This document shows positions 1 to 64,000 of a stretch of DNA of 64,000 nt, piece by piece. The position numbers were made by a program, and so were the translations under genes. The stretch covers positions 31,234 to 95,233 of the forward strand of contig CAURUO010000002.1 of NCBI GenBank assembly GCA_963528515.1, written 5' to 3'. Source of the stretch: an uncultured Candidatus Saccharibacteria bacterium (GTDB lineage: Bacteria > Patescibacteriota > Saccharimonadia > Saccharimonadales > Saccharimonadaceae). Within the stretch, counting starts at the first letter, position 1; each line of letters begins with the position of its first letter. The notes beneath the pieces were generated by a model. The model did not search any database. It was given only the letters and a program-made list of their open reading frames with translations, and was not told where the DNA came from.

Positions 1-396
1 ATTAGGCACTCCCTTGCCTTCGCTATCAGCATACTGGAAGCTCATGTGCGAAAAGTCACCGCGAATGGTACCAGGGGCAGCACTTTTTGGTTCTGTCGCA
101 CCGACAAGTTTGCGAACCAGATCAACCGCTTCAACGCCCTCAAGTACCATCGCGATAACCGGCCCCTGAACCATCATTTCTAACGTAACGTCAAACTTTT
201 CTTTACCGCGGCGAGTAATCATTTTGCCAATTTCTTCGTAGTGGCGGTAGTAGTGTTGCTTGTCGGGCGCAATCATTTTAGTAGCGACTATTTTCAGTCC
301 AACCTGCTCGAAACGCGTCAAAATACGCCCAACTAAGCCCCGCTGCACCGAATCCGGCTTAAAGACAATTAGTGTTTTTTCTACATCACCCATCAT
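1..396 (-). CDS. ndk: Nucleoside diphosphate kinase (3' end runs off window start)
   Basis: Manual translation MMGDVEKTLIVFKPDSVQRGLVGRILTRFEQVGLKI...GATEPKSAAPGTIRGDF; AGGAGGT SD at 401-407; not in the ORF track because it is truncated. Confidence 0.95.
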   Translation of the reverse strand, partial: MMGDVEKTLIVFKPDSVQRGLVGRILTRFEQVGLKIVATKMIAPDKQHYYRHYEEIGKMITRRGKEKFDVTLEMMVQGPVIAMVLEGVEAVDLVRKLVGATEPKSAAPGTIRGDFSHMSFQYADSEGKGVPN

Positions 397-529
397 TTAT
401 ACCTCCTATTTATACAGTTGCTTTACCGCTATTATATCAGATATATCTAAGTTATTTACTATAAATATTTTGAATAACTTTTTTGTTCGATATATTGTTT
501 ATCTACCCTTAACGACGTACAATGTTCTT

Positions 530-1453
530 ATGGATATGTCAGAGCTGATTGAAGATTTCATGGAGTATCTCCAAATTGAACGCGGACGATCGATCAAGAC
601 TAGCGAGGCGTATCGCCACTATCTAGAGCGTTTTCTAGAATTCGCTGGGTTCGACTTAAAGGTTGATAATATCCGCCCAGAACTGGTCAGAAAATATCGC
701 TTATGGCTCAATCGCTATCAGACAGATCGCGGCGGCACTTTATCGCTTATTACTCAGAATTATCACCTCATTGCCCTGCGAGGTTTCCTGGATTACCTAA
801 GTAAGCGCGATATCAAAAGTATGGCGCCGAACAAAATAGAATTGCCGAGAGTTCACCGCAAACAAGTCACTTTTTTGTACAGCGACGAGGTGCAGCGTAT
901 GCTTGATGTAGTACCTAATGATGATAGCTTGCCAGCACTTCGCGATAGAGCCATTCTCGAACTTCTCTTTTCTAGCGGACTGCGCGTATCGGAACTCGTT
1001 GGGCTTAATAAAGATCACGTCAATATGCAGCGCCGCGAGTTTACTGTCCGCGGTAAAGGACAGAAGGACCGCCCAGTTTTTATCAGCAAACGGGCAGCTG
1101 AACGCGTCCAGGATTACTTATCGGCGCGAACCGATTCTTTACAACCTCTATTCCTAAGCTATAGCCGCAATAGCGGCACGACTAGCACTTCTGGCGATTA
1201 TCGGCGGCTATCGCAGCGCAGCATTCAGCGAATCATCGAAAAATACGCTAAGCTAGCTGGCATCACCAAACACGTCAGTCCGCACACTATGCGGCATAGC
1301 TTTGCGACCGATTTGCTAATGAACGGCGCCGATATCAGAAGCGTACAAAGTATGCTCGGACACAGCAGTATCGCTACCACTCAAGTATATACCCATGTAA
1401 CCGACCAGCATCTCAAAGACGTTTACGAGCAATTTCACACCGACACTGAATAA
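530..1453 (+). CDS. xerC: XerC/XerD-family tyrosine recombinase
   Basis: Motifs GLRVSEL, GKGQKDR, HTMRHSFAT, GHSSIATTQVY; start moved from 260 to ATG 530 because the upstream part overlaps ndk and the AT-rich intergenic region; xerC vs xerD not resolvable. Confidence 0.88.
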   Translation: MDMSELIEDFMEYLQIERGRSIKTSEAYRHYLERFLEFAGFDLKVDNIRPELVRKYRLWLNRYQTDRGGTLSLITQNYHLIALRGFLDYLSKRDIKSMAPNKIELPRVHRKQVTFLYSDEVQRMLDVVPNDDSLPALRDRAILELLFSSGLRVSELVGLNKDHVNMQRREFTVRGKGQKDRPVFISKRAAERVQDYLSARTDSLQPLFLSYSRNSGTTSTSGDYRRLSQRSIQRIIEKYAKLAGITKHVSPHTMRHSFATDLLMNGADIRSVQSMLGHSSIATTQVYTHVTDQHLKDVYEQFHTDTE

Positions 1454-1488
1454 ATTTTTTATTCAATTATCTCTATTATTCTATGGTT

Positions 1489-2643
1489 TTACTGCTCTTC
1501 TGGAATAACTTTGCATGTTAATGCCGAAGGTACTCCTTGATTAGTTACCGAGAAGTCTTTACAAAGACTGCCTGTAATATCAACTGCATACTCAGGATAA
1601 TTGATATTGCTAGACGAGCTAATCCGGCTAGATACGCGACGATATACATCACCGGCTCGGCCAGTTGAATCGACTTTTGGCTGCACGCCGTCAAATTTAA
1701 TTGTACCATCGCCGATATTATCAAACGATAATCTAACATCAGTGTCGTTATAAATACTGGTGATTCGCAAAAAAGCCATTGGATTGCCAGCAACAAGATT
1801 GCGCGGCAATGTGACATAGGCCGAACAAGCATACTGATGATTATCAAAAGCTTCCGCTGAACACGTAATTGGCGAGACGCCTGCCGTCGCGTTTGTAGCG
1901 CTACCAGCAGCACGAACCGATTGCGGCGCCACTACATTAAACGTAGTACTATCTAACAAATTTCTCGGCGCGCGAATACCAGACGGACGCAAGAAGGCAG
2001 TCGAGACAATTGAGCTATCAAAACTTTGTTGCCCATTAACTGCCGTGCTCTCTGGAACAACCGCTTGAATGCGCAATAGCGCTGGCGCATCAGCCGGCCA
2101 TTCCACGCGTTTTGGTAAAGTGTCGCCGCCATCAGCAGACGATATTGTCGACACTTTATCATTTTTCATCATCCATTGAAGCCTAATCATAGAGGTATCT
2201 TTGTTGACGCGCAGCGGCACAACGCGCGAACTGCCCTCCTTGAGACTATACACCACATCGCTTGTTTGCGAATCAATCAATACACAAGTATAAGCCTGTC
2301 CGCTAATGTATTGTAAGTTAGTACCACTCTTGATAGTGATAGCGGTATTACTTATGCTACTAATTATGCCAGCATCTTGTATTGTACTGCAACGTTTAGC
2401 AGCAATCGCCTTACAAGCAGCGCTAGCCGAGCCGCTGCGCTGGCAAGCCATAATCGCCCGCTTGCCATCCTCGATGCCCGCCACCGCAGATTCGTAGGCA
2501 GTGCGCGACAAGTTATTATTGGAAGCGCGCGATTCTTCTTGAACCATGATGCGAATAAAGCCAGTTGACACTACCATTAATAATATGGCTGTAAACATTA
2601 CAACAATAATTGAAACTAGGCCGGATTGCTTGGAATGCGTCAT
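1489..2643 (-). CDS. PilX-like minor pilin / pilus tip protein
   Basis: N-terminus SG|LVSIIVVMF hydrophobic helix without Glu5, followed by A-x-x-S-A-x-A-G-I-E PilX-type segment; last gene of the pilin cluster. Confidence 0.75.
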   Translation of the reverse strand: MTHSKQSGLVSIIVVMFTAILLMVVSTGFIRIMVQEESRASNNNLSRTAYESAVAGIEDGKRAIMACQRSGSASAACKAIAAKRCSTIQDAGIISSISNTAITIKSGTNLQYISGQAYTCVLIDSQTSDVVYSLKEGSSRVVPLRVNKDTSMIRLQWMMKNDKVSTISSADGGDTLPKRVEWPADAPALLRIQAVVPESTAVNGQQSFDSSIVSTAFLRPSGIRAPRNLLDSTTFNVVAPQSVRAAGSATNATAGVSPITCSAEAFDNHQYACSAYVTLPRNLVAGNPMAFLRITSIYNDTDVRLSFDNIGDGTIKFDGVQPKVDSTGRAGDVYRRVSSRISSSSNINYPEYAVDITGSLCKDFSVTNQGVPSALTCKVIPEEQ

Positions 2644-3371
2644 GATGCCCTCTCTGTAATTATAGTTTCCGCGAACTGATTAATCGCGCAAAAAGTATAG
2701 TTATTAGTCTCTTCAGACTGTGCTAAGCACTGCGCATCGCTAGAATTAATTATGCCATTACGATAGGTATCCTCTTCATAAGTACCAAGCGTATAACCAA
2801 TCGTATAACCAGCCCGGCTATTACTATCGACAAATAGATCGGTCAAAGAAATATTGTGAATTGCTAGACCGGTATCTTTATCGCCTAGTACCTCTACGGC
2901 ATTCATCGGAGCACCCTTAGTGATCACTTTTGGGTATTGCCCTCTCGTCGCCTTGCATAGAGAGCCATCCGGGTCAGCCACGCGGGCAAAAACGATTTTG
3001 CTGTGGCTAGGATCATCGTTGTAAACCACGCCAGCACTAGCGTCCCTTGACCTCAAGTTCTCTGGCGTATTCCAAACATAAGTATACGAGCCAAAACACA
3101 ATCGGCCCAAACCACCGGTACCACTATCGCTAGGAGCCACCTGAACGATGTCTCGGCCCTTTGCCGACAAACCATCACGCTTTATCATATCGCCAACCTC
3201 GCGGCCAGCAGAATTAATCGTTTTAATCGTGATACCTTTGTGATACATGTTCATCAGCTGTATTGTAGTAGTTGCCACCGCCACCAAAAGTATCGCTACT
3301 CCAGTCATAGCTAAAAGCAATTCTACTAAAGTAAAACCCTGTATCTGATTTGCATTCTTATTACTTGTCAT
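2640..3371 (-). CDS. Type IV minor pilin
   Basis: Class III signal QG|FTLVELLLAM. Confidence 0.85.
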   Translation of the reverse strand: MTSNKNANQIQGFTLVELLLAMTGVAILLVAVATTTIQLMNMYHKGITIKTINSAGREVGDMIKRDGLSAKGRDIVQVAPSDSGTGGLGRLCFGSYTYVWNTPENLRSRDASAGVVYNDDPSHSKIVFARVADPDGSLCKATRGQYPKVITKGAPMNAVEVLGDKDTGLAIHNISLTDLFVDSNSRAGYTIGYTLGTYEEDTYRNGIINSSDAQCLAQSEETNNYTFCAINQFAETIITERAS

Positions 3372-3948
3372 ATATCCTCGTCACCGTTCCTATGGTTAAC
3401 GGCGCTGCCGCGCCAACACTATCCCAACAAGCATTCACATACACATCGTAAGCTTTAGCAGTATTTACGCCTGAGTTCTGCTCGGCTCGAACAATTTGAG
3501 CAAAAACACCGTATGTTTTAGCATTAATTAAATCAACATTAGCATAGACTGAAGGCGCCGAATATGTTGTATTCAAAACTCGAACCGGAAGAACTGTATC
3601 ATTCTTTTGATCAACCGACATAAAAAAGGCATTTGTGCCAGTGGCTAAATCAACACGGCCGCCAGGCGCAGGGCAGCCATCTGAGCTGGCGCTCACAACG
3701 TCAAGTGGATTATTGACCAAAAATTTGCTGCTAGTTAGCTCCGCCCACTGCGCAGGATTAGTATCTTTAACATACCTAATAAGGGACACTTGAGCGTCAA
3801 GTTGCTGGCGGACAAGCGTAATCTCAAGCGAACGCTGGGCAATCTGCGTACCGCGATTCATAACTATGTAAGTTCCTACAGTCAACAAGCTGAATACCAC
3901 AAAACTAAACATTACCTCGATAATGGTGTCACCGCGACTATAACGCAT
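3361..3948 (-). CDS. Type IV minor pilin (PilV-like)
   Basis: RG|DTIIEVMF variant prepilin motif. Confidence 0.8.
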   Translation of the reverse strand: MRYSRGDTIIEVMFSFVVFSLLTVGTYIVMNRGTQIAQRSLEITLVRQQLDAQVSLIRYVKDTNPAQWAELTSSKFLVNNPLDVVSASSDGCPAPGGRVDLATGTNAFFMSVDQKNDTVLPVRVLNTTYSAPSVYANVDLINAKTYGVFAQIVRAEQNSGVNTAKAYDVYVNACWDSVGAAAPLTIGTVTRIYDK

Positions 3949-4719
3949 CTAGCAGCCCTCCCCGACAACTTGTACTGAGCTTTCTAGCGCTGCATCGCGG
4001 TCAATCCGCACGCCTAACCGCGCGCCAGTTAGCCAGCCGCTAGGGTCAACGCAAAGCCTCGCCTGATTTAATCCGCCTGCCGTTATCGTGTCGCTAACGC
4101 TTGTCTTGTTAGAAAAGTACGTGTGGATAACACCGCTGACTGGCGACCGTACGATGGCGATCGAGATTATTCGATCAGTTTTACTCTCATCAATTCGAGT
4201 ATCCCAGCCAAGCGCATAATTATCAACAGAGTGTCCAGTATTTGATGTGGTTAACAGCGCCGACTTAGTAGCCGACAACGCGCTCCTATCGGCTGCCCTC
4301 TGCAAAAAATCGTAATCGCCTTGCGATAATAAAGCCTTGTTCATTTGGTCTTCGTTTTCTGTCGCTATATACAACGGCCGTGCTGTAAAGTTAACGCCAT
4401 CAACCGACGATATAAAACGTCCAACAATCATGCACACGCGGCTAGTGCCTGCCAATACTGTACTGCTATCGCTAACGACTATCCGGTCTTTATCGGCATT
4501 AAGCCCGCATTCATTGTGATTTTCTGTATCATTTTGAACATTCACGGTTTTGTCATATTGGCCTTGGATAAAATCAGCAAACGAGTCAACGGCATCGCGA
4601 TAACGCTGAGCGCCAATAGTACCGCCGACTGTCGCCAATATACCAGCAGCCAACACCCCCGAAACAGCCAGGAACAACATTACCTCGATAATTGTGAAGC
4701 CCCCCGACAACTTATTCAT
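3949..4719 (-). CDS. Type IV minor pilin
   Basis: GG|FTIIEVMLFLA prepilin motif. Confidence 0.85.
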   Translation of the reverse strand: MNKLSGGFTIIEVMLFLAVSGVLAAGILATVGGTIGAQRYRDAVDSFADFIQGQYDKTVNVQNDTENHNECGLNADKDRIVVSDSSTVLAGTSRVCMIVGRFISSVDGVNFTARPLYIATENEDQMNKALLSQGDYDFLQRAADRSALSATKSALLTTSNTGHSVDNYALGWDTRIDESKTDRIISIAIVRSPVSGVIHTYFSNKTSVSDTITAGGLNQARLCVDPSGWLTGARLGVRIDRDAALESSVQVVGEGC

Positions 4720-4754
4720 ATCACTATTTTAGCATAAGCATCATAACATTGATA

Positions 4755-5627
4755 CTAGAAAAACGATGCAATCACTAGCCAGTCCATAATTCGCGCACCA
4801 ACAAAGAACGAAATAAACGATCCTAAGGCCAACAACGGACCAAAAGCAATCTCGCTATTAGCTTTGAGTTTCTTGCTAGCAAGTCCTGGAATCACCAAGA
4901 CGCAGCCAATTAAGTTAGCTAGAAACAGCCCGACAAAAGCCGACTGCCACGAAGCCAATATCAACCCCAAGCCAACACCTAATTTCACGTCGCCTAGACC
5001 GATCCACTTACCTTTCGATATCAAGTAGAGCACGCCATAAACACCCGACATAATTATTAGCGCTATTGCCAAACTATATAATTTAACATCATTAACTATA
5101 AAATAACGCAACACCACAAAGACTAGCGAGACCAGGCCATACGAAACAGTAAGAAAGTCTGGCAGAATTCGCCACTTGATATCGTAAGCAACTAACATGA
5201 TTAGAGCTACCAACGATGCACACCAAACAGCAAACAATACCCACTGCAGCCCCGCCAGGTGCCATGGCCAGGCCAAGAACGACACCGTAAATGCCACCGC
5301 GAGAGATAATTCCATCAACGGCTCAAAGTAGCCGATGCGCTTACCGCAATATCGGCAACGACCACGTGTCGATAGCCAGCTGATTAGCGGAATCAAATCG
5401 CGTAAACCGAGTTGGTGCCCGCAGCTCAAGCAGCGCGAGCGGTCTTGCTGCTTCTTGCCCTTCAGGAGCGGCGATAATTTTTTGTATTCGGCCTTGTTGT
5501 ACGATTCGCCGGCCTTTTTGTCAGCAACAAGTTGGCGAGCTCGCAGCCGCCAGACTTGCGCTCCAGCAAAGCTGCCAAGCACCAGCCCAAATACCCCGCA
5601 CACTATAGCAATTGATACAACTATCAT
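4755..5627 (-). CDS. pilD: Prepilin peptidase
   Basis: RSRCLSC...GRCRYC Zn motifs, YD and GLGDVK aspartates, AFGPLL; multi-TM. Confidence 0.95.
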   Translation of the reverse strand: MIVVSIAIVCGVFGLVLGSFAGAQVWRLRARQLVADKKAGESYNKAEYKKLSPLLKGKKQQDRSRCLSCGHQLGLRDLIPLISWLSTRGRCRYCGKRIGYFEPLMELSLAVAFTVSFLAWPWHLAGLQWVLFAVWCASLVALIMLVAYDIKWRILPDFLTVSYGLVSLVFVVLRYFIVNDVKLYSLAIALIIMSGVYGVLYLISKGKWIGLGDVKLGVGLGLILASWQSAFVGLFLANLIGCVLVIPGLASKKLKANSEIAFGPLLALGSFISFFVGARIMDWLVIASFF

Positions 5628-5642
5628 ACGTCTAGTATAGCA

Positions 5643-5670
5643 AAAAGGTTACGCTTTTGCGCAACCTTTT
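5643..5670 (-). terminator. Intrinsic terminator after major pilin
   Basis: Minus strand AAAAGGUUGCGC-AAAA-GCGUAACCUUUU(U). Confidence 0.75.
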
Positions 5671-5694
5671 CAAAAAAATGTAGATATTACAGAC

Positions 5695-6153
5695 TTACGA
5701 GTCTAAACAATACGCAGCATGATTGCCAGCCTCTAAGCGCGTAAACGTAGCATACTGACGACGAGTACCTCTAATTAGATCCTGCTGCCCGTTAGGGTTT
5801 GATGTACCACACCTAGCCCCTAAAACTACAATGATTTGTGCATCGTTAACAGTTATCTGACCACTAAAGTCAGCGATGTTTATATTATCAATACTAGTAT
5901 TTTCCGATACGCCATTAACGAACCTTCGAAGCACATCTTGGCTTATAGCAGTACCGCCACGGTTGTTGCTCAAAGCGCTATTATACGCAGCCGATACTAT
6001 ACTGACATCGCTCTTACGAGCTGTATCGCGCTGGCTAGCCTGCAGTGCCGGCAACGCAATAAACACCATCAAGAAAATCAGTGCAGCAATCGCCAGCACC
6101 AAAACGACCTCGATGATTGTAAAACCACGGTCTTTAATCTGTTGTTTTGTCAT
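5695..6153 (-). CDS. Type IV major pilin candidate
   Basis: RG|FTIIEVVLVLAIAALI, 152 aa, C-terminal Cys pair, own terminator. Confidence 0.85.
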   Translation of the reverse strand: MTKQQIKDRGFTIIEVVLVLAIAALIFLMVFIALPALQASQRDTARKSDVSIVSAAYNSALSNNRGGTAISQDVLRRFVNGVSENTSIDNINIADFSGQITVNDAQIIVVLGARCGTSNPNGQQDLIRGTRRQYATFTRLEAGNHAAYCLDS

Positions 6154-6230
6154 AATTTAGTTCCACCTTTCCCTTTGAACTTATGCTCAACTGTACCCAG
6201 TATAACGTAGGTTTTTTCAGTTGTCTAGAC

Positions 6231-7436
6231 CTATCGTACGCTGCCGACTAGGCTGTAAATTGGGAATAATACCGCCCCAATCAACACGCCAGCGAATATA
6301 GCCAGAATTACCATCATAATCGGCTCAATCATTGTTGAAATCGCTTGAATTTCTTCGTCGAGTTCGTCCTCATAAGCTTGTGCTGTCTTGCCCATCATCT
6401 CGTCAATCCTGCCCGATTGTTCGCCGATTTTGATCATCTGCGGCACCATCGGCAAAATATAATCCTCTGTCTGCAAAGCAGCCGAAAGTGCTTTACCGCT
6501 CTGCACCTTACCGGCAGCTCTAGTAATCTCTTCGGCTACAACAGCGTTATTAACACCCTCAGCGGCAATAGCCAGCATATCCAGCATCGGTACGCCAGTA
6601 ACTAGCAAAGTCTGTCCCATACGCGTAAACCGCGCCATATAAAGACGGCGGAACATACCTTTAAACGGCGGCATATTAAGCTTAAGATTGTCCAATAAGC
6701 GAGAACCCGCTTCGGTACGAACATATTGCCGCGCAAAAAAGATTGCTAGCGCTAATAGGATTAAGGTTAACCACCAAAAATTAATCACAAAATTAGATAT
6801 TCCGATTAAAATTGATGTCAAAACTGGCAAGGTCTTCTTCATATCAGAGTACAACTTGGCAACCTGCGGCACGATTGTTACCATCATAAATACGCCAACT
6901 GCAACCATTACTGCCAGGACAATACCAGGATATACCATAGCACCGCGAATTTTGCTAACCATTGCCGCATCCTTTTCTTGCTGGTCGGCAATCCGCTTTA
7001 ACGCATCATCAAGCGTACCTGATGCTTCGCCAGCGGTAACCAGCGCAATGAAAATTTTATTAAACACTTCTGGATGTTTGCCAAAAGCCGAAGATAATGT
7101 CTTACCGCCTTCAACGTCGGCAATGATTTCTTGGACTATCTCCTGCATTTTTTTGTTGGCAGTCTGCTCAAATACCGTATGTAGGCTTTGTGTCAACGGT
7201 AATCCAGCACCAATCAATGTTGCCAGCTGGCGCGAGAAAACAATCTTATCCTTGCTAGAAATTCGGTTGGTAAAGCGCGCTAGCCAGCCGCCCTCGACTT
7301 CCTCCTTGATTGATAGCGGCATATAGCCCTGAGCAGTCAGCGCTTTAGCGGCTTCGCTCTCGGATTCAGCTTGAACCAGCGATTTGACAATGTTCCCCGT
7401 CGCTTTATCGCGTGCTTCGTAGGTAAACTTTTTCAT
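6231..7436 (-). CDS. pilC: Type IV pilus platform protein PilC (T2SS F family)
   Basis: FSRQLATLIGAGLPL, GEASGTLD, IGEQSGRID. Confidence 0.95.
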   Translation of the reverse strand: MKKFTYEARDKATGNIVKSLVQAESESEAAKALTAQGYMPLSIKEEVEGGWLARFTNRISSKDKIVFSRQLATLIGAGLPLTQSLHTVFEQTANKKMQEIVQEIIADVEGGKTLSSAFGKHPEVFNKIFIALVTAGEASGTLDDALKRIADQQEKDAAMVSKIRGAMVYPGIVLAVMVAVGVFMMVTIVPQVAKLYSDMKKTLPVLTSILIGISNFVINFWWLTLILLALAIFFARQYVRTEAGSRLLDNLKLNMPPFKGMFRRLYMARFTRMGQTLLVTGVPMLDMLAIAAEGVNNAVVAEEITRAAGKVQSGKALSAALQTEDYILPMVPQMIKIGEQSGRIDEMMGKTAQAYEDELDEEIQAISTMIEPIMMVILAIFAGVLIGAVLFPIYSLVGSVR

Positions 7437-7439
7437 TAA

Positions 7440-8510
7440 CTATCCCCTGATTAACCTTTCAAATTCGGTCAAGTCAACAGCGAATTCCCGCGCGCTATCA
7501 TAAGTAATCGTGCCGCTTTGGACCAACTGCACCAATGTGCGATCCATCGTCTGCATACCTTGGTCGGCACCAGTTTGGATAATCGCGTCAAGCTGATGAG
7601 TCTTGCCTTCGCGAATAACGTTACGAACAGCTGGATTGGCAATCAAAATTTCGGCCGACACCACCCGGCCCCCGCCAATTGCCGGTACTAACCGCTGCGA
7701 GCAAATTGCCATCAAAATATTACTGAGCTGCGCGCGGATTTGCGGCTGCTGATGCGGCGGGAAGACGTCAATCATACGGTCAATCGACTGCGCCGCCGAG
7801 TTGGTGTGCAACGTCGCAAACACTAAGTGTCCGGTCTCGGCAATGGTAATCGCTGCCGAGATCGTTTCCAGGTCGCGCATCTCGCCGATCAGTACCACGT
7901 CTGGGTCTTGGCGCAGGCTAGAGCGCAGCGCCGCCGAGAATGAATAGGTATCATAATGAACCTCGCGCTGCACCACTACCGATTTTTTCGACTTATGCGT
8001 AAACTCAATCGGGTCTTCGATAGTAATGATGTGCTGCGATTTTTCAGAGTTGATCTTATCAACCAGCGCTGCCAAAGTTGTCGACTTGCCCGAGCCAGTC
8101 GGCCCAGTCACTAATACCAAACCGCGCGGATAATCAGCAAAATTCATCACTACTGGCGGCATACCGAGCTCGGTCACCGACTTAATCTCATTTGGAATTA
8201 AGCGCAGCGCTGCTGCTAGGTTACCGCGCTCATGGAAAGCATTAACCCGGAATCGTCCGAGCGTACCGAAAGCAAACGAGAAGTCAAATTCTTTGTCCTT
8301 GAGAAGGATCTGCTGCTGATCTTCATCGAGGATCGCGAATACCAGCGACTCAACTTGCGCTTCATCGAGAGCATCAAAACCAGCAATAGCTATCAATGTG
8401 CCGTCAATCCGCAGCATCGGCGGCAAACCAACTTGAATATGCAAGTCGCTAGCTCGGCGCTTGATGACTTCCTCTAGTAAAACTTCAATCCGTAATTCTT
8501 GTTCTGGCAT
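7440..8510 (-). CDS. pilT: Pilus retraction ATPase PilT
   Basis: GPTGSGKSTT, TIEDPIE, GEMRD, AVRNVIRE (AIRNLIRE-like) motif. Confidence 0.95.
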   Translation of the reverse strand: MPEQELRIEVLLEEVIKRRASDLHIQVGLPPMLRIDGTLIAIAGFDALDEAQVESLVFAILDEDQQQILLKDKEFDFSFAFGTLGRFRVNAFHERGNLAAALRLIPNEIKSVTELGMPPVVMNFADYPRGLVLVTGPTGSGKSTTLAALVDKINSEKSQHIITIEDPIEFTHKSKKSVVVQREVHYDTYSFSAALRSSLRQDPDVVLIGEMRDLETISAAITIAETGHLVFATLHTNSAAQSIDRMIDVFPPHQQPQIRAQLSNILMAICSQRLVPAIGGGRVVSAEILIANPAVRNVIREGKTHQLDAIIQTGADQGMQTMDRTLVQLVQSGTITYDSAREFAVDLTEFERLIRG

Positions 8511-8522
8511 TGTCCCCTCCTT

Positions 8523-10286
8523 TTATGCTGTGTCTGCCGACGTTACGCGGTTTACTTCTTCTAGTGTAGTGATTCCTTGCAAGGCTTTCAAGTAGCCATC
8601 TTGGCGCATTGTAATCATACCATCCTCGACTGCTTTGCGCTGGATCTCGTTGCTAGTGGCCCGGCGAACAATTAAGTCTTGGATACCTTCATTTACATCC
8701 ATTACCTCGTACAGCCCAGCTCGACCACTATAGCCATGCGGCGTAGCTGGCGTATCGCGACCTTTGACCAGCACGTAGGCTCGTTGATTGGCTAATGGCA
8801 AGTCCTTGTAGCCCAAATCCTCGGACACGCGCGCTACGTCTTCTTTGGTCTTCGGCAATAAATGCCCCACCGTCTCGAGAATCATCTGCGTCTCAAGCGG
8901 GTTCGACCAGTAAGCATCGCGATGCGGCGACACGCGGCGCACTAGCCGCTGGCCAATTACTGTATTGACCGTGCTAGCAATCAGGAACGGCTCGACATCC
9001 ATATCGAGTAAGCGCGGCAACACTCCGGCCGCCGAATTGGTATGCAGTGTCGAGAACACCAGATGTCCCGTCAGTGCTGCTTGCACGCCAAGGTTAGCTG
9101 TCTCGCTATCGCGCATCTCGCCGACCATCACTACGTCTGGATCTTGGCGCAAGATACTGCGCAGGCCATTAGCAAACGTCAAACCAACGTCGTTATTAAC
9201 CTGGATCTGGTTAACGCCGTCTATCTTATACTCAACCGGATCCTCAAGCGTCACAATGTTAATCGCGTCAGTTTTGATCTCTTTAATCAGCGCGTATAAG
9301 CTGGTCGATTTACCGCTACCAGTCGGGCCGCTTGTTAGAATCATGCCGTTAGGACGTTTGATGCCTTTGCGAATCATTCGTAAGGCTCGACCGACATAGC
9401 CCATTTGCTCGAGATCGAACGTGTTGCCAGTTTTGTCAAGCAGGCGAATCACTACCTGCTCGCCCCAAACAACCGGGCTAACAGCAATGCGCAGATCGAC
9501 TTCCTTGCCAGCCACATTAACTGCAAATTGACCGTCCTGCGGAATGCGATGTTCGTCGATTTTCAAATTGGATAAAATTTTGATGCGGCTAACTAGCGCC
9601 GGCTCAATACTCTTCGGCAGCTGCATGACCTCGCGCAATACACCATCGACGCGGCAGCGTATTTTCAGCGATTTTTCGAGCGGTTCAATATGCACATCGC
9701 TAGCGCGGCTCTTGACCGCATACTCTAGGATAGTGCTCAATGCCCGGCTAATCGGCGAATCCTGAACGATAGTTTTGATATCGCTTGACGATTGAATAGC
9801 CTCGGCCTGAGTAGCCTGCGCCGCTTCGTCAACGGTCGACAAGTCGGTTTTATACTGGTCAAGAACATGACGAACACCTGCTTCCGATGCCATAAAGACC
9901 TTGAGCGGCCGCTGAATACGGTTAGCTAAATAATCTACCGCCTGGACGTTATTGGCATCAATCATCGCTACTGCCAGGCGGTTATTCACCTCGGCTAGCG
10001 GCACTGCCATGAAGCGCTCGGCAATATCGCTCGGTAGCAGCGATAGGATACTCTGGTCAATGATACTAGCCGTCAAATTAACATACGGCACACCCGAAAC
10101 GTGAGCAATAGCATGAGTCAACAGCTCGTCGTCTATCTCGCCGATGTCTTCCAAAACCGTCAACAACGGCTTATTCGTTTTAGCCGACTGCTTAGTGGCT
10201 CTATCAATAACCCCGCGAGAAACCAAGCCCTCGTCAACCAAGAGCTTGATGAGCTTCTCCTGAATGTCATCGGTCATCAACGCCAC
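8523..10286 (-). CDS. pilB: Pilus assembly ATPase PilB (GspE family)
   Basis: ASDVHIEP, PQDG, GPTGSGKSTS, LRQDPD, GHLVFSTLHTN; GTG start. Confidence 0.95.
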   Translation of the reverse strand: MALMTDDIQEKLIKLLVDEGLVSRGVIDRATKQSAKTNKPLLTVLEDIGEIDDELLTHAIAHVSGVPYVNLTASIIDQSILSLLPSDIAERFMAVPLAEVNNRLAVAMIDANNVQAVDYLANRIQRPLKVFMASEAGVRHVLDQYKTDLSTVDEAAQATQAEAIQSSSDIKTIVQDSPISRALSTILEYAVKSRASDVHIEPLEKSLKIRCRVDGVLREVMQLPKSIEPALVSRIKILSNLKIDEHRIPQDGQFAVNVAGKEVDLRIAVSPVVWGEQVVIRLLDKTGNTFDLEQMGYVGRALRMIRKGIKRPNGMILTSGPTGSGKSTSLYALIKEIKTDAINIVTLEDPVEYKIDGVNQIQVNNDVGLTFANGLRSILRQDPDVVMVGEMRDSETANLGVQAALTGHLVFSTLHTNSAAGVLPRLLDMDVEPFLIASTVNTVIGQRLVRRVSPHRDAYWSNPLETQMILETVGHLLPKTKEDVARVSEDLGYKDLPLANQRAYVLVKGRDTPATPHGYSGRAGLYEVMDVNEGIQDLIVRRATSNEIQRKAVEDGMITMRQDGYLKALQGITTLEEVNRVTSADTA

Positions 10287-10297
10287 TAGAAAGACTC

Positions 10298-10591
10298 CTA
10301 CCTATTTTGATTCTGACTACGATCCCGGTTTTGGCTCTGGTTGGCTGCGGCATCAGATGAATTAGGCGAACTAGATGAACCAATTATTGTTTCTACTGTC
10401 GGATTTATGGCATTAGAATTAAAAACTTCCGAGCTTGGCTCTTTAACATCACTGCTCATTTTCTCGATAGTACTAACACTAGTGCCAACCCGCGGCGCCT
10501 TAAGTGCAGGAATATTGTTACCAATAGTAAACGCTATTAGCATAGATAAACCGGCAATCAGCACAATCATCGCTATATCGCTCTTCTTCAC
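10298..10591 (-). CDS. Small membrane protein in pilus operon
   Basis: One N-terminal TM helix; overlaps upstream gene by 4 nt; sits after PilO, in the slot usually held by PilP. Confidence 0.75.
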   Translation of the reverse strand: MKKSDIAMIVLIAGLSMLIAFTIGNNIPALKAPRVGTSVSTIEKMSSDVKEPSSEVFNSNAINPTVETIIGSSSSPNSSDAAANQSQNRDRSQNQNR

Positions 10592-11295
10592 GGCTTTATC
10601 CCCTTCTTGTTAAGTTGAACTGTTTTACCTGGCAAGTAATAAGCGTGTCCAGAAATTGACATCGTAAACTTAGAATCTGACGCTTCAATCGTCGATTCAT
10701 CGATATCAATTACGCGAATCGACTTTTCAAAATTTCGCAAAACGTCTCGTAAAATATCTGCGCTACTAGCTGACAACTCCATAGTAAAGGCTATCTGTTG
10801 AACACTTCTAGAATTATCGGCATTGTTGTCGCTTGACGAGCTGTTATTTTTGTTACTGTCAGAGGAATTTTCGTTCGAAGAAACTGTTTGAAAAGACTCA
10901 AGCTTAGCGCCAGGCACTCGGCCAACTAAATTCTGCACAGAGGCGCCAAGTGCTAGCGAATTGTCGTCAGCTGGCAAAGCATCCAAGATAACACGCAGCG
11001 GATCTTCCTTGTCGTTAAGTTTTGCAGAGCCGAGCGCCGAGTTGGTGTTTAACACACGGATATTGTCGCGCAAACCATCATACGTCTTAATATTACTATC
11101 AAGCGTCGATGTCGTTTGATTCTTTTCAGCTAGAACTTTCGTCTCAAAAACTATGCGCTGTACTAGAAAACCGCCAATAACCAGCGCAAAGCCAACCAAA
11201 ACCGACGCGCCTGCCACCCAGCCAAACATTACGCGGCCGCTACGATCAATTTGCCGGCGCTTATTTAGCGAGGTATCTTTCTTTGCTTCCGCCAT
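10588..11295 (-). CDS. PilO-like alignment protein
   Basis: TM + coiled coil + C-terminal EKSIRVIDI segment; position after pilM/pilN. Confidence 0.7.
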   Translation of the reverse strand: MAEAKKDTSLNKRRQIDRSGRVMFGWVAGASVLVGFALVIGGFLVQRIVFETKVLAEKNQTTSTLDSNIKTYDGLRDNIRVLNTNSALGSAKLNDKEDPLRVILDALPADDNSLALGASVQNLVGRVPGAKLESFQTVSSNENSSDSNKNNSSSSDNNADNSRSVQQIAFTMELSASSADILRDVLRNFEKSIRVIDIDESTIEASDSKFTMSISGHAYYLPGKTVQLNKKGIKP

Positions 11296-12020
11296 TATTT
11301 ATCCTCCTTTTTGTTTGAAGTCTTTGCCTCAAACAGCGAATCTGGCACGTGCTTTTTTGAATCAGTCACGTCTACCGAGCCAGTCGGCGAAACGATTACT
11401 AAGCTTTTAACGCTGTTCGACAACAATTCTTCGGGATAAGAAAACGTCAGAGTAAACGTCAGTTTCTTCTCTCCGCCAGAATCTTCGGCATACGCCGTGT
11501 TGGTAATTCTCACAGAGCTAGATAGCGGCGTTTCTGCAGATTCCGAATCTTTTGTGTATTTCAATTTAGTATTAAGAATGGTTTTTTTAAGCGCGTCTAC
11601 CGCATTAAAACCGCCAGCTGTTGAGCCTTCTATGGTAATGGTCTTCTCTGAAGCATTATAACGTACCGTTGACATGGTCACATTATTTGGCGCCTGCGGG
11701 TTAACCGCGCTCAAGGTATCAAAGATGCGTGAATTAACACCTCGATTACTACTAATCATATCAATCTGAGTTAGTTGATTCTGAATAGTCAAAAGATCAT
11801 TAATATCTGGTTTATCGCTAAGTTCTTTATATTTGCTTTTAATGGCATTATCAGCCTGGCCGCTAGCAAACTGCAGCGACCCCAAAGCAAGCCCCAGCAC
11901 AATCACAGTACCTGCCGCAGCTGCAGCCACTAACATTGATACCGATATCACCGTATTACGAACCCGCTGAGCGTGCAAATATTCCCGCTTAACGTCTGGT
12001 ATTAAGTTTACTTCAATCAT
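11295..12020 (-). CDS. pilN: PilN-like protein
   Basis: N-terminal EVNLIP motif (INLLP-like PilM-binding motif) then TM. Confidence 0.8.
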   Translation of the reverse strand: MIEVNLIPDVKREYLHAQRVRNTVISVSMLVAAAAAGTVIVLGLALGSLQFASGQADNAIKSKYKELSDKPDINDLLTIQNQLTQIDMISSNRGVNSRIFDTLSAVNPQAPNNVTMSTVRYNASEKTITIEGSTAGGFNAVDALKKTILNTKLKYTKDSESAETPLSSSVRITNTAYAEDSGGEKKLTFTLTFSYPEELLSNSVKSLVIVSPTGSVDVTDSKKHVPDSLFEAKTSNKKEDK

Positions 12021-13069
12021 GACAAGTTTCTCCGTTTCGCCAGGCCAACCGCCGTAGCAAACTCGTTAGCAATCGGCGCTAGCTGCTGCTGCATGCTCTG
12101 CGAGACATTTATATTTTGCCAAGGGCTAGTTGCAACCGCTGATATATTAATCTTGCCCGCCAAATACGAATCAATTTGCGGCACAGTCGCGCCGTATCCA
12201 GACAACAAAGCTTGAGAAACGGCCACATCTTCATACCTATTCTGGAAGAATTTAATCGATTTTGACAATTCAGAAGCAAAATTATCAAGCGTCATCTCGA
12301 CAGCACGGAAAACTTGCCCTTCGAGACGACTTTGATCTAGACCAAATTTCAGGATAAACTGGCGAGCCTGATCCTCTTGGACACTCAGGTTCTGAGCCAC
12401 AGCCTTAACTAGCGAATTCAGCCCAGTCGGAATCGTCCTGATTAACCGCGGCGTATCGCCATAAGTCAAAGCGATATCTGTCGATAACTCGCCCATATCG
12501 ACCAGCATATAAGCTGAATTGCTAGCAGTCGCTGGCACTAACGCTCGCACCATCGCTAACGGATCTGGCTCTTCAGCTATCACATTCAGGCCAAGCGATT
12601 CAATTAATTCCAAACGTTCTTCGCTATATTGCTTGGACACGCTAGTGATTAATACTTCATTTTGGTTTTGCGACTTTAGCGAACCGCCTAGCAATGCCCA
12701 GTCAACTTTCGCCTCGTCACTGCTCATCGGAATATACTGATCGACTTGGTATTTCATAGTCGCCCGCAGTTCTGCTTCGCTCATTGCTGGTACATCAATA
12801 ACCGTAGTGAAGGTCTTGCTCGACGGCAAGCCAATCGCCACATTTTTAGTACGAATACCAGACTGGCCTACTGCCGTCATCGTGGCCTCGCCGAGCCGGC
12901 GCCGTGCTTCTGGCGAGTCGCTCGCGGTAATTTTGTGATCGACAGGCACATATCCGTATGCAACTAGATTCCAACTGCCCTGGCCAGAAGCAGCTAGCTG
13001 CAATACTCGCACCGCGTTGGTACCGATGTCGAGTGCAAAGAAATCGCCCATCCCTTTTTGAATTTTCAT
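12017..13069 (-). CDS. pilM: Type IV pilus assembly protein PilM
   Basis: ALDIGT, LVDMG, LSGYGA actin-like motifs; exact start uncertain. Confidence 0.92.
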   Translation of the reverse strand: MKIQKGMGDFFALDIGTNAVRVLQLAASGQGSWNLVAYGYVPVDHKITASDSPEARRRLGEATMTAVGQSGIRTKNVAIGLPSSKTFTTVIDVPAMSEAELRATMKYQVDQYIPMSSDEAKVDWALLGGSLKSQNQNEVLITSVSKQYSEERLELIESLGLNVIAEEPDPLAMVRALVPATASNSAYMLVDMGELSTDIALTYGDTPRLIRTIPTGLNSLVKAVAQNLSVQEDQARQFILKFGLDQSRLEGQVFRAVEMTLDNFASELSKSIKFFQNRYEDVAVSQALLSGYGATVPQIDSYLAGKINISAVATSPWQNINVSQSMQQQLAPIANEFATAVGLAKRRNLS

Positions 13070-13163
13070 ATACCTTATATTATGCATAAGCAAAGTAAAA
13101 AACGCAAGCTTTTTAGATAATTACTTTTCGGACAATACCCTTTAAATGCTATAATGTAGGATT

Positions 13164-14246
13164 ATGAGTTTATCTATCGGAATTGTCGGTTTGCCGAATG
13201 TCGGCAAATCCACGCTTTTTAATGCTTTAACTAATAATAATATTTTGGCGGCCAATTATCCTTTTGCCACTATCGAACCAAATACTGGCATCGTACCGGT
13301 ACCCGACGAGCGCTTAAACGTCCTCGCCAAAATGTACCACGCCGAGAAAATTACCCCAGCTACCGTGACTTTTGTCGATATTGCCGGGCTAGTCGCTGGC
13401 GCTTCCAAAGGCGAAGGCTTAGGCAATAAATTCTTAGCCAACATCCGCCAATGCGATGCCATTGTCCACATCGTCCGCGCTTTTGAAAGCGACGATATCG
13501 TTCATGTCGAGAATGTTATTGACCCAAAACGCGATATCGATACTATCAATACCGAACTAATTCTGGCTGATCTGCAAACGCTAGAAACTCGCCTGACTCG
13601 CCTTGCCAAAGAAGCCAAAGCCAACCCCAAAGCTAGCGCTATCAAAAATCGTTTAGAAGTGCTTGCTGAAAAACTGCGCGCTGGCACGCCAATTAACGAA
13701 ATTTCCGGCGTCGATCCCGACGATATCGCTGATTTACACCTTTTGACCGCCAAGCCAGTAATTTATGTGTTCAACGTCAATGAAGAAACCCTGGCTAGCG
13801 AAGACAAGAAGCAGAGCCTGCGCAATCTCGTGCCACACGCTCGCAGCCTATTCATCTGCGCCAAGCTTGAGGACGAGATTAAAGGCCTTAACCCCAGCGA
13901 TACACTCGAACTCTTACAAAGTTACGACGTGCCAGAAGCCGGACTAACGCAAATGATTCGCGCCGCCTACGATATACTCGGACTGCAAAGCTACTTAACT
14001 GCCGGACCGAAAGAAGTTCGCGCCTGGACAATCCACCAGGGCTGGACAGCGCCGCAAGCCGCCGGCGTCATTCACACCGATTTCGAAAAGGGCTTTATCG
14101 CTGCTCAAGTTGTTAATTACGATGATTTAGTCGCTGCCGGCTCAGAGGCTAACGCTCGCGCCGCTGGCAAAATCCGCACCGAAGGTAAAACTTACGTCAT
14201 GCAGCCAGACGATGTGGTTGAATTTAGATTTAACGTTAGCAAATAA
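13164..14246 (+). CDS. ychF: Ribosome-binding ATPase YchF
   Basis: GLPNVGKST, ANYPFATIEPN, DIAGLV, GEGLGN, IHTDFEKGFI. Confidence 0.97.
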   Translation: MSLSIGIVGLPNVGKSTLFNALTNNNILAANYPFATIEPNTGIVPVPDERLNVLAKMYHAEKITPATVTFVDIAGLVAGASKGEGLGNKFLANIRQCDAIVHIVRAFESDDIVHVENVIDPKRDIDTINTELILADLQTLETRLTRLAKEAKANPKASAIKNRLEVLAEKLRAGTPINEISGVDPDDIADLHLLTAKPVIYVFNVNEETLASEDKKQSLRNLVPHARSLFICAKLEDEIKGLNPSDTLELLQSYDVPEAGLTQMIRAAYDILGLQSYLTAGPKEVRAWTIHQGWTAPQAAGVIHTDFEKGFIAAQVVNYDDLVAAGSEANARAAGKIRTEGKTYVMQPDDVVEFRFNVSK

Positions 14247-14331
14247 TTTAGCATTTAATCGCTTAAATTTGATATAGCTTAGGCTAATTTGCCAGCGAAT
14301 CACCGGCCAGCCGCATAAGCCGCTAACAACT

Positions 14332-15048
14332 TCAAGCTTTTCTCAATATATAAAACCGCTCCAAGTTGCCGTGCGCGCCTTTCACTTCGCTATCTGCTTT
14401 ATTAATAATTATGAAATTAGCACGCGCCCACTGTTCGAACTCGCGCAAGATTGCCCGCCGCACGCCGTCATTCTTGACGACACCGCCGCGAGTCAGCTGT
14501 TGGCGTTGCGCCTCAAACTGCGGTTTAACCATTGCTACTATCATTGTATTTTTATCAACAATTTTCGCAAGGTACGGTAAAATTTGCCGCAAGCTAATAA
14601 ACGATACATCAATCACTACCATATCCGGAGTCTCACTTGGTACAAAATCCCGAATGTCAGTTTTTTCGTGCAACTCAATTCGTTTGTCGCCGCGCAAGCT
14701 CGGATGTAGTTGATCGGTGCCAACATCCACAGCGTATACTTTCTTCGCGCCGTGCTGCAATGCAAAGTCGGTAAAGCCGCCGGTGCTGCTGCCGACATCC
14801 AAAACCATCTTATCACGAAAATTCAAATTAAAAGCTTTCGCCGCGCCCGCCAATTTTAGTCCGGCCCGCGACACATAACGCTCTGACGCTGCTAATTCAA
14901 TCGACGCCGATTCATCAACGAACAATCCCGGTTTGGCTGCTACCCGCCCGCCAACGCGCACACGTCCCAAACGAATCCAATTCTCAGCTTCCGAGCGCGA
15001 ACCTACCAACCCACGCGCCAGCATCAATTTATCTAACCGTTGCTTCAT
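14332..15048 (-). CDS. tlyA: TlyA-family rRNA 2'-O-methyltransferase
   Basis: S4 domain RLD, YVSRAGLKL, DVGSSTGGFT, DVSFIS, KPQFE, GNLE. Confidence 0.93.
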   Translation of the reverse strand: MKQRLDKLMLARGLVGSRSEAENWIRLGRVRVGGRVAAKPGLFVDESASIELAASERYVSRAGLKLAGAAKAFNLNFRDKMVLDVGSSTGGFTDFALQHGAKKVYAVDVGTDQLHPSLRGDKRIELHEKTDIRDFVPSETPDMVVIDVSFISLRQILPYLAKIVDKNTMIVAMVKPQFEAQRQQLTRGGVVKNDGVRRAILREFEQWARANFIIINKADSEVKGAHGNLERFYILRKA

Positions 15049-15060
15049 CTCTCAATTCTA

Positions 15061-16827
15061 CTATGGATACATAATCCGCTCAATGTCGCGGGTCATCGCC
15101 GCAATTGCCGCGTAGGATTTTCCTTGAGTCATAATTGTCATCACATAAGTACCGCGCGGATGCCGGACAATCGCCGTGTCGTGCACGTAGTTCCACAAAA
15201 AGCCAACCTTATCATAAACTTCGCGCGCTTGGCTACCCGTCGGTATACCATAACGGTAAGGATGGTGCGACAAAGAATACAACAGCCGCTCGCACTGCTC
15301 TCCGCCAATTAGCGAGCCAGTCTCCAATCCGACCATGAACTTCGTCAGATCACCCGCCGACACATGAGTTGCCTGCGCGTGCGTGAAAGTCACTGCTCGC
15401 GAAAACCCTAGTCGGTAAACAAAATCGTTCAGATTTTGCCGGCCAAATCTATCTAGCCACGCCACCGCGCATGGATTAGTACTGGCAATAGTCATCCGAT
15501 CAAAACAGCCCGACACTGTCGTGTCAAGCATCGGGTCGCTCCAGCTAATTCCCCCGGCATTTATCTCATCAAACAAGCGTTTAGCAACAAATAACTTATA
15601 AGTACTAGCACTAACGACACTCTCATCGGCATCGGCATCCGCCGACCAACCGCTGCCGCCCAACTGGCGAATCGAAAACCAAGTACCATTACGCGCCTTA
15701 TCACGTACATAAGCTCGTAAGCCATCTTCGGTAGGAGTATAGCGGTTATTATAAATTACGCTCGGCTCTAAATCAGTCATCGCCGCCAAGATCACGCTAC
15801 TACCTTGACCTCTCAGCAGATAATCAGTGATTGGTTGCACTATTGAAGTCGCGTCCACCTGGCTACCCTTCTCACCAGTGGTTCGCGAGACTTCTCGCCC
15901 GTTCTCAATATTGATATTTGTCTGGCCAGCTGGATGCCCAGCTGCTTTTGACCAATTATCAATTGAGCTTTGTAGTTTTTGCCTGTTAATCACCAGGTTC
16001 GTGCCACCTTCTGTTGTTTCGCCAAACTCTAGCCACGAAGCTTTCTCAGCATCGCCAATCACAAACGTCTGATCGGCGGCAAGAATTGTCAAGGGACGCG
16101 CCAATGCTTGCTCGGCTTGATTACGGATAGAAGCGAACGCCGTACTGCGCCGCGACGCCTCTTGCAACTTAGCATCAATTCGAAGCTCCGTCATGCCAGC
16201 AAATGAATACTTGGTTGTTTGCAGCACGTTTTTGATAGCTTGCGCGCTCACCAAATGTCCCGGCACATCATTAACCGCCGTTAGCTGACCATCTTTAAAC
16301 GCCACGCCAGCGTTTATTGGCGGCCGCGATAGTTGCGAACTAGTTTTTTGTGCAAAAACCTCTAATGTCGACTGTGCGAAGGCTATATCTAGCGTCTGCA
16401 CATTTGGCAGCTGCCAAAATATCGAAAACGGCACCAAACGCAGCCAAAAGGGATAGTTCGCCAGTCGACTCGCCATCTCTTCAGCCTTGATATCAGCACC
16501 AGCTTCACTTAGCGTATAAATACCGCTCGGTTTGCCGCCAATAATAAATTTAATTTTCGATCGCTGGAATACTAACGTCGCTTGGTTAGCCAAATCTGTC
16601 TCGTTCTGCCAACCAACCCAACGGCCATTCATCCGCGCTAGCGGCAGCGCTCGATCAAGCGGATACAATATTTGCACAGCCAAAATCACCGCTACAACAA
16701 AAAACGCCGCCCAAATTAATATCCGGTGGCGTTTTTGCTCGGGCATTGCCGAACGATATGTTTGTTTAACTTTTTTGTGCAGGCGTTTAGCACTACTTGC
16801 AGCGGCACGCACTCGCTTGTTAGTCAT
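15061..16827 (-). CDS. Membrane-anchored serine hydrolase (class A beta-lactamase/PBP-like C-terminal domain)
   Basis: TM at N-terminus; SASTYK (SxxK), STN (SxN), DKVG (KTG-like), HDTAIV. Confidence 0.82.
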   Translation of the reverse strand: MTNKRVRAAASSAKRLHKKVKQTYRSAMPEQKRHRILIWAAFFVVAVILAVQILYPLDRALPLARMNGRWVGWQNETDLANQATLVFQRSKIKFIIGGKPSGIYTLSEAGADIKAEEMASRLANYPFWLRLVPFSIFWQLPNVQTLDIAFAQSTLEVFAQKTSSQLSRPPINAGVAFKDGQLTAVNDVPGHLVSAQAIKNVLQTTKYSFAGMTELRIDAKLQEASRRSTAFASIRNQAEQALARPLTILAADQTFVIGDAEKASWLEFGETTEGGTNLVINRQKLQSSIDNWSKAAGHPAGQTNINIENGREVSRTTGEKGSQVDATSIVQPITDYLLRGQGSSVILAAMTDLEPSVIYNNRYTPTEDGLRAYVRDKARNGTWFSIRQLGGSGWSADADADESVVSASTYKLFVAKRLFDEINAGGISWSDPMLDTTVSGCFDRMTIASTNPCAVAWLDRFGRQNLNDFVYRLGFSRAVTFTHAQATHVSAGDLTKFMVGLETGSLIGGEQCERLLYSLSHHPYRYGIPTGSQAREVYDKVGFLWNYVHDTAIVRHPRGTYVMTIMTQGKSYAAIAAMTRDIERIMYP

Positions 16828-16873
16828 AGTTACATTTTAGCACGCTGCGAAACACTTATTTTAGTTTAATAAG

Positions 16874-17434
16874 CTATTTCTTGCGTTCGCGATACTCGCC
16901 TGTAGAGGTGTCAACCGAAATAATATCGCCAACCTTTATAAAAGCCGGCACCTTGACAATTGCGCCCGTCTCAAGTGTCGCATCTTTCAAAACGCTGCTA
17001 GTCGTATCACCTTTAACCACTGCCTCTGTATAGGTCACTTCCAAATAAACATTTTTTGGCATCTCGACGGTAATCACCTTACCGTCAAAGAATTGCAAAG
17101 CCAGCTCGTCGCCCTCTTTCATGAAGTTTTTAGCTTCGTCAACCAAATCGGCCGACAGCTCAAACTGCTCAAAACTATTCGGATCCATGAAAAAGAAAGC
17201 TGAACCGTCATTGTATAAATATTGGACAGTTTTGCTAGTCACCTCGGCTGATTCAATCTTATCTTGGCCTTTAAAAGTTTTGGGAATAACCGCACCAGTA
17301 ATTAAATTCTTCAATTTGACATTAACGATAGAACCGCCGCGGCCCATAACTTTCTGGTTGTAGTCAATCACTCGATACGGTTGACTGTCGATTTGGCATA
17401 CTACGCCTTTTTTCAAATCAGTTGGCTGATACAT
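16874..17434 (-). CDS. efp: Elongation factor P
   Basis: MGRGG loop, VKGDT, ATLETGA, VPAFI; start after AAAGGAG SD. Confidence 0.96.
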   Translation of the reverse strand: MYQPTDLKKGVVCQIDSQPYRVIDYNQKVMGRGGSIVNVKLKNLITGAVIPKTFKGQDKIESAEVTSKTVQYLYNDGSAFFFMDPNSFEQFELSADLVDEAKNFMKEGDELALQFFDGKVITVEMPKNVYLEVTYTEAVVKGDTTSSVLKDATLETGAIVKVPAFIKVGDIISVDTSTGEYRERKK

Positions 17435-17505
17435 TTCATCTCCTTTTGCGTCTTTAGAAATACCCTTCAGCGCACGACAAAGCATTTCGTACGCTGGAAA
17501 ATTCC

Positions 17506-17709
17506 CTAATCTCGCGTCACAAACGGTAGCAGCGCCAGATGACGCGCCCGCTTTACCTCGCGAGCCAGCATCCGCTGCAATTTAGCACTCAAGCCCGTCT
17601 TGGAGATTGGCTCGATTTGGCCGCTCACTGGACTAATATAGCGCAACAGTGTCTTCACCTCTTTATACGAGAATACTACTGGAGCATCCTTGCGCATTTT
17701 TTTTGCCAT
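17506..17709 (-). CDS. rpsR: 30S ribosomal protein S18
   Basis: YK...LLRYIS...G.I...TG...QR.LAREVKRARHLALLPF; rpsF-ssb-rpsR order. Confidence 0.93.
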   Translation of the reverse strand: MAKKMRKDAPVVFSYKEVKTLLRYISPVSGQIEPISKTGLSAKLQRMLAREVKRARHLALLPFVTRD

Positions 17710-17731
17710 ATTTTATAATCCTTTCTAATCG

Positions 17732-18175
17732 TTAAAATGGGATCTCGCTTAAGTCGATCGGCTTATCGTCGATATCCTCGACGACCACATCTTTGGTGCT
17801 AGTCGCTGGCGGCGGTGTCGATGCCGGTGCATTACTGTCGTTGCGACCGCCAACAAAGTTGAAGTCTTCGACAACCACCTCGACAGCCGACCGCTTATTA
17901 CCATCTTTATCTTCGTAGCTACGCTGGTCGAGCCGGCCACTCACCAAAAGTGGCGCGCCTTTTTTGACATATTGCGAGATAATCTCGCCCGGCTTACCCC
18001 ATGCTACGCAGTTAATGAAGCTGGTCTGGTCTTGCTGCTGGCCGTCTTGGTTGCGCCAACTCCGGCTGACCGCCAAACTAAAATTAGCTACGCTCTGGCC
18101 GCTCGTCGTTGTTCGCAATTCAACATCGCGCGTCAGATTTCCCATTAATATTACTTTGTTAAACCCCTTTGCCAT
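17732..18175 (-). CDS. ssb: Single-stranded DNA-binding protein
   Basis: NKVILMGNLTRD; acidic C-terminus ending EIPF. Confidence 0.97.
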   Translation of the reverse strand: MAKGFNKVILMGNLTRDVELRTTTSGQSVANFSLAVSRSWRNQDGQQQDQTSFINCVAWGKPGEIISQYVKKGAPLLVSGRLDQRSYEDKDGNKRSAVEVVVEDFNFVGGRNDSNAPASTPPPATSTKDVVVEDIDDKPIDLSEIPF

Positions 18176-18200
18176 GATAGATTTCCCTCCTATTTATGGC

Positions 18201-18554
18201 TTAATCTTCGCTGTTTTCAGCCTCGCGCTCAGCCGCGCGCTTCTTAGCCTCCGCCAGAGCGGCACGCGCTTTGTGATCTATCTTAACCAATAAATACCGG
18301 ATAACTTCGTCGCTAATATTCAGCGCATTGTTAATCTTGAGCGGCGCGTCTGCTGGCAGCTCGACATCCATCGACACATATACCGCAAAATCTTCGCCTT
18401 TGATGCTGTAAGCGAGGCGATTTTTGCCCCAATTGTACTCGGCCTTAACTGAACCGCCGTTATCGGCGATCAGCTGCTTGACCTTGCTAAGCACCGCATC
18501 CAAATTCGCCTCCAAATCAGGCCGAATAAGAACCGTCAGCTCGTATTCTCTCAT
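18201..18554 (-). CDS. rpsF: 30S ribosomal protein S6
   Basis: MREYELTVLIRPDL, WG..RLAY.I, VIRYL. Confidence 0.96.
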   Translation of the reverse strand: MREYELTVLIRPDLEANLDAVLSKVKQLIADNGGSVKAEYNWGKNRLAYSIKGEDFAVYVSMDVELPADAPLKINNALNISDEVIRYLLVKIDHKARAALAEAKKRAAEREAENSED

Positions 18555-18630
18555 ACATTACCTCCTTGGTATCCGTACGGATGGTTACGTTATCTCACGC
18601 AACCTTAGGTTTAATATCACTAGTATTATA
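18555..18630 (-). promoter_or_regulatory. rpsF promoter and structured 5' leader (candidate S6:S18 autoregulatory element)
   Basis: TATAAT at 18625-18630; hairpin GGUUGCGU/ACGUAACC; CCG-containing palindrome AUCCGUACGGAU; ACCU able to pair with SD AGGU. Confidence 0.5.
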
Positions 18631-18751
18631 ACCTATCCGCCGCAAAAAAGCTAGCCGCCCGCAGCCCCCATCGCCTCTGCAGCAAAAAGCAGGCTCCGCA
18701 TGCTATATATACTACCCAATTTACAAAAAAGAGACCTGCTATGGCTAATTG

Positions 18752-19402
18752 CTAAGTATGGTTAGCGGCATATTCGTCGCCATACATCATGCTACCCAGA
18801 ATATTTCGATCGATAACCTCGACAAACTCCGCCGCTGTTTCTTTAATATTTTCTCTAACTTCTAAACTATCGCCAGCTTCTCGGCAGCTCTGTACGTTTT
18901 CCCACAATTCCTCAACAATATCAGATCGGATAGTCTTCATCACAGTATACGGATTATTTATCGCTAATATCGTATCAACATCCATCTGAGCAATATGTTC
19001 CGCCAATTTTATAATAGCAGCATTATCTGAATTCTGAAATGCTCGGCGAAAACGTTCCATACCGAGACCACCCGGCTCATCTTTATACTCTTCGGCAGCC
19101 TGGCAAATTCCATCTAAGTTCTCGTCTATGATACTAAACAAGCGCCGCGTGCTACCTTCCAAATCTGATTCCCTGTCGTCAACAGTCGAAACATATTTCG
19201 ATAGCTCTCCTTTTGCCTGCACTAGAAAATCCCGGATTAGCATTCGGTTGCCAATTCCCTCAAGAACTACATTATGCGGCAGCTTTTCTGACGCATCCTT
19301 AATCCTTGCAGAATCTTTTTCATCTAGTCCAGCGCGAAAATCAGCAGACAAATGATTAACGGCTTTTTCAGCGATCCCTCCCATATCCTCATAGTATAGC
19401 AT
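18752..19402 (-). CDS. Hypothetical acidic helical protein
   Basis: 216-aa ORF overlapping upstream gene by 14 nt. Confidence 0.7.
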   Translation of the reverse strand: MLYYEDMGGIAEKAVNHLSADFRAGLDEKDSARIKDASEKLPHNVVLEGIGNRMLIRDFLVQAKGELSKYVSTVDDRESDLEGSTRRLFSIIDENLDGICQAAEEYKDEPGGLGMERFRRAFQNSDNAAIIKLAEHIAQMDVDTILAINNPYTVMKTIRSDIVEELWENVQSCREAGDSLEVRENIKETAAEFVEVIDRNILGSMMYGDEYAANHT

Positions 19403-20810
19403 GGCTGCCCCCTTGCTTTGCTACCAGACGCCCGCGCCGGTACTGGCGGGCTCTTTCGATATTGGTTAGATTAGCTCTTGTCACCCCGTCTTTGCGATAC
19501 GGACGCACAATATTCGTTCCCGGAGGCATAGATACCTTTCCTTTTAGCTCAGGCCTATCCTCTCTATATTCAACTTCCCTAAGCATTCTTCGTATCAACG
19601 TCTCGAAATCATAGTCAACAGAAGAATGAAAACCAGTAATATAAGCTCCGTTCTCTGCCGTTTTAGCTTCATGCGCCGAGAAATATGCTCTAAGGGGGAT
19701 TCTCTTTTCATTGCCCATCCACCGGTCAATCAAAAATCCTTTCTCTATCCTTTGTTTATTAGCCACAATCAATTGCACTTCGATTCGATCTTTTATTTCG
19801 GGATATTGCTCAACTAGCAAATTATAAACATTTTTAAGCTGCATGCCGCTAATAGTCCAATCATCCAAAAACACGACTCGCAGATTCTCTTTTTTCTGCT
19901 GCACCTGCGCAATATCATCTCTATCGACAATAATTCTACCACCGTACTTTTTCCAATCTTCTTCAGTGAAGTCAGCTAGTATATTATCAAGCAGATATTC
20001 ACCACTCTTTATCTTTTCTCTACCAATCTCGCCAGCGATAGTGCAAATCTGCAAATCGGTATTCGCCTCGAGAGCCGCCTTCCAGCTGGCGGCAATACCA
20101 GCCGCCGCTTCTTTGTATTCTTTTTCGCCAATAAACGTCAAATTCTCGCGCATAGATTTAGCTTTAGCTGCACATTCACCGTTTAAGGATTCTATATAGA
20201 CAAGAAAGTCGTCAAGCTGGCGCAGTGTTTCGTATTCCGTCAACTCTGCTCTATTGTCTCTGTATCGATCTTTCGGTGTAACAGTTTCCGGAGAACTGTG
20301 CGTCTCAGCAATATATGTGATGAGATTGCTTCTAGTCTCTTCATCCGCCAATTGGTCGGTTAAACGCGGAGCAGTCCTAACAAATCTTCTCGACTCTAAT
20401 AGCCGAGCGGCGTCTTCAGGGCTAACTTCGCCGGTTGGCGCAGCTTGGTCGATTTCTGGCTCATATTCAGATTCATCATTCGTTGATTGTGCTGATGTGA
20501 GTCGATAATTATCGGCATACGGACTACCTTCCTGTGGTACACCTGCGCCGATCTCAGACCCAGTATGTTCAACACCGACTGGCGCTAAATTTTCCTGCGA
20601 CATGTCTGTATTTGCCCTATCATACTCATCTGCCGAATATTCTGACATGATTTTAGGACTTCCATTCTCAGGAATAACCAGCACTGGCGTAAGCTTTCTT
20701 TTGAGACGCCTAAGCCTTCCCATCGCTGCCCAAATCAAGCCAACTATCGAATGTTCTTTAGGAGCTTGCTCGGCATTATTATCTGGACCGTATTCAATAT
20801 CTTTGCGCAT
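19389..20810 (-). CDS. Hypothetical protein with phosphoribosyltransferase-like C-terminal domain
   Basis: LRVVFLDDWTISGMQL resembles the type I PRTase PRPP-binding loop; upstream KSG motif; disordered acidic N-terminus. Confidence 0.6.
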   Translation of the reverse strand: MRKDIEYGPDNNAEQAPKEHSIVGLIWAAMGRLRRLKRKLTPVLVIPENGSPKIMSEYSADEYDRANTDMSQENLAPVGVEHTGSEIGAGVPQEGSPYADNYRLTSAQSTNDESEYEPEIDQAAPTGEVSPEDAARLLESRRFVRTAPRLTDQLADEETRSNLITYIAETHSSPETVTPKDRYRDNRAELTEYETLRQLDDFLVYIESLNGECAAKAKSMRENLTFIGEKEYKEAAAGIAASWKAALEANTDLQICTIAGEIGREKIKSGEYLLDNILADFTEEDWKKYGGRIIVDRDDIAQVQQKKENLRVVFLDDWTISGMQLKNVYNLLVEQYPEIKDRIEVQLIVANKQRIEKGFLIDRWMGNEKRIPLRAYFSAHEAKTAENGAYITGFHSSVDYDFETLIRRMLREVEYREDRPELKGKVSMPPGTNIVRPYRKDGVTRANLTNIERARQYRRGRLVAKQGGSHAIL

Positions 20811-20989
20811 AAAACTTATTCGCCTATTAACTTCCCTAATTTTTATTCTCTAGTAGTCCCAGTTTGCAACAAACGAGATTTTTAGCCAAATAGTTAATCA
20901 TTTCAGTCGTTAATTTATCTTATACTTAATAGGCAATAGTAGCACAATATGCTAATAATGTCAATAAGGCAATTTTCCGCCTCAGCCCA

Positions 20990-21023
20990 AATAAAACGCC
21001 CGTTGTTACAAGGGTGTTTTATT
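20990..21023. terminator. Intrinsic terminator-like hairpin
   Basis: AATAAAACGCCC...GGGTGTTTTATT inverted repeat downstream of 21047-21817. Confidence 0.65.
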
Positions 21024-21046
21024 CTTGTACATTCTTTTGGAAACTT

Positions 21047-21817
21047 TTAGTTGTCCCAACGATCTTCGACCTCAGCGAGCAACTCACCCACCCGACGAAC
21101 TGCGGCTCTACCTGAGTAGACACCTTCCTTTCTCTTATCTACACCATCATCTTTATTTACATAAATAGTCCAGCTCAGATCACCCCCACATTCTTTCCCT
21201 GGATGACATTCAAAAGGTTCAACGCGCCCGTTTCTGTCGGAATCCCAGGAGTAATAAATCCTGCTAACACTAGCATCATCACTTTTTACGAATTTTATAG
21301 CTTTATCAGGATCAACTTTACCGTCCTTTGTTTTTATACTCCTCAATACTGAACCGTCCTCCGAGCTAAAAGTAGCGCATAAATATGAACCTTGACCAAC
21401 TTTGCCATATTTAGGGTCTCTTTCTTCTCGTAAACATAGTTCAACACTCATTCCCTCATCTCTATTATAATCCGCAGTTTCACCGACACCAGTCCCTGAT
21501 GTATTGCTAGCTGGCATTCCAGCATCTACATCAATACGAAGTGATCTGCCGTCGCCAGTTGTATAAGAATCTCCCTCCCTAGAACCGTCTTCTCTAATTT
21601 CTTCAGCCTCATTCAAAACGACTGCACGCACGTTATTTGTCATATCGCGCATTTGCTCATCGTTTATCGCGGGCTTATGTGCTTCATGGTAGAGACCAAT
21701 AGCTACCGCAACAGATAGAGCAAGAGCACCTAGTCCCCTCGCGTGGCGTTTCAACTTTTCCCCTCTGCCAGGCCGTTCAGTGCCTGCAATAGAGCTAAAC
21801 TCTCTAGTTTTACCCAT
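21047..21817 (-). CDS. Hypothetical membrane-anchored exported protein
   Basis: Basic N-terminus, one TM (GLGALALSVAVAIGLY), soluble domain with 4 Cys. Confidence 0.75.
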   Translation of the reverse strand: MGKTREFSSIAGTERPGRGEKLKRHARGLGALALSVAVAIGLYHEAHKPAINDEQMRDMTNNVRAVVLNEAEEIREDGSREGDSYTTGDGRSLRIDVDAGMPASNTSGTGVGETADYNRDEGMSVELCLREERDPKYGKVGQGSYLCATFSSEDGSVLRSIKTKDGKVDPDKAIKFVKSDDASVSRIYYSWDSDRNGRVEPFECHPGKECGGDLSWTIYVNKDDGVDKRKEGVYSGRAAVRRVGELLAEVEDRWDN

Positions 21818-22014
21818 ATATTTATCGTAGCCTCTCTAACTACAGATAATTAATTATGTAAATATCTCGCTATTTTACTTTATATTTGATAACTTGTCAA
21901 GTATATCGCCGCAATTATCTAGCCGTTGCAATCCTTAAATGCCCTGCTAGCAGATTTTAATACTTTTGCCATCTAGTTTTGCGGTCAAAATCGTAATTGT
22001 GCTATGATGCTAGA

Positions 22015-22821
22015 ATGCATGTTGCTATCCAGGGCCAAGCTGGCTCGTTTCACAACCAAGCCGCCCGCCAATGGTACGGAACTGGTGCTGAGATCGTTCC
22101 CTGTACAACCTTTAGCGAAGTTTTCGCCGCCTACGACGACGGTAGTGCCGACGCGATCATTACAGCGGTCGAAAACACCCTATTTGGCAGCATTAACGAA
22201 GTTTACCGTTATATCGAGGAATGTAGTGCGCCGATCGTCGGCGAGATCAAACTGCCGGTCGAGCAAATGTTAATCGGCTTGCCAGGTGCCAAAATCAGCG
22301 ATATCACTGAGGTTTACTCGCACCCGGTAGCTCTTTCTCAATGCCGCCGTTTCCTACAAAGACGCTTGCCGCGGGCGACGCCAATTGAGTTTTTTGACAC
22401 TGCCGGCGCTGTCGAATTTATCAAGCAAAATGGTTCTCGGCACTGCGCCGCTATCGCTAGCCAGACTGCCGCTGAATTATATAATTTGCCAATACTACAG
22501 CGTTCCATCCACGACAATCCTGATAATATCACCCGCTTTTTGGTAATTGAACCGTCTAATGCGCCTGCTGATGCTAATCGTGCTTCTCTGGTCATCACCA
22601 CCGACCATCAGCCTGGCGCCCTCGTCGAGGTATTACAGATATTCGCCAAGCGCCGTATCAATCTCGCCAAATTACAATCGCAGCCAATCGTCGGTCAGCC
22701 TTGGAAATATAAGTTTTTTATTGTCGTCGACTGCGCTGGACAACCGCTTTATCAAGCTATCCGCGACATTGAGCGCAGCAATCACGAGGTTACTATACTA
22801 GGTGAATATGTTGGCGCCTAG
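22015..22821 (+). CDS. pheA: Prephenate dehydratase with ACT domain
   Basis: QGQAGSF, ENTLFG, YSHPVALSQC, NITRF, QSQP, C-terminal ILGEY. Confidence 0.93.
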   Translation: MHVAIQGQAGSFHNQAARQWYGTGAEIVPCTTFSEVFAAYDDGSADAIITAVENTLFGSINEVYRYIEECSAPIVGEIKLPVEQMLIGLPGAKISDITEVYSHPVALSQCRRFLQRRLPRATPIEFFDTAGAVEFIKQNGSRHCAAIASQTAAELYNLPILQRSIHDNPDNITRFLVIEPSNAPADANRASLVITTDHQPGALVEVLQIFAKRRINLAKLQSQPIVGQPWKYKFFIVVDCAGQPLYQAIRDIERSNHEVTILGEYVGA

Positions 22822-22826
22822 TAATC

Positions 22827-25085
22827 CTAGAAATCACCGCCAGCGCTAATCTCGTCCACGCTAGATATCAATACCTCGCGCGGCCGCGAACCATCAGCTG
22901 GACCAATAATTCCTTGCTCTTCCATTTCTTCAATGATCCGTGCTGCTCGCGAGTAGCCGATTCGTAGCTTCCTCTGCAATAACGACGTCGAGGCTTTGCG
23001 CATCTGCACTACCACTTGCACTGCATCTTTGAACATATCGTCGCTACCATTACTACCGAAGTCCATCACTACCCCGCCTTTACCATTCAATTGCACTGGC
23101 TGGCTAACGATTTCATCATTGTACTGCGGCGGCGCCTGCATCCGCAGTTGATCAGTAATTTTATTCACCTCGCTGTCCATCACCCAAGCGCCCTGAATAC
23201 GCTTCGGTTTCGGCATGCTAGCAGTTTTAATCAGCATATCTCCCTGGCCCAGCAATTTCTCGGCGCCAGCCTGGTCGAGAATTGTCTGGCTGTCAGTCTG
23301 GCTGGCCACCGTAAAGGCAATCCGCGCCGGTACGTTTGCCTTGATGAGGCCGGTAATCACATCAACGCTCGGACGCTGCGTCGCCAGCACCAGGTGAATA
23401 CCAACCGCCCGCGCCTTCTGCGCCAGGCGAACTATCAGTCCCTCGACATCACGCTTAGCTACCATCATCAGATCGGCCATCTCGTCAATCACAATCACGA
23501 TATATGGCATTGTACCTTCATCAACTTGCTGTACATTGCCCTTTTCATCGGCAACGCCGATTTTCTTGCCTTTTGCTTTAGCCCGTTCATTGTAAGTCTT
23601 GATATCGCGTACCCGCTCTTCGGCTAGTAAGCTATAACGGCGCTCCATTTCGTTAACTGCCCATTTCAGCGCGCTCATTGTCTTTTCTGGCTCGACAATC
23701 ACCGGCGTCAACAGGTGCGGAATATCCTGATACGGCGCCATCTCGACCTGCTTCGGATCGACGAGAATTAATTTCATATCGCTCGGTGCGTTACGATACA
23801 GCAAACTACTTAGCAGCGTATTAATCATTACCGATTTACCCGATCCAGTTTGACCAGCCACTAGCAAGTGCGGCATTTTGTTAAGTTCGCCGACAAACGG
23901 CAGTCCTGAAATGTCTTTACCAATCGCAAAACTCAGCGGCTCTTTGCGGCGGCGCCATTCAGCGCTTTCTAAAATTGAACGGATACGTACGTCAGCCGCT
24001 TTCTTGTTTGGCACTTCGATACCGACAGCTTTTTTACCTGGAATCGGCGCTTCCATGCGCAAGCTCGACGCTGCCAGATTCAGCGCAATATTGGTTTCTA
24101 GCGCTGTAATTTTGCTCAACTTAATGCCCGCTGGCGGACGCAGCGTATACTGAGTCACTTTCGGGCCGATATTAGCACCTTCCATATCGACATTAATGTT
24201 AAATTCACGCAAAGTATCTTGAATAATGCGCGCATTCTGCTTGATATCGCCCGCATCAGCTGGCGCTTCCTTCTTCTCTAGCAAATCAAGGCTCGGAAAT
24301 TGCCAGTTCGGGTCGCTAACCGCCAGCATCGCTGTTTTGTCGTCGCGATCGGCTTCGGCTTTTTTAGCTTGCGGTTTGATTTTAAGCTTCGCACTTTGCT
24401 TACTGTCATCTTGCGATACTGTTGGCACGCCTTCATTAAGCTTGAAATCGTCCATCTTGCCGTGATCATCTTCGGCAGCTTTGCGCATAACCTGGACATT
24501 AGCTTCGTTCTCTGCCTTTTCGTTGCTGGCTACTGCCGTCTTGAACATTGCTGCAATATCGCTAAACCGCAGTTGCAACACAAACAATAGCGTAATCGCA
24601 ATCAGCAAAATATAAATAAAAACACCGACTGGTATATTAACCAGCGATAAGACGACCGAATTCAAACCATCGCCAACAACACCGCCAGTCGACGGCGCAC
24701 CCTTTTCACGAAACAGTCCGAATAAGCCGCTGAACCAAATAACTATCAAAATTGAGGCAAATTTCATGACTGCTGGCAATCGGTTGTTTTCGGCGCCAAA
24801 TATTCTAACAGCTACATACAAACCGACAACTGGCACTATATAAACCGCCCAGCCAATCGTTCGCTTAGACACTTCTAGCATTTGATTAAGCAACGGACCG
24901 CCCGCACCGAACCACGACACCACCAGCAATGCCGATAGCGCCATCAACAGCACCGCCGCAACTTGCGGCCAAAACCCAGAGGGTACTTCATGCTGCGGTG
25001 CTGGTGCTTTCGCTGCTTTGCTAGCGCGTGCTGTACGAGTTGTTTTAGTCGATTTTCGAGTTCGCGTCGTCTTTTTCTTTGCCAT
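22827..25085 (-). CDS. ftsK: DNA translocase FtsK
   Basis: 4 TM, GQTGSGKS, DPKQVE, IDEMADL, TQRPS, gamma domain LQRKLRIGYSRAAR. Confidence 0.97.
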   Translation of the reverse strand: MAKKKTTRTRKSTKTTRTARASKAAKAPAPQHEVPSGFWPQVAAVLLMALSALLVVSWFGAGGPLLNQMLEVSKRTIGWAVYIVPVVGLYVAVRIFGAENNRLPAVMKFASILIVIWFSGLFGLFREKGAPSTGGVVGDGLNSVVLSLVNIPVGVFIYILLIAITLLFVLQLRFSDIAAMFKTAVASNEKAENEANVQVMRKAAEDDHGKMDDFKLNEGVPTVSQDDSKQSAKLKIKPQAKKAEADRDDKTAMLAVSDPNWQFPSLDLLEKKEAPADAGDIKQNARIIQDTLREFNINVDMEGANIGPKVTQYTLRPPAGIKLSKITALETNIALNLAASSLRMEAPIPGKKAVGIEVPNKKAADVRIRSILESAEWRRRKEPLSFAIGKDISGLPFVGELNKMPHLLVAGQTGSGKSVMINTLLSSLLYRNAPSDMKLILVDPKQVEMAPYQDIPHLLTPVIVEPEKTMSALKWAVNEMERRYSLLAEERVRDIKTYNERAKAKGKKIGVADEKGNVQQVDEGTMPYIVIVIDEMADLMMVAKRDVEGLIVRLAQKARAVGIHLVLATQRPSVDVITGLIKANVPARIAFTVASQTDSQTILDQAGAEKLLGQGDMLIKTASMPKPKRIQGAWVMDSEVNKITDQLRMQAPPQYNDEIVSQPVQLNGKGGVVMDFGSNGSDDMFKDAVQVVVQMRKASTSLLQRKLRIGYSRAARIIEEMEEQGIIGPADGSRPREVLISSVDEISAGGDF

Positions 25086-25173
25086 AACCGTTACCTATTG
25101 TACTCTGTTTATATCTAAAAGGATATACTACTATTGTAGCATAAATTACTACAAAAAGCAATAGCGCTATCTG

Positions 25174-27291
25174 TTAGTACGAGCGGCTGTCTGAGCGGTC
25201 GCGCGGCACTACTGTCTCGGTATCAGGGGTCTGTTTGCGCGGGAAACGCTTGCCTGACGGCTGCGGCATCAACGGCTGGCCAGCAGATTTAGTTTGCGGG
25301 GCGCGGCCGTGTGCTTTCGCTGCGCCGCCAACTTCATTAACCACTGGAATAACAATTGGCGTTCGCCGCGTCTGATCATACAAAATATGCGTTACTTCAT
25401 CTTTGATTTCTTTTTTGACCACCTCTATGTCATACTTACCAGAGAAACTGCGCGCCGCTTTTTGCTTGAGATATTGGCGAATCATTCCCATTAGCTCTTC
25501 ATTATCGCGCATGTAGATAAACCCGCGGCTGATAATGTCTGGGCTAGTCAAGAGCCGCCCCGTACCGCGCTGAACCGTCAATATGACTATAAATATACCT
25601 TCTTGACTCATGTGGATACGGTCTTTGAGCACCACTTCGCTGACTACCGCGCCGGCATCATCATACATCGTACCGCCAGAGTGAATAATGCGGCCAATTT
25701 TATGCGCGCCATCGCTAGTAAACTCAATAATATCGCCCGGATCACAAACAAATATATTTTGCCGCGGAATACCGCATTCTTTCTCGGCCAAGCGTGCATT
25801 ATGCACTAGCATATGAAACTCGCCGTGATTAGGCAGATAATACTTCGGTTTAACCGCATTAATCACCCGCACGTGGTCATCGTAATAGCCGTGACCCGAT
25901 AGGTGCAGCGGCCCGATACCAGTTAGGTGTGTTTTGCCATTTTGGATAATCTCGCCGCCCTCGCGCATTAAGCCGTCAACCGTCCGCACCACATATTTTT
26001 CATTGCCAGGAATTGGATTCGAGCTCAGCACTACCACATCCGAACCCTTAATTTTAACGTATTTGTGCGCCCCCGTCGCCATCCGGTTAAGCACCGCATT
26101 GAACTCGCCTTGGCTGCCAGTACAGACAATTGTTACCTTATTATCAGGCAGTTTGATCAAATCCTCCATCTTGACGACGGTATCTTTCGGCACTTTAATC
26201 ACGCCCGAACGCAACGCCACCTCTAGGTTCTGAATCATGCTAAAGCCAGCAAACGCTACTTTGCGGTCGTGTTTCTTCGCTTCCTCGAGAAGTAGCTGAA
26301 TTCGATGCAACTGGCTAGAAAAGCTACTGACAATAATCCGGCTTTTTGACCATTTATCCATCACCTCGCCCATACTGTGCTGAATATCGAATTCACCGTG
26401 CGTATGGGTACCGTCGCTTTCACAGTTAGTCGACTCGTTCATAAACAGTAAGAAGCCTTCTTTCTCGGCGATTTCGCTAATCCGATTGAAATCGAATTTC
26501 TTGCCATCGACCGGATTTTCTTCAATACGCCAGTCGCCGCTCGAGAGGATATTACCAACTGGCGTCCGCACCACTACGGCAGCTGCATCTGGAATCGAGT
26601 GATTAACGCGTACCAGCTCAACACTAAATGAATCACAAAGTTGTACAGTATCATGATTTTCTGGATTTAATTCGTGATATTCTGGCGTGAAAGCGCCGTC
26701 TGTCTCTTCCATCGTCCGCTGCAGCATGCCAAGCGTGAACTTCGTGCCATAAACTGGTGCTGGCAATTTCGGTATGATATGCCGGAATGCGCCAATGTGG
26801 TCGAGATGGCCATGCGTAAAGACGTGCGCTCGAATCCGATGCTTATTTTCTTCCAGCCACTGAGTATCAGGAATTATATAATTTATACCCGGATAATCGC
26901 TGCCTGGAAACAAAAAACCCATATCAATGACGATGATATCGTTGTCGTATTCAATCGCCGTCATGTTCTTGCCGATACCCATCTCGCCGACACCACCAAT
27001 CGGAATCACCTTCAGCGTTGGCCGTGGCGCCCGCGGACGTTTCGGCTGGTCTTTTAGGCTGAATTGCTTGCCGCCGTAGCCGTTGTATACCGATTTATTA
27101 ACCGGCACATTAATCAGATGCTGGCTAGCCTGCGCATTCACGCCTTCTGACATTCGCCGCTGCGCCCGAAAGACTTCGCCTTTGCGCGTAGTTGTCGCGT
27201 TCAGTACAGTATTGGTTGATTTTTGTTTAACCTGCAAAGGACGTTTACCAGTATCGTCGCCTTTGGGGGTTGCCAGTCGCCGCTGACCCAT
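25174..27291 (-). CDS. rnj: Ribonuclease J
   Basis: IGKNM, THGHLDHIG, HSIPD, TGSQGE, HLSGH, HGE; N- and C-terminal extensions. Confidence 0.96.
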   Translation of the reverse strand: MGQRRLATPKGDDTGKRPLQVKQKSTNTVLNATTTRKGEVFRAQRRMSEGVNAQASQHLINVPVNKSVYNGYGGKQFSLKDQPKRPRAPRPTLKVIPIGGVGEMGIGKNMTAIEYDNDIIVIDMGFLFPGSDYPGINYIIPDTQWLEENKHRIRAHVFTHGHLDHIGAFRHIIPKLPAPVYGTKFTLGMLQRTMEETDGAFTPEYHELNPENHDTVQLCDSFSVELVRVNHSIPDAAAVVVRTPVGNILSSGDWRIEENPVDGKKFDFNRISEIAEKEGFLLFMNESTNCESDGTHTHGEFDIQHSMGEVMDKWSKSRIIVSSFSSQLHRIQLLLEEAKKHDRKVAFAGFSMIQNLEVALRSGVIKVPKDTVVKMEDLIKLPDNKVTIVCTGSQGEFNAVLNRMATGAHKYVKIKGSDVVVLSSNPIPGNEKYVVRTVDGLMREGGEIIQNGKTHLTGIGPLHLSGHGYYDDHVRVINAVKPKYYLPNHGEFHMLVHNARLAEKECGIPRQNIFVCDPGDIIEFTSDGAHKIGRIIHSGGTMYDDAGAVVSEVVLKDRIHMSQEGIFIVILTVQRGTGRLLTSPDIISRGFIYMRDNEELMGMIRQYLKQKAARSFSGKYDIEVVKKEIKDEVTHILYDQTRRTPIVIPVVNEVGGAAKAHGRAPQTKSAGQPLMPQPSGKRFPRKQTPDTETVVPRDRSDSRSY

Positions 27292-27428
27292 ATTGTTATA
27301 CTCCTTTTTTATTACAATAATCTAAAAACCAGGTAGAGAGGTGCTTTTACTCGCTAGAAATCCCTCTCGTTAGTAGCTTTATTCTAGCAAACTGACCGTA
27401 TTTTGTCAAAAATGACCCTACGCCAACT

Positions 27429-27467
27429 AAAATGCCAGCGCCGTTTTCCCAAAGACGCTGGCATTTT
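27429..27467. terminator. Intrinsic terminator after YhgE/Pip gene
   Basis: AAAATGCCAGCG...CGCTGGCATTTT 12-bp perfect stem. Confidence 0.75.
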
Positions 27468-27486
27468 CTAAAAGCTTCAAAGAGGA

Positions 27487-29598
27487 TTAATCGTCGCCAT
27501 CTACCGAAGTATGAGCGAATTTGCGCTTGCCGCGGTAGATAAAGAAACCGATTGTCAACAAGTTAGCCGCCAGTAAGAATCCAGCTAGTACCCACATGCT
27601 ATCGCTATAGAACGAACTGCCTAAGCCTCCCGAAATAGCCTGGCGCAACGCCCGAATGGAATAAGTCATCGGCACCAGCGGATTGACTGCTTGGAAAAAG
27701 CCATTGGCTGTTTGAATCGGGAACGTCCCCTCGCTCGACCCCAGCTGCAACACTAATAGTACCATCGCTAGGAAACGTCCTGGATTGTCCAGCACAATTA
27801 CCAGGAGCGACACGATTGACATATAGACAAACGATGTCAAATAAATCACCCCGATGAAATTCACCGGATGATCTGGCGCTAGACCCAGACAGTAAACCAT
27901 AATCAGCATCAAAATTGTTGCCTGAACTAAAGCCGCCACGCCAGTAACCGAAGCTTTGGCCAGCCACCAGCGAAAAGCGTTTTCTTGCTCGGCAAAAGTT
28001 TTGCGAATTGGATAAATGATATTCAGAGCAATCGCCCCGACAAACAAGCTCAGCGACAGCACATACGGCGCCAGCGCATAGCCGTAGTTCGGCACGTCGC
28101 CCTGCTTGGTCGTTTCCGACTTCACCGGATTCGCCATCTGCTGCTGGGTGGCTGCGCCAGTTGGTTGTATTTTGAGTTGCCGGGAAGCGTCCGCTAGCTT
28201 CGTAGCCAGAGTATCCGCGCCGCCCGTCAATTGCGACGCGCCATTCGTTAGTACACTAGAGCGGCTATCTAACAGCCGCGCGCCATTCGCCAGCTGTTGG
28301 CTGCCAGTTTGCGCTTGTGCCAGACTGTTTGTTAGCGATGACGAGCCAGCCAGCAATTGGTTATTCGCCGTTCTTACGCTGTTGTAACCATTAAGGGCAG
28401 CAACTGCATTTGGCGCCAGTTGGTTAACGCCGTTGTTCAGCGTAGAAACACCAGCCTGCAATTGAGCTTGCTGCATTGACAGACTTTGAGTAAGTGTCTG
28501 CAAATCTTTAAGCAGCGCGGCCGCTTGAATACTGATCGTTTGCGTTTTACTAAGTGCCTGGGAAAGCTGGCTAATTTGCGACAAAGTTATGGTTGTCGAA
28601 CCACCAGAAGCTACCGCCTGGCTGCCCAAATCTTTCAATGCAACACCTGCTGCTGATAAATCAGCTAAGGACGCTTGCATTGTTTGCGCCAAAGTTTGCG
28701 CTTCGCTCTGCACTTTGCTCTGCTGATTAACAAGCGTCGGCGATGGATTATACACGCTGGCGTTTAGCTGATTAAGGCCAGATTGCAGCTGCTTCATGCC
28801 GCTTGTTAACTGCGCAACTTGCGATTCGCTTGGCAAACCGTTCGACAATTGCCCCAAGCCTGCTTGCAATTGGCGCGATCCATCGCCGAGCCGCGCTAAG
28901 CCATTAGCCATCGCCCGCTGATTTACCGCCAATTGCTTAACACCGCCAGTATACGTCTGCGCGCCCGCTTGCAGCTGCGTCAAACCGTCGTGCAAAGTAG
29001 CTGCGCCGCCCACTGCCATTTCCAGACCATCGCCGAGCTTACCGATATTTTCCAGCACACCCTTAGCGTACGCCTGAGTAATTTGCTCAGCCACCGACGT
29101 TTTGACTTTTTCAGCCGCTTGATTACTGACCAGCGAACCAATATAGTTCTTGGCTGGCGTAGTCGTGTAGCGAATCACCGCCTGCTGCGGTTGAGTAGCA
29201 GTAATCGACGCCGCTTTTGCCGAAAAATCCGTCGGAACAGTCACCACCGCATAGAAATGGCCGCTATTGACTCCGTCATCAGCCTGCTGTTTATCTACAA
29301 ATTCCCAGCCCAAATCGTGATTACTTTTGAGTTTTTGCTCAACCGATTGCCCGATATTGACCGTTTGACCGTTCAGCTGCGCGCCTTTGTCCTCATTAAC
29401 AAACGCCACTGGCAGATTCTTCACCTGCCCATATGGATCCCAAATTGAACCCAAGAAAAAACCGCTGTACATAATCGGGATAAAGGAAATAACCGCCATC
29501 GACAGCAGTAATATTTTGTTTTTGCAGAGATGCTGCCACTCAGCTCGCACCATATTGACGCGGCGTCTATTTGACAGCCGTTTTAATTTTTCAACCAT
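27487..29598 (-). CDS. YhgE/Pip-family membrane protein
   Basis: WDPYG...LPVAFVNEDKG, QLxxG repeats, VPNYGYALAPY, GTFP, PMTYS; SD AGGAGG at 29605-29610. Confidence 0.93.
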   Translation of the reverse strand: MVEKLKRLSNRRRVNMVRAEWQHLCKNKILLLSMAVISFIPIMYSGFFLGSIWDPYGQVKNLPVAFVNEDKGAQLNGQTVNIGQSVEQKLKSNHDLGWEFVDKQQADDGVNSGHFYAVVTVPTDFSAKAASITATQPQQAVIRYTTTPAKNYIGSLVSNQAAEKVKTSVAEQITQAYAKGVLENIGKLGDGLEMAVGGAATLHDGLTQLQAGAQTYTGGVKQLAVNQRAMANGLARLGDGSRQLQAGLGQLSNGLPSESQVAQLTSGMKQLQSGLNQLNASVYNPSPTLVNQQSKVQSEAQTLAQTMQASLADLSAAGVALKDLGSQAVASGGSTTITLSQISQLSQALSKTQTISIQAAALLKDLQTLTQSLSMQQAQLQAGVSTLNNGVNQLAPNAVAALNGYNSVRTANNQLLAGSSSLTNSLAQAQTGSQQLANGARLLDSRSSVLTNGASQLTGGADTLATKLADASRQLKIQPTGAATQQQMANPVKSETTKQGDVPNYGYALAPYVLSLSLFVGAIALNIIYPIRKTFAEQENAFRWWLAKASVTGVAALVQATILMLIMVYCLGLAPDHPVNFIGVIYLTSFVYMSIVSLLVIVLDNPGRFLAMVLLVLQLGSSEGTFPIQTANGFFQAVNPLVPMTYSIRALRQAISGGLGSSFYSDSMWVLAGFLLAANLLTIGFFIYRGKRKFAHTSVDGDD

Positions 29599-30025
29599 GC
29601 ATTACCTCCTTGACAACGTCTGCTAACGTTACCGTCTTTAGATATTCGCTCCACTTCTCTTGCGCCTCGGAAAAGACTTTTTCAATCATATTCATGCCAA
29701 TTTCCACCTGGCGAGGCCGCGACGCAAATACCCGCTCGACAATTCCTTGAGGCTGAAAAAACGGCGCTTCGCCTTCAATCGCCAGCACCACATCGTGCAG
29801 CGTTACTTGGCTCATTTCCCGCGCCAAAATGAAACCGCCGCCAGCGCCCTGCGTCGAGGTAATCAACCGTGCTACCACCAGCTTGCGGCTAATTTTCTTC
29901 AGATACGTCGGCGATACTGCCATCTTTTCCGCCAAAGCATCATTGGTCATCGGCGCTTTTCGCTGCGGATCAGCTAAAATTGCCATAATACAGCAGGCTT
30001 GTTCAACAGCTCCCGATAGTTTCAT
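29591..30025 (-). CDS. Rrf2-family transcriptional regulator
   Basis: SPTYLKKI..KL, S.QGAGGGFILAR, TLHDVVLAIEG, TLAD; no Fe-S Cys triad. Confidence 0.92.
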   Translation of the reverse strand: MKLSGAVEQACCIMAILADPQRKAPMTNDALAEKMAVSPTYLKKISRKLVVARLITSTQGAGGGFILAREMSQVTLHDVVLAIEGEAPFFQPQGIVERVFASRPRQVEIGMNMIEKVFSEAQEKWSEYLKTVTLADVVKEVMHG

Positions 30026-30168
30026 AAAGTCCTTTCATGAATTAGATATAGTGGATATCGATTATCCACTATACTACGGTTGCTTAATTTTGGCAAGAGT
30101 TTAATAAACGAATTGGGAATAAGCCCTGGCTTTTGAGCAGATATCTATAGGTTGCCAGTGTGTCAATC

Positions 30169-30753
30169 TTACAATTCAGGACTATCCTGCTGCACAAACG
30201 CCGCCGCCCGCATAAAATCATCAATCAGCGTCTGGCGCATGCTACCGTTATATAGCGCTGCTGCTGGATGATACAGCGGAATCACCACGAATTCCAGCTC
30301 GTGCAAACGCACCCGCCGCGGCCGACCGTGGTCCTGGCTGATCCGCAGCCCAGGGATAAAACCGCCGCCGCTGTGCCGCCCCAATGTTAACACCGCTTTT
30401 GGCTGGATAATTTCTAATTGCCGCATTAAATACGGCCAAAACTGGCGCTTTTCCTCTGGCAGCGGGTCGCGGTTATTTGGCGGCCGATACTTCACAATGT
30501 TAGTAATATAAACATCTGAGCGCCGCAAACCAGCTGCTGCCAGCATCTCGTCGAGAAATTTCCCCGCCGCACCGACGAACGGCTTGCCCTGCAGATCCTC
30601 ATTCTTGCCCGGCGCTTCGCCGATAAATACGATATCAGCATCAGCATTGCCATCGCCCATCACCAGCTGCGTTGCTTGAGCCGCCAATTCCAAACAAATC
30701 CCAGCTTCGATAATTTCCGCCGCCAATGCGTCTAATTCAGCTTGCTTATTCAT
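30169..30753 (-). CDS. Uracil-DNA glycosylase family 4
   Basis: IGEAPG.NED..G.PFVG.AG, TNIVK.RPP.NR.P, YHPAA. Confidence 0.93.
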   Translation of the reverse strand: MNKQAELDALAAEIIEAGICLELAAQATQLVMGDGNADADIVFIGEAPGKNEDLQGKPFVGAAGKFLDEMLAAAGLRRSDVYITNIVKYRPPNNRDPLPEEKRQFWPYLMRQLEIIQPKAVLTLGRHSGGGFIPGLRISQDHGRPRRVRLHELEFVVIPLYHPAAALYNGSMRQTLIDDFMRAAAFVQQDSPEL

Positions 30754-30771
30754 AATTACATTTTACCAAAA

Positions 30772-30801
30772 TAGTACCCTCTGCTGATACAGAGGGTACT
30801 A
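30772..30801. terminator. Hairpin downstream of 30817-31701
   Basis: TAGTACCCTCTG / CAGAGGGTACTA perfect 12-bp stem followed by T-run on minus strand. Confidence 0.65.
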
Positions 30802-30816
30802 CCGGCGCGGCGAATA

Positions 30817-31701
30817 TTAACGCAGCGCAGTTAATTTTTGATTGACAACGCTTGAAAAGTCGTTGTAGTACCGATCCATTCCGCTATCGGTAACCTTGCG
30901 GCTAGCGTTAGTAATTAACGTATAGCCAGTAGTCGACGGTTCTATTGGACGGCGCGGCCGAGCGCTGAAATTACCGCTGGTATAGGCTCTAGCGTATTCG
31001 ACGTAGTATTTCTTCAACGAAGTGTAGTAATCGCTCCATTCTTTACCGAAATTAGCCACATTGCTATTATTTGATTTGCTCAGTTTCTGCATCAAGGATG
31101 TGCAATCGCCGTATTTTTGACTGACTTCCTTATCAACTTCATCTGGCTTCTTGCTTATATGGCCAAGATAAAATACGTTATCGCATTTTTTTCTGACCTC
31201 GCTATAAACCTCCACGTACTGCGACAAGCCTTCCATTTCGGGTTTAGCGACGTCGTAAGCTTTCTTGTATTTGTCGTAAGCTTCTTTGACATCTTTATCG
31301 TGCATAATCTTAGATTTCGATAATTTGTCATTTAGTTCATCGCGACTCTTGATAGCGCTATTAACCGTTTCTTTGTAGGCTTCTGGATTACGTACAGATG
31401 AATACTGCAAACTGTTCAATTTCGAGCTTTCATCATTCATCCACGAAACAGCTTGACGATAATCTTCTTTGCTCGGCCCCATATTGAGCAGCAAAACAAC
31501 CACTATTACGATAATCAGCAGTAAAAATCCAACAGAACCGCCAATTATTCCCCACAAAGCCCCCTTGCTAAGACCTTTTTTAACCGGCATTTGCGGCGGC
31601 ATCGCTGGCTGCTGTTGCATAGGTGGCGCGGACATTGGAGCTGACTGCGGCGCAGGTGGCACTGGCTGCGGCGATTCAGGTGGTTGCGGTTGATTGTTCA
31701 T
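30817..31701 (-). CDS. Hypothetical single-pass membrane protein with Pro/Gln-rich N-terminus
   Basis: MNNQPQPPESPQ..., TM, helical ectodomain; start after GAGGGGAAG SD. Confidence 0.8.
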   Translation of the reverse strand: MNNQPQPPESPQPVPPAPQSAPMSAPPMQQQPAMPPQMPVKKGLSKGALWGIIGGSVGFLLLIIVIVVVLLLNMGPSKEDYRQAVSWMNDESSKLNSLQYSSVRNPEAYKETVNSAIKSRDELNDKLSKSKIMHDKDVKEAYDKYKKAYDVAKPEMEGLSQYVEVYSEVRKKCDNVFYLGHISKKPDEVDKEVSQKYGDCTSLMQKLSKSNNSNVANFGKEWSDYYTSLKKYYVEYARAYTSGNFSARPRRPIEPSTTGYTLITNASRKVTDSGMDRYYNDFSSVVNQKLTALR

Positions 31702-31786
31702 AGACTTCCCCTCTTTTATAAGTGTATCTCTATTAAGTATAGCAAAACTCAAGCTGTTCCGTATAGTATTCGTTTACGTAGAAATA

Positions 31787-33913
31787 TTATCGCTGTTCAA
31801 TTCCCTTCATTGTCAAGCTTAGGCGCCCGCGGTTATCAATTTCTGTTAACTTAACACGTACCGTTTGACCCTCTTTCAAGACATCAGTTACTTTGCCGAC
31901 TCGTTTATCCGATAGTTGTGAAATATGCAACATACCGTCAATTCCCGGCAAGATATTCACAAAGGCCCCGAAATCTTTGATGCTGACGACCTTGCCTTCG
32001 TAGATTTTGCCAACTTCTGGCTCTTCGACCAGGCTTTTTATCCAGGCAAGTGCCTTCTCAATTGATTCGCCGTTCGGACTGGCGATGGTGATCAAGCCGT
32101 CTTCCTTGATGTCGACTTCGGCACCAGTCTCGCTGGTAATCTTGTTAATCACCTCGCCACCTTTGCCGATGACCGCGCCAATTTTATCTGGGTCAATCTT
32201 TAGTTTTTCAATTCGCGGTGCGTACGGGCTAAGTGCTTCGCGCGGCGCTGGTAGTACGCTTAGCATATGCTGCAAAATATGCGCCCGGCCAGCCTTACTC
32301 TGTTCAATCGCTTGGCGCAGCACTGCCACCGGCAAACCATGCACTTTCATATCCATCTGCAGCGCCGTGATACCCTTGGCTGTACCGGTCACCTTGAAAT
32401 CCATATCGCCGGCAAAATCCTCAGCATCGGCAATATCGCTCAGTACGTACGGCGTATCACCGTCCATCATCAAGCCCATAGCAATACCGCTAACTGGCGC
32501 CGAGAGAGGCACGCCAGCATCCATCAACGCCAGGCAGCTCGAACAGGTCGCTGCCATCGACGTCGAACCGTTTTGGCTCATGATTTCGGTGACGCTGCGA
32601 ATAGCGTACGGGAAGTCTTCTTCGCTCGGCAGCACTGGTGTCAAGGCTCGTTCCGCCAAGTAGCCGTGACCAATTTCGCGCCGGCCCGGGCTGCCCATCC
32701 GCTTAACCTCGCCAACCGTATAACCTGGCGCATTGTAATGATGCATATAGCGCCGCTCGCCATCGTTAACTTCCATAGTATCAACCAGCTGCGCGTAACT
32801 CAGCGGCGCCAAAGTCACAATATTCATACCCTGCGTCACGCCGCGGGTAAACAGGCTCGAACCGTGCGCTCGCGGCAGCAAACCAACCTCTGAGCTTAAC
32901 GGGCGGATTTCCGTCAAAGCACGGCCATCCGGGCGCTTGCCGTCCTCGACGATACCGCGGCGCACATCTTTATGCAACGCCAAGGTAAATGCTTCATCGT
33001 ATTCGTCGCGTACTTCGTCGTATTCCTCAGCGCCCAAGCCCAGCTTTTCGGCCATCGCTTCGTGGAATGCCCAGCGAATCTCATTGACCACCTCGTTGCG
33101 CTCTGGATACGGCCGGCGGATTTTCTCGCCTAATTTACCGTCAACCCATTCGTCAGCTGTCTGCTGAATTGTTTCGTCGGGTAAGACTAATTCATATTCT
33201 TGCAGAGTTGGCGCCACTTTGGCGGCTAGCTCGCGCTGCAACTGAATCGCTGGCTGCATCATCTGGTGCGCCCAGGCCATCGCATCGACGATCACTTCTT
33301 CTGATACTTCCTTAGCACCAGCCTCCACCATGGTGATGCCGCTCTCGATACCCGCCACCACCAGGTTCAAATCAGATTGCTCACGCTCCTCCGGCGTCAA
33401 AAAGGCCTTGAATTCGCCATTCACTCGGCCCACTCGCAAGCCCGCCACCGGACCGTCAAACGGCGTCCCAGTGAGCATCAAGGCGCTCGACGCCGCAATC
33501 ATCGCCACCACATCCGGGCGAAAATCCGGATCCATGCTCAGCACCGTCGCCACGACTTGTACTTCTTGGCGGTAGCCCTTCGGAAACAGCGGCCGAATCG
33601 GGCGGTCGATCAACCGGCCGATCAGCACCGCCTCGTCGCTCGGGCGACCTTCGCGCTTGATAAAGCGGCTGCCAGAAATCTTTCCCGCGGCATAAAATTT
33701 TTCTTCATAATCAATGCTCAGAGGAAAATAGTCCAGCTGCACTGGCCGCGAACCGACCTGGGCGCTGCCCAGCACCACCGTATCGCCATAGCGCACCAGC
33801 ACGCTGCCCGTCGTCCGGAAGCCAACCCGGTTAACCTCCAGCGTCAGCGGCCGGCCACACAGCTCGGTGGTAACGCTAAAAATCTCCTTGCCGCTCGGGT
33901 TAATAATACTCAT
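31787..33913 (-). CDS. pnp: Polyribonucleotide nucleotidyltransferase
   Basis: RLIDRPIRPLF, RREIGHG, SQNGSTS, DFAGDMDFK, KH (IGKGG) and S1 domains. Confidence 0.98.
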   Translation of the reverse strand: MSIINPSGKEIFSVTTELCGRPLTLEVNRVGFRTTGSVLVRYGDTVVLGSAQVGSRPVQLDYFPLSIDYEEKFYAAGKISGSRFIKREGRPSDEAVLIGRLIDRPIRPLFPKGYRQEVQVVATVLSMDPDFRPDVVAMIAASSALMLTGTPFDGPVAGLRVGRVNGEFKAFLTPEEREQSDLNLVVAGIESGITMVEAGAKEVSEEVIVDAMAWAHQMMQPAIQLQRELAAKVAPTLQEYELVLPDETIQQTADEWVDGKLGEKIRRPYPERNEVVNEIRWAFHEAMAEKLGLGAEEYDEVRDEYDEAFTLALHKDVRRGIVEDGKRPDGRALTEIRPLSSEVGLLPRAHGSSLFTRGVTQGMNIVTLAPLSYAQLVDTMEVNDGERRYMHHYNAPGYTVGEVKRMGSPGRREIGHGYLAERALTPVLPSEEDFPYAIRSVTEIMSQNGSTSMAATCSSCLALMDAGVPLSAPVSGIAMGLMMDGDTPYVLSDIADAEDFAGDMDFKVTGTAKGITALQMDMKVHGLPVAVLRQAIEQSKAGRAHILQHMLSVLPAPREALSPYAPRIEKLKIDPDKIGAVIGKGGEVINKITSETGAEVDIKEDGLITIASPNGESIEKALAWIKSLVEEPEVGKIYEGKVVSIKDFGAFVNILPGIDGMLHISQLSDKRVGKVTDVLKEGQTVRVKLTEIDNRGRLSLTMKGIEQR

Positions 33914-33930
33914 AAAAGAGCTCCTTTCTT

Positions 33931-34021
33931 CGCGGCAAGTAACAGGGATGAAAATTCGTCTTGGCTAGGCTTGGCGATTCAAAGCCGTGCGCCGCAAATT
34001 CTCGTCTCTATCACTTCCGCG
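33931..34021 (-). promoter_or_regulatory. Long stem-loop in the pnp 5' leader
   Basis: CGCGG-AAGUGAUAG-A-GA-C-GAGAAUUU pairs with GAAUUUUC-A-UC-C-CUGUUACUU-G-CCGCG; several G-U pairs only on the mRNA strand. Confidence 0.7.
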
Positions 34022-34120
34022 TTAACAATAACTACTTTATTATAGCAGACAGCAAAGGTTATTTCATCTATATCACGTCACGCTATTGCTTTTTTATCAT
34101 GTTTATGCTATAATAGAAGA

Positions 34121-35032
34121 ATGAGCATGCTTCCTGCAGTTCAGCTAAGACGCCGCCAAGAGTTCTGGCAAAAAAGCCGAGAGACCGCGAAAGAATTGCG
34201 ACGAGAAGCGCATACGATTGATCCAGAACGCCCGCGGCGCGGTATCGGGCGAGCTGCGCACAATCTACTGCGCGTGATGAATCAGATTGAACACCCAACT
34301 GCTGAAACCAACCAGCAAAAAGAGTTCTACATTCTCTACGGCACCTATCGCGACTGGATTGCTGCTGTAACTGCCGAAAAAACAGCTAGAGACTCAAATA
34401 GGAGGCCTTCTCCTAAAGATCACGAAAAAATTGTTAGTGTGCATTCTTCATTCAACGACTCACTACGCGAAATTTTTAACCGCTGGGGCACTACTATCAC
34501 GCCAGCTGATATAATGCAGATTCTAAATAATTTTATCCCTATAGCCGACAAACCCCACTACCGCAAAAAAATGGAAACAAGCATAAAAGGTGTACGTACA
34601 GAATTACTAGCTGAGCTAGCTCTCGAAAACATGGGCTTTGAAGTGGTCCGTGCGACTACCGAACAAGACAAGAGAGGTATTGATTATCTTATAACTGACA
34701 GTCAGGGAAAGCAAACAGCGATAGATATTAAATCTTCAAGATTTAAAGCGAACAAAACCAATGATCGAAACGCTAAGTATTATAATGACGGTACTATAGC
34801 TATCTGTCCATTTTCGCCCGAAACCCTCGAAAGTATTCATACGGTTTTGCCTAAAGACCCTTACGGAGAAATGCTAGAACCTTCAAAAGAGATGCTTGCA
34901 AATCTATATACTTCTGGTATTGTAGATAATCATGAATATACTAGAATTATGAATGAATTAGAGGAACAGATGGAGGATATGCGTAAGAGAAATAATAATC
35001 CGGCATCCAGAGGAAAACTAGTTCATGTCTAG
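34121..35032 (+). CDS. Hypothetical protein with PD-(D/E)XK nuclease-like motif
   Basis: GVRTELLAELAL...GF.V..A...QDKRGIDYL...AIDIKSS. Confidence 0.6.
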   Translation: MSMLPAVQLRRRQEFWQKSRETAKELRREAHTIDPERPRRGIGRAAHNLLRVMNQIEHPTAETNQQKEFYILYGTYRDWIAAVTAEKTARDSNRRPSPKDHEKIVSVHSSFNDSLREIFNRWGTTITPADIMQILNNFIPIADKPHYRKKMETSIKGVRTELLAELALENMGFEVVRATTEQDKRGIDYLITDSQGKQTAIDIKSSRFKANKTNDRNAKYYNDGTIAICPFSPETLESIHTVLPKDPYGEMLEPSKEMLANLYTSGIVDNHEYTRIMNELEEQMEDMRKRNNNPASRGKLVHV

Positions 35033-35459
35033 TGAAACTGGCTCCTTAGAAAGAGGCGACTCAGCAGACCCATGGCTTACTCAATACGATCTGGTTGATC
35101 CAGGAAAGGCGTATGACGACATTACCTACTCAATCAAGAACGGAGAAAATGTTACACTGGCAGCGAGAGTGCCTGCTGGTATAGGGGAAATCTCGGTTAG
35201 AGCCGCTATTACTCAAGTTGAAGTTGAAGTTGAAGTTGAAGTTGAAGCTTTATTTAATGGGGTCTGCCGAGTAGAGGCAGATAGATTGTTCGGGTCTGAC
35301 GGCTCGCCTCAACTCGAGGCTAGAGGTGTAACCAAACACCCTAACCCTCTGGACTCAGATGATGGCGATAAAAAACCTCTGATCGTTGTTTTCCAGCAAA
35401 GCGATGGTAATAATATTGATTCCGGACACTTTTTCCTGGAAACTGCACAACATCCTTGA
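35025..35459 (+). CDS. Hypothetical acidic protein
   Basis: 144 aa, overlaps upstream gene by 8 nt, contains (VE)5. Confidence 0.65.
   Translation: MSSETGSLERGDSADPWLTQYDLVDPGKAYDDITYSIKNGENVTLAARVPAGIGEISVRAAITQVEVEVEVEVEALFNGVCRVEADRLFGSDGSPQLEARGVTKHPNPLDSDDGDKKPLIVVFQQSDGNNIDSGHFFLETAQHP
35215..35247 (+). repeat. Hexanucleotide tandem repeat (AAGTTG)x5 plus partial
   Basis: Directly visible; encodes VEVEVEVEVE. Confidence 0.9.
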
Positions 35460-35535
35460 TATTATACCTTAATGCTAGCCCTTGCTAAATTAAGCTAATC
35501 GCAAGCTATTCAAATTCAATCAACGAGGAGGCCTA

Positions 35536-36033
35536 ATGCCACAAACCGAAAGTCTATATACTGGGCGGCGCATTAATGTGCGCGCTATTATTTATCGCGA
35601 AGGAAAAATACTCGCCGTCAAACATCGCCGCGGCGACCAGGCGGCCCCTTATTACGCCGTACCAGGCGGCGGTCTCGACCCGCACGAGTCGCTAACTGAG
35701 TGTCTAATCCGTGAATTACGCGAAGAGACTGGCGTGACCGCCAAACCTGGCAAACTGCTATTCATTCAGCAATTCCCATCATCGCGGGCTGGCTACGAAG
35801 AGGAATTAGAGTTCTTTTTCGCGGTCGATAATCCTGATGACTTTACTGATATTGACATTAGCCAAACAACGCATGGCGCCCAAGAATTAGCGCTTTGCGA
35901 GTATATCGACCCGTCGCAATGCGTTCTCTACCCCGAATTTCTACAGCACACCGATATCGCACAGTACATCAATAGCAACCAGCCAGTTCTCGTCGTCGAT
36001 AATTTCAACGAGCAGCACCAACAACTACTCTAG
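35536..36033 (+). CDS. NUDIX hydrolase
   Basis: Nudix box GGGLDPHESLTECLIRELREETG; SD GAGGAGG. Confidence 0.93.
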   Translation: MPQTESLYTGRRINVRAIIYREGKILAVKHRRGDQAAPYYAVPGGGLDPHESLTECLIRELREETGVTAKPGKLLFIQQFPSSRAGYEEELEFFFAVDNPDDFTDIDISQTTHGAQELALCEYIDPSQCVLYPEFLQHTDIAQYINSNQPVLVVDNFNEQHQQLL

Positions 36034-36693
36034 CGTCACGTTTTGCCGCGCCCAATCAACTGCCGCTTGCGCCCGTTTGCGCGCCTCCAAGCTTTTTCGC
36101 GGCGGGCGATCATCGCCCCACCATTGCCGCCAAGCCCAATCTGCCGGGTTGAGACACTCCAGGCAATCCATGTGGCGCAATTTGCCGTTCACAAACTCTT
36201 CATTGCGCTCGGTGTAGACAAATTAGTAGCCGCACTTCTCAAGCGCCCGCCAGCTCGCCGCGTTGCCGTGAATAACCGCCGACTTGATCCGGTGTAAACC
36301 TAGATTTTCGAAAGCATACCACGTCCGTGCCCGATGGCAGGCACTGGCAATCCCCTGGCCCCAATATTTCTTATCGGCAATAACTATACCGCTTGTCGCA
36401 TAATGAACGTGTTCTTTAGTTATCTCGGTAAGCGCTGTGTTGCCGATTAGCTGGCGCTTGTCACCGTCGGCAGCCCAAATGCCCCAGACCAACTTGGTTT
36501 TATCCTTGATCATTTCATCATACCAGACTTGTTCGGTCTCAATCGTCTGCGCTCGGTGCGCTGACAAGTATTGCGTTACCGTACCGCGCGCAAAACCCTC
36601 GACAAACACCGCTAGATTATCGCGCGCAAACGGCGCCAGTTCAACCGATAAGCCCCTATCGGTTGTTAATTTCATCATCGGCCCAAACGCCAT
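36025..36693 (-). pseudogene. RimJ/RimL-type GNAT acetyltransferase interrupted by one in-frame TAA (36223-36225)
   Basis: YWGQGIAS, GLHRI, NAASWRALEKCGY* continues in the same frame as FVYTERNEEFVNGKLRHMDCLECLNP... to TAG at 36025. Confidence 0.8.
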
Positions 36694-36767
36694 CGCGCAC
36701 TCCTTTCGCTTAATTGTGTTTTATATTATACACAATTGCGGAGGTTTAGCACACAAATAGTTATAAA

Positions 36768-38042
36768 CTATAAACTTTCAATGATACTCTGTAGATTCTT
36801 GCGAGCTCTGCCAGCAAATTGCTGCAAAGCCGAGCCGCTGCCTGGTTCAGTTTGCCATACCAGCGACTGCGGGCCAGCTTTTTTCACTAAGTCATACATT
36901 GCTTGAAGAGTTTCTGCGTCAACATTTAGTCCGCCTTTAGATTTTAGCCTATCGGCTAACTCTGCCCTAACATTTTGGTCAAGAAATCCGCTATAAGCCC
37001 TCAAGAAGTCTCCCGCCCATTTGTTGGCTTTCTCTTGGTTGAAAGGTTGGCGCTCGCCAGGTTGTTTCGTACTTTGCTCTCCAGCGGCCTGTTTTCCGTC
37101 TGACTTCGATACGTCTGCTTCAGATTTTACCGTATTTTTTTGATTGCCATCTGGCTGCTCTACTGGTGATGTCTTATCTTCTGCTGGCCGCTCAACCTGT
37201 TCTGCCGGATTTTTCTCTGCGGCGCGATTACTTGTGGCAGGTTTAGTTTCTGTAGTTTCTACCTTTGGACTTTCGTTGCTAGCGGTTTCTGGCGGCGTAT
37301 TTTCTTTAGACGCTTTAGGTTCAGGTTCGCTAGACGGCTTAGTGGCATCAGTTTCTGCTTTCGGAATTTCGGCACGCGGCGGCAACGGTGCCTCTTTTGC
37401 CTCGGGCATAGCAGCGCTATCACTGGTCTCGTGCGATACCATCTCATTTGGCTGCTCTCGTATCGCTGGCTGCTCGTATACTGCTTGCTCAACTGGCGGC
37501 CGCGAAGCGTATTGGACTAGATTATCGCCTCTATCACTGTTACGCTCACCCCTGACAATACCATCAACCATATCCCCTGGAACACCATTCTCTATCAGTC
37601 GAGCACGCCGATCGAGCATTTCATCAACACTTTGCGGCCCTCTCTCGGCGTCAGCATGCGACGGCAACTTACCAGTTATTTTCTCGCCAGTCATGAAAAC
37701 CCGGCGAGTAGAAGCACGTTCGTTGGTCGGCGCTATTCCGCCGTCAGTAGCGGCTTTATAAGCCTCGCCGACCAGCAACTGCCTGCCGGTATTCGACTCT
37801 TGGCGCGCCAAAGCGGGCGGCTTATCGCCGAAAGCAATCGCCACCGCATCGCGAGCATCATTGACTTTCTCGGCCCGGCCAGCCGGCGTCTATTCGTGCG
37901 GCGTACTAAAATTATCACCATCAAGAGAGTTAGACTTAACTATCGGCTCAATACCGTACTTCTTATAGTCAAACGACTCGCCTTGCTCGCGGCTGTTAGT
38001 CACCTCATGAGAAGATGTTGGAAAGCGTTCTTTTGTGTTCAT
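36768..38042 (-). pseudogene. Low-complexity Pro/Glu/Lys-rich hypothetical protein with in-frame TAG at 37890-37892
   Basis: ATG at 38042 gives 50 codons (MNTKERFPTSS...STPHE*) in frame with ORF 36768-37844. Confidence 0.6.
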
Positions 38043-38157
38043 TTTTGTTTTGCCGTTTACTTACCTTTTTATGCTAACACAGCTTATGCTTTTTGTCAAT
38101 ATTATTACTTAGATTAGCAATTTTAGCAATACGGCAGCCGCGATCTACCTTTACAAA

Positions 38158-38190
38158 CCAAAAACCGCCTCAATACGAGACGGTTTTTGG
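38158..38190 (-). terminator. rpsO terminator
   Basis: CCAAAAACCG...CGGTTTTTGG inverted repeat right after rpsO stop. Confidence 0.75.
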
Positions 38191-38204
38191 CCCAGGCTGC
38201 ACGT

Positions 38205-38471
38205 TTATTTGCGCAGACCGAGCTTCTCTAGCGTTGCCTTGTAGGCCTCAAAGTTCGTCTTCTCAAGGTATTTCAGCAGGCGCTTGCGCTTACCTACCAT
38301 CTGAATCAGTCCGCGGCGCGCCATACGGTCGTGCTTATTGGACTTGAGATGTTCAGTCACCTCTTTGATACGAGCCGTCAAGATCGAAATCTGCGCTTGC
38401 GGGCTGCCTACATCGTTCTCGTTGACCTGAGTCAAAGCAATAGCTTTCGCTTTGTTATCCTTTGATATCAT
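38205..38471 (-). CDS. rpsO: 30S ribosomal protein S15
   Basis: DVGSPQAQISILT.RI, H.K..KHD, RRGL, LGLRK. Confidence 0.97.
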   Translation of the reverse strand: MISKDNKAKAIALTQVNENDVGSPQAQISILTARIKEVTEHLKSNKHDRMARRGLIQMVGKRKRLLKYLEKTNFEAYKATLEKLGLRK

Positions 38472-38637
38472 AGCTAATAACTTTAGCAGAGATCCGCTAA
38501 TCAGTCAAGTTGTGCGAACTCCTTATCATATCTATTACCCTATAGATTTTCTCAATATCGTCAATCGTCATCTGACGAGACTAGCCTATCCAGCCCTTAA
38601 TAAGTTTGGTATCTAAATAAGCAAATTTCTATGCTTC

Positions 38638-39339
38638 TTATGATTCAATGCCAAAATCAGCTAGCTTTTGCGCTTGACTAACTTGCCAATCGGCAATCTG
38701 CGTACGGCGCAATTCTTGACAGTAAGCGCCCGTACCTAGCGCCTCACCGATATCAACTGCCAAACTACGAATATAGGTACCGCTAGAGACATGGGCTCGA
38801 ACTTTGAGCAGCGGATAAGCGTAATCAAGCAGTTCTAGCGCATAAATAGTCACTGTACGTTCTGGTATATCAACTTTTTTACCGCTGCGAGCCAATTTGT
38901 AAGCCCGCTGGCCGTTAATTTTGATAGCACTGAACGCTGGCGGACGCTGTTTGATATCGCCAACGAATTGCGCTAGAACAGACTTGATAGCTGTTATATC
39001 TGGTTGCTCTGAGATGGACGAAGTTTGAGCATCATTTTGCGGCTTACTATTTGCAACATACGGCATAATTTCGCCTTCCGGGTCGCCAGTTGTACTAGTC
39101 TGCCCCAATCGGAACGTCGCTTCATAAACTTTATCAAGCTTAGTATAACGCATCGCATTGCGGCATTCCTTGCCCGTAACCAAAATCAACAGGCCCGTCG
39201 CAAACGGGTCAAGCGTCCCGCAATGACCGACTTTGACTTTTTTACCAGCCCGCTGGCTAAGCACGCGGCGAACTCGCGCCACCACCCCGAAGCTAGTCAT
39301 GTCTGGCGGCTTATCAATCAATATGACCTTGTCATTCAT
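38638..39339 (-). CDS. truB: tRNA pseudouridine(55) synthase
   Basis: DKP..MTSF, GHCGTLDPFATGLL, PPAFSAIK, SSGTYIRSL. Confidence 0.96.
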   Translation of the reverse strand: MNDKVILIDKPPDMTSFGVVARVRRVLSQRAGKKVKVGHCGTLDPFATGLLILVTGKECRNAMRYTKLDKVYEATFRLGQTSTTGDPEGEIMPYVANSKPQNDAQTSSISEQPDITAIKSVLAQFVGDIKQRPPAFSAIKINGQRAYKLARSGKKVDIPERTVTIYALELLDYAYPLLKVRAHVSSGTYIRSLAVDIGEALGTGAYCQELRRTQIADWQVSQAQKLADFGIES

Positions 39340-39415
39340 GCTTTAAGTATATCAGCATAACCCGCGGCATTGAACTAAAACCTTTTTAGGATCAATGTGA
39401 GGTATATTCGCAAAT

Positions 39416-41194
39416 TTATGCTTGCCCTGGAATCTTGAACTGAGCTGGATCATTTGATGTTGGTGCCGAAACTGCTGGAGCTGGCGGCGGCGGTAGAGTA
39501 GATTCTAAAGTGTCAGTTCCAACCCCGCCATTAGCTGGTACTGGCGGCAAGGATGAAAAATCTGGCAACGGCGGTAATGGTGGTAGTGGTGGCAAATCGT
39601 CAACCGCGCCAGACGATGGCGCAGCTGATGCTGCCGACAGAGCTGCATCAACGGCAGACCGCGCTTGGTCTTGGTCTGAACTAGCAGGATTTACGACTGG
39701 CGTAGTTTCTACGCTAGGCGCTGGCATTGCTGGCATACTCGGCTGTACTGTTACCCCTTTCGAAGAAACCGCCTCGGGCGCCGCATCAAACGGTGCAGCT
39801 TCTGATAAGACATCGCGAACCGTCGGTTCTACTTCGGTCTTATCGGCTACGGCATTAAATGGCGATTGCATTGACGGCGGCTGCGACGCCACCGCGCCGC
39901 GATCGTGGCTTAAAATGACGCGATTATGCATGTCTTTTTCAGCTTTTCTAGCTTCCTCAGCAGCCTGTTCGGTTGTCGCATTGAAAGTACCGCCAATCGA
40001 CGGCTCGCTCGGGCTAACTGGCATCGCTAGACCTGGCCCTGGCGCAAACGGAGCAACTGGCGGCAAAGTTAGATCCTCTTTGGCCGCTTCATCTACTTCT
40101 GCTGAGCTGGCAGCAATATCGCGCTGCAAATCGGCGACCGACGGCACATCTCGCCTATCAGCTTCAGGCTCAACAGCAGGAATTGATGCTAACTGTTCGG
40201 CTAATTTCTTTTCGGCGGCAGCGGCGGCATCTCGACTACTTCGCTTCTCTAATTCTTCATTGGCAGCCCTCAGAGCTTCGTCGGAATGGCGCCTATCAAT
40301 TGCATTCTTGACGTCGTCAACATCGCCGACTGGCTCATGCGAGATTGATAATGCTCCAATGTCGCCAGAATTTTTAGACTCATCCTTTTTGGAGGATTTT
40401 TCTTCGTCCTTGCTTTTTGCTTCAGGCACTGGAATCGGCTTATCGTGCGATTCTTTGAGTTTAGTGGCAATCAGCTGCTGGTTAGCACCATCTGCCATCA
40501 ATTGAGCAGCCACGGTCATCGCCGCCGAACTAGTATGCGCATTGCTGAAACGATCGGTTGCTGCCACGATACCTGTCAAAAACGCCGTAGCGATTTGTTC
40601 GTCAATCAGCCGGCTCTCGCCTCTTAATTCGTTAGCCAACCGACACAAGACCTCGCTATAACAGCTAGCTCGCGGATTACTCCACTCCAGACTACCGAGC
40701 TGGGTTGACTCGCCAAGCGATACGCTTGCTACAACCGCATCGTGCAAAATTCGGCCATGGCTCTCGAGCGCATGATCCAAATCAGCTTCGTCTTTAACAC
40801 CAATTGCCAACACCATCTCGACATTATAGTCTCCTTGGCTAAAGTCCAAATCTTTCTGGTTGATTGTCGTACGGTACGGCGTAATAAAAATCTTGACCAT
40901 ATCATCGACAATCTTGTAACGTAAGTGATCAGCCTTTTCCTTATCCAGCGCGATGATAAAGTCGCGCAAACTATCAACTGTACTTTCAAACGTTTTCTCG
41001 GGCTGTAGAAATTTAATCACTGGCGGCACTGCCCCGCTAAATACTGCCGTCGCATGCTTATTTAACTTATTGATTAGCAGCGTGATGCCCAAAGCAGCGC
41101 TCAATTCGTCAACCGACGGATTGGCGCTAACCGTAACGAGAATATTATTACTTTCTTTGACTTTCTCTACTATCTGGTTTAGCACGTCTGCCAT
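39416..41194 (-). CDS. Degenerate DHH/NrnA-like protein with long Pro-rich tail
   Basis: NPSVD, ASCYSE, ATAFLTGIVAATDRF, AAQLM..GA match the DHH scaffold, but the DHH motif is absent; adjacent to truB. Confidence 0.7.
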   Translation of the reverse strand: MADVLNQIVEKVKESNNILVTVSANPSVDELSAALGITLLINKLNKHATAVFSGAVPPVIKFLQPEKTFESTVDSLRDFIIALDKEKADHLRYKIVDDMVKIFITPYRTTINQKDLDFSQGDYNVEMVLAIGVKDEADLDHALESHGRILHDAVVASVSLGESTQLGSLEWSNPRASCYSEVLCRLANELRGESRLIDEQIATAFLTGIVAATDRFSNAHTSSAAMTVAAQLMADGANQQLIATKLKESHDKPIPVPEAKSKDEEKSSKKDESKNSGDIGALSISHEPVGDVDDVKNAIDRRHSDEALRAANEELEKRSSRDAAAAAEKKLAEQLASIPAVEPEADRRDVPSVADLQRDIAASSAEVDEAAKEDLTLPPVAPFAPGPGLAMPVSPSEPSIGGTFNATTEQAAEEARKAEKDMHNRVILSHDRGAVASQPPSMQSPFNAVADKTEVEPTVRDVLSEAAPFDAAPEAVSSKGVTVQPSMPAMPAPSVETTPVVNPASSDQDQARSAVDAALSAASAAPSSGAVDDLPPLPPLPPLPDFSSLPPVPANGGVGTDTLESTLPPPPAPAVSAPTSNDPAQFKIPGQA

Positions 41195-41365
41195 ATTTTA
41201 TCCTATTTGTTTTTATTCGCTATAGACTTTATGTACTATAACATAAGCATCACGGCAAAGTCAATACTATTTTGTAAAACAACATCACTTTACAAACAGA
41301 GGTGTATAAGTTATAATTGAAAACTGATTGTATACACTAAATCAATAACAGAGGTAAAGGAATTT

Positions 41366-41716
41366 ATGCCACTCATCAAATCAGCCGTTAAGCGAATGAA
41401 GCAAACCGCTAAGCGCCGCCAGCGTAACATCGGTATCAAGCGCGATATCAAATCTGCCACCAAGGAATTTTTGGCCAACCCGAGCGCCGCTACCCTAAGC
41501 AAAGCTCAAAGCGAGCTAGATACTGCCGTCAAGAAAGGCCTGCTCAAAAAGGCAACCGTCAGCCGCCGCAAATCAGCCCTAGCCAAGGTCGCTAAAGCTG
41601 CTGGCGTCAAGCTAGAAAAGAAGGCGGCCAAACCCGCTGCTAGCACCAAGAAAACCCCTGCAAAAAAGCCAGCTGCCAAAACCACAACCAAGAAGACCGT
41701 AGCTAAAACTGCTTAA
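41366..41716 (+). CDS. rpsT: 30S ribosomal protein S20 with Lys/Ala-rich C-terminal extension
   Basis: KSAVKRMKQ, LD.AVKKGLLK, SRRKS. Confidence 0.95.
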   Translation: MPLIKSAVKRMKQTAKRRQRNIGIKRDIKSATKEFLANPSAATLSKAQSELDTAVKKGLLKKATVSRRKSALAKVAKAAGVKLEKKAAKPAASTKKTPAKKPAAKTTTKKTVAKTA

Positions 41717-41733
41717 TTTATACTAACGAGATT

Positions 41734-41760
41734 AAAGCGCTCCGCAAGCCGGAGCGTTTT
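41734..41760 (+). terminator. Terminator between convergent rpsT and holA
   Basis: AAAGCGCTCCG-CAAGC-CGGAGCGTTTT. Confidence 0.75.
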
Positions 41761-42703
41761 ACTTTTGCCGCGAAGCCACCCGAAACAAAAAGTCCTCCAA
41801 CGCTGCCCACGGATTGACTGATGAGGTTTTCATTTGATAATCGCGCTCCGCCGCTAATTCAGTCAATTCCGCCAAGTCCTTTGGCGACAGCTGCCGAGCA
41901 AGCGGCCGCAACTTCTTGGCAACAAACGGATGTATGCCGAGATCAATCGTATCGCTAGCGCCAGCTGCTTCGGCCTTGGCTAATAACACCAGCTGCGACC
42001 ACTGCAACCAGACCAACGGCGCCACTTTATAAACATCGTCGCTACGATGAAGTTCATCAAGCGCGCTCCGTAGATTTGCCGTTTTGCCGCGCACTGCCAA
42101 TTCAATGATATCAAACACCGAAAACTCACGTGCTGGCGGCAAAACCGTTGCAATCGCTGCATCGTCAATTTTCACGGCATTTTTCAAGGCAGCTACAGCA
42201 TGAGTTAATTGCAATTGGTCAATTTCAGCAGAACGCGATTTTTCATCGGCGATAATCGCTCGCGCTACCATATTACTAGCCTGTGTTTTCGTCAACTTTA
42301 CTCCGTACTCGCTTGCATAGTCTAGCAGCCACTTTTCGGCTGCTGGACGCTGGCGATCAGTCAGCGGCGTTGCTTCAATTAGCTTTGCGGTTTTTTGCAA
42401 GGTTTTGAAAGTTTTGGTACGCTTATCCGGGCGCGGCTCAATCAGCACCAAGTAGGTTTCTGCCGCAATATCGCTAGCCCATTCGCCGAGCTTATCCCAC
42501 AAGTCTTTTCGCTCCGAGAGCCGTTCAATAACAATCAGCCGCTGTTCTTGAAATAAACTCAAGCCGCGCACCGTATCGGCTAATTTATTCAAATCAAGAC
42601 TGCTTGCGTCGATTTTCTCAGGCCGAACACCTAATGATTTCGCTAACTGCTGCAGCTCATACTGCGCGCGGTAAGTGTTCGTGCCAATAATCAGATAAAT
42701 CAT
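41759..42703 (-). CDS. holA: DNA polymerase III delta subunit
   Basis: MIYLIIG.N, SLF...RLIVI, DKRTK, FSVFD, HPFVAKK, D..MKT. Confidence 0.85.
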   Translation of the reverse strand: MIYLIIGTNTYRAQYELQQLAKSLGVRPEKIDASSLDLNKLADTVRGLSLFQEQRLIVIERLSERKDLWDKLGEWASDIAAETYLVLIEPRPDKRTKTFKTLQKTAKLIEATPLTDRQRPAAEKWLLDYASEYGVKLTKTQASNMVARAIIADEKSRSAEIDQLQLTHAVAALKNAVKIDDAAIATVLPPAREFSVFDIIELAVRGKTANLRSALDELHRSDDVYKVAPLVWLQWSQLVLLAKAEAAGASDTIDLGIHPFVAKKLRPLARQLSPKDLAELTELAAERDYQMKTSSVNPWAALEDFLFRVASRQK

Positions 42704-43668
42704 TTAACCTCCACCTGGCAGACCGGACAAATATGCGTGCCGCGGCCGCCAACTTTTAGCTTGATGATCTCCTGGTCGGGGTGGCGATGGCAGGCTTGGC
42801 CTTCGCGGCGAAACACACGAGCAAATGTCAGATAATTTCCCTTTCGGCCCTCGGCATCAACGTAATTTTTATCGGTTGAGCCGCCTTGATCGATGCTGAG
42901 TTGCAAGATTTGCCGCAACTCATTAAATAATGTATTCAGCTGCTGGTCACTGACATTTTTTACCCGCGTTTGCGGATGAAGACGTGCCGCCCACAACGCC
43001 TCGTCAGCGTAAATATTACCAACCCCAGCGATCACCGCCTGGTCAAGAAACGCTGGCTTAATCATCGAATTCTGGCGGCGGCGAATCCGCTGGATAAAAT
43101 CCTCGGCGCGTGTATTGGGATCAAGCGGCTCCGGCCCAACTTTTTGCATGAACGGCAAGTTCTTCACTTCATCAGTCGGCAGCAACTTCACCCAGCCAAA
43201 TTTGCGCTGATCATTGAAAAACAGCCGCGACCCGTCCACAAAATCAATCCGCACCCGCGTCGACCGATCCGGCAGCTCGCCAATCAAGCTATCGTTCGGA
43301 TGTCCGCCAGCAAAGTCGTCGACCTCGCGAGCGGTATCCGCAGAAAAATCTTGGGCAACTTTACGTGGGCCCCGAGATTTTTTTGGGGATACCCGAGCGC
43401 TATGGCTAGAGCTTTGACGAAATACCAACTGCCCCGTCATCTTCAGATGTATCACCAGCGAATACTGCGTATCCAGATCAATCATCAGCACCTTTGCCCG
43501 CCGCCGCACCGCCATCACGCGCGCACCATATAAAAATTGTTCAACATCAGCCGGCGCATTCGGAAAGCTTTTTGGCGAATCAAACACCGCCGTTCGTGCC
43601 ACCACTCGGCCTGGCAGTAGCTCCGCCAACCCGCGGCGAACCGTCTCGACTTCGGGAAGTTCCGGCAT
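42700..43668 (-). CDS. mutM: Formamidopyrimidine-DNA glycosylase
   Basis: MPELPEVE, RRAK, HLKMTG, DQRKFG, GVGNIYADE, C-terminal Zn finger; contains ~30-aa insert. Confidence 0.97.
   Translation of the reverse strand: MPELPEVETVRRGLAELLPGRVVARTAVFDSPKSFPNAPADVEQFLYGARVMAVRRRAKVLMIDLDTQYSLVIHLKMTGQLVFRQSSSHSARVSPKKSRGPRKVAQDFSADTAREVDDFAGGHPNDSLIGELPDRSTRVRIDFVDGSRLFFNDQRKFGWVKLLPTDEVKNLPFMQKVGPEPLDPNTRAEDFIQRIRRRQNSMIKPAFLDQAVIAGVGNIYADEALWAARLHPQTRVKNVSDQQLNTLFNELRQILQLSIDQGGSTDKNYVDAEGRKGNYLTFARVFRREGQACHRHPDQEIIKLKVGGRGTHICPVCQVEVK
43317..43419. repeat. Palindromic element in frame inside mutM
   Basis: GGTATCCGCAGAAAAATCTTGGG (43333-43355) vs CCCGAGATTTTTTTGGGGATACC (43371-43393); outer CGTCGA/TTGACG. 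Confidence 0.8.
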
Positions 43669-44247
43669 TTATGACTCCAACAGAGCGTTCAAACGCTTAA
43701 TAAGCAGTTCGTTATCGGTGTACTGCAACGCCATCATTCCCGCTACCTCGGCTCCTTCGCAATTTTCGACACGATCGTCAATCATCACGCATTCGCTAGC
43801 GGCGACACCTAAGCGGCCAGCTGTCAGCGTGAAAATTTCTGGGTTTGGTTTGGCCAAGCTTTCCTCGTACGACAACACGCGCACATCAAACATTTTTTCT
43901 AATTCGCCTGGCGCAAATAGATATTCCAGCGTACCGCCGCCAACATTGCTCAACATCGCCATCTTCAAATTAGTGTACTGCTGGCGTAAATTCACGATAT
44001 AGTTTATCAATTCCTCGTTGCGAATCCGCTTGCGCATCAAGAAATCATGCGTCTGCTGCTGTGTCCAGCCAAACAACTCAGCAATTCCCAATTCATACTC
44101 ACTGCCGCTAATAAAACCATAATCGTGCTGCTTACTGAGATCGCGCAGCATTACCTTGCCCTCTGGCTTGGCCATTCTTATTAGCGTATCAATACTGCCT
44201 CCGCACAGTACACCAAAACAATCGAAAATAACTGCTTTTATTGCCAT
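43669..44247 (-). CDS. HAD-superfamily phosphatase
   Basis: FDCFGV, LSN, KPNPEIF, IDDRVEN. Confidence 0.92.
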   Translation of the reverse strand: MAIKAVIFDCFGVLCGGSIDTLIRMAKPEGKVMLRDLSKQHDYGFISGSEYELGIAELFGWTQQQTHDFLMRKRIRNEELINYIVNLRQQYTNLKMAMLSNVGGGTLEYLFAPGELEKMFDVRVLSYEESLAKPNPEIFTLTAGRLGVAASECVMIDDRVENCEGAEVAGMMALQYTDNELLIKRLNALLES

Positions 44248-44249
44248 GA

Positions 44250-44852
44250 TTAGAAAATATTATTAAATGACGGTTTGAAATCTGGAATCTGATTGACAAA
44301 AAGAGCTTGAAGCTTCAGAGTATCAGCGTTAAGCGTACCAGGCGAGTCCTTGCAAGTTGAAGTCCACAAATTGGTATCGGTATTGTCGCCATCGCGCGTC
44401 TCGAATACGTAAGCCAGCCCTTTAGTGGCGCATACGCCGCGAATATCATCGTTTGATTTGTTATCGGAGGCCTGAATGTTGACCTTGACTAGCGCATAAG
44501 TAAATTGTTCATAAGCATTGCTATTATTAGCATATTCCTTCTTGTCCAAAACTCTATCCAGATAACCCGAATAAATAACGTATTTACGCGATGTTGGACT
44601 AACTGTAATCTGGTAGCTCTTGAATTCTTCATCGGCAACAATCGGACCGCGCACAGTCCAGCGCACGCTGCGAATTGGGTCTTGATTTTTGATTTTGCTC
44701 TCTAACGATTGTTCGGGAGTTTGCGGCTGCTCGGTCTTTTTATCCGGATTCAGCAACGATCGCACAAGTGTTACCAAAATAGCAATAACAACCACCACAG
44801 TGATAATAGTAATGATTATCGGTAAAATTCTCGGTCGGGATCCTCTGTACAT
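44250..44852 (-). CDS. Hypothetical membrane-anchored protein
   Basis: N-terminal TM; 2 nt upstream of HAD gene. Confidence 0.8.
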   Translation of the reverse strand: MYRGSRPRILPIIITIITVVVVIAILVTLVRSLLNPDKKTEQPQTPEQSLESKIKNQDPIRSVRWTVRGPIVADEEFKSYQITVSPTSRKYVIYSGYLDRVLDKKEYANNSNAYEQFTYALVKVNIQASDNKSNDDIRGVCATKGLAYVFETRDGDNTDTNLWTSTCKDSPGTLNADTLKLQALFVNQIPDFKPSFNNIF

Positions 44853-44881
44853 GTTTGTATTTTAACACACTTGCCACGCAG

Positions 44882-45574
44882 CTATGCCATCACATCACAA
44901 ACAGCTGTAGCGCCTAAGTCTAATCCTGCTTGTACACATCGTTCCGCGTCTGCCCCCAATCCTTCATCTCTAAGAGGCTGCACGATGTCATCGAATCTAT
45001 CTGAATTTTTCTTCGCTTTTATCTCCGCTTCTTTCTTTGCTTTTATTTTTTTCTCTGTCTCTGGATCAATTATTTCATCTAGCGGCAAAAATTCATTGCC
45101 AGCGAGATCTCCTACTATGAACCCTCTATGTTTGGCTTCAGATTCAGATTTAGACATCCAAAAAAAATTAATAGCCCTACCGTCTTCAGGATAAATCGTA
45201 TCAATAGTCTTGACACCAATTGGCCAGAAAGGATATCTTCCGTGCTCAGTTTTTTTCGCGCTACTTATTTTTTGAATTTCTACTCTTATTGGTTGATCTC
45301 CCTCAACCTCGCTAGACTCACAACGAACCACTCGCCAATTATTAGATCCTATTCCATGATATCTGTTTCCAATACCCAAAACATTATCATCTGGATCAAC
45401 AAACAGACCAATTAAGTAACCGTAGCCGTCTCCTTCAAGAACCTTACTCACAGCGTCGCGTTGCTCAATGATACGTCTTAGTTGTTGCTCGTCCTGTTTT
45501 AACTGCGCTATGCGCTCTTGCCTAGCCCCTTCAGGTTTAGGGTTGCTATTTTCTGGTGACATACTCCGTACCAT
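44882..45574 (-). CDS. Hypothetical protein (AT-richer, accessory-like)
   Basis: 230-aa ORF with SD-like AGGCGG; no recognisable motif. Confidence 0.7.
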   Translation of the reverse strand: MVRSMSPENSNPKPEGARQERIAQLKQDEQQLRRIIEQRDAVSKVLEGDGYGYLIGLFVDPDDNVLGIGNRYHGIGSNNWRVVRCESSEVEGDQPIRVEIQKISSAKKTEHGRYPFWPIGVKTIDTIYPEDGRAINFFWMSKSESEAKHRGFIVGDLAGNEFLPLDEIIDPETEKKIKAKKEAEIKAKKNSDRFDDIVQPLRDEGLGADAERCVQAGLDLGATAVCDVMA

Positions 45575-45684
45575 AACATCCGCCTTTTTTGCTTAAGCTA
45601 ACTGTGATTAGATTATACCACAGTTGCCGTTATTTGTCCATATTTGTACGGGTTTTCGCTAATTTTCAGCAAATTTTAAGTTTT

Positions 45685-48333
45685 TTACACTTCGCCCCAG
45701 TTATTGCCGATTTTGACGTCGACTTTGAGCTTAATACCGAGCTGCGGGTAGATATTTTCCATAGTCTCTACCAGCATTTTGCTGACCACTTCAGCGTTTT
45801 GGCGCGGACATTCAACCATAATACTGTCATGGATTTGCAATATTTGATGGCCGAGCGAGATATTTTTATGTACAAGCCCAGACTTGCTGCCTGAAGAGAC
45901 TTGCCTTTCCGGCAAGGCGAATTCGTTCTTTTCGAATTTGCCGGCCTCTGAAGGTAGCAAATCTGGGCTTGTCATTATCGTCAGTCGCTTCTCTACCGCC
46001 AGCATCGCCAACTTCATCAAATCCGCCTCGGTACCTTGTATCGGCATATTAGCTGCTGCGCGCTCGGCAGCCGAACGAACAGCAAAATTATTCGATCTGA
46101 CATCGGGCGTTGGCCGGCGACGGCCAAACAATGTCTGCACAAAGCCGTCATCGTGCGCTTGGCGAATCGTTCGTTCCATGAACTCTTTGATGTGCGGACG
46201 GATACGATAATATTCATCGATGAAATGCTGCGCCTCGCCGTAACTCATATTAGCAGCAGCCGCCAAACCATGCTGGCTCATGCCGTATAATACGCCGAAA
46301 TTCACCACTTTAGCGCGGCGGCGCTGCGTTGGCGTCACTTCATTAATCGGCACGTTATAAACTTCAGCTGCTGTCTTGGCGTGAATATCAACATCAGCAT
46401 TAAAGTCTTCAATCATCTGTTTTTCGCCCGCCATCACTGCTGCCAAACGCAGCTCAAATTGCGAATAATCAGCATTTACGAAAACATTGCCAGGCGCTGG
46501 CACAAAGGCATCGCGAATCTGCCGCCCCAACTCAGTACGAATCGGAATATTCTGCAAATTCGGGTTAGTGCTCGACAGTCGCCCAGTCGCTGTCGCATCT
46601 TGATTAAACGTCGTGTGAATATAGCCGTTAGCGTCCGTTTGCTCTGGTAAGGCTGCCACATAGGTATTCTGTAATTTCGATAGTTCGCGAAAACGCTCGA
46701 CCAACTCAATAATTGGATGTTGCCCGCGCAGCTTATCGAGTTCCTTTTGGTTGGTTGAATAACCCGTCTTACCTTTCTTGATACCAGTTGTCGGCAAGAG
46801 CAGCTTATCAAATAGCGCGCTAGCCAACTGCGCCGGGCTGGCGACATTAAATTCGTAACCGACCATATCATAAATATTTTGCTGAACCGCTGCAATCTCT
46901 TGCGCTAATGATTTATTCATTTTTTCGAGTTTGCTGGCATCAATCTTGATGCCTCGAAATTCCATTTGCGCTAAAACATTAATCAATGGAAAATCCATCG
47001 TCTGCGCCACCTGCTGGAGGTCGGGCAGCTCAGCAAACGCCGACTTTTGTTGTTCATAAACTATCCACAGCGCTGCCATCACCAATATTGGGTCGTCCAA
47101 AGATTCTACGCCCGCCAAATCCGCTAATTCGCGCGATTTGCGCAAAGGATTTAACAAAAATGAGCCCTGCGCGGTATCGTGTTTAACAGCCGGTAGCCGC
47201 TGGCAGCCAGCACCGAGAAGCGCTTTGAGAAACTCCTTGGTGTCGTGGCCAACTATCGAAGCTTCTGCTAAAATAGCGCTTGCTTTAGCCAGCGGCAAGC
47301 GAGCGACCTTGCCTTTTTCATGGCTCAGCCAAACCGTATCACCATCCCAAATTACTAGTAATTCTGGCGCCATTATCAACATCGGGATGACTTTATCGCC
47401 CGATATTTCAACAGCCGGCGCAAGAATATTATTTGGAGTCACTTCAGAAGAACTGTCGCGCATGTGTTGTGGTAATTTTCGCAACAATGAGCGAAACTCC
47501 AGCTTTTCAAGTAACTCTCGCAACTTTGCCGTGTCTAAGTCGCGTACGTCCATCGCTGCCAAATCGAGTTTCACTGGCGCATCGGTGAATAGCCGCGCCA
47601 ATTCCCTACTCATATAAGCAGATTTTTTACCAGCTTCTAGTTTGCGGCGCAAACTGTCTTTAATCTGCCATAAATTATCATAAACACCGTCTAGCGTTTC
47701 AAATTGTTGTAGTAATTTGACGGCTGTCTTCTCGCCGACCCCCGGCACCCCAGGGATATTATCCGACGAATCGCCTTTCAAGCTTTTCAAGTCGAGAAAT
47801 TGGCCAATCCGAATACCGTAGCGCTTTTCAAACGCTGGAATATCAAATTTATCAATGTTAGTCAGGCCTTTTTTGAGCGCATAAAGATATGTATTTTGGT
47901 CGAGAATTTGCAGCGCGTCCAAGTCGCTAGTAATCAAATATGTTTCGATGCCGCCGTGCTGTTCAGCCTGCTTGTCTAGCGTTGCCATGATATCGTCGGC
48001 CTCATAATCGTCAAATTCATACAGCGGCCAGCCAAAAGCCGCCAGTAACTCGTGCAAAATCGGAATCTGCGCATAAAAATCTGGCGGTGCTGGTTTGCGC
48101 CCGGCCTTATACTCAGAGTAAATTGCCAGGCGGCGGCGAATATTCGTTCCTCGTTTATCCCACGCCACGCAAACATAATCAGGTTCAAGCTGCTTAATTA
48201 ATTCCAAGCTCAGCGCTGCAAAACCATACACGCCGCCTGTCGGTGTCCCGTCTGCGGTCGACAACCCAGGCATAGCATAATAACCGCGATAGAACACGCT
48301 TTTACCGTCGATAATCACCAAGCGTTTGGCCAT
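45685..48333 (-). CDS. polA: DNA polymerase I
   Basis: 5'-3' exo (YKAGR, YEADD, GDSSDNIPGVPGVGEKTA), DYSQFELR, KVVNFGVLYG, QIHD. Confidence 0.98.
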   Translation of the reverse strand: MAKRLVIIDGKSVFYRGYYAMPGLSTADGTPTGGVYGFAALSLELIKQLEPDYVCVAWDKRGTNIRRRLAIYSEYKAGRKPAPPDFYAQIPILHELLAAFGWPLYEFDDYEADDIMATLDKQAEQHGGIETYLITSDLDALQILDQNTYLYALKKGLTNIDKFDIPAFEKRYGIRIGQFLDLKSLKGDSSDNIPGVPGVGEKTAVKLLQQFETLDGVYDNLWQIKDSLRRKLEAGKKSAYMSRELARLFTDAPVKLDLAAMDVRDLDTAKLRELLEKLEFRSLLRKLPQHMRDSSSEVTPNNILAPAVEISGDKVIPMLIMAPELLVIWDGDTVWLSHEKGKVARLPLAKASAILAEASIVGHDTKEFLKALLGAGCQRLPAVKHDTAQGSFLLNPLRKSRELADLAGVESLDDPILVMAALWIVYEQQKSAFAELPDLQQVAQTMDFPLINVLAQMEFRGIKIDASKLEKMNKSLAQEIAAVQQNIYDMVGYEFNVASPAQLASALFDKLLLPTTGIKKGKTGYSTNQKELDKLRGQHPIIELVERFRELSKLQNTYVAALPEQTDANGYIHTTFNQDATATGRLSSTNPNLQNIPIRTELGRQIRDAFVPAPGNVFVNADYSQFELRLAAVMAGEKQMIEDFNADVDIHAKTAAEVYNVPINEVTPTQRRRAKVVNFGVLYGMSQHGLAAAANMSYGEAQHFIDEYYRIRPHIKEFMERTIRQAHDDGFVQTLFGRRRPTPDVRSNNFAVRSAAERAAANMPIQGTEADLMKLAMLAVEKRLTIMTSPDLLPSEAGKFEKNEFALPERQVSSGSKSGLVHKNISLGHQILQIHDSIMVECPRQNAEVVSKMLVETMENIYPQLGIKLKVDVKIGNNWGEV
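45872..45972. repeat. Palindromic element in frame inside polA
   Basis: ACAAGCCCAGACTTGCTGCCT / AGGTAGCAAATCTGGGCTTGT 21-bp IR with 2 mismatches, enclosing two smaller hairpins. Confidence 0.85.
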
Positions 48334-48404
48334 ATTTATATTATACGCTATCTAAGAGGCGTTACTTACAAGCGAATATAGCCATAATCATGTATACTAA
48401 GGTT

Positions 48405-48986
48405 ATGACATCACAAGAAAAACCAGCCAAGATTTTGGCATTCGTCGGGCTGCCTGGCGCCGGTAAAACCGAAGCAACCAATTTCGTAGCCGCCAAAGGT
48501 TTTCCCAAAATCTACGGCGGCGGCATTTTGTACGACGAAATGCGCGCTCGAGGCGTTGAAATCACGCCCGAATCGCAAGCCGAATTTCGCAAACAGTGGC
48601 GCGAACGTGACGGCAAAGACGTTATCATCCGCCGCGCTGCCGAGCAATTACACCGCTTAATTGATGCTGGCCAGCATCGTTTATTGTTCGACGGGCTCTA
48701 TTCCTGGACAGAGTACAAGTTCCTCAAACACGAGTTTCCTGGCGAGCTCATCGTTGCAGCCATTGTCGCGCCAAAACATTTGCGCCACCGCCGTCTCGCA
48801 ACTCGCCCCGAGCGGCCATTCACCGCCGAACAAGCTAACCAGCGCGACTGGTCAGAGATTGAAGACATCGAAAAAGGCGGACCAATAGCTATCGCTGATT
48901 ATTATTTAATTAACGACAGCGATATCACTGCGCTATACGCCAAGATTAATTCGCTACTCAGTACAACTGGTTTCGTTAACTTATAA
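48405..48986 (+). CDS. P-loop kinase (dephospho-CoA kinase / NMP kinase-like)
   Basis: GLPGAGKT, DG, R...R lid, RDWSE, ADY..IN. Confidence 0.8.
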   Translation: MTSQEKPAKILAFVGLPGAGKTEATNFVAAKGFPKIYGGGILYDEMRARGVEITPESQAEFRKQWRERDGKDVIIRRAAEQLHRLIDAGQHRLLFDGLYSWTEYKFLKHEFPGELIVAAIVAPKHLRHRRLATRPERPFTAEQANQRDWSEIEDIEKGGPIAIADYYLINDSDITALYAKINSLLSTTGFVNL

Positions 48987-49001
48987 CACCTAAAACCAAA
49001 G

Positions 49002-49979
49002 TTATTGCAGATAAGTATAAAGTTTTTTGGCGTCTTTATGCTTGCGTAGCTTCGCTAGCGCCTTGGCTTCAATCTGGCGAATTCGCTCGCGCGTCACCGC
49101 AAATTCCTGGCCAACCTCTTCAAGCGTATGACTCTTGCCGCTGTCTAATCCAAAGCGCATCCGGACGATCTTTTGTTCGCGATCGCTCAGCGTACCTAGC
49201 AAATCTTTAACTTGTTCCTTTAACAGCTGATTTGAGGCCGATTCCTCCGGACTAATCGTACCTTCATCTTCGATGAAATCGCCCAGCACCGACTCGCCTT
49301 CATCATCGCCATCGCGGCCGACGCCAGCATCCAAGCTCGAAATGTCCTGCTTGATTTTCATGACATATTCGACTTTTTCTGGTTCCATCTCTAGCTCTTT
49401 AGCTAGCTCTTCAATCGTTGGCTCGCGATTCAGCTCCTGCGTCATGCGCCGCTGCGTGCGCAGCAATTTATTGATGGTTTCCACCATATGAACTGGAATA
49501 CGAATCGTTCGCGCCTGATCAGCAATCGCCCGGGTAATCGCCTGGCGAATCCACCAGGTGGCATAAGTCGAGAATTTAAAGCCTTTATCCGGATCAAATT
49601 TTTCAACCGCGCGCAACAAACCAGTGTGGCCTTCTTGAATCAAATCCAAGAAGTCTAAGCCGCGGCCCGAATACCGCTTGGCGATCGATACCACCAGGCG
49701 CATATTTGCTTCGGCCATTTTATCTTTGGCTTTTTTGTCGCCTTCTTTGACGCGTTTTGCTAATTCTAGCTCTTCCTCGGCACTCAGCAGCGGGATTTTG
49801 CCAATCTCGCGCAAATGCAGCCGTACTGAATCGTCCGAAATATCGTCGAAATATTGATTAGCATTGAGTACATCTTCAGGAGTATCTTCGTCCATCAAAT
49901 CGTTGATATCAGGCTCATTGATGTCTTGATCTTGTATATTGTCGTCAGATGGCTTCTGCGCTTGGTCGTCGTTTGTCAC
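49002..49979 (-). CDS. rpoD: RNA polymerase primary sigma factor
   Basis: [44 protein letters not shown] start. Confidence 0.97.
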
Positions 49980-51705
49980 GAGCTTTCTCCTTGATTATGT
50001 TATTGAGTGCCGCACGCAACTCTCTAGCCGCCGCCTCATCGCCAGCAGCTTCAGCGTCGCGTAACTTAGCTAATAATTCTTGTTGAGTTTGTTTGTTATG
50101 TTTATCCTCTTTATCCCGCAGCAGTTGGCACATCGCGACATAGCGATCGCCGCTATTCCATGCTGCATAACGCTCCTCAGCGCGCAATGATACCATTTTT
50201 ACATAAATATCAGCTTTTTGCAACTTTTTAGGGCGATTTTGCGGATTATCTTCCTCGAGGAGTACCGTCGCTAATAGCTCTCGCTCGGCACTGCTCCACT
50301 GCTGGCGACCGGCGCGGCGCAATTCTTCCAAGCACCTAGCATCATAAAGCGCCAAAGCCAAAATGTTATCCTCTAGCACCGCCTGTTCGTTCTTAATAAT
50401 CGATGTATTTGCAACAACGGATTTGAAAGTTTGTTTCTTGACTGGCTCGCCAGCTAATTTTTGGCGCACCGCCTCCTCGCTAGTATGCGATATAGTGGCT
50501 ACCCGCTTGATATAATATTCGCGCTCGACGGGGTCAGCTAGCCCGCGCACTATTCGCAGCGCTGCCGTAGTAAAAGTTCGCCGGCCAACCGCTGTATCCA
50601 AATCGCATCGCCCGGCATGCTGGCGCAACACCCATTCGACAGCCGGCTCGTTGCGAGTTACCGCTTCGCGCCACGCCTGAACACTCGATTTGATCAATTC
50701 ATCTGGGTCTTTAGCGCCATCTGGCAACGAAATAATCGTCAGCTCAACGCCCTCGTGCGAAGCCAGCTCAATTGCCCGCTCGGTCGCTGCCACACCCGCT
50801 TTATCGCTATCATAACAGAGGCGAACATCGCTGGTCAGCCGTTTGACCGCTTTGAGATGATTTTCAGTCATCGACGTACCAGCGGTCGCGACTGTTTGCG
50901 CTACGCCCGCTTGGTGGCTGCTAACTACATCCAAATTTCCTTCAACCATCACTACGAAGCCACTTTTGCGGATCGCCTCTTTGGCTTGGCTCAACGCGAA
51001 AATATGACGACCCTTATCATATAGTAATGTCTGCGGCGTATTCAAATATTTCGGCGCATTCGGCACATTGCCAATAATTCGCCCGGTAAAGCCAATCACT
51101 TGCCCGCCCTGATCCATCAACGGAATCATCATTCGACCGCGAAACAAATCCTTGCCATAGCGGTTTAATAGCCCCGCGTCGTTGATCTCTCGCTTAGTAA
51201 AACCTCTTTTTTCGAGCGCTGCTAGCAACGCCGTGCCGCTATCCGGCGCATAACCAATCTGAAAATCTTGAACAGTTTGCCGCGACAATCCTCGCTGCTT
51301 AAAAACATATTCAATCGCCTGCTGGCTACGCAATAAACTCTGTTGGAAATATCGTGCTGCTAGCTCGTTGGCTGCCAACAGCCGCTTTTTGTAGGCGCTG
51401 CGCTTCTTGGCACCAGCCGATTGATATTCGCTGAGGTCAACTCCAGCTTTGCGCGCCAAAAATTCCATCGCCTGGCGAAAATCCATCCCCTCAGCCTCCA
51501 TCACAAAAGCGAAAATATCGCCGCCCTTGTTGCTCGAGAAATCATGCCAAATATTTTTTTCAGGACTTACGAAAAAGCTAGGCGTTTTCTCGCCAGTAAA
51601 CGGACTTAACCCCTTATAGCTGCGCCCTGCCCGCTTTAGCTCAACATATTCGCCAATCACATCTTCGATATTGAGCCGCGAGCGAATTTCCTCCTTGGCA
51701 TCCAT
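49945..51705 (-). CDS. dnaG: DNA primase
   Basis: [35 protein letters not shown]. Confidence 0.97.
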
Positions 51706-51759
51706 ACATTTTAGTATATCACTCTTTACCTCTGTTATCGGTTGTGGTTAAATATAGGT

Positions 51760-52662
51760 ATGAATCAGGACCCTTACACCAATCCGCAACAACCGTATTC
51801 GCAGGGTTCTGCTAATAATTTACTACCAGAAAACCCGCAGCAGCCAGCCGCACCGTACAATCAGGTCTACGGCCAGCAAACACCGCAGCAGCAAACGGCG
51901 CCTAATCCGTATTACAACAACCAAGCCGCCCAGACGCAGCCGCTGGCATACCCGCAGCAAACATCCAGCCTGGCAACTAATCAGTCTGATCAACTACCGC
52001 AAATTAACCAAACCGCGCCATCGTACGACACAGGACCGCAGCCGCTAAGCACCTTCCCAGTTTACGCCGGCAGCTCGGATGATGATTATAATACTGTTGA
52101 CTACCTTAACCGTATCGCTCCACAAGAACAGCACACCATCAATCGAATCGCTATATTTGCGCTCATTGGCACTGTTATTGCTAGCGTCATCATCATTTTG
52201 ATTCTAATCATCAACCCTGGCGCATCTGATGCCAACAGTCTAATCCAGCCGATCCGCGACCGCACTGATACACTTAACAAAGTCGTCGACGAAAACGAAG
52301 GCCGCCTGACGCAGACTGAAATTGCCGAGGCCAACACTGCGCTCAACAGCACTCTGACGACCATGCAGACCCGGCTAGACGCCATCATCAAAGAGCGCAA
52401 AATCCAGAAAAAATCCTCTAGTACCGAAAAAAGCTACCTAGAAGCCCTGCAGAAAAAGCTCAACGATTCCTACCAAAAAGGTAAGCTCGACAGTAGCTAC
52501 GCCACCGCCATGACTTACGAATTAACCATTTTAAAGTCGCAACTCAACAAGCTTAAAAAGGTTAGCGACTCCAAATCAATCCGCTCGTTCTGCGACGAAT
52601 CCATTAATAATATCAACGTTATCCTCAAAGCTTACCACGACTTCGCTTCAACCAAGCAGTAG
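51760..52662 (+). CDS. Hypothetical single-pass membrane protein with Gln/Pro-rich N-terminus
   Basis: Low-complexity N-terminus, DYLNRIAP, TM, helical C-terminal domain. Confidence 0.8.
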   Translation: MNQDPYTNPQQPYSQGSANNLLPENPQQPAAPYNQVYGQQTPQQQTAPNPYYNNQAAQTQPLAYPQQTSSLATNQSDQLPQINQTAPSYDTGPQPLSTFPVYAGSSDDDYNTVDYLNRIAPQEQHTINRIAIFALIGTVIASVIIILILIINPGASDANSLIQPIRDRTDTLNKVVDENEGRLTQTEIAEANTALNSTLTTMQTRLDAIIKERKIQKKSSSTEKSYLEALQKKLNDSYQKGKLDSSYATAMTYELTILKSQLNKLKKVSDSKSIRSFCDESINNINVILKAYHDFASTKQ

Positions 52663-52667
52663 CAGAG

Positions 52668-53006
52668 CTATTCCGTCACCAGCCGATAACTTAACCGCGC
52701 CAGATCAAAAAGTTCTTCGTCGCTGAGCTGGCCGCTGCAAATCACCGTAATCCAGTGTTTTTTATTGAGATGAAAGCCTGGCTGAACCGATTCGTACTTT
52801 TGTTGTAACTTTAACGACAATTGCGGATCACATTTCAAGCTAATCCGCAACGGCTTTGAACCCTCGGCTATCAACGCAAACATCTTTTCGCTTTGGCCAG
52901 CATCTTTGCGGCCGACTTTGTACACAGCCACCTTATCGCCAAACGGATAGTCCAACCAGGCGCCTGGCAAACTTAGCAAAAACTCTTCAAACTGTTGGTG
53001 CGTCAT
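52668..53006 (-). CDS. MmcQ/YjbR-family protein
   Basis: DYPFG...VYKV, KMFA, LKCDP, PGFHLNKKHW, SY.LV; ATGA coupling to upstream gene. Confidence 0.92.
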   Translation of the reverse strand: MTHQQFEEFLLSLPGAWLDYPFGDKVAVYKVGRKDAGQSEKMFALIAEGSKPLRISLKCDPQLSLKLQQKYESVQPGFHLNKKHWITVICSGQLSDEELFDLARLSYRLVTE

Positions 53007-53869
53007 AGCCATTTGCTCCGTATAAAGTATATCAGCATCGATATTGGCAAGATGACCAGCAGCGCCATCGTTATCCAAAACATTACATCGCTATGAAACG
53101 GCAGCTGCGAAAAATTCATGCCTGCCAGACCTGTCAAAAACGACATTGGCATAAATATCGTCGTTACAATCGTCAAACGCTTCATTACATCATTCATTCG
53201 ATTAGACACTACCGACAAATACATATCCAGCGCACTAGTCAATAGATCGCGCATGGTATCGATTAGCTCGTGCACGCGCCAAGCGTAATCGTAGCTGTCG
53301 CGCGCATAAATCGCGCACTTTTCATCAAAAATACCGTATCGGCCGTTACTCAAACCATTGAGCATATTCATCAGCGGCAAAATCACCTTGCGCAAATCCG
53401 CCAATTGGCGCTTATACACAAAAAGCTGCTGCAACTGATGCTTGCCCGGATCGCGAATCATTGTATCTTCTAATTGATCGGTTACATCGTCAATTGAATT
53501 AAGAATCGGCATATACTGTTCGACTGTAAATTGAATCATCGTTGCTGCGATTAGCGACGGCGACAGAGCGCCTGGCCGGTACGCTTCAATCCGCTCGGCA
53601 ACCTCGCTATCTAATTCGTCGCGGTGCAAGGTGATAACTTTGTTTTTACTGAGCAAAATCGTCAACCCTTGCCAATGGACATTGCGGCGTTCAATGCTCG
53701 GGATTTCCGCCTTAATCATTAGCCAATCGCCGCCTTCGACCGCTTGCGGCAGCCAACGGTTCTCAATCAGAATCCGCCGTTGCAACTCCGATAAGTTTAA
53801 TTTTTCAATTAAACTTTGCCGTACTTCTAGCGAATCCTCGCTGATATCATGCCATATTTTATCTGTCAC
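53003..53869 (-). CDS. corA: CorA-family divalent cation transporter
   Basis: N.MNDVMKRLT, P.SFL.G..GMNF, two C-terminal TMs. Confidence 0.9.
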   Translation of the reverse strand: MTDKIWHDISEDSLEVRQSLIEKLNLSELQRRILIENRWLPQAVEGGDWLMIKAEIPSIERRNVHWQGLTILLSKNKVITLHRDELDSEVAERIEAYRPGALSPSLIAATMIQFTVEQYMPILNSIDDVTDQLEDTMIRDPGKHQLQQLFVYKRQLADLRKVILPLMNMLNGLSNGRYGIFDEKCAIYARDSYDYAWRVHELIDTMRDLLTSALDMYLSVVSNRMNDVMKRLTIVTTIFMPMSFLTGLAGMNFSQLPFHSDVMFWITMALLVILPISMLIYFIRSKWL

Positions 53870-54417
53870 GCCTTCACCTTTTTCAAATAATATTTTAATT
53901 CTTGAATACTGCCGCGAATATCCTCCAGTGCCCGATGATCCTCTGGTTTGGCAAATTTCTTGCCGTATTTACCCTCAAACACCACTTTCCAGGCACTGAC
54001 GTCTAACATCCGATAGTGTAGCCTTTTTGACAACGTAGGCCACCATTGGTCGATAAATCGCCGGTCTTGATGAATAGAATTGCCGCCCAGTAAAATCCGC
54101 GGCTCGTCCGCAAAATGTTTATCGCAAAACGCCAGCAGCTCACACTCCACCTCGGCCAGCGGCTTGCCCGAGGCATTTTGTTCCTCCAAACCGCGCCGCG
54201 CCTCTGGATGTTCGTTCCAAAAGCTGGCGTTCCGATCTAGCAGCTGCGCCAGCTTCGCCGGATCATGCCGTACCACCCCCTGATAGGTCGCAATCTTCGT
54301 AAAATCCCAATCCGTGACAATCGCCGCCGCTTCCAAAATCTCATCGCACGCCGGATCCAACCCGGTCATTTCCAAATCCATCCATAAAATCTTTTTTGGC
54401 TTGAAACTAGCTTTCAT
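53866..54417 (-). CDS. orn: Oligoribonuclease
   Basis: WMDLEMTGL, GNSIHQDRRF, HYRMLDVS, HRALEDI..SI.EL.YY. Confidence 0.95.
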   Translation of the reverse strand: MKASFKPKKILWMDLEMTGLDPACDEILEAAAIVTDWDFTKIATYQGVVRHDPAKLAQLLDRNASFWNEHPEARRGLEEQNASGKPLAEVECELLAFCDKHFADEPRILLGGNSIHQDRRFIDQWWPTLSKRLHYRMLDVSAWKVVFEGKYGKKFAKPEDHRALEDIRGSIQELKYYLKKVKA

Positions 54418-54429
54418 AATTCTAGTATA

Positions 54430-55509
54430 CTACTTTTTGGTATCGCAGTAATCTCTAGAAAACTGTTCCGGCACCTGCTGCAGCAAACGTTCGACAGCAT
54501 TTCCAAACCTTGCTGCGCCACCAAGCTTCATATGGCTTTCTTTTTCGATCCGAAAAACTTCAGACGCGTTGCCATCAGACGGAACAAAATTCGTCCGGTT
54601 AACTAACTCATAGTATAACTCGGCAGCACTCATATCTTCACAATCATATGGCAGCATCCCGTACAACCTCAGATTTTCTACGTAGCGTTTAGCCAATTTG
54701 TCGCTGACCTCTAACGCTTTATCTAATTGCAGCGTTTGCATGAAGTAATCATCTCTTGGGTCGCCATAAATATCGTCTGGCAGCTGGACGCTTTTAATAC
54801 TTACATCGTCAATCCCTTGAACTTGCATATCTGAAAGAAGCCGCACGGCCTTGAGAGCTAATTTATTGCCAATTCGATAGTCATAATCAGGATCGTGCTC
54901 AAATACTGTTGGCCTGATAACATGCTCAGCAGTATCTAATACCGCTTGCGTACTAGCCAACAGCCTCCAAGCATCATTGTCCTTGCGTATAAGCACTTGA
55001 TTGATTGTAAAATCGTGCTGCCCCATAAACTCGGCGGTAGATTGTACAGACTCCGCGCCATAACCATTCATTGTATCACGCGGCGAAAAACGCATTGAAA
55101 GATCGCTCGCTACCGCTCGAATCTCATCTGGATCATAATCACCGTTAGCAACAGTCTCTTCTAAAATTACCAGATCGACATCGCGCGGCGGCGGTAGCTG
55201 GCGGTCGCTATGTACTAGCGCCTCCAGAATCTGGCGAGCCGCCCCGCCCTTTACGCCAATAAATGGCGGCAGTTCGTCTAGATCAAAACCCAAATTAGCC
55301 CGCTCAATAGCATCGGCAGGTAATTCATATTCATATATTTCATTGCAGCGAGCTTCCGGGTTGCCAGGCTGCTCGCAATTATAATATTTCAGCTGGCAGC
55401 TAATTCCTCCAAATTCTACGCGGCGCTCGCCGCTATCAAGCACTTGCAAGGCGCGAGGTTGATGCATCTTCGCCTCTATATCACTCGGAGTCGGGCTTAA
55501 TTTTTCCAT
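54430..55509 (-). CDS. Divergent class II (CCA-adding/poly(A) polymerase-like) nucleotidyltransferase
   Basis: KGGAAR...PRDVDLV (motif A), HDFTINQ (motif B RDFTINA), LKAVRL (LRAIRF-like). Confidence 0.65.
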   Translation of the reverse strand: MEKLSPTPSDIEAKMHQPRALQVLDSGERRVEFGGISCQLKYYNCEQPGNPEARCNEIYEYELPADAIERANLGFDLDELPPFIGVKGGAARQILEALVHSDRQLPPPRDVDLVILEETVANGDYDPDEIRAVASDLSMRFSPRDTMNGYGAESVQSTAEFMGQHDFTINQVLIRKDNDAWRLLASTQAVLDTAEHVIRPTVFEHDPDYDYRIGNKLALKAVRLLSDMQVQGIDDVSIKSVQLPDDIYGDPRDDYFMQTLQLDKALEVSDKLAKRYVENLRLYGMLPYDCEDMSAAELYYELVNRTNFVPSDGNASEVFRIEKESHMKLGGAARFGNAVERLLQQVPEQFSRDYCDTKK

Positions 55510-55556
55510 ACTCGCTATTATAGCATAAACGATTTAAAAAGTCAAGCAAAGAAAAT

Positions 55557-55580
55557 ACCCCTCCTGGCGCGAAGAGGGGT
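55557..55580 (-). terminator. Terminator of the structured transcript
   Basis: ACCCCUCUU-CGCGCC-AGGAGGGGU followed by AUUUUCUUU. Confidence 0.7.
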
Positions 55581-55642
55581 CTGCCGCCCCGGCGAGAGTT
55601 GCAGCCAAACAAGGCCAGGCAACCCCCGCCGGGGTGGGGTGG

Positions 55643-55951
55643 CTATCGCTTGGACTTGAGCGGCAGCAGCCGCCAAGCCTCGCCGACGATCCTCCAGGGG
55701 TCCGACCCAATATACCGCATCGGCACCTTATTCGTAAAGTTGCCGATATATGTGATTTCACGGAGCCTCCCTGTCTCCGCGAAATCAAAAATTGCGATTA
55801 TGGAGCCGCCTGAGGGCGGCTCCATAATCGTCGTAATTCGTGTGGCGGGACGCGCCCCGCCCCGCCACACGAAATTCCGACTCGGCACCCCCAGGTGCCG
55901 AGTCGGAAGGAGGTTAAAAAAACTCTCAGCAAGAGAGAGTTCCTCGGCCAT
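55643..55951 (-). CDS. Hypothetical 102-aa protein encoded within the hairpin array
   Basis: AAGGAGG SD 5 nt before ATG; lies between promoter and terminator; no recognisable homology. Confidence 0.5.
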   Translation of the reverse strand: MAEELSLAESFFNLLPTRHLGVPSRNFVWRGGARPATRITTIMEPPSGGSIIAIFDFAETGRLREITYIGNFTNKVPMRYIGSDPWRIVGEAWRLLPLKSKR

Positions 55952-56231
55952 CTCGGCCTCCTTTCCGCCCCATCTGGGGCAATAGTGGAGCTCGATCCGT
56001 TACCGAGCCCTCTTTAGCGCCGTGAAAACCGCCGTTTCACAGTACTCAAGAGAGCTCGGATCCTGCCGTACATACGATATTCTAAAATGCGCCAGAGGCC
56101 GATCATCAACCAGCCCCTCGTTAATATTATAACACACTATTGTAGGTATTACTAGAATATTTACCAATATAATATCCCGATTTGAATGCATGATAAATAC
56201 ACGTAAGAGCCTCTCGTGTTATACTAAACCC

Positions 56232-56936
56232 ATGACCAAACGTATTCTCCTCAAACTCTCTGGAGAGCAGCTCCAGGGCGAGTTCGCCAGCGGCTTCGAT
56301 CCCAAGCGGGCCCGCTGGATTGCCGAACAAATCAAACCAGCGCTAGAAACTGGCGCCGAAGTCGTCATCATGGTTGGCGGCGGCAATTATGTCCGCGGCA
56401 ACCAAATCATCGGCCACGGCATCCAGCCTGTCTCAGCCCATAATATCGGCATGCTCTCTACCCTAATGAACGCCATTGCTCTGGCTGATGTCTTCAACGA
56501 CGCCGGCTTGCCGACCCGCGCCCTGTCCACTGTAGAAATTAATCAATTTATCGACCACTACACCTTCCGCCGCGCCCTCAGCCACATCGAAAAGGGCCGG
56601 GTAGTCATCGTTGCCTGCGGCACTGGCCGGCCATTCCTGACCACCGACACTGCCGCCCTGAACCTAGCTTTAGAAATGCAGTGTGATGTTGTCGTTAAAA
56701 CAACGAAAGTTGACGGCGTGTACGACAAAGACCCGGCTAAATTCCCTGACGCCATCAAATTCGACCACATATCTTATCACGATGTTTTGACCAACCCCGA
56801 CATCACCGTCATGGACAAGGCAGCCATCGGCCTGGCTATGGACGAACATATCCCGGTCATTATCTGCGACCTGTTGACCGACGGTAACATCGCCCGAGCA
56901 GCCCGCGGCGAGACAGTCGGCACGCTGATTAGCTAG
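56232..56936 (+). CDS. pyrH: Uridylate kinase
   Basis: RILLKLSGE, GGGN.VRG, GMLST.MN, PFLTTDT, VDGVYDKDP, VMD. Confidence 0.97.
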   Translation: MTKRILLKLSGEQLQGEFASGFDPKRARWIAEQIKPALETGAEVVIMVGGGNYVRGNQIIGHGIQPVSAHNIGMLSTLMNAIALADVFNDAGLPTRALSTVEINQFIDHYTFRRALSHIEKGRVVIVACGTGRPFLTTDTAALNLALEMQCDVVVKTTKVDGVYDKDPAKFPDAIKFDHISYHDVLTNPDITVMDKAAIGLAMDEHIPVIICDLLTDGNIARAARGETVGTLIS

Positions 56937-57010
56937 CATCTTTAATACCACCGAGGCAAGTCGCCGCAATAACCGCCGTTCCGTCAAGCCACGGCTGAGC
57001 CTCAAAAACG

Positions 57011-57418
57011 TTAATCTTTCTTCTTATCTAATTTATCCAGCTTGAAAAAGTGCACAATTGCATACACCACAAAGGCCACCGCTAGCAGTGTAATTAATGA
57101 GCTGACAAACGCGCCATAGAGAAATTCAGCCTTGCGGCCGGCAAACTCAACCGTGAACGACGCCGCTTGCAAGCCTTTTTGCGAGCCGACAATCAACTGC
57201 ACCAGCGGGTCAATAAACGCTGTCACCAGCTTCTTCACCGTATCGCCAGCTGCCGTACCAATTGCCAAACCAACCGCTAGACCGACTATACCCTGTTCGC
57301 GGATAAAATTAACGAAACCGCCCATGTGGGTGTCTTTAACTATTGTTTGCGCCAATTTTTTGTCAGCTAGCTTTTTGGCAGCTGATTTTTTGGCTTTTTT
57401 GACTGTTTCTGATGGCAT
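57011..57418 (-). CDS. mscL: Large-conductance mechanosensitive channel family protein
   Basis: F..FI....IVGLAVGLAIG.A, YGAF...LI. Confidence 0.85.
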   Translation of the reverse strand: MPSETVKKAKKSAAKKLADKKLAQTIVKDTHMGGFVNFIREQGIVGLAVGLAIGTAAGDTVKKLVTAFIDPLVQLIVGSQKGLQAASFTVEFAGRKAEFLYGAFVSSLITLLAVAFVVYAIVHFFKLDKLDKKKD

Positions 57419-57506
57419 TTAGCCTCCTTTAACTGTTTGATTATAACCTGGTTTCTTGTGGTAAATCGCTTTGTAATTATTTATTCCTCAACCTTACAAC
57501 GTAACC

Positions 57507-59147
57507 CTACAAGCGCTCTGGTGCCGCGATTCCCAAAATCGTCAGCCCCGCTTCCAATATATCAGCATACACTGCCACCAGACCGACGCGGTGCGCTTCT
57601 TTATCGCTGCCGACAACTTGATTTTTCTCATAGTAACGATTGAACTCCTGTGCCAGCTCAAACAGGTAGGCACAGACATGATGCGGCTCCAAACTTTCGG
57701 TGGCGCGGTTAACCGCCTCGGCATATTCGCTCATTTTCCTGACGAGCAGCCGATCTTCGTCGAACAATTCCGTCGGGAAAGCAACTGCTTGCTCAGATTT
57801 TGCCAAAATACCCCGCGCCCGAGCGTGTGCGTATTGCAGGTAGCTACCGGTGTTACCCGTCAAGCTAACCGCGTCATTGATGTCGAACACAACGTCGCTA
57901 CCGATTTTCACCTTCAAGAATTGATAGCGCAGCGCACCCGCCACCACCTCGTCGGTCGGCTCGCCGCCAGCTTGCTTGATGGCTTTCTTGAACTCGTTAA
58001 ACAGCCAGTCAATGGTAATCACCTCGCCGGTACGCGAACTCATTTTGCCGGTCGTTAATTTGACCAGGCCAGTCGCATAATTAAATAATTTACCTTTCAA
58101 TTCTGGAATTGCCAATTCACTAGCGGCGATCACCCCGCGGAAATACGCTGCCTGCTCCTCACCGTTGACGGTAATCGACAAATCCAAGTTTGGATAATCT
58201 TGATGCTTCAGCTGAATCAGCCCCATATCGTGTGCACCATATAATCCGTTGCCGTGCGAACCAATGAATACGTTATCAAACGCACCGTACTGGCTGCCCT
58301 TGAAGATATATGCACCATCTGATTTGGTAAAGACCTCTGGGGTTTTTGCTTTGATCAAGGCCTTGCCTGGCACTTCAGTTTCACTCTCGACATAACGCCG
58401 TTCAATTGGCACATTGCCTAGCCGCGCCACATTGGCATCAATTTCATCAAAACTCCAGGCCTTACAAATCTCGTACACCTGCTTATACAGCGGATCGTCC
58501 AGCACAAACGATTGTTTGGCTAGCTCATCAATTTCCGCCCGCGCCTCTGGCGATTCCTTGGCTGCCCGTGTACCTTTAACGTACATACGACTCATAAACT
58601 CGTTGCGCTTGTCGGCTGGAATAGCGCCTAGCTTACTGACATCGCCGTCAATTTCGCGAAGAATCGCCCACATGCTCTTGCCGACATGCGTGCCGACATC
58701 GCCGTGGTAACTGACCCGATGCACCGCCGCGCCGTCCACCGCCAGCAAGTTCGCTATGATATCCGCCAAAATCGAGTTCAGCGCGTGGCCGATGTGCATG
58801 GCTTTAAACGGATTTGGACAATTGGTCTCGATGACCACTGTTTTTCCTGCACGATTAGTCGCTGGCCGCACTTTCAGCAATTCCAACACCGCTTGGTCGC
58901 TTAACGTCACGTTGATAAAGCCCAGCCCAGCCACGCTAACCTCGCTAAACTCCTGGCGGCCGCGCAGCTCTTCGGCAATCGCCTCAGCAATCTCGCGCGG
59001 GTTTTTACCCAAGGGTTTTGCTAACTGCAGTGCCACATTCGTCGCAAAGTCACCGAACTTTGGGTCAGGGCGCGTTAACTGCACATCAACCTGCTGCTGA
59101 TACAGTTTGTCAATTATTTTCTTCAGTGTAATAACACAATCAATCAT
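57507..59147 (-). CDS. argS: Arginine--tRNA ligase
   Basis: FGDFATN, NPFKAMHIGH, KMSSRTG, YLQYAHAR, FNRYYE; start placed 7 nt after TGTTATAAT. Confidence 0.96.
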   Translation of the reverse strand: MIDCVITLKKIIDKLYQQQVDVQLTRPDPKFGDFATNVALQLAKPLGKNPREIAEAIAEELRGRQEFSEVSVAGLGFINVTLSDQAVLELLKVRPATNRAGKTVVIETNCPNPFKAMHIGHALNSILADIIANLLAVDGAAVHRVSYHGDVGTHVGKSMWAILREIDGDVSKLGAIPADKRNEFMSRMYVKGTRAAKESPEARAEIDELAKQSFVLDDPLYKQVYEICKAWSFDEIDANVARLGNVPIERRYVESETEVPGKALIKAKTPEVFTKSDGAYIFKGSQYGAFDNVFIGSHGNGLYGAHDMGLIQLKHQDYPNLDLSITVNGEEQAAYFRGVIAASELAIPELKGKLFNYATGLVKLTTGKMSSRTGEVITIDWLFNEFKKAIKQAGGEPTDEVVAGALRYQFLKVKIGSDVVFDINDAVSLTGNTGSYLQYAHARARGILAKSEQAVAFPTELFDEDRLLVRKMSEYAEAVNRATESLEPHHVCAYLFELAQEFNRYYEKNQVVGSDKEAHRVGLVAVYADILEAGLTILGIAAPERL

Positions 59148-59175
59148 AGACCATATTATAACACTTTTACTACAG

Positions 59176-59340
59176 TTAATCTTCCGCGCCGTCAAAATCT
59201 GGCTGGCGATACACCGATACTGGCGTAATATTACGAGCATGATCCGATTGCAGCACCGCTCGCAACATCGCTGTATCGTCGCTGCTCTCGTTGTAAGTTG
59301 GCTCGAAATCTTCTACTTTTTGTTTTTCTTCTTCTGCCAT
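59176..59340 (-). CDS. Small acidic hypothetical protein (54 aa)
   Basis: MAEEEKQKVEDFEPTYNESSDDTAMLRAVLQSDHARNITPVSVYRQPDFDGAED; fills the pyrG-argS gap; TTATGCTAATAT 6 nt before ATG. Confidence 0.6.
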   Translation of the reverse strand: MAEEEKQKVEDFEPTYNESSDDTAMLRAVLQSDHARNITPVSVYRQPDFDGAED

Positions 59341-59371
59341 ATTCTCATATTAGCATAACTAGTATAATTTG

Positions 59372-60970
59372 TCAAGAGACAGCCGCTCTAATCAGTCCAG
59401 CAAACAGCGGATGCGGCCGCATTGGCCGCGAACGAAACTCGGGGTGCGCTTGCGTTGCGACAAAATAGCGGCAATTTGGCGCCTCGACAAATTCGACTAG
59501 CCGCCCGTCTGGCGACAAGCCCGACACCGTCATGCCGCCGCGGGCAATCTCATCTAGAAACTGCTGGTTCACCTCATATCGGTGGCGGTGGCGCTCCTCG
59601 GTGTGATCCGACTGATATACCTTAGAAGCAAGCGACCCTGGCGTGAATACTGCTGGATAATTGCCCAGCCGCAACGTACCGCCAGTCGATTCTTTGCCCT
59701 CTTGGCCAGGCATAATATACACCACATCATGCGTCGTAGCATCGTCAAACTCCGTGCTGTTAGCATCGTCGAGCCCGGCTCGCCGCGCCGCCGCAATTAC
59801 CGCTGTCTGCAAACCTAAGCAAATCCCCAAATACGGCACATCGCGCTCAAGCGCATACTGCGCTGCCGCAATCTTGCCCTCAATCCCGCGCGGGCCAAAG
59901 CCGCCTGGCACCAGCAGAGCATCAACTGTCTCGAAATCGCGCTCGGTAACTGTTTCGGCATTGAGCCACTTGATATGCAAACCAACATTTTCATGCCAGG
60001 CCGCACTCTTGAGCGCCTCGGTCACCGATAGATAAGTATCCTTGTTTTCCATATACTTAGCAACTAAACCGACAGTCACAATATCAGCTGGTTTTTTGCT
60101 TTGCAATTGAGTTAACGCTTGCCATTTCGCGAGATTCGGCTGAGCAAAATTACCAGTGAACTTATCGAGAATGGTCATCAGCGGGCTAGCGGCTATCCGC
60201 TCGGGAATCATAAATACGGTATCGAGATTTGGCAGCATCAGCACGCCCGGCAAGTCAACGCCACCGTACAAAGCAATTTTTTGAGCAACCAACTCAGGCG
60301 CCGGCTCGTCGCTGCGGACAACCACAATCTCTGGCACAATACCAAAACCGCGCAAATCATTTAAGGCATTTTGCGCCGGCTTGCTCTTGAACTCTTTACT
60401 GGTATCAATAAACGGCACATAAACCACATGCGCGTATAAGCAGCGTTCCTTACCGATTTTGTGAGCAAATTCGCGGATCGCCTCGATGAAGCTTAACCCC
60501 TCGTAGTCGCCCACTGTACCGCCGATTTCTACGATGTGCACATCGCTGCCTTGGCCAGCCGCAATAATTGACTCTTGAATGGCATGTGTTAAGTGCGGGA
60601 TTAGCTGGACAGTTTTGCCGTGAAACTTACCAGCGCGTTCATCGGTAATCAATTCTGAGAGTAAGCGTCCCGCCAGCGTGGCGTTTTTCTGCGTCAATTC
60701 TATATCCAAAAACCGTTCGTAATGCCCGAGGTCGAGGTCGGTTTCAGCGCCATCGCGCGTCACGAAGCATTCGCCATGCTCTGCCGGATTAAGCAAACCC
60801 GCATCCACATTGAGATACGGGTCGCATTTCTGAATTGACACTTTAATACCCTTGGCTTGCAGTACCGCGCCGATGCTCGCAGCGGTGATTCCCTTACCTA
60901 CCCCCGAGAGAACGCCGCCAGTTACGAAGATATATTTTGTCTGTTTGCCCATGTATGATTGCTCTTTCAT
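59372..60970 (-). CDS. pyrG: CTP synthase
   Basis: TGGVLSGVGKG, DPYLNVD, ETDLDLGHYERF, GICLG, RHRHRYE, HPE. Confidence 0.98.
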   Translation of the reverse strand: MKEQSYMGKQTKYIFVTGGVLSGVGKGITAASIGAVLQAKGIKVSIQKCDPYLNVDAGLLNPAEHGECFVTRDGAETDLDLGHYERFLDIELTQKNATLAGRLLSELITDERAGKFHGKTVQLIPHLTHAIQESIIAAGQGSDVHIVEIGGTVGDYEGLSFIEAIREFAHKIGKERCLYAHVVYVPFIDTSKEFKSKPAQNALNDLRGFGIVPEIVVVRSDEPAPELVAQKIALYGGVDLPGVLMLPNLDTVFMIPERIAASPLMTILDKFTGNFAQPNLAKWQALTQLQSKKPADIVTVGLVAKYMENKDTYLSVTEALKSAAWHENVGLHIKWLNAETVTERDFETVDALLVPGGFGPRGIEGKIAAAQYALERDVPYLGICLGLQTAVIAAARRAGLDDANSTEFDDATTHDVVYIMPGQEGKESTGGTLRLGNYPAVFTPGSLASKVYQSDHTEERHRHRYEVNQQFLDEIARGGMTVSGLSPDGRLVEFVEAPNCRYFVATQAHPEFRSRPMRPHPLFAGLIRAAVS

Positions 60971-61019
60971 GGGCCCTTATTATAGCATAACCGCTTAGAG
61001 TACGCTATATGTAGCGTGT

Positions 61020-61193
61020 CTATTGGCAACCCTCGCACATAGTTAGTGTTGCCGGATCAATTGGCGCTGATGGCAGGCCGTCAGCTTCAGCTTTTTGATC
61101 GACTTCAGCCTGTGCTTTGGCTATCTCGCGTTCAATCGCCTCGAGTTTTTCCTCAAGCGTCATGTCGTCGTTAATTATCGCTGATGGATTCAT
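61020..61193 (-). CDS. 57-aa protein ending in CEGCQ; candidate stand-alone RNR redox-tail protein
   Basis: MNPSAIINDDMTLEEKLEAIEREIAKAQAEVDQKAEADGLPSAPIDPATLTMCEGCQ; SD AAAGGGGG 5 nt upstream; below the ORF-track cutoff. Confidence 0.8.
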   Translation of the reverse strand: MNPSAIINDDMTLEEKLEAIEREIAKAQAEVDQKAEADGLPSAPIDPATLTMCEGCQ

Positions 61194-61256
61194 TATTTCC
61201 CCCTTTACTTATATTCATTATAGGCTAATAGACCGCTTATTCAATTGCTAAAACTG

Positions 61257-62255
61257 TTACTTTACGGTGTTAACCTCATAGTTCGTATTGGTGCTTTCAA
61301 AGAAATTGACTAATTCAAGCGTATCGTTGGCCGCCGCCATCCACTTGGCTGGATTAGCTACATTGTATTCTTTCTCGAAGCCTAATTCTTCTAGGCGGCG
61401 GTCAGTCATGAACTTGACATACTGGTTCACGTAATCCGCGTTCAAGCCCAAGATACCCTTTGGCAACATGTCTTTGTTGTAAGCCTCTTCAAGCGCCACC
61501 GCCTGCAAAATCAGATCGCGAATCTCATCGGCGAATTCTTGCGTCTGCAAATCTGGGTTCTCGTCAAGAATTGTCAACAGCAGGTTAATACCGAAAGTTA
61601 AGTGCAGATTTTCATCCTTGGTAATCCAATCTAGCAAACTGCCGACATTGCGCAGCAAATTACGCCGGCGAAAACTCATGCCAACCATAAAACCGCTATA
61701 GAACCAAATACCTTCGAGCACAATATTATAAGCTACCAGATTGCGCACAAAATCTTTCTTACCCTCGGTAGTAGTAACATCCAGCTTATCATTCAGCATG
61801 CGGCCGACATACTTGGTTTGGAAATCAGACTTGTCTTTCAGGCTTTTCTTGCCGTAGCCGGCCGCGTAAATTTCTTGGCGGTCAAACGGAAACGTTTCAA
61901 TAATGTATTCAAAGGTCATAAAGTGGTTAGCTTCTTCCCACATCTGCTTCGACAGATATAAGTGCGCCTCGGCGGCATTGACGTATGGATAAATACCAAA
62001 AGCTAACGACTTATTGATAAGCAATTCGTTTGGGTTCAGATAACTGATTACCGTCTTCAACGCGTGTTTTTCGTCGTCGGTCAGCTTCTCGAACGCCGCC
62101 AAATCTTGCACTAGTTGTACTTCATTCGGGAACCAAGTGTTCGCAACTGCCTGATTATACAAATCCATCGCCCATTGGTAGCGTACTGGCTTGAGTTGCA
62201 AGCCGTCGCGCAGGCCCGATCCCAAAATACCTTGCGGTTGTGTTGTTTGCGTCAT
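61257..62255 (-). CDS. nrdB: Ribonucleotide reductase beta subunit, class Ic-type
   Basis: W.P.E, NE (ligand 1), EEANHFMTF, LEGIWFYSGF, DENLH, NFFE...TNY. Confidence 0.95.
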   Translation of the reverse strand: MTQTTQPQGILGSGLRDGLQLKPVRYQWAMDLYNQAVANTWFPNEVQLVQDLAAFEKLTDDEKHALKTVISYLNPNELLINKSLAFGIYPYVNAAEAHLYLSKQMWEEANHFMTFEYIIETFPFDRQEIYAAGYGKKSLKDKSDFQTKYVGRMLNDKLDVTTTEGKKDFVRNLVAYNIVLEGIWFYSGFMVGMSFRRRNLLRNVGSLLDWITKDENLHLTFGINLLLTILDENPDLQTQEFADEIRDLILQAVALEEAYNKDMLPKGILGLNADYVNQYVKFMTDRRLEELGFEKEYNVANPAKWMAAANDTLELVNFFESTNTNYEVNTVK

Positions 62256-62288
62256 ATTTCCTCCTTATTATTGTGATTTTATCAACGT

Positions 62289-64000
62289 TTATGATTGTTT
62301 GCGGCGGGCAAAGCCGAAACCGCTCACCCTTTTCGCGCTGTCGGTACGAACTTTCTGTACTGATTGCGACGTGACGGTGGTTTGCTCGGATTGATGGCGC
62401 GGCTTGACATGCAGATAATATGTCGTTTTCAAACCGCGGCGCCACGCTTCTGAATAGATTTCGATATATTCATCAATATCGCGCGACTCCAGGTACATAT
62501 TGCGGCTAATTGCTTGGTCGACCCATTTTTGCGCTCGCGCCGCCACCTCGATAAAAGCGTATGGACTCAGCTGAAAACTAGTTTTGTAGACATCGCGGAC
62601 TGCTTGCGGAATTTGCTCGAAACCTTGGATATCACCCTGATTCGCCAACAAGTCGTCTTTGAGAGATTCCCACAGATTAAGTTGTTTGAGTTTACGCACT
62701 AAATTAGCATTAACCTCTAGGAATTTGCCGTTGAGCGTACTGCGGCTAAAGATTTGGCTAAACTGCGGATCAAGTCCTGGCGTCGTACCTGCCACATGCG
62801 AGATATTAGCTGTCGGCGCGATCGCCATCAAAGTTGCGTTACGCATACCTTTTTTGACTTTTTGGCGCAGCGCTTCCCAATCCAGGCGCGATTTACTATC
62901 AATTTTTACCTTAACGCCGCGCTCTGTTGTAAGTTTATCAACAGTATCGACAGGCAATAAGCCCTTGCTCCAGCCGCTGCCAGCAAAGTTCGGATAACTG
63001 CCGCGCTCGGCTGCTAGATTGGCTGATTCATCAATGGCATGGTAGCTGATAAATTCAGTTAGCTGGTCAACCAGATCATAGGCAGCTTCGCTTTCATAGC
63101 TAATCTCTAGCTTCTCCAAAACATCCGATAAACCCATATAGCCGAGCCCGAGCGCTCGATTCTGCTCATTACTATGCATAGCTTCGGTAACTGGCGTGTT
63201 CGTGATATCAATCAAGTTATCTAACTGGCGCGTGGCGGAGCGCACTGATACCGCCAAACGATCCCAATCCCAAGTCTTATCAGCATTGAGAAAAGCCGAC
63301 AAATTCATACTAACCAGATTACAGGTCGCAATATTATTTTCGTCCTCGGGCAAAGTTATTTCGGTGCACAAATTACTGAGGTGGATTGTCCCGGTGTTAT
63401 TGTTGAGCGCCCGCAAATTGATGGCATCCTTCCAGGTTAGCCAAGGGTGTCCAGTCGCTTGTAGACTACTGAGAATCTGGCGGAATTGTTGGCGGGCCGG
63501 CACGACTTCGAAGCGGTTAATTTTACCAGCTTCTGCTAGTTTGATATATTCCTGGTAGCGGCGGCTAAATGCTTCGCCGTATAGTTCGTTTAAGTCGCTA
63601 ACTTCAGCTGGATCAAACAAATACCAATCCTGCCCGCCTTGCACGCGCTTCATAAACTCATCCGAAATAAACACCGCCGTATCTAGAAATCGCGTCCGCA
63701 AGTACGGATCACCCGAATTCTGGCGCAAATCGAGGAATTGCGAGAAATTAAGGTGCCAGTTCTCCATATATGCTGCCGCCGCACCCGCTTTCTTGCCCTT
63801 GCGCGACACCGCAAACAGCGCCGTATCAATCATTTTCATGAACGGAATAGGACCAGTTGACTCGGTATTGGTGGTTTTGACAGGGCTGCCAGCGGCGCGC
63901 AGCTTATTCATACTAATGCCGATACCACCAGTACCTTTAGCGATGAACATGGTATCGCGAATACTTTTGGCTATCGAAGCCATATCGTCTTGAACTTCCA
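62289..64000 (-). CDS. nrdA: Ribonucleotide reductase alpha subunit (5' part outside window)
   Basis: GGIG, SNLCTEI, TCNL, RALGLG, AIAPTA, QKWVDQAIS, GLKTTYYL. Confidence 0.97.
   Translation of the reverse strand, partial: EVQDDMASIAKSIRDTMFIAKGTGGIGISMNKLRAAGSPVKTTNTESTGPIPFMKMIDTALFAVSRKGKKAGAAAAYMENWHLNFSQFLDLRQNSGDPYLRTRFLDTAVFISDEFMKRVQGGQDWYLFDPAEVSDLNELYGEAFSRRYQEYIKLAEAGKINRFEVVPARQQFRQILSSLQATGHPWLTWKDAINLRALNNNTGTIHLSNLCTEITLPEDENNIATCNLVSMNLSAFLNADKTWDWDRLAVSVRSATRQLDNLIDITNTPVTEAMHSNEQNRALGLGYMGLSDVLEKLEISYESEAAYDLVDQLTEFISYHAIDESANLAAERGSYPNFAGSGWSKGLLPVDTVDKLTTERGVKVKIDSKSRLDWEALRQKVKKGMRNATLMAIAPTANISHVAGTTPGLDPQFSQIFSRSTLNGKFLEVNANLVRKLKQLNLWESLKDDLLANQGDIQGFEQIPQAVRDVYKTSFQLSPYAFIEVAARAQKWVDQAISRNMYLESRDIDEYIEIYSEAWRRGLKTTYYLHVKPRHQSEQTTVTSQSVQKVRTDSAKRVSGFGFARRKQS

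What the first reader, a model, noticed from the sequence alone, without database searches (positions are those of the whole stretch)
55550..56135. A ~570-nt transcription unit built almost entirely of back-to-back hairpins
Seen: a visibly GC-richer segment with consecutive stems at 55584-55637, 55656-55677, 55719-55747, 55753-55787, 55795-55830 (perfect 16 bp), 55837-55873 (13 bp), 55875-55908 (perfect 15 bp), 55921-55941, 55967-55980 and 56003-56059. The stems differ from one another in sequence, so this is not a CRISPR or REP array. An extended -10 (TGTTATAAT, 56134-56126) and a U-tailed terminator (55580-55550) bracket it on the minus strand, and most mismatches become G-U pairs on that strand. 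I found no RNase P (GAGGAAAGUCC) or tmRNA/tRNA end signatures. Inference: an undescribed large structured RNA, or a structure-dominated mRNA or mobile-RNA-derived element.
Basis: partly seen in the sequence, partly recalled or inferred. Interest (0 to 1): 0.82.

Follow-up and report, generated by a model that had tools for sequence, protein, structure and literature searches.

The report
Hyper-folded mRNA cassette in bacterial epibiont
The hairpin-packed stretch is not a non-coding RNA but a tightly folded, self-silenced messenger RNA for a fast-changing orphan protein in a tiny bacterium that lives on other bacteria, one of a set of such messages whose codons fit this bacterium badly, so they may be written to be read by its host.

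Summary
The hairpins are real (z -13.6), but the unit is an mRNA: extended -10, 170-nt folded leader, strong SD, 102-aa ORF (55951-55643, minus), 3' hairpin, terminator. It occurs once in 27 of 105 genomes of one Saccharibacteria genus; 25 of 27 ORFs are intact, dN/dS about 0.43, proteins only 21-71% identical. All 17 distinct coding sequences fold beyond synonymous shuffles and stems covary. The leader hides the SD and carries a covarying alternative hairpin; the same leader precedes at least five unrelated ORFs. Fourteen such hairpin-dense orphan genes in this genome use foreign, high-GC codons; CCC is 36-39% of their proline codons against 6% genome-wide, although tRNA-Pro(GGG) was found in 0 of the 27 carrier genomes. 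No Rfam, Pfam or clear fold match; no transcription data. Best reading: stable, translationally locked mRNA for a host-interaction protein (0.4); close rival: mRNA delivered to the actinobacterial host (0.3). The scan noted similar single genes in other Patescibacteria before (unchecked notes).

The parts
56126..56134 (-). extended -10 promoter element; start site inferred near 56120
   Evidence: conserved in alignment of 21 homologues; start site not measured
56094..56118 (-). 5'-terminal hairpin of the leader
   Evidence: 9 pairs, 100% paired in 21 sequences, one-sided changes only
56089..56094 (-). invariant 6-nt segment complementary to the terminator loop (possible 5'-3' closure)
   Evidence: 5 pairs counted, 100% paired, only two G-U variants; weak
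56003..56059 (-). long leader stem (P3)
   Evidence: 12+8 pairs, 96-100% paired; analogous stem in two paralogous cassettes
55988..56010 (-). alternative hairpin: 3' arm of P3 paired with the anti-SD strand; excludes both P3 and the SD-blocking helix
   Evidence: 189 of 189 cells paired, 1 compensatory pair; 7 pairs kept in 24 of 24 leaders from several ORF families, 3 with compensatory changes
55987..55990 (-). anti-SD strand pairing with the SD
   Evidence: MFE and consensus folds; SD bases paired with probability 0.64-0.95
55967..55980 (-). short GC hairpin just before the SD, shared with paralogous cassettes
55957..55964 (-). strong Shine-Dalgarno site
   Evidence: -11.9 kcal/mol; 46 of 598 long genes reach -10
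55643..55951 (-). 102-aa orphan ORF; helix, five-stranded sheet, helix; coding region folded into 7 hairpins (55945-55917, 55908-55875, 55873-55837, 55830-55795, 55787-55753, 55748-55718, 55679-55653)
55584..55637 (-). long 3' UTR hairpin
   Evidence: 97-100% paired, 2 compensatory pairs
55550..55580 (-). intrinsic terminator with near-invariant loop
54430..55509 (-). neighbour, not part of the unit: 359-aa nucleotidyltransferase-like ORF with its own promoter (55545-55517)
   Evidence: PHROG E 0.003, Atlas leads, promoter; near full length in only 8 of 27 loci
56232..56936 (+). neighbour: amino-acid-kinase family gene (probably pyrH, name recalled), divergent
   Evidence: PF00696 E 2.7e-29

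Best explanation
A monocistronic mRNA cassette of an oral Saccharibacteria (Nanosynbacter-like) clade. Shown: it encodes a real, rapidly diversifying 102-120-aa protein; the whole message, coding region included, is under selection to fold; the leader pairs with its own SD; the same leader serves unrelated ORFs. Inferred: a strong promoter makes a long-lived, nuclease-resistant transcript that is translationally locked as it is made (P3 forms first and leaves the anti-SD strand free to block the SD) and is unlocked on cue when the alternative hairpin captures the anti-SD strand (by processing, a protein or refolding), as in type I toxin mRNAs. The product, a small alpha/beta interaction module whose alleles are exchanged between species, most likely acts in the conflict with the actinobacterial host (decoy, immunity or effector partner). 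In this version the epibiont's own ribosomes read it, for instance on attachment of a swarmer cell.
For: ORF intact in 25 of 27, indels in frame, dN/dS median 0.43 in the 43 of 300 pairs with dS 0.05-1. Synonymous-shuffle z -2.6 to -9.4 in 17 of 17 distinct CDS, sense strand more stable in 16 of 17; controls mean 0.04, minimum -2.6 in 40 genes. Covariation 214 vs 110 double changes, 0 of 500 shuffles. SD occluded; alternative hairpin conserved with compensation. ORF divergence uncoupled from the adjacent gene (Spearman 0.03, 197 pairs; identical alleles beside orn genes with dS up to 0.89). Model pLDDT 85 with full-length Z 5-7 likeness to YbjN/T3SS-chaperone, RWD/UEV and an immunity protein. 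Own 16S tail has the anti-SD and a four-domain S1 protein is encoded. Self-repressing 5' UTRs opened by processing: PMC11264685 (passages). Host Esx defence against epibionts: PMC13622651 (abstract).
Against: 5'-truncation folding did not show a clean release of the SD in most of 21 homologues or in 2 paralogues. It does not explain why these genes prefer codons that the genome avoids, above all CCC with no cognate tRNA found. Fold likeness is of a common arrangement (best Z 7.1) and shows no function. No transcript, ribosome or protein data.
Confidence: 0.4

Rival explanations
1. The cassettes are mRNA effectors: transcribed in the epibiont, kept silent and nuclease-proof by folding, passed into the attached actinobacterial host (candidate route: the relaxase-less type IV system) and translated there.
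For: CCC is 53 of 148 Pro codons in this family and 33 of 85 in the 14-gene class (14 of 30 at unpaired third positions) vs 509 of 7954 genome-wide and 70 of 843 in its GC3-rich genes; tRNA-Pro(GGG) pattern in 0 of 27 carriers vs 64 of the other 78 genomes, while the control pattern for the other Pro tRNAs hits all 27. Class codon usage correlates 0.89 with a Schaalia prophage, 0.27 with its own genome, 0.55 with its own highly expressed genes; a folding-only simulation stays genome-like (r 0.83; CCC 0.09, AAG 0.56 vs observed 0.35, 0.95). Strong SD and long leader in a genome where 125 of 598 long genes have a -10-like motif within 20 nt of the ATG. Many cargoes look membrane-bound; 2 of 22 match a PHROG 'host takeover' membrane family at E about 1e-12. 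VirB4-like gene present; T4SS essential, lacks relaxase, role unknown (PMC10633639, PMC12102498, PMC11665869; passages).
Against: Codon likeness is to high-GC genes in general (r 0.79-0.86 for three non-host phages; among G/C-ending codons 0.76 vs 0.62-0.79). This family itself is only weakly host-like (r 0.44; log ratio 0.09). The epibiont uses CCC in 6% of prolines, so it can read it. The tRNA loss is probably one event in one clade. The class was chosen by hairpin density, which favours G/C. The true host of this clade is unknown. No precedent found (10 searches).
Confidence: 0.3
2. Foreign, phage-like early-gene cassettes: strong promoter, stabilising leader and terminator captured with or placed around horizontally acquired small genes; codon bias is the donor's and folding only stabilises the message.
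For: One leader in front of at least 5 unrelated ORFs, a second module in 69 of 105 genomes before varied ORFs; some phage-family cargo; best, non-significant viral fold rows include small actinophage proteins (E 0.07-0.2); natural competence (PMC10633639).
Against: No donor: 23 and 19 protein hits, none recognisably outside this family except two long repeat proteins, 0 of 400 other genomes of the order, none convincing in phages, leader pattern absent from viral contigs. CCC excess persists in all 17 alleles despite dS of 0.6 to over 1, and coding stems covary.
Confidence: 0.2
3. A type I toxin-antitoxin locus with an undetected antisense RNA.
For: Long folded leader, blocked SD, possible 5'-3' pairing; several class members are short hydrophobic peptides.
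Against: Product is 102 aa, globular, not a peptide under 60 aa; no conserved antisense promoter or plus-strand terminator; no complementary stretch in the genome better than E 0.12.
Confidence: 0.05
4. A non-coding or dual-function RNA in which the RNA is the active molecule and the ORF is incidental.
For: UTRs far more conserved than the ORF; 2 of 27 ORFs are frameshifted with UTRs intact.
Against: dN/dS below 1, in-frame indels, confident globular model; the middle keeps no conserved sequence or tertiary-looking core, only local hairpins.
Confidence: 0.05

Closest known systems
Type I toxin mRNAs (tisB, zorO, shoB, dinQ)
   Same: Long self-repressing 5' UTR, hidden ribosome site, probable opening by processing (PMC11264685, passages).
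   Different: No antitoxin RNA found; 102-aa globular product; coding region itself fully folded; one leader shared by unrelated ORFs; foreign codon usage.
Large ornate bacterial ncRNAs (OLE, ROOL, GOLLD, HEARO; recalled)
   Same: About 570 nt, own promoter and terminator, very low folding energy.
   Different: No Rfam match; more than half is a selected ORF; structure is a chain of local hairpins with turnover of sequence.
ssRNA phage (Leviviricetes) genomes and viroid-like coding RNAs (recalled)
   Same: Coding sequence selected to fold along its whole length; initiation controlled by competing hairpins.
   Different: Chromosomal single-copy gene with sigma-70 promoter; no replicase or RT; no viral match.
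Phage early/moron expression cassettes
   Same: Strong promoter, stabilising leader and terminator reused for small unrelated genes; some class cargo matches phrog_2169.
   Different: Dispersed over a chromosome, SD blocked, extreme coding-region folding.
YbjN / T3SS-chaperone / RWD-UEV alpha-beta-alpha fold
   Same: Helix, five antiparallel strands, helix; Z 6.6 (4h5b, 90 aligned, rmsd 3.2), 6.4 (1s28, 88, 3.2), 6.0 (7zhm immunity protein, 80, 3.9).
   Different: 7-11% identity, scores tied with unrelated proteins, no sequence support.

Membership tests
Rfam-described ncRNA | match to a covariance model | tested here: not met
   0 at gathering score; best E 0.13
RNase P RNA or tmRNA | is the genome's copy of that RNA | tested here: not met
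   true copies elsewhere, 264 and 111 bits
Large non-coding RNA | no protein-coding selection | tested here: not met
   25 of 27 intact ORFs, dN/dS 0.43
Large non-coding RNA | covarying secondary structure | tested here: met
Type I toxin-antitoxin | 5' UTR that blocks the ribosome site | tested here: met
   computed folds only
Type I toxin-antitoxin | opening of the site by 5' processing | tested here: inconclusive
   alternative hairpin conserved (93, 120) but truncation folds give no clean release (92)
Type I toxin-antitoxin | small (typically under 60 aa) hydrophobic toxin | tested here: not met
   102 aa globular model
Type I toxin-antitoxin | antisense antitoxin RNA | tested here: inconclusive
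   none seen in sequence; no RNA data
Type I toxin-antitoxin | toxicity on expression | not testable with these tools
   needs bench test
DGR, retron or other RT-linked RNA | reverse transcriptase in the genome | tested here: not met
   0 PF00078 matches at E 0.1 in the 93%-complete genome
CRISPR, REP or attC array | repeated units sharing sequence | tested here: not met
   only self-palindromic matches within the unit; stems lie inside an ORF
YbjN/T3SS-chaperone fold family | structural and sequence homology | tested here: inconclusive
   Z 5-6.6, tied with unrelated folds; no profile match

The most novel reading that the evidence does not exclude
Saccharibacteria carry a dispersed arsenal of mRNA effectors: modular cassettes (promoter, locking leader, swappable cargo ORF, folded 3' end) whose hyper-folded, host-coded transcripts are delivered into the actinobacterial host and translated there. 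The cassettes could be listed from sequence alone by hairpin density and codon mismatch, and would name a substrate for the essential, relaxase-less Patescibacteria type IV system.
Probability: 0.3. Interest if true: 0.97.

Novelty: new variant of a known kind. Interest (0 to 1): 0.76.

Why it matters
How Patescibacteria act on their hosts, and what their essential type IV system carries, is stated to be unknown (PMC11665869, PMC10633639; passages). This locus exposes a sequence-recognisable class of about 14 orphan genes in one genome with shared, undescribed RNA control modules, folded coding regions, mismatched codons and arms-race-like allele exchange. Even on the cautious reading it gives a new translational-control leader and a short list of candidate host-interaction genes in a genetically tractable group; on the bold reading it is bacterium-to-bacterium mRNA delivery, testable with one dual RNA-seq/ribosome-profiling experiment.

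Tried and rejected
Rfam at two thresholds: nothing. RNase P/tmRNA resemblance of the 5' end: rejected. Pfam 0 of 10 and PHROGs 1 of 10 (E 0.023) for family members; Atlas leads only; PDB sequence profile 0; longer proteins 0, weak test. First structure model: no Foldseek match at E 0.001, best Z 4.9; leviviral coat proteins were not listed in any fold search (not an exclusion). Functional link to the downstream nucleotidyltransferase-like gene: rejected, separate promoter and near full length in 8 of 27 loci. DNA cruciform reading: disfavoured for this family (sense more stable in 16 of 17), but across the 14-gene class the two strands are close (sense better in 8 of 14). Host-specific codon match: not shown, non-host high-GC phages fit almost as well. 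SD release on 5' truncation: not shown. Protein-based scan of viral contigs did not run. Leader model outside the genus: 2 borderline hits in 149 genomes, E 0.004-0.006, exact pattern 1 in 200, not followed. A whole-genome local folding run timed out and was replaced by a stem scan. Ten literature searches showed no paper on such mRNAs; subscription journals and supplements were not seen.

Full report
Observation. The minus strand folds at -318 kcal/mol, z -13.6, and the stretch ranks third of 2734 genome windows after GC correction. No Rfam family fits; RNase P RNA and tmRNA are elsewhere. All 21 named records holding the terminator motif are Ca. Saccharibacteria, one titled Ca. Nanosynbacter.

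It is an mRNA. The unit occurs once in 27 of 105 genomes of the genus by DNA search and in the same 27 by protein profile, in 0 of 400 other genomes of the order. Both ends are conserved and the middle is not. The middle is an ORF behind a conserved SD and ATG: intact in 25 of 27 (102-120 aa), frameshifted in two, 21-71% identical to ours, while the flanking orn and kinase proteins are 88-97% identical. dN/dS has a median of 0.43 in the 43 of 300 pairs with dS 0.05-1. Alleles are shuffled against the background: 5 of 6 identical-allele pairs sit beside orn genes with dS 0.14-0.89, and ORF divergence does not follow orn divergence (Spearman 0.03, 197 pairs). The protein has no Pfam hit and only kin among 23 and 19 database hits, apart from two long repeat proteins. 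AlphaFold gives helix, five strands, helix at pLDDT 85, with middling full-length likeness (best Z 7.1) to YbjN/T3SS-chaperone, RWD/UEV and an immunity protein: a common interaction fold, no function shown.

The folding is selected. For 17 distinct coding sequences (27 less 2 broken and 8 near-duplicates) no synonymous shuffle of 40 folded as well (z -2.6 to -9.4) and the sense strand was more stable in 16. With our structure laid on 21 homologues, 81% of cells pair against 77% in shuffles and 41-50% in slid controls, with 214 double changes against 110 (0 of 500); the structure came from one of the sequences and kin are not independent, and single coding helices hold in only 55-82% of cells, so register drifts.

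The leader. It has a 5' hairpin, a long stem P3, an anti-SD strand, a short GC hairpin and the SD, which is paired with probability 0.64-0.95. The 3' arm of P3 can instead pair with the anti-SD strand; this alternative hairpin is kept in 189 of 189 cells. The same leader, found by pattern in 29 of 105 genus genomes, precedes at least five ORFs with no evident likeness to each other; across 24 such leaders RNAalifold finds the alternative hairpin unaided, 7 pairs in 24 of 24, three with compensatory changes (the short GC hairpin there was the search pattern and is no evidence). A model of it finds three clear copies and one weak one in this genome. Against a simple switch: folding 5'-truncated leaders did not free the SD in most cases. 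A 6-nt invariant segment after the 5' hairpin matches the near-invariant terminator loop, with two G-U variants only: suggestive.

A class. A stem scan of the genome gave 29 SD-led hairpin-dense ORF rows; I kept 13 and added one full-length start, dropping 16 rows (mostly opposite-strand or out-of-frame shadows of the same loci, and three doubtful ORFs). The 14 have shuffle z of -1.8 to -8.1 against 0.04 +/- 1.1 for 40 control genes (selected on folding, so this is expected in part). None of the 13 others, nor a 14th candidate, passes a Pfam cut-off. What was not selected for: six share a 3' hairpin and several a promoter and 5' hairpin; that promoter-leader motif is in 69 of 105 genus genomes, and 28 of 30 loci examined have an SD-led small ORF, 26 distinct, most over-folded, two not at all; 2 of 22 cargoes match a phage 'host takeover' membrane family at E about 1e-12.

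Codons. The class correlates 0.89 with the Schaalia prophage xhp1, 0.27 with its own genome and 0.55 with 16 highly expressed own genes, but 0.79-0.86 with three non-host high-GC phages, so the bias is foreign rather than provably host-specific; our family alone is weaker (0.44, -0.12 with the genome). A simulation selecting only for folding from genome codon frequencies stayed genome-like (2 of 14 runs did not reach the target energy). The sharpest point: ARAGORN finds 45 tRNAs and no tRNA-Pro(GGG); a pattern for it hits 0 of the 27 carriers and 64 of the other 78 genomes, while the control pattern hits all 27. Yet CCC is 53 of 148 Pro codons in this family, present in all 17 alleles, and 33 of 85 in the class, 14 of 30 at unpaired positions, against 509 of 7954 genome-wide and 21 of 306 in the carriers' flanking genes. 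This is one clade, a pattern can miss a divergent tRNA, and the organism does read CCC.

Mechanism. Shown: coding, folded under selection, SD hidden, modular leader, allele exchange, codon mismatch. Inferred: a stable transcript locked as it is made and opened on cue, for a host-conflict protein. Where it is read is open: in the epibiont (0.4; it has the anti-SD and S1) or in the host after export (0.3; VirB4-like gene present; the Saccharibacteria T4SS is essential and lacks relaxase per passages of PMC10633639 and PMC12102498, role unknown per passages of PMC11665869). Captured foreign cassettes (0.2) explain the codons but not the covarying coding stems or the missing donor. Type I toxin control is the nearest working model (passages of PMC11264685), but membership fails on toxin size and no antitoxin was seen. 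Host defence by Esx (abstract and outline of PMC13622651) offers a selective pressure. No RT is encoded.

Novelty. Ten searches showed no description in the held library. Unchecked notes of this scan report single GC-rich hyper-folded genes in other Patescibacteria, none for this DNA; my reading of a structured mRNA and of a class predates them. Transcription remains untested. Verdict: real, not a ncRNA, a new variant of self-repressed mRNA with a 30% chance of being something categorically new; interest 0.76.

Noticed in passing
window 55643-55951: Five of seven coding hairpin apices fall in or next to loops of the predicted protein (residues 20, 33, 47, 61, 73), so RNA hairpins map onto beta-hairpins; no control run.
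   Followed up: partly
window 55937-55915, 55830-55785: Coding hairpins followed by U-rich runs score as terminator-like sites inside the ORF; conservation not tested.
   Followed up: no
L073 (G000 C1:414300-415030): Cassette with the shared promoter, a probable 51-aa CxxCxGxG zinc-finger ORF, then a long folded 3' region holding a tRNA-Trp-like sequence that ARAGORN did not call at default setting.
   Followed up: no
L061 (G000 C1:391450-392100), C1:499555-500030, L075 (C1:368200-368740): Three cassettes share a longer leader; two share a long 3' region with a CTGATGAG...CGAAAC-like motif reminiscent of a hammerhead ribozyme core (recalled, not tested).
   Followed up: no
window 54430-55509: Saccharibacteria-specific nucleotidyltransferase-like gene (poly(A) polymerase/CCA head motifs recalled), present in two divergent types and in only 8 of 27 loci; split in two genomes.
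   Followed up: partly
G000 C1:158620-158920: Tandem duplication of a 5' tRNA-His fragment with upstream sequence in front of the intact tRNA-His.
   Followed up: no
genus-wide: Loss of tRNA-Pro(GGG) marks the carrier clade; the genome also reads CGY with tRNA-Arg(GCG) plus UCG rather than ACG.
   Followed up: partly
G000 genome: 125 of 598 long genes have a -10-like motif within 20 nt of the first ATG, suggesting many leaderless or near-leaderless mRNAs; crude start calling.
   Followed up: partly
L084, L092, L106: One leader type sits in tandem before two different ORFs in one genome, and two unrelated cargoes share their first five codons, hinting that the swap point lies just inside the ORF.
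   Followed up: no
L109 (G289, another family): The pre-SD hairpin pattern precedes a 213-aa ORF with a C-terminal membrane segment in a distant family; may be chance.
   Followed up: no

Follow-up and report, generated by a model that had tools for sequence, protein, structure and literature searches.

A 57-aa gene beside nrdAB in an uncultured Candidatus Saccharibacteria bacterium probably encodes the former redox tail of the class I ribonucleotide reductase (RNR) large subunit NrdA, detached by a single gene fission and now shuttling electrons in trans. In canonical class I RNRs, thioredoxin, glutaredoxin or NrdH reduces a Cys pair on a flexible C-terminal tail, which then swings into the active site and re-reduces the disulfide formed during each turnover. 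The window analyzed here is a 64,000-nt stretch of contig CAURUO010000002.1, with the nrd locus at 61,020-64,000. A preliminary description of this DNA interpreted the small ORF as the tail of a split RNR that has become a free protein, and our analyses support this core interpretation. The peptide would thus act as an in-trans shuttle between thioredoxin and the NrdA active site.

RESULTS

The nrd locus carries a third gene

In the window, the genes are ordered nrdA-nrdB-pep, all on the minus strand (Table 1). As read from the sequence, the nrdA stop and the nrdB ATG are 33 nt apart, bearing out the earlier claim that no tail is hidden before nrdB, and the gap between nrdB and the ATG of the peptide gene is 63 nt. 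The 57-aa ORF and its translation, MNPSAIINDDMTLEEKLEAIEREIAKAQAEVDQKAEADGLPSAPIDPATLTMCEGCQ-stop, were verified, as was the Shine-Dalgarno-like sequence ahead of it. The preliminary description also proposed that the gene has its own promoter. The TTGAAT-N16-TATAAT site is present and matches the consensus at 10/12 positions; however, the region contains two such sites versus 2.8 +/- 1.5 in shuffled sequences, no excess over chance. The peptide gene may nonetheless be transcribed from a promoter of its own.

Table 1. Features of the nrd locus in window coordinates
Feature	Coordinates	Strand	Basis
Peptide gene, putative 57-aa stand-alone RNR tail protein	61020..61193	-	ORF; TAG stop within coordinates
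Predicted long amphipathic helix, peptide residues 13-38	61080..61157	-	AlphaFold2 model
Putative detached NrdA C-terminal redox motif, peptide residues 43-57, APIDPATLTMCEGCQ	61023..61067	-	Conservation and hhalign
Peptide Cys53 codon	61035-61037	-	
Peptide Cys56 codon	61026-61028	-	
Shine-Dalgarno-like GGGGG, 5 nt 5′ of peptide ATG	61199..61203	-	Read directly
Sigma-70-like TTGAAT-16-TATAAT between nrdB and peptide gene, at chance level	61217..61244	-	Motif scan
nrdB, RNR small subunit, apparently class Ic-like	61257..62255	-	PF00268 E 8.3e-71
NrdA Cys-free basic 41-residue stub after the YY dyad	62292..62414	-	Sequence and alignment
nrdA, RNR large subunit, last 569 codons and stop in window	62289..64000	-	PF02867 E 1.4e-159

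NrdA is a class I large subunit without a redox tail

Although the window truncates the 5′ end of nrdA, the complete protein is encoded on the contig (802 aa, ORF L001:1498-3906) and starts with an ATP-cone-like N terminus. NrdA is a class I RNR large subunit, matching PF02867 (Table 1) and NF005101 (1270 bits, cut-off 988). The NF005101 alignment covers profile positions 3-791 of 822, leaving the end of the profile unmatched. We also considered a class II, B12-dependent reductase, but NrdA scores below the curated cut-off of every such model listed (372 bits for TIGR02504, cut-off 399.95), and an nrdB lies alongside.

The motifs SNLCTE, TCNL, SNCF and GLKTTYYL are all present and align with those of the best solved relative, Pseudomonas aeruginosa NrdA (5im3). 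We take them to supply the active-site Cys and the YY radical-transfer dyad. Downstream of the dyad, NrdA ends in GLKTTYYLHVKPRHQSEQTTVTSQSVQKVRTDSAKRVSGFGFARRKQS-stop. As these 41 residues hold no Cys, NrdA lacks the redox Cys-pair tail that its protein family carries on the same polypeptide, which agrees with the earlier observation of a missing C-terminal pair and intact active-site Cys. The stub, with the pattern LHVKPRH..EQ.T...GFGFARRKQS, aligns to the ...KVNKAxxIGKKGFG... segment of fused-tail NrdAs and ends just past the conserved GFG motif, where fused tails continue.

An assembly error does not account for the truncation. Each NrdA tail that we read in the same bacterial family (46, 3, 29 and 7 rows in four sets, with some genomes repeated) contains zero Cys, and all those of the first three sets retain HVKPRHxxEQ(S/T)T and GFGFA(K/R).

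The peptide gene is under purifying selection

The peptide has two Cys and consists of a predicted acidic amphipathic helix, a short Pro-containing linker and a P-x-D-P-x5-C-x-G-C-Q end, with the C terminus ...PIDPATLTMCEGCQ-stop. Homologs occur in 54/101 genomes of our family sample (E ≤ 1e-3). HMMER recovered 133 representatives of 50% identity clusters (E ≤ 0.001), of which 130 are 33-108 aa long and none is the size of NrdA, and relatives are encoded in at least 298 species genomes in GTDB. The peptide is therefore conserved; a lack of conservation was one of the outcomes that would have counted against the original proposal. Its relatives are currently called "hypothetical protein" or have no gene call, and we found no matching family in Pfam or NCBIfam.

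We define these proteins as a new family, the stand-alone RNR tail protein of Saccharimonadaceae, the name under which public records label its members. They are ~45-110 aa long and combine an N-terminal (M/L)(T/S)L(E/D)EKLxAI(D/E) helix with a C-terminal DP-x5-C-x-(G/S)-C-(Q/E)-stop, the two being joined by a variable linker; the window peptide has each of these features. Some members vary in the Cys motif: G007 has CGDACQ, P0129 ends in SYEGCQ, and P0193 and P0209 end in VSGE. Several members without the motif resemble truncated or chimeric gene calls.

The ORF is a real gene under purifying selection. Among 83 unique coding sequences, diversity at codon positions 1, 2 and 3 is 0.255, 0.176 and 0.556, and synonymous differences outnumber non-synonymous ones both in the last 14 codons (20,266:9,169) and in the N-terminal motif (16,376:6,974). 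P47, C53 and C56 are invariant in 75 peptide sequences, and M11, T12, L13, E15, K16, L17, A19 and I20 of the N-terminal motif are invariant in alignment A1. The peptide is presumably translated in vivo, although none of the RNA runs on record contains the locus.

An AlphaFold2 model built from the 75-row alignment is helical only, with one long helix (residues 13-38, mean pLDDT 83.5) and a short one, in line with the helix predicted earlier. The anticipated charge complementarity with the NrdA end also emerged: net charge averages -6.3 for the peptide (75 sequences) and +6.0 for the NrdA stub (range +4 to +8, 28 sequences).

The peptide ends like fused NrdA tails

In other Patescibacteria, all 22 outgroup NrdAs inspected have longer tails with 2-3 Cys and end in C-x-x-C-Q/E-stop. 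The three closest fused-tail NrdAs (55-62% identical) end in PVDPQEKFLCESCQ, PVDPQERLQCDSCQ and PVDPQERLNCESCQ, and their consensus, ...PVDPQE(K/R)(F/L)xC(E/D)SCQ-stop, matches the peptide end. An hhalign comparison of the peptide with these three tails gave a probability of 95.8% (E 6.7e-9) over 18 columns, with both sides of the match ending at the last residue. When used in hmmsearch, the peptide profile scored 20-22.5 bits at the extreme C termini of the same three NrdAs, whereas the best of 14,218 other ORFs of the genome scored 9.1 bits. Judged by these profile comparisons, the last 18 residues of the peptide are homologous to the extreme C terminus of fused-tail NrdAs. The hhalign comparison detected no counterpart of the N-terminal helix in the fused tails, making this helix new or diverged past recognition. 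Since demonstrable homology is limited to the last 18 residues and the helix has no detectable ancestor, the peptide may have gained another role. Together, stub and peptide (41 aa plus 57 aa) amount to 98 aa, versus the 84-92 aa that the three closest fused tails have past the YY dyad.

In the NrdA tree, the 76 tail-less rows form one clade (99% SH-aLRT) that is sister to two fused-tail rows (L136 and L137). The simplest reading of this topology is therefore a single gene fission, placed by the tree in the ancestor of the tail-less NrdA clade within one Saccharibacteria family.

The peptide and tail-less NrdA are linked and co-distributed

Tail-less NrdA is present in 56 of the 101 family genomes, and in 55 of these the peptide gene lies on the same contig, within ~2.3 kb of nrdA. 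These 55 comprise 53 detected at E ≤ 1e-3 and two, G080 and G052, with a divergent peptide beside nrdAB. Where tail-less NrdA is missing, the peptide is missing as well (44/45). The exceptions are G022, a 67% complete genome with a peptide gene but neither nrdA nor nrdB within 3 kb of it, and in which no NrdA was found, and G024, in which a 2,555-nt nrdA-nrdB contig has no peptide gene 3′ of nrdB.

In a phylum sample of 401 genomes, eight contain the peptide, the very same eight that contain tail-less NrdA, and none of the 64 other genomes bearing an NrdA-like protein encodes it. The two are thus linked and co-distributed, and occurrence of the peptide independently of tail-less NrdA, which would have told against the proposal, is not what these genomes contain. 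The earlier expectation that the peptide might be spread across the CPR and other phyla did not hold, as within the 401 phylum genomes it was found in one family only.

Among 80 GTDB loci, the peptide gene adjoins nrdA and/or nrdB on the same strand in 78, and the remaining two show only the peptide gene followed by pyrG; two listed loci begin within 40 nt of the peptide match. The order is nrdA-nrdB-pep in ~48 loci and nrdA-pep-nrdB in ~30. In some loci, extra Cys-rich micro-ORFs lie between nrdA and the peptide gene.

NrdB and candidate redox partners

The small subunit (PF00268, Table 1; NF007186, 349 bits) has as its best solved relative Chlamydia trachomatis R2 (1syy/4d8f/2ani, E 3e-71). 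EEANHFMTF of NrdB aligns with EEAVHTHTF of the C. trachomatis protein, and in the alignment to 1syy/4d8f, HFMTF is paired with HTHTF and NPNELL with STAESL. NrdB has Phe at the position of the radical Tyr and Glu as the first metal ligand. From this alignment it appears to be class Ic-like, and we take its residue roles and Mn/Fe cofactor to be those established for that class.

Candidate reductants encoded away from the nrd locus include a thioredoxin and a glutaredoxin-family ORF. A TrxB-like ORF scores 314.7 bits, below the cut-off of 343. The genome also encodes a class III NrdD, so the class I enzyme need not be essential under all conditions. Selection on class I turnover could therefore be relaxed, although the conservation of the peptide argues otherwise.

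DISCUSSION

How might a detached tail support turnover? The helix of the free peptide, a proposed docking or oligomerization module, could bind NrdA or the holoenzyme with its conserved hydrophobic face, possibly aided by the attraction between this acidic helix and the basic NrdA stub. The CxxC end of the peptide would then enter the active site and reduce the Cys pair there, after which the oxidized CxxC would be re-reduced by the cell's thioredoxin system, the presumed source of electrons. The outcome would be a class Ic-like RNR specified by three genes, those for NrdA, NrdB and the tail protein. We lean, by a modest degree, toward the fullest version of this scheme, a true three-component class I RNR in which a freely diffusing 6-kDa protein with a newly evolved amphipathic docking helix serves as the re-reduction arm.

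Alternatively, the peptide could be derived from the tail without carrying electrons. Its CxxC might bind metal, and the peptide could then act on the Mn/Fe site of NrdB as a metallochaperone or assembly factor, or be a redox- or metal-sensing regulator of the enzyme, with NrdA re-reduced directly by thioredoxin or a small thiol. Assembly of a cofactor from two different metals would be needed if NrdB is class Ic-like, the conserved amphipathic helix could dimerize and so gather four Cys, and the Cys-rich micro-ORFs of some loci would fit such a role. In addition, class II C termini without cysteines are reported in parts of PMC9669993 and of a preprint (10.1101/2022.04.23.489257), and a portion of the latter suggests direct reduction by small molecules for non-split, Cys-less class II enzymes. 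Nevertheless, we regard this explanation as unlikely. The P-x-DP-x5-C-x-x-C-Q-stop end is the same as that of fused NrdA C termini, making retained function the simplest reading; strict co-occurrence with loss of the NrdA tail is what one expects of a function that was displaced, not of one that was added; and no such protein accompanies the fused tails of related class Ic-like systems (0/64, above).

It is also conceivable that, rather than being an obligatory subunit, this small peptide inhibits or regulates RNR, occupying the tail-binding or active-site region in the manner of yeast Sml1, a small disordered R1-binding protein that competes with the CX2C tail of R1. The peptide is likewise small, partly disordered and encoded in or beside the nrd operon, and the promoter-like site in the window would permit separate control. 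However, that site matches at chance level, and in ~30/80 loci the peptide gene lies within the operon, 8-175 nt after nrdA, which implies co-expression. Since the peptide bears the redox Cys pair and the NrdA tail has none, tail-mediated re-reduction would be impossible without it. We consider a purely regulatory role very unlikely.

That the ORF is a decaying, functionless remnant of the tail, with re-reduction accomplished wholly by other means, is harder still to credit. A few database members without the Cys motif point in this direction, several of them resembling faulty gene calls, but purifying selection acts across the family, the Pro and both Cys are invariant in diverse sequences, and the gene is kept in 55/56 NrdA-bearing genomes even though these genomes are only 0.5-1.3 Mb. 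Least credible of all is that only the genes are split and that read-through, programmed frameshifting or post-translational ligation rejoins the tail to NrdA in the cell, for although some peptide genes of the nrdA-pep-nrdB order start just 8-25 nt past nrdA, the whole of nrdB intervenes in the window and in ~48/80 loci, the 29 adjacent loci examined place the peptide in frames 0, 1 and 2 relative to nrdA in 13, 10 and 6 cases with intervening stops, a G-rich Shine-Dalgarno-like motif and an ATG precede each peptide gene in the intergenic sequences listed, and neither Pfam nor NCBIfam gives an intein or ligase signature on the peptide.

If the peptide is indeed a tail acting in trans, alpha protomers could share it, and it could be dosed or switched off apart from the catalytic subunit, adding a layer of redox control on dNTP synthesis that is not seen in any characterized class I RNR. 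In addition, nature would have supplied a system for studying the entry of the tail into the active site as a bimolecular reaction. This re-reduction step is described in part of a preprint as hard to study because the tail is disordered (10.1101/2022.04.23.489257). With the tail as a separate protein, the step becomes titratable, trappable and open to structural study as a complex. Moreover, a family of hypothetical proteins would gain a function, and with the third gene taken into account, Saccharibacteria NrdAs that appear truncated would be complete, a point of relevance when the metabolism of these reduced episymbionts is reconstructed.

How does this arrangement compare with known ways of delivering electrons to RNR? 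Like a canonical class I tail (consensus CXXC; CXXXXC in E. coli), the peptide presumably passes electrons from thioredoxin or glutaredoxin to the active site, and it shares its end motif with related fused tails. Unlike them, it is not covalently attached, so that re-reduction would be bimolecular and a docking device is needed, and it has a conserved N-terminal helix that fused tails lack. In yeast, the R1 tail can act on the neighboring protomer. The role of the canonical tail, which is reduced by thioredoxin or glutaredoxin and then reduces the active site, is outlined in sections of 10.1101/2022.04.23.489257 and PMC6382339.

As a small nrd-encoded CxxC protein with a predicted role in supplying RNR with electrons, the peptide also resembles NrdH-redoxin, glutaredoxin and thioredoxin, but its CxxC is at the extreme C terminus and is homologous to the NrdA tail, not to redoxins. 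We rejected a thioredoxin fold, since the peptide has no Pfam or NCBIfam match, its model is helical only and its CxxC is not at the N terminus of helix 1. The glutaredoxin-NrdB fusion (NF009398) is likewise a gene-level rearrangement of the RNR electron-delivery chain; there, however, RNR acquired a reductant by fusion, whereas in the present case it released one of its own parts. The window NrdB does not belong to NF009398 (95.4 bits versus a cut-off of 649).

Among known systems, the nearest precedent is NrdJa+NrdJb, a split class II enzyme of the Pseudomonas aeruginosa type, in which, according to portions of PMC5704485 and PMC9669993, the Cys-rich C-terminal domain is on a separate gene; a search of the literature turned up no description of a class I counterpart. 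As far as these portions describe it, in both systems the redox Cys module is missing from the catalytic subunit and has a gene of its own alongside, and the fused form is usual in relatives. However, NrdJa+NrdJb is B12-dependent, whereas the window enzyme is class I with a putatively class Ic-like NrdB. The NrdJb module is described in part of PMC5704485 as a folded 150-220-aa Cys-rich zinc-finger domain with six conserved Cys, for which the authors state there that no resemblance in sequence to the class I tail was detected. By comparison with that description, the window module has 57 aa, two Cys and a helix with a flexible end, and is not a zinc finger. The two fissions are independent, and the detachment of an RNR redox module on two occasions, once in class II and once in the family described here, suggests that this module is functionally autonomous.

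The tail-less nrdA locus

Minus-strand positions 61020-62430 read as the preliminary description had claimed: NrdA ends without tail cysteines, a short gap separates its gene from nrdB, and a 57-codon ORF with a Shine-Dalgarno-like sequence follows downstream (table). No cysteine is found after the YY dyad at the NrdA end. The gene is cut by the window edge; as a whole, on the contig, it encodes 802 amino acids, with a start that resembles an ATP-cone and with the SNCF, SNLCTE and TCNL cysteines present. The promoter proposed for the peptide gene is there as a sequence, but its frequency is not above that in shuffled sequences (2 sites in the region versus 2.8 ± 1.5), and it therefore carries no weight on its own.

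Features of the nrdAB-peptide region of the window
Feature	Position	Strand	Remarks
NrdA stub end	62292-62330	−	conserved GFGF(A/T)(K/R)
nrdA	stop at 62289	−	ends GLKTTYYLHVKPRHQSEQTTVTSQSVQKVRTDSAKRVSGFGFARRKQS-stop
nrdB	61257-62255	−	start 33 nt past nrdA stop
Promoter-like site	61244-61217	−	TTGAAT-16-TATAAT
Shine-Dalgarno-like GGGGG		−	precedes peptide ORF; read in sequence
Peptide ORF	61193-61020	−	57 codons; 63 nt past nrdB stop; ends ...APIDPATLTMCEGCQ-stop
Extended −10-like motif	60975-61000	−	TGCTATAAT; just upstream of pyrG start

In the window, pyrG (CTP synthase) comes directly after the peptide gene. A 6-bp inverted repeat, ACGCTA-CATA-TAGCGT, can be read past the peptide-gene stop; a terminator scan reported none.

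The peptide gene is conserved

A word-indexed search matched 150 small proteins to the peptide at E ≤ 0.01, none of them with a Pfam domain. Where their names are meaningful they are "hypothetical protein", and the records are those of Saccharimonadaceae, Saccharimonadales or Saccharimonas. From 1.84 billion cluster representatives, a HMMER profile search returned 133 at E ≤ 0.001, of which 130 are 33-108 amino acids long and none is NrdA-sized; matches of 144, 442 and 1,740 amino acids, which cover only part of the profile or several short stretches, were dropped as family members. Word searching for fused or longer forms scored none among 108 candidates at E ≤ 10, which is weak evidence; it was by reading outgroup NrdA tails that we found the fused relatives described below.

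The peptide has three parts. An N-terminal motif, (M/L)(T/S)L(E/D)EKLxAI(D/E), in which M11, T12, L13, E15, K16, L17, A19 and I20 are invariant across a 30-row alignment, is followed by a variable acidic stretch and then by P-x-D-P-x5-C-x-(G/S)-C-(Q/E)-stop, in which P47, C53 and C56 are invariant in 75 diverse rows. Across 83 unique coding sequences, codon positions 1, 2 and 3 have diversities of 0.255, 0.176 and 0.556, and synonymous differences outnumber non-synonymous ones by about 2:1 in both conserved motifs. This pattern indicates selection on the protein rather than on a site in RNA or DNA, and the small ORF is a genuine gene and is conserved. Among the sequencing runs listed for positions 60900-63000, none is of RNA. 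Some ends deviate: one peptide (L166:1430-1606, genome G007) finishes in CGDACQ, a C-x3-C in place of C-x2-C, and cluster representatives ending in SYEGCQ (P0129) or VSGE (P0193 and P0209) may have degenerated or may reflect faulty gene calls.

An AlphaFold2 model from the 75-row alignment (mean pLDDT 83.5) has a long helix at 13-38 and a short one at 47-51, and leaves the CxxC end free. Residues L13, L17 and I20, all invariant, and position 24 are spaced i, i+4, i+7 and i+11 and form a single hydrophobic face, which suggests that the predicted helix packs against a partner or another copy of the peptide. Compared with solved structures, the peptide profile gave nothing meaningful (the best match, E 0.034, is a designed protein), and neither Pfam nor NCBIfam has a model for it. 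That the peptide is a RiPP precursor was rejected: conservation is highest in the C-terminal part, which shares ancestry with NrdA tails, and no modification enzyme regularly accompanies the gene, whose neighbors are nrdA, nrdB and pyrG.

The peptide gene accompanies tail-less NrdA

We sampled 101 genomes of the Saccharibacteria family labelled Saccharimonadaceae. NrdA of the tail-less clade is present in 56 (51 full length, 5 fragments at contig ends) and the peptide, at E ≤ 1e-3, in 54; both occur together in 53 genomes, always on the same contig and within ~2.3 kb. Two further genomes, G080 and G052, carry divergent peptides beside nrdAB, ending IVDPADAFMCDSCQ and LVDPQDGLICDGCE. The peptide is missing from 44 of the 45 family genomes that lack NrdA of this clade. 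The exceptions to linkage are two incomplete genomes. In one, G024, nrdA and nrdB are present only on a contig of 2,555 nt, on which the peptide gene does not follow them. In the other, G022 (67% complete), the peptide gene (L163:3123-3296) is flanked by tRNA-like sequences; neither nrdA nor nrdB occurs within 3 kb, and a search of the assembly yielded no NrdA. Either the copy is unlinked, or the gene has been relocated and its partners are missing from the assembly.

Across GTDB, at least 298 species genomes encode a relative of the peptide, a lower bound because the search was seeded with the 30-row alignment and reaches closer relatives only. In 78 of the 80 best loci, nrdA and/or nrdB is a same-strand neighbor of the gene, in the order nrdA-nrdB-peptide, as in the window, in ~48 and nrdA-peptide-nrdB in ~30; the remaining two show the peptide gene and pyrG only, and two of the listed loci start no more than 40 nt from the match. 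One locus (L114), whose record is titled as a Verrucomicrobiia MAG, carries nrdA-peptide-nrdB, and its NrdA nests in the Saccharibacteria clade next to that of L082; it is probably a mis-binned Saccharibacteria contig.

In a phylum-wide sample of 401 genomes, strong matches occurred in eight, all of this family, and these same eight are the carriers of tail-less NrdA; seven weak matches outside the family fall inside ORFs of 169-2,238 amino acids. None of the 64 other genomes with an NrdA-like match has the peptide. The expected co-occurrence with tail-less NrdA thus holds in both samples. Proximity to nrdAB was likewise borne out, but not its anticipated spread across the CPR and other phyla, since strong matches in the phylum sample are confined to one family.

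Homology to the fused NrdA tail

All family NrdA tails that we read lack cysteine and share HVKPRHxxEQ(S/T)T...GFGFA(K/R), versus longer tails with 2-3 cysteines, ending C-x-x-C-Q/E-stop, in all 22 inspected outgroup NrdAs from other Patescibacteria. The three closest of these show 55-62% identity in the last 267 residues, and their tails run past ...KVNKAxxIGKKGFG... to end in VPVDPQEKFLCESCQ, CPVDPQERLQCDSCQ and CPVDPQERLNCESCQ; members of the peptide family ending PVDPQDFLMCEGCQ or PVDPQDLLMCESCQ occur. Aligned by hhalign, the peptide family and the three tails match with a probability of 95.8% (E 6.7e-9) over 18 columns, both ending at the last residue. The peptide HMM scores 20-22.5 bits at the three C-termini, versus 9.1 bits for the best other ORF among the 14,218 of the genome. 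The lengths are also close: the stub (the 41 NrdA residues after the YY dyad) and the 57-residue peptide sum to 98 amino acids, versus 84-92 after the dyad in the fused tails. The alignment of NCBIfam NF005101 to NrdA stops at profile position 791 of 822.

An NrdA-core tree (97 rows, midpoint root, quick search mode) groups the 76 tail-less rows in one clade with 99% SH-aLRT, whose sister is the fused-tail pair L136 plus L137, with L138 outside; one fission is therefore enough. The peptide very probably originated by such a fission of the NrdA tail. In G052, which branches first among the tail-less rows, the order is nrdA-peptide-nrdB; this would fit a split in situ followed by relocation of the peptide gene behind nrdB, a sequence of events for which the tree is no proof. 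For the N-terminal helix, homology to the fused-tail linker was rejected as unsupported: SDEEKKSADTAAGAQ of L136 resembles TLEEKLEAIDAAMANAQ by eye, and neither hhalign nor hmmsearch aligns them or detects any ancestor of the helix in the fused tails.

The NrdA stub has a conserved end of its own, in which G793, F794, G795 and F796 are invariant in 28 sequences. The closest fused-tail NrdAs have GFG or GFA at this position, and in L136 a second GFGG lies further along the linker. The motif may anchor the tail or act as its hinge.

Two separate polypeptides

In 29 nrdA-peptide-nrdB loci the spacer between nrdA and the peptide gene measures 8-175 nt, the peptide is in frame 0, +1 and +2 with respect to nrdA in 13, 10 and 6, and the printed intergenic sequences have G-rich Shine-Dalgarno-like motifs upstream of the peptide ATG; in the window, nrdB intervenes. 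Therefore neither read-through nor a single programmed frameshift can rebuild a fused protein.

Four of these 29 spacers contain a Cys-rich micro-ORF of 11-26 codons (L091:4406-4486, L092:4416-4451, L103:4412-4453 and L110:4402-4479). The products are MTDCTCACNCC, MTDTTCTCSCACC, MDKKCNCSCECCMNCSECNVNLTDDK and MHMNESNNCTCTCDCCKDCKSCTTK, and in L092 and L103 the ATG overlaps the nrdA stop (ATGA). The window, with spacers of 33 and 63 nt, has none. These ORFs could encode a second small thiol- or metal-binding peptide or a Cys-sensing leader.

A possible shuttle in trans and its relation to known systems

Re-reduction of the active site is the task of a disordered Cys pair at the C-terminus in class I and in some class II RNRs (10.1101/2022.04.23.489257; PMC6382339). 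Since the peptide keeps the tail end that NrdA has lost, the most economical reading is that it would do the same job in trans, and on this basis it seems fairly likely to act as the shuttle. The conserved helix would then provide the affinity formerly supplied by covalent attachment. The preliminary description suggested that this acidic helix might dock on the basic NrdA C-terminus; the opposite mean charges of the peptides (−6.3, 75 sequences) and NrdA stubs (+6.0, 28 sequences) are compatible with such docking. Complex prediction with NrdA (28-row alignment) and the peptide (30-row alignment), run without controls, scored 0.14 and 0.21, where the mark is 0.32.

The genome encodes thioredoxin, a glutaredoxin-family ORF and a TrxB-like ORF (314.7 bits, under the 343 cut-off), so an electron source for a CxxC shuttle exists. 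The nearest solved relative of NrdB is Chlamydia trachomatis R2 (1syy/4d8f, E 3e-71). As Phe replaces the radical Tyr of class Ia in NrdB and the first metal ligand is Glu, it is class Ic-like, and a Mn/Fe cofactor would then be expected in a Saccharibacterium. NrdA is nearest to P. aeruginosa 5im3; since the P. aeruginosa and C. trachomatis enzymes are placed in NrdAz by Burnim et al. (PMC9669993), we infer from this best match that it belongs to the same clade. It is the product of the only PF02867 gene in the genome. A class III anaerobic NrdD is encoded outside the window (G000:C3:3601-5331; PF13597, E 7e-203), so the class I enzyme is not the sole RNR, and the organism combines an oxygen-dependent enzyme with an anaerobic one.

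Our literature search, which covered few subscription journals, found no paper on the RNR C-terminus in Saccharibacteria and no split class I tail; papers that mention NrdA together with Patescibacteria appear to be virome or ecology studies. We rate the peptide as a new small-protein family and the split tail as a class I variant of an already known kind of RNR split. In the class II pair NrdJa and NrdJb, the NrdJb module is a folded zinc-finger domain of 150-220 amino acids with six cysteines that belongs to a B12-dependent enzyme and has no similarity to class I tails (PMC5704485). The split described here is therefore a class I counterpart that arose independently and whose module is far smaller.
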